Positions 1 through 64,000 of a stretch of 64,000 bases of DNA are shown one piece after another. Location of the stretch: contig CAWGMQ010000008.1 of the NCBI GenBank assembly GCA_963823665.1, positions 512,001 to 576,000 of the forward strand. The letters run 5' to 3'. Within the stretch, counting starts at the first letter, position 1, and each line of letters opens with the position of its first letter. Both the position numbers and the translations under genes were made by a program. This DNA comes from an uncultured Planctomycetota bacterium (GTDB lineage Bacteria; Planctomycetota; Planctomycetia; Isosphaerales; Isosphaeraceae). The notes below the pieces were generated by a model, which saw nothing but the letters and a program-made list of their open reading frames with translations, did not search any database and was not told the DNA's origin.

Positions 1-2
1 AT

Positions 3-596
3 TCAATTCTGAAACGCGGCGCGGAGCGCGGGCATGCTCTTCACGCGATCGATCGCGCGCGCGAGCCTTCTGCGCAAGGCCTCGGCGCCTTCGCCGAGCT
101 GGTCTGCGATCGCCGGCCACGTGTGGCCGTCGAGCCTTCGTTGCAGAATATCCAGCTCGGAATCCGTGAAGTAATTGACGACGGTTTCCACCAGGTCCTT
201 GTCATCCACGGTCTTTTCGGGGCCGGGCCCGGAGTCGGCTTGATCGAGCGGGGCGTCTCCGTCGAAGAGCTCCCGGAGGATGACGCTGAGCCGCCGGCTC
301 TCCGCGCCGATCTTGAACCGGCTCATCACACGTAAGAGCCTTTCGACCTGATCAGGACGCCTGAGCTCGAACCGGCCGTCGCGAAGCCCAAGGAAGAGGC
401 TGGCGAGCACCGACTGGCAGACGTCTGAAGACCCCATACGCGCACGAATCACCGGGAAATTGCGGCGCTTGCGCATGGCGAATCGGACGTAGCGAAGGAT
501 GAACGGCTCGAACATCCGCGCCAGCTCGTCGGCGGCATCCTGGTTGCCGGCGCGGACCCGGTCAACGAGATCTTCGAACGGATCTTCCGGTGGCAT
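3..596 (-). CDS. ECF-type RNA polymerase sigma-70 factor (planctomycete type)
   Basis: N-terminal LVDRVRAGNQDAADELARMF, region 2 GSSDVCQS, and a C-terminal HTH (LDGHTWPAIADQLGEGAEALRRRLARA). ATG at 596 is preferred over GTG at 608 because the MPPxD start is shared with the remnant at 11316. Confidence 0.85.
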   Translation of the reverse strand: MPPEDPFEDLVDRVRAGNQDAADELARMFEPFILRYVRFAMRKRRNFPVIRARMGSSDVCQSVLASLFLGLRDGRFELRRPDQVERLLRVMSRFKIGAESRRLSVILRELFDGDAPLDQADSGPGPEKTVDDKDLVETVVNYFTDSELDILQRRLDGHTWPAIADQLGEGAEALRRRLARAIDRVKSMPALRAAFQN

Positions 597-1326
597 CGAC
601 GACTCCACGACGAGGTGCGTTCGTGCTGAGCGGATCGGGTGTCTCAGCGTTCCAAACAGCGGCTAACCGAACAGCGGAACGAACCCGCACCAACGCGCTA
701 TTGGAACGCGTGTTGAGATGCCGGGTCAAGAGGCTTGAAGGGATGGGCGGAGGCTCTGCGCCCAAGCCTGCCCAAGGCCATCTTTCGCTTCAACGCCGAA
801 GGGGGAAGCTTCCCGATGTGGCAGCCGACCCATCCGCCGCCGAAACCGGCACATCCCCCACGGAGGGTGGCGGGGCCGGGGGGGTGCATTCCGGTCGCCA
901 TCGGCACAAAGCCATCGCACAACACGAAACGCCGAGAGGATTTCTTATCTTCCATCTCGGAATCCACTTCACGCATCACTCAGGTCCACCTCGGTTAAAT
1001 ATAGTGAACAAAACCCGCGAGCCACCACGGTGGTTTGGTGCGTACAGCGCCACGATGGAGTGAAAGAGCCGGAACGCCCGGGGTCGAATTCCGAACCACC
1101 TGTGGCGTTCGGATTTGCGGAACGACCGCCTCGCCCTTGAACAGCCGGTGCCCACTTCGAAGCGTGGCGGAAAGTGGCGGATTCTGAAGCTTTTTCAAGC
1201 ATCTGTGCAGTAGTGTAAATCCCGCCCTACTCGCGGAGGAGGAAGTGCCACGGCAGGCGACGCTGGATGTCGAGCCATGGGCCGAACTCGAAGCCGAAAA
1301 CTCGCCCGCGCGCACCTGCCGTTGGC

Positions 1327-4035
1327 TCAGAAACCCCACCGCGCGGCCCTTGACCTGTCCCACGCCGAATCCCAGTCGGCCGCGCCCCGCAAGAGCCAAG
1401 GCAAGCTCGGCTTCGGCAGATCGATCTGCATTTCGCATTGGATTGCGCTCCCTGAGTTAATTGTGAACACGCGGCAGCATTCCTCCCCCCTCGTCGGGGG
1501 GTGCCGCGTCCGGCGGCGGAGGGGGGTTCGCGCACTGGAACGGCTCCGCCGCAGCCCCGTCCGGCGGTGGAGGGCGGTTCGCGCAAGGTGCAGCCTCCGC
1601 CGCAGGTTCCCGCGCACTGCTGACTTGCGCCAGAGATTCCACGGTAGCCGGTGAAGATGGATCCGCGCACCCCGTCGACTCCACGGCACCCGCCAGTTTG
1701 TCGACCTCCGCCCGGACGCTGATTTCCTCCGGCCCTCGCCTGATCGCGCACCCTCAGGCTCTTGCTGCTGCCTGGATCTGATCCACGCTTGCCGGATCAC
1801 CTCCCAGCGCGCAGCCTCCTCCAGATTCCTCCCCAATCGTCGTGGAGGCGCCGCCGCAGACGGCGGCGGGGGATTCGCACGCGGCCGACATCCCGCCACC
1901 GCCGCCGCAGGGTCCTCCGAACCTCTCCCCCTCTCCCCGCGGGAGACGGCCGGGGTGAGGGTCTCCGCCGAAGCCGTGCGACTCAACATATCGGCGCGCT
2001 CCGCGCCCAACGAGCGCTGTTCGTCCCCGATCTCACCGAGATCTCGATCTTGGTCGGACCTCAAATCTGGACCTTCCTCTCCTTCCCTCCCGCACGCCGG
2101 CCTTGGGTTCGTTCGTAACGTGTCAAGTCCCGAAATCGCGTCCGAATTCGCCACAACCTCAACATTCTCTTCATTTTGTGTTGTGGTCACATCTCGACCC
2201 GGTTTAGGTTCGTTCGTCAGGAATTCCTCCCCCCTTGCAGCGGAGGTGCCATCGCAGGCGGCGGTGGGGGGCAGCCGCACAGGACCGCCATCCCCGACTA
2301 CTGCAGCGACTCCGTACAACCCATCACTGGCAACTCCGACGTCCCCGCGTCGGGCGTCACCTTCAACGCCAGTGTCCCCGTCCTGGGCGTCAACTTCGAC
2401 ACCGGCGTCCCAATCTTGGGTCTCACCGCCAGCACCAACGTGCCTTTCCGGCAGCAACCCCAGACACGCCACAACGTCCGAGTCCTCGACCTCGACCAGC
2501 TTCCACCCTCTCTCCGCCCCGCCCAGAGTAGCAGGCTCACTCCCAGAGCCGCCCGCCGCCAGCGCCGTCGCCCCTTGATGCTGGTCCGCACCGGTCCCAA
2601 AAGTAGCAGGCTCACTCCGTGAGCCGCCCGCCGCCACCGCGGTCGCCCCCCGATTCTCGTCGGCCTCAGTCCCAACCGTAGCAGGCTCACTCCACAAGCC
2701 GCCCGCCGCCAGCGCTGCCGCCCCCCGACTATCGCCCGCCTCGGTCACAATCGTAGCAGGCTCACTCCGTGAGCCGCCCGCCGACAACCCTGTCGCCCCC
2801 CGACTCTCGTCCGCACCAGTCACAACAGTAACACGCTCACGCCGTGAGCCGCTCGCCGCCGAGCTCGGCGCCGGCGGAGACTCGTTCTTCGATCCACCCC
2901 CGTAACCATCGCTCAAACTCCGCTCTCGCCCCGCCGCCTTGCCCGCCGGTCCCATGCAATACTGATCAGTTTTCGTGCCGTAAGGCGGCGGCCTCCACGG
3001 CTCGATAGGCGCAGCCGTGGGTCGCCCACCCGTCAGCTTGTCGTACGCGGCGAGCCCTTGGCGAAGCGCGCGATCATATTTCAGTTCGTAGTCGTTCAGT
3101 TGTTTACCCTGCGGGCCCGTATCAAATCCCTCCCGGGCGACAACTCGCTCAGCTTCGGTGTCCGCGTTCGCTTCGTGCGTCTTCAAGATCTCTTCCAGCC
3201 TTTCGATATTCCGATCGACGATGTCGAGCAAGAGCTGTCGGCACTCCGCTTTATCCTCGAGCGCCGCCAGTTTGGGATTCCGTCCGGCCACCTCCTTGCA
3301 AAACACCGGGAGCTGAACCACGTCGAGATCGCTGTGCAACTCTCGGAACGGCTCCGGCTTCCCTGGCTCGAGCTTGGCGCTGGCATAGAAAATCGCGGCG
3401 CACGCTTCATCGAACCGCGCGTCAATCGGCTGATGCCCCAGCAGGCGAATGGCCTGGAACCGATCGGGAGCCTGCCAGAACTTCCCCGGCGCAAGCCCCG
3501 CGCGCAGCCCGTCCCAGGTCTCGAGCAGAAACGTCGTCCCCAGCTCTGTTGCTTCCAGTTCCCCGAGAATCTCCTGTGGCTTATCCGGCTCGACTGGCTG
3601 CCCGCTAAAGGAAGTCTTGACCTTGAGTTTAAAGTCCGGCTTCAGTCCATAGGTCTCCATGGATCCGCAGCGATTGAAAAAGAGGCGACTCCCCAGCGCG
3701 AGAACTTTCTCATGTTCTTTTTCGTCGGCTTGCTCGATGGCGCTGCGAAATCTTTCCGCGTCCGCACGCTCGATGCGTTCGATTTTCGATGCCACCGAGG
3801 CGCACCGCGAGATGAGAAATTCCTCCACATCATTCCGGGCATCTTTGCTGGCCATCCACTTGCGCCGGCGTTCCTCGTACGAGTAAGAAATGTCGTCCAT
3901 CAGAGCGATCCGCCTGGATCGTCTACCATGCTTGAGTGCATTCATGGATGCTCTAGCCCGCCCGGCAGGAGTGACTGGTCCCCGAGATTTCCGCCCATTC
4001 GCCTGGCTCGCTGCAATTCTCGCTTCGGAAGTCAT
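1327..4035 (-). CDS. Hypothetical protein with a conserved N-terminal motif (MTSEARIAASQANGRKSRGPVTPAGRARASMNALKHG) and a long low-complexity C-terminus
   Basis: ATG at 4035 is preceded by AAGAGG. The N-terminus resembles an uncharacterised family I recall from planctomycetes and acidobacteria. The C-terminal third runs through repeats and REP-like hairpins, so the true end is uncertain. Confidence 0.7.
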   Translation of the reverse strand: MTSEARIAASQANGRKSRGPVTPAGRARASMNALKHGRRSRRIALMDDISYSYEERRRKWMASKDARNDVEEFLISRCASVASKIERIERADAERFRSAIEQADEKEHEKVLALGSRLFFNRCGSMETYGLKPDFKLKVKTSFSGQPVEPDKPQEILGELEATELGTTFLLETWDGLRAGLAPGKFWQAPDRFQAIRLLGHQPIDARFDEACAAIFYASAKLEPGKPEPFRELHSDLDVVQLPVFCKEVAGRNPKLAALEDKAECRQLLLDIVDRNIERLEEILKTHEANADTEAERVVAREGFDTGPQGKQLNDYELKYDRALRQGLAAYDKLTGGRPTAAPIEPWRPPPYGTKTDQYCMGPAGKAAGRERSLSDGYGGGSKNESPPAPSSAASGSRRERVTVVTGADESRGATGLSAGGSRSEPATIVTEAGDSRGAAALAAGGLWSEPATVGTEADENRGATAVAAGGSRSEPATFGTGADQHQGATALAAGGSGSEPATLGGAERGWKLVEVEDSDVVACLGLLPERHVGAGGETQDWDAGVEVDAQDGDTGVEGDARRGDVGVASDGLYGVAAVVGDGGPVRLPPTAACDGTSAARGEEFLTNEPKPGRDVTTTQNEENVEVVANSDAISGLDTLRTNPRPACGREGEEGPDLRSDQDRDLGEIGDEQRSLGAERADMLSRTASAETLTPAVSRGERGRGSEDPAAAVAGCRPRANPPPPSAAAPPRRLGRNLEEAARWEVIRQAWIRSRQQQEPEGARSGEGRRKSASGRRSTNWRVPWSRRGARIHLHRLPWNLWRKSAVRGNLRRRLHLARTALHRRTGLRRSRSSARTPLRRRTRHPPTRGEECCRVFTINSGSAIQCEMQIDLPKPSLPWLLRGAADWDSAWDRSRAARWGF
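1480..1620. repeat. Cluster of GC-rich REP-like hairpin units
   Basis: Repeated ccggcgg(c/t)ggaggg..gttcgcgca and ctccgccgcag units. The reverse complement of 1480-1530 resembles the element interrupted by the IS at 9709-9749/11031-11040. Confidence 0.5.
2520..2860 (-). repeat. Intragenic 75-bp (25-aa) tandem repeat, about 5 units
   Basis: gtagcaggctcactcc recurs at 2528, 2603, 2678 and 2753, with a degenerate copy at 2828. It encodes SEPATxxTxADxxRGAxAxAAGG. Confidence 0.9.
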
Positions 4036-4370
4036 GATCGTTTCCTCTTGGTCTTCGGGATGATCAAGCCTTGCCCGAGATCCCTCGCCAGCCCACGACT
4101 GACGACCGAGCAAGTCTCTTTAAACAGGACGATCTACAAAACGGTCAAATTTTTTGCGCCCGTTTCCCAAATTCGCAGAGTTTGTCCTGGGGTGGTCGCC
4201 GGATGCGCGGGTTGTGACGATGGCGGGAAATAATCGGTCAACCATGCTGCGAAAATTCCGCGTTCGCGAGCAACGCACCTGGCAGATTCAGACCGATTGG
4301 CGACGTCGCGCCGGCGTCGGAGGTCGCACAGCGCCGGCCTTTGACCAGCAGTATTTGGGCATGGTTCAAA

Positions 4371-4392
4371 GTAGGGCAGGCTTCAGCCTGAC
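4371..4392 (+). repeat. GTAG-type REP-like palindrome
   Basis: GTAGgg followed by the hairpin caggc-ttca-gcctg. Confidence 0.55.
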
Positions 4393-4571
4393 GATTTGCC
4401 CGCGCCGCGCAAACGAAAATGCCGCTCAGGGGACTGCGAAGCTCCAGCGGAGGGTCACACACGATTGTTGGGCGCGGGTCTCCCGACCCCGCCCTCCTCA
4501 CCAACCGCAGGTCTCCAGCGGGCAGATCCGCCAATCGAAGATCGTCGCAGCAGGTGCACAGGTAAAGATTT

Positions 4572-4715
4572 CAAGACACCCAGCGATTTGGCGAGATTGA
4601 GACAGGCATGGACGGATCACTCGGAGAGAATGGGTGTCTGGATGCGCCTCTTTCTGGCTGCGCCCTTCCCCGCACAGTTTCATCGTTGATTCCCGACGAA
4701 AAGGCGGGTGTCCTG
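4572..4715. repeat. About 130-bp dispersed MITE/REPIN-like element, copy 1
   Basis: Starts caagacaccca and ends cgggtgtcctg (imperfect inverted repeat). Highly similar to 5032-5152 and 9386-9513, with a small internal duplication. Confidence 0.8.
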
Positions 4716-4745
4716 CCGCCCACGCCGCCATCGCCAAACCATCCG

Positions 4746-5022
4746 AGCCCCGCAGGGGCGAAATCTTAAAGCCCGGCGTGTCAACGCCGGGAATGATGGG
4801 TCCCCACGAAAGAAGCCCAGCCACGCAAGGGGCGACATCATAAAGCCCGGCGTGTTCAACTGCGGGGATGATGGGCCCCAATCAAAGAAGCCCAGCCCCG
4901 CAAGGGGCGAAATCATAAAGCCCGGCGTGTCAACGCCGGGAATGATGGGTCCCCACGAAAGAAGCCCAGCCACGCAAGGGGCGACATCATAAAGCCCGGC
5001 GTGTCAACGCCGGGGATGATGG
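4746..5022. repeat. Tandem array of four ~74-bp double-hairpin REP-like units
   Basis: Each unit carries gcc(c/a)cgca(a)ggggc and cccggcgtgtcaacgccggg hairpins (the latter degenerate in unit 2). The linkers are near-identical rather than unique. Confidence 0.85.
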
Positions 5023-5031
5023 ACGAAGATT

Positions 5032-5152
5032 CAAGACACCCAGCGTTTTGGCGAGTTTGAGGCAGCCATGGATGGACCACTCGGAGAGAATGTGTGTCCG
5101 GCTGCGCCCTTCCCCGCACGGTTTCATCTTTGATTCCCGACGAAAGGGTGGG
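5032..5152. repeat. About 130-bp dispersed element, copy 2 (right end abuts the outer intron 3' end)
   Basis: Aligns with copies 1 and 3 up to gaaagggtggg, where intron sequence begins. Confidence 0.8.
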
Positions 5153-5185
5153 GCCGGGTCGCCTTGGGGGATCGCTCCCCCAAGG

Positions 5186-7605
5186 GCCGGGTAAGGAGGT
5201 GACGTTACCGCCACCCCCTCCCCTCAGAACTGCACGTGAAAGTTTCCCTTCATGCAGCTCAAGCCTTCACGAACGCCCCTCGCAGGACGCGGCCGCTTTC
5301 GTCAGTCGTTCTTGGACATGGATCTGCCGATGACAGTTGGCATGCAACAACTCCAGGTTGTCGGCTGTGCCAGAACCGCCCCGGCTGCGCCAGATGCGAT
5401 GGTGGAGATGCAAGTCTTCCTCTGCGATCCGCAGCGGTTGACCACAGACCACGCATCGTCCCTCTTGTTCCTTCCATAAGTATTCGATCCGACCCCGACC
5501 TGCCAGCGTTTGGCTCAGTTGCCAACCCAGTCGTGCTTCCAGGTACAGTTCCCACTTCGGATCGTAGGGATTCACGTCGCTCCGGATCTTCACATAACGA
5601 ATGATCTTCACTTTGGCTGCTTCCATCAACTGGATCGGCCGGCCTTGGCCTTTCTGGTCAAACAGCGTACCGGTGAAGACCCAGTGGCGGTAACCGTCTT
5701 GCTGGAAGTATTTCTCCTTGATCCACCTCCGGCCTTTGTTCTGGTGCCGTCGTCGACACCAACGCCACAATTTCTGGAAAATCCGGTGATCCACGTACGT
5801 AAAAGTGCGCTTGCTCGCCGCGTAACGGTGGTACATGGTCCAGCCCTTGATCTGCTGATTCAAACGCCAGATCATCTCTCCTGCCGTTAGGCTGCCCGAG
5901 CCGTCGATCGTTTCCTGTATCTTGTTCAAGAACGTCTTCACGTTTCGCAAGGACGGCTTGGTGAACACCTTGCCGCAGCGATAGCGTCGCACATTCTGCC
6001 CCAAGAAATCGAAGCCATCCTCCACATGCGTGATCTGGGTTTTCTCGTGGGAAAGTTCCAAGCCGCGTTCCTTCAAGAAATGAGCCACGAGAGGTTGCAC
6101 TTGGTCACGGAGGAGTTCCTTTGAGATGCCCGTGATCAAGAAGTCATCCGCATAGCGGACCAGGTGGACTTTAAACTTCCGTTGTCGCCCGTGCTTCTCG
6201 GCGAACTGTTCCGCCAACAGCCGTTGCAGTCCATCCAGAGTCCAATTCGCCAGGACGGGTGAAATGATCCCGCCTTGAGGTGTTCCTTCCGTGGTGGCGA
6301 ACCAGGCGTGCTTCTCCAGGAAACCCACTTTCAGCCATTGCCCGAGCAACTGCCGGTCCATGGGGACGTGCGTCAAGAGCCAGTCATGACTGATGCGATC
6401 AAAGCAAGCTTTGATGTCCCCTTCGAGAATCCATGCTGGACCGCTCCGATTACCCAAGACAATATGAGATTGTTCCAGGGCGTCGGCACAACGACGTTCC
6501 AGCCGAAAGCCATAGGAATGGCCGTCGGCTCGAGATTCCGCAATGGGATCGAGGCCTAGCAAGTATAATGCCTGCATGGCTCGATCTGACATGGTGGGAA
6601 TTCCGAGAGGACGTCGCTTGCCGTTGCTTTTGGGAATGTACACCCGGCGGAGCGGTTGCGGTTGGTAACCGTGCCGACGCAGAGTGCTGAAAGCAGCCGA
6701 CTTGGCTTCCGGTGTGTTCCAGAGAACTCCGTCCACACCGGGAGTCTTCGCACCCGAATTACTGATGACTCGCAAAATGGCCAGGGCCCGGCCACTGAAC
6801 GAGTGCGTGAGCAGATAAACCAGAGCCTTGACCTTATTCCATCTGCCCTCCGCAACAGCCTTCACGATACGCGCCTGGAGCCGACGGACTGTGCGCCAGA
6901 CTTTCTTCCATTCGATGGAGTGCCAGTCGGGCGTAAGCTCGGGAGCCGCACCAGCAAGCATTTCTGCCGCCGACATATCTGCTTGTCTCCCTGAGTCGGT
7001 TGGCCAAGGTTCTCTCGTGACGGAACACCTGAGGGAAGTCGGCACCGCTTTCGCGGTGAGGGGATGTCGTCCGTGGGAGGACTCACCCTCTATCCGATCG
7101 ACTACCGAACGGCATTGGCTTGCTCCCTCATCCTCCACCCGCCGCCCCATCGGCGACGCCTTACGACGGTCCTACCCCGAAGGGAGGGCGACGGGCTTAC
7201 CACGTTCCACGGATGAATCACGGATGGTTTAGGCTCTGCCTCTCCGCCGGTGGCTCGGATGACGACGACAGGGGATGGGAAATCCCACTGTACCTGGCCA
7301 CGTACCTTTTTGGTTCAAGCCTCTCAGCGCCTTTGGCTTGTTGGATCTCACGACGTTTATCGGCAGTTCACCTGGATTAGCCATGCCATCCACCCCTGGC
7401 CCCCGACCGCATTGGCGTTCGCAGTCGCCGGATTCCCTCACGGGATATCCAACCACCCGAAGGTGAGGTTACGTTGTCCCAAGAGCTTCGCACGGTCGGA
7501 TTGCTCCGGCCGCACGTCCTGGTAGGGTTCCGGTGGTCGTACATCGGGTTATGTCCTGGTTGCAAATCCAGTCATAACAGACTCATCCGCAGCTTCGTTT
7601 CGCGA
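5186..7605 (-). mobile_element. Group II intron (IIB, chloroplast-like class) encoding an RT/maturase/HNH protein; inner intron of the twintron
   Basis: Domain V gAGCtgcatgaaggGAAActttcACgtgcagttc at 5260-5227. Domain VI ends ...ccttAcccggc at 5186. The 5' end TCGCGaaacgaag at 7605 is fixed by EBS1 TTCCCA (7281-7276) and EBS2 AGATCC (7348-7343) pairing with upstream TGGGAA and GGATCT. Confidence 0.92.
5267..6976 (-). CDS. ltrA: Group II intron reverse transcriptase/maturase with C-terminal HNH endonuclease (569 aa)
   Basis: Motifs [51 protein letters not shown], maturase domain, and CxxC...HHRIW...[13 protein letters not shown] at 6976 has AGGGAG upstream. Confidence 0.95.
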
Positions 7606-8379
7606 TTCCCACAGATCCGGACTTGCCCGTCGAAGAGGCATCCGGCTCGTCACGTTGGGGAATCACTGTCCCTCACACGACTAGGTCGTTTCGCGGTGAC
7701 ACGCTGGTGAGGCACGGTGTCCTAGCGTGGTTCCAACTTCCCATCCACAAGGCGGTGCCCCCTTCGCTCCACAGGGTCCGGAGGGCCGTTCCCCCGCTTC
7801 AACACTACTATGGGGCACTCCGACTCCTTGCCGTCCATCTCGCCGCACTTCGTTTCCTTCGCTTGGCGATACCATCGTTCGTCCCCTGTTCGTCCCCACC
7901 AGCTCGGGACAGAGCTGTGGATCAACCTGGAGTTGGTAAGCCGGTGCGCCAGCCGGCCGTCACGATGGAGACGCCAAGGTCTCCCAAGTTCCCGGGGAAC
8001 CCTTGTGATCATCCGCCATGTTCCTCCGACCCCGGCGTGACCAAGCAGGCTTGAGTGGACCAAGAGTTAGTTGCCTGGCGCGGCCCCCGCGGGCGTCCAA
8101 GACGAGGGCTCACAACGACGAAATTTCGGGGCTCAATCACACAGCGTTTGATCTCGCTGTCTACGCTTCGCAGTGGAGGTCACCCGCCACCACGCAAGAC
8201 TCGCTGCCGGCTGCTGGTCCAGCTTTGCCGGACGGGATTGGTTACCCGCAGAGTTCCGATAAAAGGTTTCACATTTGAGGTGATCCTCCTTTTCCGAGCT
8301 TCTTGGCGCAAGGACGCAGCTAGTTTGGCTACAAGCCTGAGAGTGCTCGGAGACAATCTCCGCCGAGCCGACAAGCGCA

Positions 8380-9267
8380 TCAAGACGTGAGCTTCTTGCG
8401 AAACGCCGCCAGGCTCCGGCACGTGGCGGCGTGCTCGATCAAGTCCTTCATCCGCGCATCGTCGGCGATCGCCATGATCTCTGTCTCGAGCGCTTCAGCT
8501 TGGGTGCCAAACCGCCGTATCAGAAACGTCATGAGTGATTCGATTTCCCCTTCGCGCTTCCCTTCGCGCTTCCCTTCGCGCTTCCCCTCTTCGGTCCATT
8601 CTTTCTTGAGTTCTTGAAGTAACGGCGATTCGATCATGGCTTGTCGCCCTCCCAGGATCTCGAACAACGCCTCGTCATTATACCGCAAGCGTGCCAGGAA
8701 TTGAGTCACTGCGAGCAGATTTTCCTTCTCGACGCGCGAGCCGACTTTGTCAATGCGAGCTCGGCATTCGCGGATGATCGGCTCAGGTGGTCCATCGAAC
8801 TGCGCCAGCGGCACCCACGGAACCACACCGATATCGCCGGTCGCCAGTAGGTCGCCGGCCGGCACTTCCCACAGCTTGACGATGCGCCATGACGCATCCC
8901 ACGTCGTACAGCCCTGGCGGCTCTTCAACTTGATGGTTTCCGCCGGCAGGACATTTCCCTTGGGGTAGAGAAACAGGACCACGACCTCCGGAAGTACATG
9001 TCGCCCCAGCCATGAGAGCGCGATGTCGTCCATTACCTGACTCGTGACGCGTGCTTCGGGGTAAGTGGCAATTTCCAGGAGATACGTGTCGAGCTCGTCT
9101 TCGCCGAGGTGTAGCACCTCGATCAGCCCATCGGGAAGCCGCCGGTGCTGGACGAGCTCGGCCTGCACCGGCTTCCACGATGAGATGGCCCGCACACGCG
9201 CCATGCGAAGAATCGAGTCGCCGTAGTGCTGGATCTGGTACTTTCCGCACTTGTCATATTCGTGCAT
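8380..9267 (-). CDS. Rpn/YhgA-like (PD-(D/E)XK putative transposase/nuclease) family protein with DUF4351-like C-terminus
   Basis: RRLPDGLIEV...YLLEIATYPE core, PEVVVLFL, VKLWEVPA, VPWVPLA, then EGKREGKREGKREGE repeats (three 12-bp units at 8549-8584) and a LIRRFG helical tail. Confidence 0.75.
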   Translation of the reverse strand: MHEYDKCGKYQIQHYGDSILRMARVRAISSWKPVQAELVQHRRLPDGLIEVLHLGEDELDTYLLEIATYPEARVTSQVMDDIALSWLGRHVLPEVVVLFLYPKGNVLPAETIKLKSRQGCTTWDASWRIVKLWEVPAGDLLATGDIGVVPWVPLAQFDGPPEPIIRECRARIDKVGSRVEKENLLAVTQFLARLRYNDEALFEILGGRQAMIESPLLQELKKEWTEEGKREGKREGKREGEIESLMTFLIRRFGTQAEALETEIMAIADDARMKDLIEHAATCRSLAAFRKKLTS

Positions 9268-9344
9268 GGCAGTTGCAAACGGGTTGCGGACAGTCGTCGG
9301 TTGTTACTGGCAGTCATCGGCTCGTCTATCCTTCAGCGTTTCGA

Positions 9345-9371
9345 GCCCAGCCGCAATTGGGCCGGACCTAC
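9345..9371 (-). repeat. GTAG-type REP-like palindrome
   Basis: The minus strand reads GTAGgtccg-gccca-attgcggc-tgggc. Confidence 0.45.
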
Positions 9372-9385
9372 AAAGCCTCGGGATT

Positions 9386-9513
9386 CAAGACACCCAGCGT
9401 TTTGGCGAATTTGAGGCAGCCACGGACGGATCACTCGCAGAGAATGGGTGTCCGGCTGCGCCTTTCCCCGCACGGTCTCATCTTTGGCTCCCGACAAAAG
9501 GGTGGGTATCTTG
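9386..9513. repeat. About 130-bp dispersed element, copy 3
   Basis: caagacaccca ... tgggtatcttg (10/11 inverted match), in the same orientation as copies 1 and 2. Confidence 0.8.
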
Positions 9514-9749
9514 CTTCCCATCGCGCCGCGCAGCGCCGCGCGCATTCCCCGACGCTCGACCAGTGCGGCAAAAAATCACAGCCTCGGCGCGAAGGGCGAC
9601 AATGGGCGAAGTGCGGCGCAAGCCAGTTCGACCGAGGCGCCCGGTTTCGGGCGGCAGGGAAACCGGCCGAGCCGGGAAGCTGGGTTGCGCGGTCTGCCCT
9701 GCGCCGAGCCCTCCGCCGCCTGCGGCGGCACCTCCACCACGCGGGGGGA

Positions 9750-11030
9750 CAGGGCTGTTGACTAATTGAGGATACCCAGTTTGGCGAAGAGCGTCCGGAC
9801 TTGGGAAGCATTGCGACGAACGGACTCGGCGATGTTGGTCGCGCCAGTGATTCGAAGGAATCCGATCGCTGCATTACGCAGCGCAGCCATGATTTCCGGA
9901 CCGGACCCCTTGCGGATTCGGCTCTTATCCTCGGCGAACGTGACGTCACGCACGTAGTGGGATCGATTCTCGATGGACCAGTGGCCCCGTCCCCAAGCAA
10001 GCAAATGGCTGGCGTTGCCGAGAGCGCGGGGAACGCTGGTAATGAAATAGCGAGTCTCGTTTGAAACCTCTCCGCCTTGCTCAACCACACTCTCAATCTG
10101 CCCGACCTGAGCCACGCCGGGCCAATCCAGATACTCATTCAATGCTGTCGTTGCCTTCAAGGTGCGGCGTTCACGACGACCATGGCCCTTGTCTATGCTC
10201 GTGGTCGTGTCCTGCGCCTGTTCCCAGATTCGTCGCTGTTTAGGGGGAAAAAGCCGCCTCGGTTGATGCGTCGAAGGCGGCCTTAATATCGTTGAGGAGC
10301 GTCGGCTGGTTGTCCTTCACAAACCAAAAGTAGTGGCCGCGTGCATCGATGACCTGCTGGGAAAGATCACGCTGGCAGAACATGGCGTCGCCGGTTACCA
10401 CTCGCCCCTCCAGAACGATACCTCGGAGCAACTGAAGAGCTGTCTTGTGCTCGTTGGTCTTGTTTTCGCCGCCGTTGGGGACCTGTGTCTGAGCCAACGT
10501 TAATCCCGACTCGTGCGCTACCAAGGAGAGCAGGTGGACCGCCTTCTCGAGGCCGTCGAAGCTGCCACGAGCTGTCTTGCCATCGAGAGCAAAAGCTTCC
10601 GGCGGCGAAGGCTCGCTTGAGACTGGACGGTCCAGCAACGATTCGGCCCACCGGCTCAGAGCGTCCTCGAAGGCCTTTGGGTCTAATGCGATCAGAACCT
10701 TGCGAATGCCGCCCATCTTCGGAGGTCTGCGAGTGAAGCCAAGTCGATGCATCAGCCCGATGTCTTGGTCCCGTGCCCATTGCGCAATGGCAGAATAGCT
10801 CTTCGCACCACACATGACGGCACAACACACCAACGCAAGAATGGCCGACAGCGGATGTTGTCGGCCATGCCGACTGCGAGGATCGGGAACAACGGCAAGA
10901 AAGGAAAGAAGACTGCCGGTGGTTTGGGCTTCCATGCGATGCCTCCATGCCGAAAATCCTTGGTGTGGGCGGTTTCCATACCGATAGAACCTTTCCTATC
11001 TGCCTCAGGCTCAATCTGTCAACAGCCGTG
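9750..11030 (-). mobile_element. ISAs1-family insertion sequence (1281 bp)
   Basis: Terminal inverted repeats cagggctgttgactaattgag (9750-9770) and the reverse complement of 11010-11030, cacggctgttgacagattgag (18/21 match). Flanking direct repeat GGGGGA at 9744-9749 and 11031-11036. Confidence 0.9.
9762..10935 (-). CDS. ISAs1-family (H-repeat associated) DDE transposase, split into two frames joined by a +1 shift near 10243
   Basis: ORF1 has VPDPRSRHGRQHPL, ALDGKTARGS, KTNE, VTGDAMFCQ and VKDNQPTL. The +1 frame continues DKGHGRRERR...RYFITS...RGHWSIENRSHYVRDVTFAEDKSRIR...LRNAAI. Confidence 0.88.
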
Positions 11031-11073
11031 GGGGGAGGAACGCGTTGCTTTTCGATAACTTTTAGTTACATTG

Positions 11074-11316
11074 TTAGTTCAAGTTTTGTCTGTAACCGCG
11101 CGATTGCGGTTGCGGAGACAAGGCTTCGATCACGATCGTTGGAGCAGGGCCGGCCGTCTCGTTACGTCGAGTGTATGTTGAACGCCGAACAGACCGGGCC
11201 GAAGGCGGCGGAGCCGCTTCGACGCGCTCCAGGTCATCCGCTGTGAAGCGCAGGGAATTGTGGTCGCCCGCGTGAGCGCGACCGAGGAGATCGTGGAAGA
11301 GATCTTTTGGCGGCAT
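11074..11316 (-). pseudogene. Remnant of an ECF sigma factor gene (N-terminal fragment)
   Basis: MPPKDLFHDLLGRAHAGDH matches MPPEDPFEDLVDRVRAGNQ of the ECF at 3-596 at 10 of 19 residues; similarity is largely lost afterwards. Confidence 0.55.
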
Positions 11317-11355
11317 CGCCGGCTGGTCAAAGGAAATCGGGCGATTCTGGAATGA

Positions 11356-11396
11356 TTTTGTCCGGATTGCGGGCGCCGGCGCTGTATGGACATAGA
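11356..11396 (+). promoter_or_regulatory. Candidate ECF promoter (TTTTGTCC box) upstream of giant gene 1
   Basis: ttttgtccgg at 11356 has the same core as the motifs at 36706 and 42639, but the downstream half matches only weakly. An inverted TTTTGTCC lies at 11488-11481. Confidence 0.35.
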
Positions 11397-11546
11397 GGCT
11401 CCGTCGAGAACGGAAGCGAACTGCGCCAGGAATTGGCTTGAACGGCCGGTATCGGGCCGCGTCCAGGGCGCTCCGACCTTGGACAAAATGCAACATCCAC
11501 GCTGAAGACTTGTGGTCAGAGATTCTTGAGCCGCGAGGCATGCACC

Positions 11547-14500
11547 ATGGATAAAAGTCGTCGTTCGGATTCCCGGCGCACGAAGGTTCCCGCGAAAAGT
11601 AAGAACCGGCGCGTGCTGGTGATCGAGATTCTTGAAAAGCGATTGCTGCGCTCGGTGTTCCCCGTCACCACGAACGATGACAACGGCACCGGGTCACTGC
11701 GCTCCGAGATCGCTCTGGCCAATGCGGATCCGATCGCGAATGGGCGGGACATGATCGAGACCAGTTCGTCGAGCTTGGGGACGATCTACCTCCTGTCGAC
11801 TCTGCCGCCGGTGACCCGTCCCGACGTGACGATCGAAGGCCTCAACATCGACGGGAGCAACATCAGCAGTAGCAACGGCCCGGGAGTCTACAACGGACTG
11901 ACCATCCAGGGCACCGGCAACGCGGTCATGGATCTTGACGTCTCCGGCTTCAGCGGGACGGGGATCCTGGTGATGGCGGGCTCGGTTCAGATCACGCAAA
12001 GTCAGATCGTCGACAATGGGGCAGATGGGGTCGATGTGGACGGAAGCTCGGCCGTCGTCAGTGACAATGTGATTTCAGGAAATAAGGGCAACGGACTCAC
12101 GGTGAGCGGCCCGGGCGGATCGAACTCCTTGATTGTCGGCAACATGGTCGGGCTGAACGCCGCGGGCAACGCGGCTGACGCGAACGGCGGATCCGGTGTC
12201 GTGATCAGCGGATCAAGCGGCAACACGATTGGCGGCACGGCGGCCGGAGCGGGCAACGTCATCAGCGGAAACAGCCAGTTCGGGATTGAGATTAATGGAT
12301 CATCGAGCAACTTGATGATCAACAATATCATCGGGCTGACGGCCGATTCTTCCGCCGCGCTCGGTAACGGCATCAATGGAATCAACATCGAGAACGGTTC
12401 GACTTCCAACACGATTGGTGGCACCGGGCAGGATGACGGCAATCGGATCGTTTGCACTGATCCGGGATTCTCTGCCATCGGGATCGGCAATGACGGTGAT
12501 GGATCGAACGACAATTTGATCGAGGGGAACACAATTAATCTCAGCGCCGATGGCAACTCCTCGCTGGGTGTCGGCAACGGGATCTACATCGGGTCCGATC
12601 ACAACACTGTCGGGGGGACTGCGGCGGGGGCGCGGAACGTCGTCGTGGGCGCGGGGGGATACACGGCAATCTGGCTGAACTCATCCGGGTCGTTCGATAA
12701 TCTGATCGAAGGGAACTATGTCGGCACGACCGCCGACGGAACTGGCTCCGCCGACGGCGGCACCGGATTCTCGATCGACTTCGCCTACGACAATACGATC
12801 GGCGGGAACGTTTCTGGTGCTGGTAACGTGATCTCTGGAAACGCCGGAGACGGTATCGATTTCCAGAACGCAGATGGAAACATCGTCGCTGGGAACTTGA
12901 TCGGGACCGGGGCGACCGGGACGTCCGCGGTTCCAAACGATTCCGGTGGAATCGTCCTCGAGCAGGGCTCCTCAAACAACACGATCGGCGGATCAGTCGC
13001 GGGTTCTGGAAACGTCATCGCAGGTAACGGTGGTTACGGCGTGATCGACAACGCCCAGGGCACGCAGTCAAACTATCTGACCGGGAACCACATCGGCGGC
13101 AACGCCTCGACGAGCAGTGCGCTCCGTAATGCCAGCGGAGGGGTTCTCGCATCGGGCGGCGCTGCTCTGTCCATCGGTTCCGGATCGGTGATTTCCGGCG
13201 GAATCATGGTCTCACAGGGCGCCGTCATGGAGGTTCGCGGATCGGGCGATCACATCAGCGGAAAACTAAAGATCGAGTCGAGTCAAGGTTCTCAACGTCT
13301 TCGGCTCGAGCAACTCGTTCTCAGGTGGAGTGACAGCCAAGAGCGGCGGCCCGCTGAGCGTTTTCGGCACGAATAACCGCATCAGCGGTGGAATTCTCAT
13401 CAGCGGGGGCAACATCACGGTCTTTGGCAGCGACAATTCTGTCTCAGGCTCGGTGGAGCTGAATGGGAGCGGGCTGCTGAAGCTGACCGGTACGAGCGAC
13501 AAGTATTCGGGTAGCGCCTCGGAGAACGGCGATGCCGCCGTGCAGATTTACGGCAAGGACAACGCGATGTACGGCAGCCTCGCGATCAACGGGGGCGCGT
13601 CGCTCGCCGTGGGCTCAAACGCGCTGCTTGCGGGCATTGTGACGGTCAACGATTCCGGCCACGTCGACATCACCGGCTCCAACAACCGGATCGCTGGGGG
13701 AATCGTACTCGACAACAGCAAAAGGATGACCGTCGCCGGGTCTGGCAACGCGGTGTCAGGCGACCTGACGGATGCCGGAGGCGCGCCCATTCATATTTCC
13801 GGCAGCCTGCTCATCAGTCGTGGTGTGCTGACACTCGAATCGAATGCCGTCATCACGGGAAGCCTGACGGTCAATAGAGCCGGAGCTGTGCACATCTCGG
13901 GGTCAAATAACGTGATCTCGGGCAACGTCGGGCTCGGCACGGCTCAGCAGGGTTCGGGTCACGGCTCCACCATTAGCAGAGGCATTCTCACGGCCTCCGG
14001 CTCGTCGAACAGGATTACCGGTAGCCTGTTAGTCAAGGCGGGCGCTTTGACCATCTCCGGCACGGGCGCGTCGCTCGCGGTCGACGGCGCCACGACCTTC
14101 GCGAGTGCGTCGTTCTTTGGGGGAGGAAGCCTGCTGGTCCAGGACGGGGCTTCGTTCACCGCGAGTGGGTCTGTGATGGTCTCCAGCGGCACACTGTCGG
14201 TCGCGAGCGGCGGCACGATCAGTCTTCCGGGACTGACATCAGTCCCGGCGGAGAGTTTCGACGTCGACTTCAGCGCTCAGGGCACCAACAGCGAGATCAA
14301 TCTCTCGAATCTGACGAGCTTTGCGGGCTCCAGCAACAGTATCGAGGACACCAATGGCGCCACGGTGCTGCTCAACAACGCGCTGACCAGCATCGACGGC
14401 GCGATTATCACGGTGGACGCCACAGCACACATCAATCTCGGTCAACTCGTCAAGTTGACAAACGGCGGCCTGACGGTCGACGGGGGCTCGTACACGCTGT

Positions 14501-17500
14501 CAAACCTGTCTGATGTTGACGGATCGATCTTCGAGGTACAGGACGGCGGCAGCCTGGATTTGCCTGCCGTGGATGACATCGCGTACGGAACCTCAGCGGG
14601 TTTTCCCGCTACGACGTTCGATGCTGGGAATTATGTCTATCCAGGCAACCTCATCTCAGCGGGCGTCATCAGCCTGCCAAACCTGGAGTCGATCAGCGTT
14701 CCCTTTTACGGCGTGAATATCGGCTCTCTGGGCTCAGGGAGCCAGGTGGCTGTTCCGAAACTGACCACAATCAACGGGGGCAGCCTCAGCGTCACGAGCG
14801 ACGGCAGCGTCCTGGACGGCAGCCTGACGAGCTTGAACGCTGTGGTGGTGAACCTCGATGGGACGGGTACGATCCAGACGAGCCAGTGGGTGAGCCTGAC
14901 AAACGGCACCTTGAGCGTCAGTGGAGACTATTCATCGACGACGTCGCCGCCCTTTGCAAGCCTCTCGAACATCGACGGGTCGACCATCTCCGTGGGAGGA
15001 ACAGCAGGTGATCTGACGCTTCCCGGCGTCACCAGCATCTCGATTGACTCGCCTGATTACGGCTCCACGACCCTCCAGGCCGGCGATTACGAAGACGGCA
15101 CCCTGCTTTCGACCGGCGCGCTGAGTTTGCCTGATCTGACCACGATCTCAACGGACGGGAATTATGTGCAGATCTCGGCTGAGGGGGATGGGAGCGAAGT
15201 GATTCTCCCGGAATTGACGAGCGTCACCGCGGCAGGTGGAGATAGCGTCGTCAATATCCAGGCCCAGGTGGGTGGCCAGATTCTACTTCCCGCGCTGACC
15301 CAGGTTAATGCCAACGGCCCGAACTTTGGTGAGTTCGGAGTCGCAATCGAGTCGACCGGCGCTGGCAGCATCATCGACCTCACCTCGCTGACCACCATCT
15401 CGGCCGGAGGCTCCGGAGCCACACTTAACTCCACGAGCGGCGGCGCCATCAGTCATCCCGAGCTCACGTCGCTCGACGGTGTGACCATCGTCACCGATCC
15501 GACCGCCACGCTTGCGGTGCAAGATGAAGCCACCTATTCATTCACCGGCGGGGCAAACATTGTCCAGACCGGAACTTTCGAGATCGAGGGCGCTCTCAGC
15601 GTCCAGAATACGGCCACACTCAACGTCAAGGGCTCGATCACGGTCGACAGCGAGGGCGCGATCGCGACGTCACCGGGAAGTACCATCGATGTCAGCGGCA
15701 ATTTGCTGGGCGCTACCCTGAACTCGGATGCCTTCGCACCGCAAGGAAACGTCGTGTTCGACGGTGCCGGAGGCACCAGCAACCCACCACAACGCCTCGA
15801 AGCCATGTCGGAGGACATGGGGAACGTCACGGCCGGTTACACCAACAACTTCGATTACGGCACGCTCAAGCTGACCGCCAACACGTACGTCGAGCTGGTT
15901 GACCAGTCCGCCAACTCCCCGGGTAATGCGCCCAACGCCGTGTACGTGAACAACCTGATCGTGCCGTCCGGTGCCACCCTCAACCTGAATGGCCTGCACC
16001 TTTACGCCGTCAGCGCGACGGTCGCGGGAACCATCACCGGCGGTGTGATCTCAACGCTCACCGACGAATGGATTTCGACGGCCAGTGGGAACTGGAATGT
16101 CGGCAGCAACTGGAGCACGGGGGCCGTTCCCACAGCGAATGAACCTGTGATCATCAACGTGCCGGGGGCGAGCCCGACCATCACGATCAGCTCGGGGTCT
16201 TACTCTGTCTATTCCATCGCGGCGAGCGATCCGTTATCGATTACCGGCGGCTCGCTGACCGTCGCGGCGAACTCGACGATCAGCGGCGGCTTGTCGATGA
16301 CGGGAGGGTCGCTTGAAGCCAACGGATTGGGCGTTTCCCTCACGGTCACTGGTGCTGTGACAGTTTCGAGCGCGAGCCTCTACGCCGAAGGCGGCGCGAC
16401 GCTCGCGATTCCCGGATTGAACAATTACGCAGCCCCTGGTTTTACCACCCTCGAAGCGACTGGCAGCGGAAGCGTTCTGGACCTATCGGGCCTGACCAGC
16501 ATCTCGGATGGCTCTTACCAAGACACGGTTGAAGCGATTTCCGGCGGAACCGTCAACTTGAACAGTCTCGCCACCCTCGCCGCCAACCTGACGCTCGAGG
16601 CTGAGTACAGCGGAAGCGTTCTCAACCTCCCTGACCTCACAAGCTTCACCGTTGGCAGCGCGTTCGCCGTCGGCGGCGCCGATCTGCTCGCCGAGAATGG
16701 CGCTGCGGTTGACTGCCCACAACTCGAAGCACTCAACACTGTCTCCTTGACAGTCAGCGACACCGCCAGCGTTTCGCTCGGAAGCGTCACGAACATTGAC
16801 GGATCGAGCGTGACCGCGGAGAACGGCGCCACCGTTTCGCTACCGGGAGTTACCAGCTATTCATCGCCCGGGCTCACCACGCTCGAAGCGACCGGCACCA
16901 ATAGCGTCCTGAACCTTTCGAAGCTGAGCACGATTTCTGACACAGGCTATCAAACCGACATCGAATCGCTCTCCGGCGGGACGGTAAACCTCAACCTGCT
17001 CAGCACTCTGGTCGCCAACGTGTCACTCGAGTCACAGTCGAGCGGGAGCGTGCTCAACATTCCGGATCTAATGAGTTTCACCGTCGGCAGTGCGTTCGCC
17101 GTCGGCGGCGCGGCGCGTGCGCTCTAAGCGGGGCAACGGTCAGCTCGCCTCAACTTGCGACGCTCAACGGAGTATCCCTGACAATCACTGGCGGCGGCAC
17201 CCTCGTTGATCCAGATCTATCTACGATTATAAATAGCACGGTCACAACTGACCCAACGGGCACATTCCCGGTGCCCGCCAATGAAACCTTCTCATTTCCG
17301 AGCGGCACGACGACGATCAACACCGGAACCGTGCTTGACCAGGGCACTCTGAACGTCGACGGCACTGCCACGGTCAACATCTCGGGCGGTCTGACGATCA
17401 ACGGCCAAGGAGCCCTATCATCTTCATCGGGCACAACCCTCGATGTCACCGGCAGCCTCCTCGGAGACACCACTAACGTCGCCGGTTTCAATCCACAGGG

Positions 17501-20500
17501 CAGCGTTGTGCTCGACGGCAACGATACGAGCAGCTCGCCTCAACTCCTGGAGGCGATGTCGGAGGACCTTGGGAACGTCACGGCCGGATTCAACAACAAC
17601 TTCGCTTACGGCACGCTGAAGCTGACCTCGAACACCTACGTCGAGCTGGTAGACGAAGCCGCCAACGCGCCTGGCACTGCACCCAACGCCGTTTACGTCA
17701 ACACGCTCGTCGTGCCGTCCGGGGCAACCCTCAACCTGAATGGTCTGCACGTTTACGCCCTCAACACGACGATCGCGGGAACCATCACCGGTGGCGTGAT
17801 CTCACCGGTCACGGTCAACTGGATTTCGACGGCGAGCGGGAACTGGAATGTCGGCAGCAACTGGAGCACGGGCGTCGTTCCCACCTCGAATGAAGCGGTG
17901 GTCATCAACGTAGCGGGGGCCACTCCGACCATCACGATCAGCTCGGGCTCTGAGTCCGTGTATTCCATCGCAGCCAGCGACCCGTTATCGATCACCGGCG
18001 GTTCGTTGACGGTCACTTCCGCCTCGACGATCAGTGGTGGCTTGTCGATGACGGGCGGGTCGCTCGTCGCGAGCGGCGCGGGGACGTCGCTCACGGTCAC
18101 AGGGACCACGACGGTTTCCGTGGCGAGCCTTTATGCCGAGGGAGGGGCAACGCTGGCTCTTCCGGATCTGACCAGCTATTCCGGCGGTGGCGACTCCTCG
18201 ACGTCGACCCTGCAGGCGTCGGGCACCGGCAGCCTCCTCTCGTTGCCCAACCTGGCTAGCATCGCCGGCATCTTTGCTTCCGACTCGTCCGTTCAGGTCG
18301 GGCCCGTGTCGGGAGGGGACGTCGAGCTGCCCCTGCTAACACAAAGCACCGGGCCGGTTGTCCTGTCCAGCGCGAGCGGAAGCGGCACGCTCGACGTGGC
18401 CGAGCTGAGCACGTTCACCAGCGGGACGATCTCGGACTCAGGCGGCACACTCAGCCTTCCCTCGCTGACAAACGCGAGCTCGACCACGTTTCAGATCAGC
18501 GGCGGAGTCGCATTGTCGCTGCCGACGGTCACCAACGCCAACTATGCGAACTTCGAGGTGAGCGGCGGGGCCTCGCTCACGCTGGCGGGCCTCACCGGCT
18601 ACACGGGCGGCAGTGACTCGACGACTTCGACCGTAAGGGCGTCGGGCACCAGCAGCCTCCTGTCGTTCCCGAACCTGGCCACCATCACCGCCATCGCCGC
18701 GTCCGACTCGTTCGTGCAAATCGGGACGTCGTCGGGAGGGGACGTCGAACTGCCGCTGTTGACACAGATGACCGGGCCGGCTGTGTTGTCGAGCGCGGGC
18801 GGGAGCGGAACGCTCGACGTGCCCGAGCTGAGCACATTCATCGGCGGGACGATCTCCGACGCTGGTGGCACGCTGAGCCTGCCCTCGCTCTCAAACGCGG
18901 GCTCGACCACGTTTCAGATCAGCGGCGGAACAGCCATGTCGCTGCCCTTGGTCACCGACGCCGATTATGCGAACTTCGAGGTGAGCGGCGGTGCCTCGCT
19001 GACGCTTGCGGGCCTGATGAGCTACACCGGCGGTGGGGATTCCCACACTTCGACCCTTCAGGCGTCGGGCACCGGCAGCCGGCTTTCGCTGCCCAAGCTG
19101 GCCACCTTCACCGGCATCAGCGCCTCTGACTCCTCCGTCGATGTCAACGCACTGTCGACAGGGGACGTGGAGCTGCCCCTGTTAACACAAAGCACCGGGC
19201 CGGTCGTGTTGTCGACCAACAGCGGCAGCACGCTCGACGCGGCCGAGTTGAGCACGTTCACGGGGGGGACAGTCTCCGACTCCGGCGGCACGCTCAACCT
19301 GGCCTCGCTGACGAACGCGGGCTCGACCACGTTTCAGATCAGCGGCGGAGTCGTGATGTCGCTGCCCTTGGTCACCAGCGCCGATTATGCGAACTTCGAA
19401 GTGAGTGGCGGCGCCTCGCTGACGCTGGCAGTCCTGGCCAGCTACGCGGGCGGCGGCGGCTTCGCGTCCACGACTCTCCAGGCGTCGGGGACGGGCAGCC
19501 TCCTCTCATTGCCTGACCTGGCGACGCTCACCGCGAGCACGGCATTCGACTCCTCGGTACCGATCAATGCACTGGCATCAGGGGACGTGGAACTGCCTTT
19601 GTTAACACAGATGACCGGACCGGCTGTGTTGTCAAGCACCACCGGCAGCACGCTCGACACGGCCAAGCTGAGCACATTCAACGGGGGGACGATCAACGAC
19701 TCCGGCGGGACGATCAACCTGGCGTCGCTGACGAACGCAAGCTCAACTACTTTTCAGATCAGCGGCGGGGTCATGATGTCGCTGCCGACGGTCACCGAAG
19801 CCGACTATGCTAACTTCGAGGTGAGCAGCGGCGCCTCGCTGACGCTGGCGGGGCTGACGAGCTACACGGGCGGGGGTGGCTTCGCGACCTCGACCCTCCA
19901 CGCGACAGGGACGGGCAGCCTTCTCTCGCTGCCCAAACTCCAAACGCTCGGTGCGAGCACGGCATTCGACTCCGCGGTGCAGGTAGACGCACTGTCGTCA
20001 GGAGACGTGGAGCTGCCTCTGGTGACGCAGATTTCCGGGCCGGTTTCGCTGGAGAGCAACGGCACGGGAAGCGTGCTCGATTTGTCGGACCTGCCGAGTC
20101 TGACCGGCAACGGGGCAGCCGAGTCGCTCACGATCACCCAGGGTGGAACGGTCACGGACCCCGATCTCACGACGTTCGCCAACGTGACGATCACGTTGGA
20201 TCCGACAGCCACATTCACCGTGCCCGCGAGCGAGACCTTCACGTTCCCGAACAGCACGACGGGGATCAAGACCGGCACGGTCCTCGATCAAGGCGATCTG
20301 AATCTCCAGAATAGTGCGGTGCTCAACATCAACGGCGGCCTGACCATCAACGGGCAGGGAGGGCTTTCCACTTCCTCGAGCTCAGCTCTCGAAGTTAGCG
20401 GCAACCTGCTGGGGACCACCATCAACGCAGCCGCTTTCAATCCACTCGGAACCGTGATCCTGGATGGCGCCACAGGCACGAGCAATCCGCCACAACTCGT

Positions 20501-23500
20501 CGAAGCCATGTCGGAAGATCTGGGGAACGTCGCGGCCGGGTACAACAGCAACTTCGCATACGGTACTCTTGAGCTCTCTGCCAATACTTATGCCGAGCTG
20601 GTAGACAACTCCGCCAACGCGCCCGGCAACGCTCCCAACGCCATCTATGTCAACACGCTGATCGTACCGTCCGGGGCGACTCTTAACCTGAACGGTCTGC
20701 ATCTCTACGCGCAGACGAAGCAAGTCAGCGGAACCATCACCGGCGGCGTGGTATCACCGACGACGGTCGAGTGGACGTCGACGACGAGCGGTAGCTGGAA
20801 TGTCGGCAGCAACTGGAGCACGGGGGCGGTGCCGACGTCGAATGAGGCTGTGATCATCAAAGTACAAGGAGCCACGCCGACCATCACGATCAGCTCGGGC
20901 TCTGAGTCCGTCCTTTCGATCACGGCCAGTGATCCGCTCTCGATCAGCGGCGGGTCGCTGACCGTCGCGGCGAATTCGACGATCGGCGGCGGTTTGTCGA
21001 TGACCGGGGGGTCACTGACGGCCAGCGGTTCAGGTGTCGCGCTGACGGTAACTGGCTCGACCACGGTGACTGGGGCGAGCATCTACGCGGAGAACGCTGC
21101 GACACTGGCCCTTTCGGACCTGACCAGCTACGCGGGCTCCGGCGCCGGCTACACCACGACCCTGGAGGCCACCGGCGCCGGCAGCGTCCTGTCGCTCCCC
21201 GAGCTGGCCTCGCTCTCGAATCCGAACTCCTGCTGCGCCTACACCCAGGTCCAGGCCCTGGCTGGCGGCGACGTCGAACTGCCGGCCCTGACCCAAGTCG
21301 GCGGCGGGCCGGTCCTGCTCGAGGGCGATGGATCCGGCAGCAAGCTCAACATGTCGGCACTGACCAGCTTCACCGGCGATGGCGACGCCAATCACCTGTC
21401 CATCCTCCAGGATAGCGACGGCGCCACGGTGATGGATGCGAGCCTCGCCTCGATCAGCGGCGTGCAGATCCCGGTAACGGGTGGTACGCTGAGTTTCCCG
21501 GCGCTGACCAACGTCGTCAGCTCCGACCTGCTAGTCAGCGGCGGAGCCTCGCTCACCTTGCCCGTCCTGACCGGCTACGCGGGCTCCGGCGCCGGCTACA
21601 CCACCACCCTGGAGGCCACCGGCGTCGGCAGCGTCCTGTCGCTCCCCGAGCTGGCCTCGCTCTCGAATCCGGACTCCTGCTGCTCCTACACCCAGGTCCA
21701 GGCCCTGGCTGGCGGCGACGTCGAACTGCCGGCCCTGACGCAAGTCAGCGGCGGGCCGGTCCTGCTCGAGGCCGACGGGTCAGGCACCACGCTCAACCTG
21801 TCTGCACTGACCACCTTCACCGGCGATGGGGACGCCAATCACCTGTCCATCCTCCAGGACAGCGACGGCGCCACGGTCATGGATGCCGACCTCGCCTCGA
21901 TCAGCGGCGTGTCCATCCAGGTATCGAGCGGCACGTTCAGTTACCCGGCGCTGACCAGCGTCGTCAGCTCCGACCTGCTAGTCAGCGACGGGGCCTCGCT
22001 CACTTTGCCCGTCCTGACCGGCTACGCGGGCTCCGGCGCCAGCTACACCACGACCCTGGAGGCCACCGGCGCCGGCAGCATCCTTTCGCTCCCCAAGCTG
22101 GCCTCGCTCTCGAATCCGGACTCCTGCTGCTTCTACACCCAGGTCGAGGCCCTGGCTGGCGGCGACGTCGAACTGCCGGCCCTGACGCAAGTCAGCGGCG
22201 GGCCGGTCCTGCTCGAGGCCGACGGGTCAGGCACCACGCTCAACCTGTCGGCACTGACCAGCTTCACCGGCGATGGGGACGCCAATCACCTGTCCATCCT
22301 CCAGGACAGCAACGACGCCACGGTGATGGATGCCGACCTCGCCTCGATCAGCGGCGTGTCCATCCAGGTATCGAGCGGCACGTTCAGTTACCCGGCGCTG
22401 ACCAGCGTCGTCAGCTCCGACCTGCTAGTCAGCGACGGGGCCTCGCTCACTTTGCCCGTCCTGACCGGCTACGCGGGCTCCGGCGCCAGCTACACCACGA
22501 CCCTGGAGGCCACCGGCGCCGGCAGCATCCTTTCGCTCCCCAAGCTGGCCTCGCTCTCGAATCCGGACTCCTGCTGCTTCTACACCCAGGTCGAGGCCCT
22601 GGCTGGCGGCGACGTCGAACTGCCGGCCCTGACGCAAGTCAGCGGCGGGCCGGTCCTGCTCGAGGCCGACGGGTCAGGCACCACGCTCAACCTGTCGGCA
22701 CTGACCAGCTTCACCGGCGATGGGGACGCCAATCACCTGTCCATCCTCCAGGACAGCAACGACGCCACGGTGATGGATGCCGACCTCGCCTCGATCAGCG
22801 GCGTGTCCATCCAGGTATCGAGCGGCACGTTCAGTTACCCGGCGCTGACCAGCGTCGTCAGCTCCGACCTGCTAGTCAGCGACGGGGCCTCGCTCACTTT
22901 GCCCGTCCTGACCGGCTACGCGGGCTCCGGCGCCAGCTACACCACGACCCTGGAGGCCACCGGCGCCGGCAGCATCCTTTCGCTCCCCAAGCTGGCCTCG
23001 CTCTCGAATCCGGACTCCTGCTGCTTCTACACCCAGGTCGAGGCCCTGGCTGGCGGCGACGTCGAACTGCCGGCCCTGACGCAAGTCAGCGGCGGGCCGG
23101 TCCTGCTCGAGGGCGATGGATCCGGCAGCAAGCTCGACATGTCGGCACTGACCAGCTTCACCGGCGATGGGGACGCCAATCACCTGTCCATCCTCCAGGA
23201 CAGCGACGGCGCCACGGTCATGGATGCCGACCTCGCCTCGATCAGCGGCGTGTCCATCCAGGTATCGAGCGGCACGTTCAGTTACCCGGCGCTGACCAGC
23301 GTCGTCAGCTCCGACCTGCTAGTCAGCGACGGGGCCTCGCTCACTTTGCCCGTCCTGACCGGCTACGCGGGCTCCGGCGCCAGCTACACCACGACCCTGG
23401 AGGCCACCGGCGCCGGCAGCATCCTTTCGCTCCCCAAGCTGGCCTCGCTCTCGAATCCGGACTCCTGCTGCTTCTACACCCAAGTCGAGGCCCTGGCTGG

Positions 23501-26500
23501 CGGCGACGTCGAACTGCCGGCCCTGACGCAAGTCAGCGGCGGGCCGGTCCTGCTCGAGGCCGACGGGTCAGGCACCACGCTCAACCTGTCGGCACTGACC
23601 GCCTTCACCGGCGATGGGGACGCCAATCACCTGTCCATCCTCCAGGACAGCAACGGCGCCAAGGTGCTTGATGCGAGCCTCGCGTCGATCAGCGGCGTGC
23701 AGATCCCGGTAACAAGTGGTGCGCTGAGTTTCCCGGCGCTGACTAGCGTCGTCAGCTCCGACCTGCTAGTCAGCGACGGGGCCTCGCTCACTTTGCCCGT
23801 CCTGACCGGCTACGCGGGCTCCGCCTACACCACGACTCTTCAGGCCACGGGTTCCGGCAGCGAGCTGTCCTTGCCCGAGCTGGCCTCGATCACCGAGTCG
23901 AACTCTTGCTGCTCATACACCGTCGTCCAGGCGCTGGCCGGGGGCGATGTCGAGCTTCCGGTCCTGACGCAGGTCGGTGGTGGGCCCGTGCAACTGGAGG
24001 GCGACGGGTCCGGCAGCAAGCTCGACGTGCCGGCGCTCGTGAGTCTCACAGGCGACGGGGACGTCAATCACCTGTCCATTCTCCAGGCCACCAACACCGG
24101 CATGGTGATCGATCCCGACCTGACGACGCTCAATACGGTCAAGCTCATCGCGGACTCGACCGGCACGCTCAGCTTGCCGGCTAACCAGACGTTTTCCTTC
24201 ACCGGCGGCACGAACATCGTTCAGGCTGGCACATTCCTCGTGCAAGGCGCGCTCAATGTTCAGAACAGTGCGACACTCGAGGTGGAGGGCGGGCTGACGA
24301 TCAATGGCGCGGGTAGTCTCTCGACCTCCTCGAATTCGACCCTCGATGTGAGCGGCAACCTCGTGGGGAACACCACGAACGCGGCGGCTTTCAATCCGCT
24401 GGGCACCGTCATCCTGGACAGTGCTCAGGGCACGGTCAACCCGCCGCAGCTCCTCGAAGCCATGTCGCAGGACCTGGGCAACGTCTCGGCCGGGTTTAAC
24501 AGCAACTTCGCCTACAGCACGCTCGAGCTGACCGCGAATACGTACGTCGAGCTGGTGGACAACTCGGCGAACTCGCCCGGCAACGCGCCGGAGGCTGTCT
24601 ACGTCAATGACTTGATCGTCCCCGCCGGGGCGACTCTCGATCTCGATGGCCTTCAAGTCTATGCCCATACAAAACAAATCAACGGGACCATCGTGAACGG
24701 CGGGGCGGTCGTGTCCGGCGAGGTTTACGACGACGCCAACGACAACGGATCGCTCGATACCGGCGAAACCGGATTATCGGGCTGGACGGTCGATCTGACG
24801 AGTACTTCGACGAGTTTGACTTACTCGGCGACCACCAATTCGAGCGGCCTGTTCTCCTTGGTCGGCATCACCGCCGGAACCTACACACTCTCGGAGGTCG
24901 TCCAGTCCGGGTTCGTTCAAACTGCGCCCACGTCTCCGGCCACATTCACCATCACGGTCGCGTCGGGCCAGACAGTCAGCAACGAGGATTTCGGGGACTA
25001 CTTGTCGCAACAAGGCCCGATGGTCTATATGGTGACGAGCAACGCCGACTCGGGCGCCGGCTCGCTGCGCGAGGCGATTGAATCCGCCGACATGCTTGGC
25101 AGTGCCAGCACGATCGACATCGCCATCGGCACGGGCGAGCAGACGATCGATCTTCTCTCGGCCCTGCCGGCGATCACCGCTCCGGTGACCATCGACGGCA
25201 CGACGCAACCTGGATATTCCGGCAAGCCGTTGATCGAGCTTGATGGTGCCGGCGCAGGACCTGGCGCGAACGGATTGACGATCACGGGCGATGGCATCAC
25301 GGTCAAGGGCCTGATCATCAGCGAGTTCAGCGGCGACGGGATCGAGGTCACCGGCAACGACGCACTGATCCAGAGCAGCTATATCGGCACCGATTTCACC
25401 GGAAGCAAGCCGCTTGGCAATGGGGGGGCCGGCATCGCGGTCACGGGTGGCGGCACGCACAACACGATCGGCGGCACGACCGCCGGTGCGGGGAACGTGA
25501 TTGCGGGCAACGCCGGCGATGGCATCGACGACATCGACGCCAACTCGAATCTCATCGCCAGCAACTGGATCGGCACGAGCGCGGACGGTACCGTGGCGCT
25601 CGCAAACGCCGGGTCCGGCGTGGTCGTCACGATGAGCTCGTCCGTCTTGATCGGCGGAACGTCGCTCGGTGCGGGCAACCTGATCTCCGGCAACGACTCG
25701 AGCGGGGTGGAGATCAACGATTCGACGGGCACCCTCGTCCAGGGCAATCTGATCGGGCTCGATCAGACCGGAACGCGCGCCATTGGCAACACCGGGGCCG
25801 GCGTTCTGATCGACAACGGATCGATATCGAGCACCGTTGGCGGAGTGGTGGCCGGGGCGCGCAACTTCATTTCGGGGAACGCGGAAGGCGTGATGGTGAC
25901 GGGCTCGTCCACGGCAGGGACCTTGGTGGCGGGCAACCTGATCGGCACCAATATCGAAGGCACGGCCGCGGTGGGCAACCTGGCTGGCGGCATCGTCATC
26001 GCGGGGGGTTCGGGCGCCTTGATCGGTGGGGCGGCCGCTCTGGCTCGCAACGTGGTCTCCGGAAACACGGGCGACGGCGTCGACATCGGCGCCCTTGCAG
26101 TGAGCACCGTGATCCAGGGCAATTTCATCGGCACGGATCAGACGGGAATCAAGGCGATTGCGAATTCCGGATCTGGGATATCGCTCGACGCCACAGGGGT
26201 CACGATCGGCGGGACGGCGCAGGGCGCGGGCAACGTGATCTCGGGCAACGCATCGGCGGGAGTGTTGATCTCAGGAGCCACCACGACAGGCGTTGTCATC
26301 TTGGGGAACCGCATCGGCACCGACTCAGCCGGCACGGCGGCCCTGGGGAACGGGACCTTCGGCGTGCTCGTGAGCGGCGCCCCCGGGGTCACGATCGGCG
26401 GGACGGCGACCGGGGACGGGAACATCGTCTCGGCCAATCAAACGGCGGGCATTGGACTGTACGCAGACACTACCGGCGCGGTGGTGCAGGGCAACCTGAT

Positions 26501-29500
26501 CGGCACCGATACCACCGGCTCGCAGCCGCTGGGCAACGGCAGCGGCATCGTGATCGACGGCGGCTCCTCGAGTAACACCATCGGCGGCATCGCCAAGGGT
26601 GCGGGCAACACCATCGCGTTCTCCGCGAGCACCGGCGTCGACGTCGACGCGACGGCCGGTAGCGGTAATGAGATCCGACTCAACTCTATTTTTTCCAACA
26701 CCGGGTTAGGAATCGACCTGGGGGGCAACGGCGTCACCCCGAACAATTCGGCCGGGCACGTCGGGCCGAACAACTATCAGAACTTCCCGGTGATCACCGC
26801 GGTCACGAGCGCGGGTGGCGTGACGACCGTGACGGGCACGCTCAACAGCACGCCTGACACGACCTTCGCAGTCGATTTCTACACGATTTCATCGCTGAAT
26901 GCATCTGGCTACGGCGAGGGACGATACGTCCTCGGCTCGGAACCCGTCACGACGGATGGCATGGGCGCCGCCGGGTTCGTCTTCCAGTTCCCGAACCCCA
27001 ACGGGGCATCGCGATTCGTGGCGGCGACCGCCACCGACCCGGGCGGCAACACCTCGGAATTCTCCCAGGCGTTTGGTTTCGACATTCCGCCGACGGCCGT
27101 CATCGGATTCACGAGCATCACGGTCAACGTGGGGGCCGCGATTCCGTTCAGCGGCCTGCAGTCGGCCGACCCCAGCGGCCTGCCGCTGACCTACGCCTGG
27201 CAGTTCGGTGACGGCGCGACAGCGACGGGGCCGGCGCCGACGCATACTTACACGGCGCTGGGAACCGATACCTTGACGCTCACCGTCAGCGACGGCTTCG
27301 GTGGAATGAGCACGGCGACCGCCCAGGTCACGGTTGTCGACGTGGCGCCGGTGTTCACTCCAAACTCATACGCACCGCCACTCTCATTCACGACTCCTTT
27401 GCCGGGCAGCGGGTTCGGCGAGTCGGTCGCCTCGGTCGACGGCAACGTCGCGATCGGCGCCCCGCTTGCGAACGGCACGGGCGCGGTGTACTTCTTTGAC
27501 GGCATCACGCCCGCGAGCGAGTCCATTTCAACCTACAGCTACGGCGGGCTCGTCCACGTTTTCGCCGACCCGAATCCCGAAGCAGGCGATGAATTCGGCG
27601 CATCGCTGGCGGTGGTCGGCAACGAGCTGGTGGTCGGTGCGCCCGGCAGCTCGCTCTCGGGACCAGGCGACGGCGTGGTCTACGTGTTCGACGCCAATGA
27701 CGAGGGCACGACGTTTGGCGATTTGCTGGCGACCTTGACGATTCCCGATCCCGGGGCCTTGGACGAAGCACATTTCGGCGCGGCGGTCGGCGCCACCGAC
27801 ACGAATATCGTCGTCGGAGCGCCCGGCAACAACGGCGGCACGGGCGAGGCCTACGAGTTCGAGGGCGATACAACGCAGCCGAGTTTCGGCATGCTGCTGC
27901 GTAAAATGCTGAATCCAAGTTCGCAAACCGACTCTGATTTCGGTGCAGCGATCGCGGGGGACGGCAACGATGTGATCGTCGGGGCGCCGACGGTGAACCT
28001 GAGCGGCGCGGTGGGGGGCGTCTATCTGCTGGACGGCACGACCGGGGATCTGATCACGAAGATCGCCAACCCGGACGCCTCAACGACGACCGGCTTCGGC
28101 TCGGCGGTGGCGGCTGTCGGGGGAAACATCCTGATCGGGTCGCCGGACGATAACAACGGTGCGGGGGCGGCGTTCCTCTATACCCCGCCTGCAACCAGCG
28201 GGCCTGCGACGTTCCAGACGACGTTTGTTCAGCCCGACGGCGGAGGCGGAAACTTTGGTGCCTCGGTGGCCGCGACGCAGAACACGGCGCTCATCGGCGC
28301 TCCGGGGGCCAACCTGGGAACGACCGACGCCGGGGCCGAATACCTGTTCGACGCGAATCCGGCGAGCCCGACGTTCGGTCGGGCGATCGGCGCCGTGCAA
28401 GAGCCGACACCCGCTTCGGGTGATGCGCTCGGGACCGCGGTCGGGTTTGACGACGGGGCCGTGATCGCGGCTGCGGAGGGCTCCGGGGCCGCAATGCTCT
28501 ATCAGCCTACTGCCATCCTTTCGCTCTCGTCCTCGACGACCTTCGCGACAGCCCTTTACAACTCGGTCATCGTGAGCGGCACATTCGTGGATGCGAACCC
28601 GTCGGTACCTCTGCAAGCCTCGATCAACTGGGGTGACGGCTCGGCGGCAACTGTCATCGATCTCCCGGTCGGCTCCTACGCCTTTTCGGCACCTCATGAC
28701 TACACGACCAACCCGGCGTCCGGGACTTACACGATTGGCGTGACCCTGACCGACCCGTACAACGAGTCGACCTTCGCGGAGACGACCCTCGACATCAGCA
28801 GCCCGGGCTCTTACTTCGCACCGCCGGGCCTCGAGCTCTCGACTTCGAGCATCGTCGAGGGGGGCACGGTCAACCTGAGCGGAACGATCAAGACCCCCGT
28901 CGGGACCGACACCAATACGGTCACGCTCAACTGGGGCGACGGATCCGCGCCGACTTCGATCGCCCTTGCTGCGGGCCAGGACACGTTCTCGACAACCCAT
29001 GCGTACTTGAACAATCCAGCGGGGGTTGGATCCGAGGATTACACGATCGTCGGCTCGGTGACCAACGAGAATGGCCAGGTTGGCTATGCGTCGGCGAGCG
29101 TCACCGTGAGCAAAGTCGCCCCGCAGCTCGCGGCGGCCGACCTGAGCTTGTCGGAGACAACAGCCAACGAGGGAGACACGATCACGCTGGGCGGCCAGTT
29201 CACCGACCCGGACGCGCTCAGCTCGTACACGGTGACGATCGACTGGGGCGACGGCTCGACTGCGACCGAGCTGGTCGAGGTTCTTGGCCAGGTTGTCCCG
29301 TCGCCCACGCCGGGGCTCTACACCTTCTCGGCCCCGCATCAGTATCTGCACAATCCAGCCGGCGAGCTGACCGGGGGCAGCTACGACATCGACGTTTCTG
29401 TGTCGGACGGCGTGAACACGATTTCGGCCGGCACGTCGATCGTGGTGCAAAACGTGCTGCCGGCCGTACAGATCAAGAGCTCGGTGGATCCGGTCGCGGA

Positions 29501-32500
29501 GACGATCACGGTGACGGCCGACGTGACCGACCCGGACCCGCTCGCCACCGACACGGTGGCCTGGACGCTCGTCCAGAATGGAATGAATATCGGAATGGCC
29601 GCGGGCACGAGCTACACTTTCTCGATACCGAGCCCGCTCGGGCTGCTGGTCGCGACCGCGACTGCGACAAGTAGCGACGGCTCGGTGGGCAGCGAAAACG
29701 CGCAGATCGAGCTCATCGAGCAGATGAGTGCTTCGGTGGTGATCGACGCGAGCGGGACCACGGTCTCGATGGGCGGAATGCCGGTCTCGACCATCGCGCC
29801 GGCGGGGGCTGGCGAGGTGATCGCGCTCGTGACGGGCTCAGACGACTTGATCGACGCCAGTACCGACACGAACTCGGTCGAGATCGTCAGCTCGGGGTCG
29901 GACGTGACCATGAAGGGCGGCGCGGGTGATGACCTGCTGGTGGCCGGCACGGGAGCCAACAGCCTGGTCGGCGGGTCGGGCGATGACACGCTGGTCTCGA
30001 CTGGCGGCGACGACACGCTCCGGGGCGGAACGGGGGACACTTCGTTCCAGATCAACCCCGGGCCGGACCCACTCGTGATTGGTGGCAGTGGCACCAACAC
30101 GCTTGACTTCTCGACTGCCGCCCAGGCGATCACGATCAACCTGGGCCTCGAGTCAGGCCAGATGCAGCTCGTTGACTCGAGCAACGATGAGGTGACCCTC
30201 CAGGGCATATTCAACGCGTACTTCGCCTCGCACAACGGCGACAACGTCACGCTGAACGATGACGGCGACCTGGCGTACGCGACCAGCGGCAACACCACCA
30301 TCACCGCCGGATCGGGTCATGATTCCATCGTCGGCGGGTCGGGAAATGACATCATCTATGCCACCACCGGCAACACCACCATCACCGCTGGATCGGGACA
30401 CGATTCCATCGTCGGCGGGTCGGGAAATGACATCATCTATGCCACCACCGGCAACACCACCATCACCGCCGGATCGGGACACGATTCGATTGTCGGCGGG
30501 TCGGGAAATGACATCATCTATGCCACCACCGGCAACACCACCATCAGCGCTGGTTCGGGGCACGATTCCATCGTCGGTGGGTCGGGAAATGACATCATCT
30601 ATGCCACCACCGGCAACACGACGATCTCCGCCGGATCGGGGCACGATTCCATCGTCGGCGGGTCGGGAAATGACATTATCTATGCCACGACCGGCAACAC
30701 GACGATCTCCGCCGGATCGGGGCACGATTCGATTGTCGGCGGGTCCGGCAACGACATCATCTACGCCACCACCGGCAACACGACCATCACCGCTGGATCG
30801 GGGCACGATTCCATCGTCGGCGGATCTGGAAACGACATCATCTATACCACCACGGGCAACTCGACGATCACCGGTGGCTCGGGCAAGGACTCGATCACCG
30901 GCGGGTCGGGCAACGATATCATCTATTTGACCACAGGCAATGCGACCGTCACCGGCGGCTCGGGCCATGACACGATCGTCGGCGGGTCAGGCAACGACAT
31001 CATCTATACCACCACGGGCAACTCGACGATCACCGGTGGCTCGGGCAAGGACTCGGTCTTCGGCGGCTCGGGCAACGACATCATCTATTTGACGACCGGG
31101 ACCGCGACCATCGCCGCCGGGACGGGCGGCGATTCGATCTTCGGCGGATCGGGCCAAGACATCATCTACGGCAACACGGCCGCCGCATTCATCGTCGGCG
31201 GCTCGGGCAACATCTCGATCACGGGCGGATCGGGCGACGAAACGATTGTCGGCGGCTCGGGCAACGACTCGATCTCGGGCGGGTCAGGGAACGTCTCGAT
31301 CCTGGGGGGCACAGGGAATGACTGGATCGACGGCGGCACCGGCCTAGACACGATCACCGGCGGCTCGGGCGACGACACGATCACCGGCGGCGCCGGCAAC
31401 GACATCATCGTGGGCGGCTCGGGCAACGATTCGATCGTGGGCGGCAGCGGGGGCGACTTGATCCTGGGCGGCGCGGGCAACGACATCATCTACGGCGGCG
31501 TTCTGTCGAGCACGATCACCGGCGGGTTCGGCAACGACACGATCGTGGGCGGTAACGGCAACGATATCATCTACGGCGGAACCGGCAACGATTCGATCGA
31601 AGGCGGGTACGGCGCCGAGTCGATTGTTGGCGGGTCGGGCAATGATGTTTTGATCGCCGGCAACCTGTCGAGCACGATCACCGGGGGGAGCGGCAACGAT
31701 CTGATCGTGGGCAGCTACGGCAACGACAGCATTTACGGCGGCAGCGGCGACAACACGATCGCGGCCGGCACCGGGAAAGATTCGATCACGGGCGGCTCGG
31801 GCAACGACATCATCTACGGCGGCGCTGGCGACAGCATGATCGCGGCGGGGACAGGCAACGCGACGATCACCGCCGGCGGCGGCAGCGACGTTCTGACCGG
31901 CGGCGGGTTCGACTCCTGGCTGATGTTCTACGGCTCGACGAACATGACGCTCACGAACACGAGCTTCGCGACTTCGGGCGGGAGCTTGCCCAACTCGGTC
32001 TCCACGATCAGCGGTTTCCAGCACGCGATCCTGGCGGCCGGCCCGGGCGACTTCACGCTCGATGCCTCGGGCTTCTCGGGCAGCGCCATTCTTCAAGGGG
32101 GAACGGGCGACGATACCTTGATCGGCGCAGGGCCCGGACACGCTGGTCGGCGGCGCGGGCACCGACTCGTTGGTCGGCGGCGGCCGCGCCGATACCTTCG
32201 CCTTCAACGACAACTCGAGCGGGAGCCAGACGATCTTCGAGCCGGTCGGGTTGCCGGGCGAAGCCCCCGCCGGGCTCGATTTCTCTCAGGCACCGGCCGG
32301 GATCTCGATCAATCTCGGCCAATCCGGGCCTCAGGCCGTGATGCCGGCCACGCTTTCCGACGGCGCGCTGGCCCTGACCCTGGCCGACCCACTCGCGATC
32401 GATACCGTGCTGGGCAGCTCCTACAACGATACGATTATCGGCAACACGAACGACAACACGTTGATCGGTGGCGGCGGCGACGACCTGCTTGTCGGTCTGG

Positions 32501-35500
32501 GCGGCAATAACCTCATCGAAGGGAGCGTCACCCGCACGGTCTATCTCGACTTCAACACTTACGAGCTCCCTGGTCAGCACTTCTACACCCAGGCCGAGCG
32601 CAACGCGATCCAGGCGCAGATCACAGCCGACTATTCCGACTTCTCGTACATCTTCACCCAGACACAGCCGCAGTCGGGGCCGTACACACCGATCTATTTC
32701 AACGACCCGACTCTGGTCGGCCTCGAGGGAGGAATCTCGACCGGGATCGACTGGCGGGATCTGGACATCTCCGGCACCACGACACTCACCGCCGCCGGTC
32801 TGGACGTCGTCCCGCCTGATTCCGCAGGGGTCAACGTCAATGACTTCCTGGGCGGTCCAGGCCAGCCCGCCGCCTCGAGCGCCGACTTCATCGGGTTGTC
32901 GGCCACGATCGCCGCGCACGAGCTGGGGCATCTCTCCGGCCTGGAGCACGCCGACGCGTATGGGCCGATCGGCTCGGGGATCTACTCGGGGGTCAACCCG
33001 GACCTCTACAATCCCGCCTACCCAGGACCGACCGATGCCACCCAGACGATCCTGGACATCATGGCCTCCGGCGCCTCGGTGAACGCGACACTCGAGGATG
33101 CGATCAACGATCCGTTCTTCGGTGAACGAGAGTCGATCGCACTGTCCTTCGGCGAGAATGGCTCACCGACCAACGAAGAGACAACTGCACATGATTCTAT
33201 GAACAACGCCCAGCCGATCACGCTTGCGCCGCTGGTCGTGCCCGACACCGATCTCGAAGGCACGAACGCCGACAAGGTCTTCGACGTCACCGCCGCGGAC
33301 GTGGTCGGATATCTTGGGGAGACAAACGGAGCGTCGAACACCGACTTTTATTCGTTCACGGCGCAAGCGGGCACGCTGATCAACTTCGAGCTGATGTCGG
33401 TCGCCCTCACACGGTCGGTCGCGCCGGAGGGCACTGCGGCGACCGACTACAACCAAGGCCCATTCAACACATACCTGGTCATCTACAACTCGAGCGGCCA
33501 GGTGATCGAATACAACGATGACTCGTTCCAGGACACCGATTCTTCGATCATCGATCTGACGCTGCCGTACACCGGCACCTATTATGCGATGGTGACCTCT
33601 TCGCCCAATTCGGTGTCACTGAAGCAGCCCTTGACCGGCGACTACGAGCTTTTCATGTACACCTTCGCCGCCGGAACCTCGGCGGCAAATTCGCCCACGA
33701 CGCCCGGTCTCGGCGACACGATCTACGCCGGCCCGGGCGACGACACAATCGTTGCCGGCTCGGCCGACGACACGATCGAGGCCCAGCCCCAGGATACGCT
33801 CGTGTACGGGTCGGGTGCGGTGAACCTGCTGCCGGCTATCTCCGGGCTGGGCGTCTCGGCCGGTTTGGGCCAGACGGTCGACGAAGGGACCAGCGTCAAC
33901 CTGACCGGGTCGTTCGTCGCGCCTTCGGGCGACCCCACTTACACGGACTGGCACGTGGTCGCATCCTCCGGAGAGCAGATCGCCGACGGGACCGGATCGA
34001 CCTTCATGTTCACGCCGGGCAACGCCGGAACTTACACGGTGATTTACACGGTCATCGACCCGAACGTCGGCTGGGATTCGGGCGAGGTGGTGATCACTTC
34101 GGACGACGTGCCGCCGGTGCTGACAGCCCCGAGCGAGTCGCAGAGCGCCTACGCGGGCGTGAGCACTTCGGTCGATCTTGGAACGCTTGCCGTGAAGGGC
34201 ATTGGCCCGTTCTCGGACGTTGTCCAGTGGGGCGACGGCCAGACGTCGACCATTTCACCGTCAGGCTCCGGACCCGTCTCTCCGACTCACGCGTATTCGA
34301 AGGCGGGGATGTACACGATCAGCGAGACGGTCTACGAGTACGACGGTGGCTCGACGATCGCCAGCGTGATGATCAACGTGACGATTGCCGGCACGTCGAC
34401 GATGCTCACGTCCTCGGCTGCCTCCAGTGTTTACGGCCGATTGGTCACGTTCACGGCCACGGTGACCGGCCCGGGGGCCCCCACGGGGACCGTGGTGTTC
34501 TACAACGGGGTGGTCACACCGGCCGATCAAATCGGCACGGGCACATTGAGTATGGAAAACGGCATCGACACGGCTGCATTCAGCACGTCGATGCTGCAGG
34601 CGAGCGGCAGTCCGTATACGATCACGGCGGTCTACAGCGGCGATCCCGACAACGTGGGCAGCACCTCGAACTCCCTCAACGAGACAATCACCAAGGCCAG
34701 CGCGGCGATCATGATCACTCCATACAGAATCACTTACGACGGCAACCCGCACACCGCGGGCGGAACGGCCACGGGGGTGGAGTCGCCAACCCCGGCGAAC
34801 TTGAGCGGTCTGCTGAACCTGAGCGGTACCACGCATACCATTGCCGGCAGCTATACCGACACCTGGACGTTCGCGGGCAATGCGAACTACCTGAGTGCCA
34901 GCGGAAATGTCACCGATGTGATCACCCAGCCCTTGACCATCGCCTCGATCGGGACCGTCTTGCCCAATCCGCGGAATACGGCCGTTTCCAGCATCAACGT
35001 CACCTTCAGCGTGCCGATCAATACGGGCAGCCTGACTGCGGGCGCGCTATCGCTCTCCGACAATAACGGGCCCAACCTGATCACGGGCGCCGTCACATTA
35101 AGCCTGGTTTCGGGCTCAACTTACCAGATCAACGGGCTGAGCAGTCTCACGCTAAGCAACGGCGATTACACCTTGGGTGTGAACGCCGCCGGCATCGAGG
35201 ACCAGAATGGCAGCCCGGGCTCGGGGAGCGCCTCGACGTCGTGGCTGATGGACACAACGCCCCCCACAAGCAAGGTCAGCCCGCTGCCGCAGCGCGGGAC
35301 GAGCCTCACATTCGCGGTCTCGGTCAGCGGCACCGACGGCGGCTCGCCGCCTTCGGGTTTGGGGTCGTTCGACATCTACTCGAGCACAAATGGTGGTACG
35401 TGGACGTTATGGACCACGGTCCCGGCCTCGAACCCAACGGCGAACTTCACGGGTCAGAGCAACACGACCTATGCGTTCTACAGCATCGCCCACGACCTCG

Positions 35501-36495
35501 CGGGCAACACCGAGGTGAAGACACCCAAGATCGAAGCGAGCACTTACCTGCCGAACCTGACTCCACCTGTGACGTCGGTTGATGGAACCACCGGGGTCAA
35601 CCCGAGCACGGTGAATTCATCAACCGGCACGTTCACGCTGAACGTGACAGGGAGTGATGCCGGTGGTGGCGTCGTGACATACATCGACGTGTTTGTGTCT
35701 GTCGATTCCGGCGCCTATGCGCTCGCCGCAGCGTCGATACCGGCCGGACCGGCAGACAGCACGGGGATTGTTCATGCGACTATTCCTTACCAGGGCCTCA
35801 CCGACGGTGCGCAGCACACCTATGCGTTCTATAGCATCGGGGTCGACAGTGCGGGCAACACACAGGCGGCACCGGCGAACCCCAATCTGATGCTCACGGA
35901 AAAATTCGCGAATGCGACGCCGTTGCAGCTCGAGACGACGAGCTTGGTCGTTGAAGACGGCGCGATTGAACGTTCGTACATCCGCTACCTGCAAGTCGGT
36001 TTCAACGAGTCGGACAATCAGTCCGGCGGCGAGCTCACCCAGATCGTGAATTCCGTCAAGACCGCATCGCCTGAGATCCAGCTTTTCCAGTATGACTTGA
36101 ACGACGACGCGTCGAGCAAGACGGCCGTATCGCTCTCGAGCGTGAATGTCGAGGTGATCGACCATGCGATCGAGCTTGACTTCGGTGCGAACGGATTGGG
36201 CGGGAGCCCCAACACGACGACCGCCGACGGTTATTACGAGCTGGATATCAAGCTGCCGAATGGAGCGGTGGGCGTTCATCACTTCTACCGGTTGCTGGGT
36301 GACGTGACCGGCGACGGCTTGGTGGACAGCAACGACCTGAATGAAATCGCGGCCGAAATCAATCTATCGAATGCGGCGGGGCTCGCGCCCCTGGGGGCGG
36401 ACGTCAACGGCGACGGCACCGTGTCCGCGCTCGACTTGACGCTGGCAACCCGGGCGAAGGGGCACAAGCTGAAGTCGGGGCTTTCGTTAGGATGA
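11547..36495 (+). CDS. Giant secreted/surface repeat protein 1 (about 8,300 aa when joined across frameshifts near 13285, 17115 and 32130): beta-helix repeats, LPxL solenoid arrays, SdrD-B-like, PKD, FG-GAP, RTX-like repeats, metzincin-type protease motif, Ig-like domains and C-terminal dockerin
   Basis: ORF-track pieces 11526-13376, 13330-17127, 17271-32510 and 32170-36495 continue the same repeat grammar across each junction. Leader RRVLVIEILEKRLLRS; HELGHLSGLEH at 32917; paired GDVTGDGLVDSNDL and ADVNGDGTVSALDL at the end. Confidence 0.85.
18172..20100 (+). repeat. Intragenic tandem repeat, ~420-423 bp (140-141 aa), about 4.5 diverged units
   Basis: SYxGGG...STLQASGTGSLLSLP recurs near 18174, 18597, 19020, 19440 and 19860. 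Confidence 0.85.
21126..24100 (+). repeat. Intragenic near-perfect 447-bp (149-aa) tandem repeat, six units plus a diverged partial seventh
   Basis: Units start at 21126, 21573, 22020, 22467, 22914, 23361 and 23808; each contains an SCC motif. Confidence 0.95.
30290..31900 (+). repeat. RTX-like glycine/aspartate repeats (60-bp unit GGSGNDIIYATTGNTTITAGSGHDSIV, degenerating downstream)
   Basis: The 60-bp periodicity is directly visible from 30290 to about 31100, followed by many GGxGND units. Confidence 0.9.
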
Positions 36496-36705
36496 TCGAT
36501 AACTGGCACCCGCCAAGGTGATTCTGGGCAGGCGGTTGCGATGTAGCTGGCCGTTCCGCGTGCGAAGCATCAGGCCATCAGAGCGGCCAGGGTCTTGGCC
36601 GAGTGGATGACCATCGACTTACGTACAGTGCAACCGCCTCAATGGCCGTTCCAAGGGGCAGAATAACCCTGTTGCTACTGCTATACTCTCGGAAAATTCG
36701 ATTTT

Positions 36706-36744
36706 TTTGTCCCGAACCCGTGGCCTTGCGCCAGCCAGGAAGTA
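36706..36744 (+). promoter_or_regulatory. Candidate autoregulatory ECF promoter
   Basis: TTTGTCCCG-N12-TGCGCCAGCCAGG-aa-GTA, with the same spacing as the motif at 42639. Confidence 0.6.
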
Positions 36745-36756
36745 GGGGGCAAGATC

Positions 36757-37395
36757 ATGCGCGACCCGTCCAGTGAATCTGTCGGTTTGTTGGAGCGGCT
36801 AAAAGCCGGGGACCGCCGTGCGCTCGCCGAGCTGTTCCAGAGGCATCGCGACCGGCTGCGCAGGATCGTCGAGCTGCGCATGGATGCCAGGCTCCACGGT
36901 CGAATCGACGCCTCCGACGTGCTCCAGGACGGATTCCTCGACATGACGAAGCAGTTGGAGGGCTATCTGAGCGCTCCCAGGCTGCCCGTGTTTCTCTGGT
37001 TGCGGCGGATTGTCAGCGATCGTCTGGCGATGTACCACCGCCGCCACCTGGGGACGGGGATGCGGGACGCCGGCCGGGAGGTTTCGCTGTATCGCGATCC
37101 CTTGCCCCAGCCCAGCTCGGCGGCCCTGGCCTCGATGCTCATGGGTCGGCTGACGTCGCCGTCGAATGCGGCGATTCGCGCCGAGCAGCTCCTGCAGGTT
37201 CAGGAAGCGATCAACTCGCTCGATCCCATCGATCGGGAAGTGGTGGCGCTTCGCCATTTCGAGGACCTTACGCGAGCTGAGACTGCGGTCGTGCTCGGAA
37301 TCACCGAGGAAGCCGGGGCCAAGCGTTACATCCGAGCAATCAAGAAGCTCAAGACAATCATGGCTGCGATGTCAAGCGGCTTCGAAGGAATCTGA
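36757..37395 (+). CDS. ECF-type sigma-70 factor (planctomycete-specific, kinase-associated type)
   Basis: LLERLKAGDRRALAELFQRHRDRL, RIDASDVLQD, TSPSNAAIRAE and DREVVALRHFEDLTRAETAVVLGITEEAGAKRYIRA. Its stop directly abuts the kinase start (TGAATGATG). Confidence 0.93.
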   Translation: MRDPSSESVGLLERLKAGDRRALAELFQRHRDRLRRIVELRMDARLHGRIDASDVLQDGFLDMTKQLEGYLSAPRLPVFLWLRRIVSDRLAMYHRRHLGTGMRDAGREVSLYRDPLPQPSSAALASMLMGRLTSPSNAAIRAEQLLQVQEAINSLDPIDREVVALRHFEDLTRAETAVVLGITEEAGAKRYIRAIKKLKTIMAAMSSGFEGI

Positions 37396-40300
37396 ATGAT
37401 GTCGGTGCCGCATTCGGAACAGTATGACCTGCTCGATCGTCTGGCAGAAGAATTCGCGGCCCGCTTCCGGCGAGGGGAGCGCCCTGCGCTCAAAGAATAC
37501 ACCGACCGCTACCCGGAGCTCGCCGACGAGATCCGCGAGCTCTTCCCGGCGCTCGTGAAAGTCGAACGGGCCAAAGGTCTGCGGCAGGGCGACCTAGAGA
37601 AAGGGGATTCACAGGCCGCAGGTCCACCCCTCTGCCAGGTCGGCGACTACCGGATCCTTCGCGAGATCGGCCACGGCGGTATGGGTGTCGTGTACGAGGC
37701 CGAACAGATTTCACTCGGCAGACGGGTCGCACTCAAAATGCTGCCCCGCAGTGTCGCCGGAGATCACAGGATGTTCGAGCGGTTCCGCCGCGAAGCCCGC
37801 GCCGCGGCGAGGCTGCATCACACCAATATCGTGCCCGTCTTCGAAGTCGGCCGCGAGGGGGATGACTGCTATTACGCGATGCAGTTCATTCAGGGCCAGG
37901 CGCTCGACCTGGTCTACGACGAGATCCGCAGACTGCGTGGCCAGCCCAGGGACCCGGCCGTATCGCGGTCCAGGCTCGCCAGGATATCGCTCGAAGGGTT
38001 GTCGGTCGCCGGCGAAAACCCATCCGAACATGGCGCCACACTCGCCGGAGGATCCGGGTTCGGCCACGTCGTCCACTCACTCTTGACCGGACGGTTCGAC
38101 GCCGGCTCCGGACTTGCGCCGGCGGCCGCAGATATGCCGCCAGACGTACCGTCGACCAGGGGCGATTCACGCGCTTCGGGGCCGGCCGCCGCGCCGGTCG
38201 CCGGCGAGATCGCCGTGGCGCCGGCGACCGACGGACGCGCGGCGGGACCGCCGTCGCCCGCACTGATTCCGGATGTACCCCTTTCGGAGTCGCCATACAC
38301 TTCGGCCGTGCTGCCGGGCGGGACGCAAATCTCGTCGGTCGAATCGGGCGGATCCAAGTACGCCCGCAGCGTAGCCCGGATCGGGTTCCAGGCGGCCCTC
38401 GGGCTGGCTTACGCCCACGCCAGGGGCGTGGTGCACCGCGACATCAAGCCGTCAAACCTCCTGCTCGACACCGATGGCGTGGTCTGGATCACCGACTTTG
38501 GGCTGGCCAAGTCCGACGACGACCGCCTGACACAGACCGGCGACATCGTGGGCACGGTCCGCTACATGGCCCCCGAGCGGTTCCGCGGGGAAGCCGACGT
38601 CCGGTCCGACATCTATGCCCTCGGCCTGACCCTTTACGAGTTGTTGACCCTGGAGCCTGCCTTCAACACCCGCGACCGGCTCCGGCTGATCGAGCAGGTC
38701 AAAGGCGAAGACCCGATCGCGCCGCGCGTGCACGACCGCCGCGTCCCGCGCGACCTGGAGACGATCATCTTGAAGGCAATCGACAAGGACCCGAAGCGGC
38801 GTTACCCGACGGCCGATGCCATGGCCGAAGACCTGCGCCGGTTCCTCCACGACGAGCCGATCCTGGCGCGCCGCCAAACGCATTTCGAGCGCTACGTGCG
38901 CTGGGCGCGGCGCCACCCGGGAATCGCGATCATGGGAGCCGCTCTCACGGCCGTGCTCGTGCTGGCCACGGCGTGGTCCATGGTCGCCGCCGCTCGCGAG
39001 CATGGCGCGAAGCTCATGGCCCAGGCAGCCCTCAAGAAGGCAGAGTCCGACCATCTTGAGGCCGAAGCGCAGCGGGATCGTGCCGAGTGGAACCTCTACG
39101 CCGCCCGGATCGGCCAGGCCGAGAGCTCGCTCCGACTGTTCGATCCGCACACGGCTCGCGCGCTGCTGGACCAGTGCATCCCCAAGTCGGGGGGACCGGA
39201 CCGCCGCGGCTGGGAATGGTCCTATCTCGATCGGTGGTGCAGCCCCGAGCTGCGCACCCTGAAAGTGCCCACAATCACCGAGACGAACGTCGTCGCCGTC
39301 AGCCCTGACGGCCGTTTACTTGTAGTCGGCTGCGCGGCCATTTATGCCCGCCAGGCGGCTCAGGAGCCGGCCGTTCCGACCTGCGTGATCAACCTCAAGA
39401 ACGGCAACGTCCAATACAGACTGGCCGGGCACGGGACCTATGTTTCGGCGGTTGCGTTTCGACCTGACGGAAAACGCTTTGCGGTCTCGGGGAATAAGGG
39501 CGCGATCAAAGTCTGGGAAAGCGACACAGGGCGGGATCTGCTGAATCTCGGCAGTTTTGGAGCGGCGGGGAATTGCCTCGCCTGGAGCCCGGACGGTCGC
39601 CGGCTGGCCAGCGCGCATCCCGACGGATTCGTCCGGATCTGGGACCCGGAGACCGGCCGCGAGACGGCCCGGATCTCCCATTCGGCCGCGCACCTGGCCT
39701 GGAGCCCCGACGGAACGCGGATCGCAGCCGCGGGTAAAGGCGATCAAGTCCGCATCTGGGCGGCCGCGGATGCGAAGCCGAGCGGCCCGGTCCAGAGTCT
39801 GGAAGGGGCCAACGGCATCGCTTGGGCGCCGGACGGCCGGCGGCTGGCCGGTGTCTCCGCGGATGGGTCGCTCGTGGTCTGGGATACAGCCAGCGGTGAG
39901 ACGGTCTTCGCGGTCAAGCAAATCAGCCAGCTCTCGTCGGTGGCGTTCAGCCCGGACGGAAATCGTGTGGCGACGGGCGGCACGGAAGGCATCGTCCGCC
40001 TGCATGACGCCAGGTCCGGCCATGAGCACGCCGCGGTCTTGATGAGCTGCGAAAACGTTTCCAGCCTCGCCTTTGCCCCCGACGGCGGCCGGCTCTTCGC
40101 TGCCGGCTGGGGGATGGGCGTAGTCAAAGTCTTCGATACAACGCGCGACCCCCGCGGCCGCGGCGTCACTCCCTGGCTCGATCAGTCCGCGGCCCTGACA
40201 TTCGTGGGGGAGGGCGAGCGGCTCCGTGGGATCGGTTGGCAGGGTCGTCAACTGGCTACCCTCAACTTCTCCGCGGGCGGCATGCAATATCAAGGGAGTT

Positions 40301-42450
40301 TTCCCGTGGTCGACAACCCCTTATGGCCACGCGGTGACTTCTCGTTCAATGCCGATGGCAGGCTGCTCGCAGCGCCCTTGCAACGAGATCCGACTTCCGT
40401 CGGCGTCTGGGACGTGGAGCTCGGCCGGCTGACCGCCACGCTCCGCGGAAGCTCGGCAATGGTCACCGCCGTCGCCTTCAGCTCGGACGGTCTTCGACTG
40501 GCAACCGCGGCGCCAGACGAGCCGAAGCGGAAGTCGGCTGTGACCGTATGGGATCTGGGTAGAGCGCGGCCCCTTCTGACCTTCGATGTCAGTCAGAATG
40601 GAGTCGATTGTCTCGCGTTCTCGCGCGACGGCCGCAAGATCGCGGCTGGCGGCGGCCATTTCGACAAGAGCAATCAGGGTTGGGTCACCGTTTCGGATGC
40701 GGAGAACGGCGCCCTAGTTCGGGCGCTTGACCAATTGGGAGTGGTGACGTGCGTCGCCTTCCACCCCGACGGGACCTTGCTCGCGATCGCCGATTCCGGA
40801 AACACAAGCGTGCTTCTATGGGACTTCAGCGCGGATACCCTGGTCACCCGCCCGGCGCCGCGCGCCGTCGTTTGCGTGGCTTTCAGCCATGACGGCTCGC
40901 GACTGGCATCACTGGGCCACAGCGGCAGCGTTCACCTGGCCGACTCCCGGACCGGCGAACAGGTGATGGTGCTCCATTGCCTTGGCCCACCGCTTGGCAA
41001 CGGCGGCTGGACCCCTCGGCTGACATTCAGCGCCGATGGCTCGCGCATCGCCGCGCAGATGTCCAATTTTCTCAACCTATGGGACGCCGGGCCTTTGCTC
41101 AATTCGCAGGTCGAGCCCAACTCCGATGACGCTGCGGGCTGGTTACGCCGCAGCCGATCTTTCGCCACCGGAGGGCACGGCGCGCAGGCCCTTGCCGCGT
41201 TCGAACACGCCCGCGCGATTCCGACCGACTCGCCTGAGCCGTGGATCCGGCATGCCCTGGCCGAGGGCATCGAGCCCGATCAGGCCGAGCTAGCCTTCGT
41301 CCGGGCTTTTGCATCCAGGTGCGACGATCCGATGCGCTGGCTCGCTTGCGCGCGCGAGCTCGAGCGCTTCGACCGGAAACACGAGGCAGCGACTGCATCG
41401 AAAATCGCGCGTCAGTTTGCGGAAAAACGACTGGCCATCGCGGCCGACGACGAGCCGGCGGCCTGGGTGCTGGCTGACCTCTTGAAGGACGGGATGGCCG
41501 CGCTCGCCGATGGGAACTGGTCGATTCTTGTGCCCTCCCAAATGGCCTCCGCAGGCGGGGCCAAACAGACGCGACTTCCTGACGGCTCGATCCTGGCTAG
41601 CGGCGCGAATCCGGATCAAGACAGCTTGACGATCGTCGCGCGAACGGAGCTGGCCGGGATCACGGGCTTGAGGCTCGAGGTGCTTCCGGACCCGAGCCTG
41701 CACGCCACCGGCCCCGGACGCCAGTACAAATGGGGTGACTTGCACCTGAGCGGGTTGAGCGTGGCCGTCGCGCCCGGCGACGACCTCTCGAAGAGCCAGC
41801 CGATCGAGTTTTCGTGGAGCGTCGCGACCAATGTTCAGCCGCGAGCCCCGTTCGCCAATCCACCAGGTGCGTTTGCCCGCAACCGTGCAACGCGCTGGAA
41901 TTGGGATCTCCGTGAACAAATCGGATTGCGCAACGCGATAGCGTTCGCGACGGCCGGACCAGTCGACGCGCCGGCCGGCTCGACCTGGATCATCCGGCTC
42001 GACTGTCAGGACCCTCGGTGGAAACAAGCGACACTCGGCCGATTCCGGCTGTCGGTGACGAGCGCCCCGGTGACTCTCTTCGAGACCTCGTTGCACAAGG
42101 CCCTCACCGAGCCCGAGTGGAACGGCCACACGCGCCTGGGCGTGGCCTATTACCTTCAAGAGGACTGGCAGGCCGCAGAAAGAGCACTGCGAATCGCCAC
42201 GGATGCGCCTGAGGCCAACGGCACCGACCGGTTCCTGCTGGCGCTCTGCCTCCATCACCTCGACCGCCACGATGAAGCTCATCGCTATCTCGAGAGCGGC
42301 GTCGCCTGGCTAGAACAGAACAAAAACAGCGGCACCCTCCGCACGCTGGTGGTCGAGGCAATCGCCCTGATCGACGGATTGAGCCGAAGCCAGGCTGAGG
42401 CCCGGATGTTCCTCGATCCGATCTTCCCGGCCGAGGCGTTCGCGCGGTGA
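37396..42450 (+). CDS. Hanks-type Ser/Thr protein kinase with a hydrophobic/TM segment, WD40 propellers, TPR-like helices and a C-terminal beta-sandwich-like domain
   Basis: GHGGMGVVY, VALK, HRDIKPSN, DFG, YMAPE and DIYALG motifs; hydrophobic IAIMGAALTAVLVLATAWSMVAAA; many (F/W)SPDGxRLA...WD repeats. Confidence 0.95.
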   Translation: MMSVPHSEQYDLLDRLAEEFAARFRRGERPALKEYTDRYPELADEIRELFPALVKVERAKGLRQGDLEKGDSQAAGPPLCQVGDYRILREIGHGGMGVVYEAEQISLGRRVALKMLPRSVAGDHRMFERFRREARAAARLHHTNIVPVFEVGREGDDCYYAMQFIQGQALDLVYDEIRRLRGQPRDPAVSRSRLARISLEGLSVAGENPSEHGATLAGGSGFGHVVHSLLTGRFDAGSGLAPAAADMPPDVPSTRGDSRASGPAAAPVAGEIAVAPATDGRAAGPPSPALIPDVPLSESPYTSAVLPGGTQISSVESGGSKYARSVARIGFQAALGLAYAHARGVVHRDIKPSNLLLDTDGVVWITDFGLAKSDDDRLTQTGDIVGTVRYMAPERFRGEADVRSDIYALGLTLYELLTLEPAFNTRDRLRLIEQVKGEDPIAPRVHDRRVPRDLETIILKAIDKDPKRRYPTADAMAEDLRRFLHDEPILARRQTHFERYVRWARRHPGIAIMGAALTAVLVLATAWSMVAAAREHGAKLMAQAALKKAESDHLEAEAQRDRAEWNLYAARIGQAESSLRLFDPHTARALLDQCIPKSGGPDRRGWEWSYLDRWCSPELRTLKVPTITETNVVAVSPDGRLLVVGCAAIYARQAAQEPAVPTCVINLKNGNVQYRLAGHGTYVSAVAFRPDGKRFAVSGNKGAIKVWESDTGRDLLNLGSFGAAGNCLAWSPDGRRLASAHPDGFVRIWDPETGRETARISHSAAHLAWSPDGTRIAAAGKGDQVRIWAAADAKPSGPVQSLEGANGIAWAPDGRRLAGVSADGSLVVWDTASGETVFAVKQISQLSSVAFSPDGNRVATGGTEGIVRLHDARSGHEHAAVLMSCENVSSLAFAPDGGRLFAAGWGMGVVKVFDTTRDPRGRGVTPWLDQSAALTFVGEGERLRGIGWQGRQLATLNFSAGGMQYQGSFPVVDNPLWPRGDFSFNADGRLLAAPLQRDPTSVGVWDVELGRLTATLRGSSAMVTAVAFSSDGLRLATAAPDEPKRKSAVTVWDLGRARPLLTFDVSQNGVDCLAFSRDGRKIAAGGGHFDKSNQGWVTVSDAENGALVRALDQLGVVTCVAFHPDGTLLAIADSGNTSVLLWDFSADTLVTRPAPRAVVCVAFSHDGSRLASLGHSGSVHLADSRTGEQVMVLHCLGPPLGNGGWTPRLTFSADGSRIAAQMSNFLNLWDAGPLLNSQVEPNSDDAAGWLRRSRSFATGGHGAQALAAFEHARAIPTDSPEPWIRHALAEGIEPDQAELAFVRAFASRCDDPMRWLACARELERFDRKHEAATASKIARQFAEKRLAIAADDEPAAWVLADLLKDGMAALADGNWSILVPSQMASAGGAKQTRLPDGSILASGANPDQDSLTIVARTELAGITGLRLEVLPDPSLHATGPGRQYKWGDLHLSGLSVAVAPGDDLSKSQPIEFSWSVATNVQPRAPFANPPGAFARNRATRWNWDLREQIGLRNAIAFATAGPVDAPAGSTWIIRLDCQDPRWKQATLGRFRLSVTSAPVTLFETSLHKALTEPEWNGHTRLGVAYYLQEDWQAAERALRIATDAPEANGTDRFLLALCLHHLDRHDEAHRYLESGVAWLEQNKNSGTLRTLVVEAIALIDGLSRSQAEARMFLDPIFPAEAFAR

Positions 42451-42638
42451 ACAGAGCGAACAGACCGGCGCGATTACATCGCTGATGCATTCGCGCAGCC
42501 ATCAATGAATTCCATGGTCTCTGGCGCAATCCGATCAGCGATCACGTTTTCGGACGGACGCCTGGCCGGCATGACAAAGGCCGAATCGAGCGCGATCTGG
42601 CGAAGCTCGAAACATCATTTCTGGAAAATCTAACTCGG

Positions 42639-42677
42639 TTTGTCCCGCTCGCGCGTCGCTGCGTCAGCTAGGGGGTA
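42639..42677 (+). promoter_or_regulatory. Candidate ECF-dependent promoter of giant gene 2
   Basis: TTTGTCCCG-N12-TGCGTCAGCTAGG-gg-GTA, preceded by GGAAAAT as in the ECF promoter. Confidence 0.6.
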
Positions 42678-42779
42678 TCGGCACCGTTCTCACAGACCCG
42701 CCGATCCGGCGATCGCCAGGTATCGAGCGCTCGCCGTCCCCACCAGACCCCGATTGACACCGACGTGAGGAGCCCACCG

Positions 42780-64000
<21,221 letters not shown>

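Follow-up and report, generated by a model that had tools for sequence, protein, structure and literature searches.

The window analyzed here, a stretch of 64,000 nucleotides from an uncultured Planctomycetota bacterium (GenBank assembly GCA_963823665.1, contig CAWGMQ010000008.1, positions 512,001 to 576,000), carries on its minus strand a twintron in which an inner group II intron of 2420 nt (7605..5186) splits an ORF-less outer intron of 739 nt into two parts (8311..7606 and 5185..5153). All the features described below lie on that same strand. Two different D1-D4 ribozyme bodies were recognized in the window by Rfam, RF02005 in the outer intron and RF02012 in the inner one, together with one canonical DV/DVI unit (RF00029) at 5262-5186. 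The initial annotation of this DNA had proposed a twintron with two domains V and two domain VI ends, an arrangement now sustained by the RF00029 match for the inner intron, by a second domain V that can be read from the sequence at 7614-7648, and by the existence of an empty homologous site. It had also placed the insertion at the domain V/VI junction; the region is right, whereas the exact point lies right after domain V and 5 nt inside domain VI, past the GGG strand of the basal helix and another two bases. The host of the inner intron is thereby confirmed to be another group II intron, interrupted in its branch-point hairpin.

The 5' segment of the outer (host) intron (7606..8311) comprises domains I to V and the first 5 nt of domain VI, contains no ORF and begins with UUGCGCC, as delimited by its RF02005 match and by a 5' end that aligns with other copies at TTGCG. 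Its D1-D4 body (8241-8020) reaches 105.3 bits on RF02005 (group-II-D1D4-6, cut-off 49), sibling host copies scoring 97-140 bits on the same model, and the segment finds 44 matches in its own genome. The copy in the window is intergenic and, with its 739 nt, lacks an intron-encoded RT/maturase, while sibling copies encode a protein of 434 aa (TIGR04416, 330.2 bits) without HNH. Host domain V (7614..7648), GAGCCGGAUGCC...GGGCAAGUCCGGAUC, was read from the sequence and shows A-U/G-C covariation at its 8th pair between host variants. The AGC triad of group II intron domain V usually contains a G.U pair; host domain V displays G.A at this place, a feature flagged as non-standard when an uninterrupted homologue, L025, is aligned to RF00029. 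The interrupted domain V (7648-7614) gave no Rfam match even at E<5, and the uninterrupted host copies gave no RF00029 match at the gathering score; the DV/DVI stretch of L025 covers the full length of that model (1-77 of 77) with 33.3 bits, short of its cut-off of 40 (E of 2.6e-5 in a small search), and folds into two hairpins (z = -4.75).

What remains of host domain VI behind the insert (5153..5185) forms a 10-bp helix with a GCGA loop and a bulged A at 5159, and terminates in ...ACCCGGC. Over 22 distinct sequences the host domain VI helix is 96.3% paired, five of its ten pairs having changed on both sides. The uninterrupted copies of the outer intron that the initial annotation had proposed to look for do occur: the two host halves are contiguous in L025 and L003, as well as in 18 further variant junctions, L025 reading ...CCGGATCTGTGGGAG directly joined to CCTTGGGGGAGCGATCCCCCAAGGCGACCCGGC. 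Domain VI of L025 is identical to that of the window, in line with the early claim that excision of 5186-7605 restores an intact outer domain VI.

The inner intron (5186..7605) is complete, begins with UCGCG and ends with UUACCCGGC. Its edges are exact, seven copies being 100% identical over positions 1-2420 and bounded by ...GGGA(A/G) before TCGCG on one side and by ...CCCGGC before CC on the other, with flanking bases that vary among copies. The domain I core (7399..7548) covers the whole of RF02012 (group-II-D1D4-7, model 1-151 of 151) at 105.5 bits for a cut-off of 34, and domains V (5260-5227) and VI, within 5186..5262, cover the whole of RF00029 (model 1-77 of 77) at 63.4 bits for a cut-off of 40, with the bulged A at 5192, 7 nt from the 3' end. 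The 569-aa protein encoded in domain IV of the intron (5267..6976) is intact and combines RT, maturase (X) and HNH endonuclease regions (Pfam RVT_N, RVT_1, GIIM and HNH), its YADD motif being present; it reaches 342.6 bits against a cut-off of 300 on TIGR04416 and 605.7 bits, over its full length, against chain C of PDB 6ME0, which we take to be the Thermosynechococcus T.el4h intron protein. By this sequence comparison the T.el4h protein appears as its closest counterpart. The proteins of the inner and host introns share no more than 34% identity over 228 aa and the two ribozymes match different Rfam D1-D4 models, which supports the early proposal that the host belongs to a different intron class. 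The UCGCG terminus departs from the GUGYG consensus, relatives beginning with UUGCG, UUGUG or GUGCG, and is treated here as a variant terminus that gives no ground for exclusion from group II introns.

Two domains V and two domain VI ends within a single 3.2-kb stretch would also be displayed by one intron with duplicated DV/DVI units that provide alternative 3' splice sites, as the available part of PMC4424553 describes for Clostridium tetani C.te.I1. This reading is scarcely credible and already contradicted by the order of the elements, in which host domains I to V come first, then the whole of a second intron (a D1 body that matches a different Rfam model, a protein, DV and DVI), and host domain VI last; by the existence of empty sites; and by the insert being a discrete unit found identical in seven places.

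The sequences that would direct the inner intron to its site can be assigned on both sides of the pairing. EBS2, AGAUCC (7343..7348), occupies an alignment column that covaries with exon positions -13..-8 of relatives, and EBS1, UUCCCA, in a hairpin loop (7276..7281), one that covaries with positions -6..-1. Their perfect complements are IBS2, GGAUCU (7613..7618), made of the last 5 nt of the host domain V 3' strand and the first linker base, and IBS1, UGGGAA (7606..7611), made of the last linker base and the 5' strand of the host domain VI basal helix. The EBS1/EBS2 assignment of the initial annotation is thus retained, with 12 of 12 pairs formed in the window and the same columns tracking the exons of relatives: over 21 distinct relatives, the EBS of an intron match its own exon on average at 9.95 of 12 positions and the exons of other introns at 4.86 of 12. 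The corresponding 13-nt target, GGATCT-G-TGGGA(A/G), is present at nine sites in the 16.46-Mb genome, all of them in host DV/DVI, and a reversed control pattern at none. Seven of the nine perfect targets are occupied vs 0 of 18 targets with one or two variant bases (Fisher p = 4e-5, for copies that are not independent).

A U-to-A variant of the target's linker base is carried by 15 host copies, all uninvaded. Its interpretation as a resistance change is doubtful, as one divergent relative, L129, occupies a site despite a mismatch at that base and the 14 copies of GTGGGAG type may stem from a recent burst.

Within the same genome the seven full copies, plus one 3' fragment, make up eight inner 3' ends, and all eight run into a host-type domain VI. 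The seven copies sit at the same position of hosts that are 100/91/72/71% alike by the window's host segment and that have differing 3' exons. Taken together, these features suggest an active, endonuclease-bearing intron that very probably retrohomes, in a site-specific manner and by EBS pairing, into a different and endonuclease-less intron family. EBS2 AGAUCC would pair with the end of the host domain V 3' strand and EBS1 UUCCCA with the linker plus the 5' strand at the base of host domain VI, and reverse splicing would then put the inner intron 5 nt inside host domain VI. The target stretch would be kept constant by the function of the host ribozyme and would be present in every host copy, offering for that reason a landing site both renewable and harmless. 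The seven identical copies, one of which is that of the window, are an indirect indication of splicing and retromobility and would have arisen by retrohoming.

The same copies might instead descend from an inner intron that is no longer self-mobile, having been multiplied by host-intron mobility of whole twintrons or by homologous recombination or gene conversion between hosts, a reading to which a low probability is given. It agrees with (i) the 99.4-99.9% identity of the four invaded ORF-containing hosts, which may have spread as composites, (ii) the identical 33-nt domain VI found behind the insert in six of the seven invaded hosts, (iii) the differences between one invaded host, L018, and its uninvaded siblings, 8 of 28 of which fall within the last 57 of 733 columns, near the junction, and (iv) the non-canonical UCGCG 5' end, since a 5' end other than GUGYG could impair branching in group II introns. 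The clustering in L018 and the common domain VI would also be expected from recombination or conversion among hosts. On the contrary, the three invaded hosts without an ORF, although no more than 73-91% alike, carry a 2420-nt insert that is 100% identical; the empty L025 differs from the occupied L026 at one of about 1978 bases while occupied hosts differ mutually by up to 11, which argues for separate insertions; the EBS/IBS complementarity is perfect and kept in divergent relatives; and none of the variant targets is occupied. Site-specific retrohoming is therefore preferred over passive multiplication.

The arrangement recurs in other DNA. Among 49 related loci whose 3' end was found, four from public MAGs share it: L048 contains the entire twintron (3170 nt, 96% identical), and L074, L095 and L105 show host domain VI behind the inner 3' end. 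In the tree, the five host-DVI rows (the window, L048, L095, L074 and L105) form one group that implies a single change (support 84/75; 86% of bootstrap trees). In metagenomes, a junction pattern that demanded seven host-hairpin bases yielded 46 contigs, a set pre-selected by that demand, at least 39 of which have a hairpin ending in A(C/T)CCGG(C/T) directly behind the inner end, with many different exons. Two divergent full-length relatives from metagenomes, L145 and L129, begin with the canonical GUGCG, have EBS2 AGATCC and EBS1 CTCCCA, and sit behind a host domain V and GTGGGAG. A 3' junction BLAST across the phylum (401 genomes, at most two candidates scored per listed genome, too few to be informative) returned, among the matches listed, no twintron junction outside the window's own genome.

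More distant relatives, with 77-89% protein identity, lie in unrelated targets and bear other EBS that covary with their own exons. They would fit a one-off insertion into a neutral sequence that matched by chance, with no intron-adapted lineage behind it. This is very improbable and already contradicted by the host domain VI behind every inner 3' end of the genome, by the four MAG loci that show the same arrangement and cluster in the tree with the inner intron of the window, by the host-type hairpin in the pre-selected metagenome contigs with their many different exons, and by the same EBS in divergent members. Homologues in unrelated targets with other EBS, which the initial annotation had regarded as fatal to its claim, were found among these distant relatives, where they reflect normal retargeting and do not contradict it. 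The proposed adaptation to another intron class agrees with the host domain VI behind all eight own-genome 3' ends, with the occupied targets, with the single tree group and with the EBS kept in L145 and L129. A soil-bacterial lineage of inner introns that appears to land at the same DV/DVI spot of a host intron family is supported. Separately, L074, alone among the loci, hints at a third nesting level.

With its target at the domain V end/domain VI base, the inner element necessarily splits the catalytic and branch-point domains of its host. The host ribozyme would consequently be disabled until the inner intron splices out, and the outer intron would be expected to splice only after this removal, as initially proposed. 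The available RNA, from three metatranscriptome runs examined together with one DNA run, consists of short contigs, mostly 90-99% alike, none of which joins across 5185/7606, and neither supports nor opposes splicing. One 352-nt RNA contig spans 23 nt past the 5' junction, below the 31 needed, and a 1333-nt contig of a relative contains the inner 3' end and host domain VI, followed by sequence unlike the window.

A further-reaching scenario is put forward only tentatively and is rather doubtful: an obligate lineage of introns of introns, in conflict with its host, would target the DV end/DVI base as the one sequence that is hard for the host to change and would silence host splicing and mobility until excision, the host perhaps escaping via the free linker base (U-to-A) and the parasite perhaps rewriting the domain V loop and domain VI on insertion, as the clustered differences of L018 could suggest.

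Nested introns are already known, and within the literature covered this landing site is new among them. In Methanosarcina acetivorans, Dai and Zimmerly (2003) reportedly described homing into the ORFs of related introns and nested arrays up to five deep, and the inner intron of the euglenid psbF twintron is said to be located in domain V. Intron homing into introns is already published for Thermosynechococcus and Methanosarcina. Thermosynechococcus elongatus has twintrons of TeI3 (F3) introns within TeI4 (F1) introns (Mohr, Ghanem and Lambowitz 2010, PMC2882425), which, in the available part of that paper, resemble the present system in their identical inner vs diverged outer copies and their intergenic arrangement; the kinship of the window's inner protein with T.el4h adds to this likeness. 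On the contrary, the T. elongatus inner intron is there described as ORF-less, host-related and situated in domain IV, where it separates two start codons of the host ORF, while that of the window encodes an RT/HNH protein itself, is of a different lineage from its host and has inserted into the ribozyme core, at the DV end/DVI base. The Methanosarcina introns share with it, according to the available part of PMC4424553, nesting and a perpetual homing site, but the element targeted in the window is part of the ribozyme, in an intron class unrelated to that of the inner intron.

Another bacterial twintron, of Trichodesmium erythraeum, consists of two ORF-bearing IIB-type introns, with sequential splicing in the title of the report (Pfreundt and Hess 2015, PMC4649490); in the accessible portion of this source it is a single case, in host domain I, with no evidence of a spot-targeting lineage. 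Euglenid plastid twintrons (Copertino and Hallick 1991, cited in PMC4424553 and PMC7049729) are alike in having their inner intron within a core domain of the outer one, so that inner splicing is expected first, but they are organellar and degenerate and, as far as the available parts of these sources extend, show no demonstrated homing lineage or EBS-defined recurrent DV/DVI site. A literature search, with most subscription journals outside its coverage, found no described DV/DVI landing site.

In the portions of the sources available, published bacterial intron-into-intron homing uses host domain IV or the host ORF, which are dispensable for catalysis, while the lineage of the window targets the DV end/DVI base of an unrelated class. 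With its many host variants and its empty and filled sites, it offers a natural system for asking if the two introns are obliged to splice one after the other, if a selfish element is able to turn another one on and off, and to what extent target choice depends on 13 base pairs. Automated intron surveys drop nested introns, according to the available parts of PMC4028801 and PMC8919778, and would thus miss such lineages.

All features of the twintron lie on the minus strand, on which the 5' part of the host intron (8311..7606 (-)), ending in its domain V (DV, 7648-7614 (-)) plus GU GGGAA, is followed by the inner intron (7605..5186 (-)) and then by the 33-nt remainder of the host domain VI (DVI, 5185..5153 (-)), with a bulged A at 5159. 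D1-D4 bodies are matched in Rfam for both the host (8241-8020 (-), RF02005, 105.3 bits) and the inner intron (7548-7399 (-), RF02012, 105.5 bits), while the sole DV/DVI that Rfam reports is the canonical one at 5262-5186 (-) (RF00029, 63.4 bits). Between the RF02012 body and this DV/DVI is placed the 569-aa ORF of the inner intron (6976-5267 (-); Pfam RVT_N, RVT_1, GIIM and HNH), scoring 342.6 against the group II RT/maturase model TIGR04416, above its curated cut-off of 300. The host copy is 739 nt long and ORF-less, and the twintron is intergenic; a 295-aa ORF devoid of Pfam matches ends with its stop codon 69 nt upstream. Both introns begin with U where G is usual (inner UCGCG at 7605, host UUGCG at 8311); among relatives of the inner intron (L048, L050-L063 and full-length metagenome contigs) starts are UUGCG, UUGUG or GUGCG.

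The genome to which the window belongs (16.46 Mb, 12 contigs) contains seven full-length copies 100% identical to 7605..5186 across 2420 nt, together with one additional 182-nt 3' fragment that has host-type DVI directly behind it. Flanks in all seven read ...CCGGATCTGTGGGA(A/G)|inner|CC(T/C)..., and since the adjoining outer bases vary among copies, both inner ends are fixed to the nucleotide. The initial annotation pointed to uninterrupted copies of the outer intron as a check on its reading, and one such homologue, L025, was found (...CCGGATCTGTGGGAG|CCTTGGGGGAGCGATCCCCCAAGGCGACCCGGC), its DVI being the same as in the window. Anatomy, exact ends and this empty site confirm that an RT/HNH intron resides inside another group II intron. 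The insertion point calls for one refinement of that annotation: instead of coinciding with the DV/DVI junction, it falls 5 nt inside the host DVI, directly above its basal helix.

Regarding the rejoined outer intron, the uninterrupted DV/DVI stretch of L025 folds into two hairpins (z = -4.75) and aligns end to end with RF00029 at 33.3 bits, under the cut-off of 40, with one non-standard DV pair. The host DV in its interrupted state gave no Rfam match in a search down to E<5, and no gathering-level DV/DVI match was obtained in 10 loci with host-family copies; the host DV/DVI is therefore atypical. In the host-family DV, G.A replaces the usual G.U of the AGC triad (window 7646/7616 (-); copies L002-L025), and the host copy on the + strand of L002 has G-C at the DV position where the family has G.A. 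Judged from the alignment, the host DVI helix is real: 96.3% of cells are paired among 22 distinct sequences, both sides have changed in 5 of the 10 pairs, and the covariation score was matched by 0/500 shuffles.

In the window, EBS2 AGAUCC (7348-7343 (-)) forms 6/6 pairs with GGAUCU (7618-7613 (-)), as does EBS1 UUCCCA (7281-7276 (-)) with UGGGAA (7611-7606 (-)). When the 5' 470 nt were aligned for the 23 relatives having a 5' region, the EBS columns followed each relative's own exon, with pairs such as GCAATG/CATTGC and AACAGA/TCTGTT in L060, GGCCAA/TTGGCC in L055 and ATAATT/AATTAT in L063. Own-exon pairing averaged 9.95/12 versus 4.86/12 for other exons (21 distinct combinations, 418 cross comparisons), and 6% of cross comparisons reached at least 10/12 pairs; the low-scoring rows were L054, whose 5' end failed to align, and L080. 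Thus, the EBS/IBS assignment originally proposed stands, given the 12/12 pairs in the window and the tracking of relatives' exons by the same columns.

The 13-nt motif GGATCTGTGGGAR occurs nine times in the genome, a reversed control pattern being absent (0); inner introns occupy seven of these sites, the eighth is the empty L025, and the ninth belongs to what is left of a host-intron 3' part. A looser junction pattern listed 27 sites, one of them apparently a chance match, the unoccupied ones being, besides the perfect L025 site, the variants GGATCA..GTGGGAG (n=14), GGATCA..GTGGGGG (n=1), GGATCT..GTGGGGG (n=2) and GGCTCT..GTGGGAG (n=1). Occupancy is 7/9 for perfect versus 0/18 for variant targets (Fisher p = 4e-5, nominal because the copies are related). 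A for U at the first linker base (target position -8) characterizes 15 host junctions (contigs C3, C5, C6, C10 and C11), none invaded, which may reflect escape or merely a recent burst of one subfamily; the metagenome contig L129 is invaded despite a mismatch at this position.

Against the host segment of the window, the invaded hosts show 100, 91, 72 and 71% identity; the three ORF-less ones share 73-91% mutual identity, the four containing an ORF show 2-11 differences in about 1978 bases, and the empty L025 is one base apart from the occupied L026 (about 1978 compared). Together with inserts that are 100% identical, these host differences suggest that the inner intron entered already dispersed hosts in separate, recent events, the same argument that Mohr et al. 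use for T. elongatus (PMC2882425). On the other side, one DVI is common to 6/7 invaded hosts. The invaded copy L018 (L032; G000 C8:675649-678768) differs from uninvaded siblings in 28/733 columns, with 8 of the 28 bunched within the last 57 (DV loop, target, DVI), and its DVI is identical to that of other invaded hosts; these junction differences may represent a co-conversion tract or target preference, and conversion or recombination could act instead of such a preference or besides it.

Scanning one genome per species, relatives were encoded at 66 loci, and in 4 of the 49 whose 3' end could be located, host-type DVI lies immediately behind it. In L048 the protein is 98% identical and the entire twintron 96% identical over 3170 nt, while in L095, L074 and L105 the inner copies are 5'-truncated or interrupted. 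In a tree of the last 556 nt (35 rows; 12 loci with an aligned stretch <450 nt left out), all five rows with host DVI fall together and require a single change (group present in 86% of bootstrap trees, support 84/75), and 0/500 label shuffles gave as few changes. The expectation that flanks of close homologs would be DV/DVI of other introns holds for the four that group with the intron of the window; the remaining relatives (77-89% and about 45-57% protein identity) are found in unrelated exons, which for the 77-89% set, with EBS that follow their own exons, is ordinary retargeting and leaves the reading intact. The near-identical twintron or 3' part of L048 and L095 comes from MAGs labelled Actinomycetota and Acidobacteriaceae, of the same series as Planctomycetota MAGs, and may reflect cross-phylum transfer or mis-binning. 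L074 (1330-5653) is a possible candidate for a third nesting level, the order being host 5' part, an intron of another type (RF01999 2781-2897; own DV/DVI 4585-4660), a 993-nt inner-type 3' part and host DVI.

A pattern joining the end of the inner DVI to 7 degenerate host-hairpin bases matched 46 metagenome contigs, 39 of them with a hairpin ending A(C/T)CCGG(C/T) directly behind the inner end (L148 via a stretched match); L123 and L131 have a hairpin with CACCCGG, judged by eye, 2 are cut at the contig end and 3 lack the hairpin. The set includes 20 distinct DVI sequences and >25 different downstream exons (exons by eye), but since the pattern fixes the first 7 hairpin bases, its count measures recurrence, not frequency. 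The full-length contigs L145 and L129 display host DV plus GTGGGAG, then an inner intron starting with canonical GUGCG that retains EBS2 AGATCC and EBS1 CTCCCA.

Along its entire length, the inner protein aligns with PDB 6ME0 chain C at 605.7 bits, whereas the host-family protein encoded by siblings like L025 (434 aa, TIGR04416 330.2 bits, without HNH) gives only 97.9 bits against 6ME0, and both proteins share 34% identity across 228 aa. Adaptation to a different intron class, also claimed initially, is supported by target occupancy in the genome, the tree grouping, the EBS and landing site retained in divergent metagenome relatives, and the difference between the two introns in protein and ribozyme. 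All four invaded ORF-containing hosts (L022, L023, L024 and L026) have a frameshifted or shorter host protein ORF (longest frames 399, 308, 399 and 474 aa, C-termini altered), and that of the empty L025 is intact; decay or assembly homopolymer errors could account for this.

The observations cover the anatomy, the ends fixed to the nucleotide, the target specificity, the EBS covariation and the recurrence of the arrangement. By analogy with well-studied mobile group II introns, the inner intron RNA would reverse-splice into the target selected through EBS/IBS pairing, its HNH domain would cleave the other strand and its RT would copy the RNA. Since the insert comes between DV plus the base of DVI on one side and the DVI helix with the branch A on the other, the host ribozyme would regain activity only after inner-intron excision. 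The UCGCG 5' end of the inner intron counts against this scheme, and metatranscriptome contigs, short and mostly from relatives, showed no spliced junction. Possibly, the host splices with the insert looped out, as described for 'zombie' twintrons in PMC7049729.

Published precedents exist both for twintrons and for introns that home into introns: an ORF-less inner intron in domain IV for T. elongatus (PMC2882425), nested homing in M. acetivorans (review PMC4424553) and an inner intron in domain I for Trichodesmium (PMC4649490). In the literature covered, largely outside subscription journals, no lineage was found described that lands in the core DV/DVI of a different intron class. The intron inside an intron is confirmed, and its reading as lineage-specific DV/DVI landing is supported.

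About 130 nt downstream of the twintron 3' end, a 74-nt tandem array of 3.7 copies (window 4746-5022 (-)) has units matching Acido-Lenti-1 RNA (50.4 and 43.0 bits, cut-off 37; third unit 33.5 bits). Three repeat copies (4570-4583, 5030-5043 and 9384-9397 (-); 0.28 expected by chance) carry CTGGGTGTCT|TGAA, which resembles the 5'-exon motif GGTGGGTGTCT| of an abundant host-intron subfamily, and may be empty host-intron targets. The 5' flank is ...GCGTCC| for the host copy of the window (8312-8320 (-)), ...GCCATCC| for L002 and ...CAGACA| for others of the subfamily; the truncated inner fragment of L038 likewise adjoins ...GCCATCC|. Host introns also occur in tandem, with two copies 59 nt apart (G000 C10:1458546-1460001), and cluster within repeat arrays on contigs C11 and C6.
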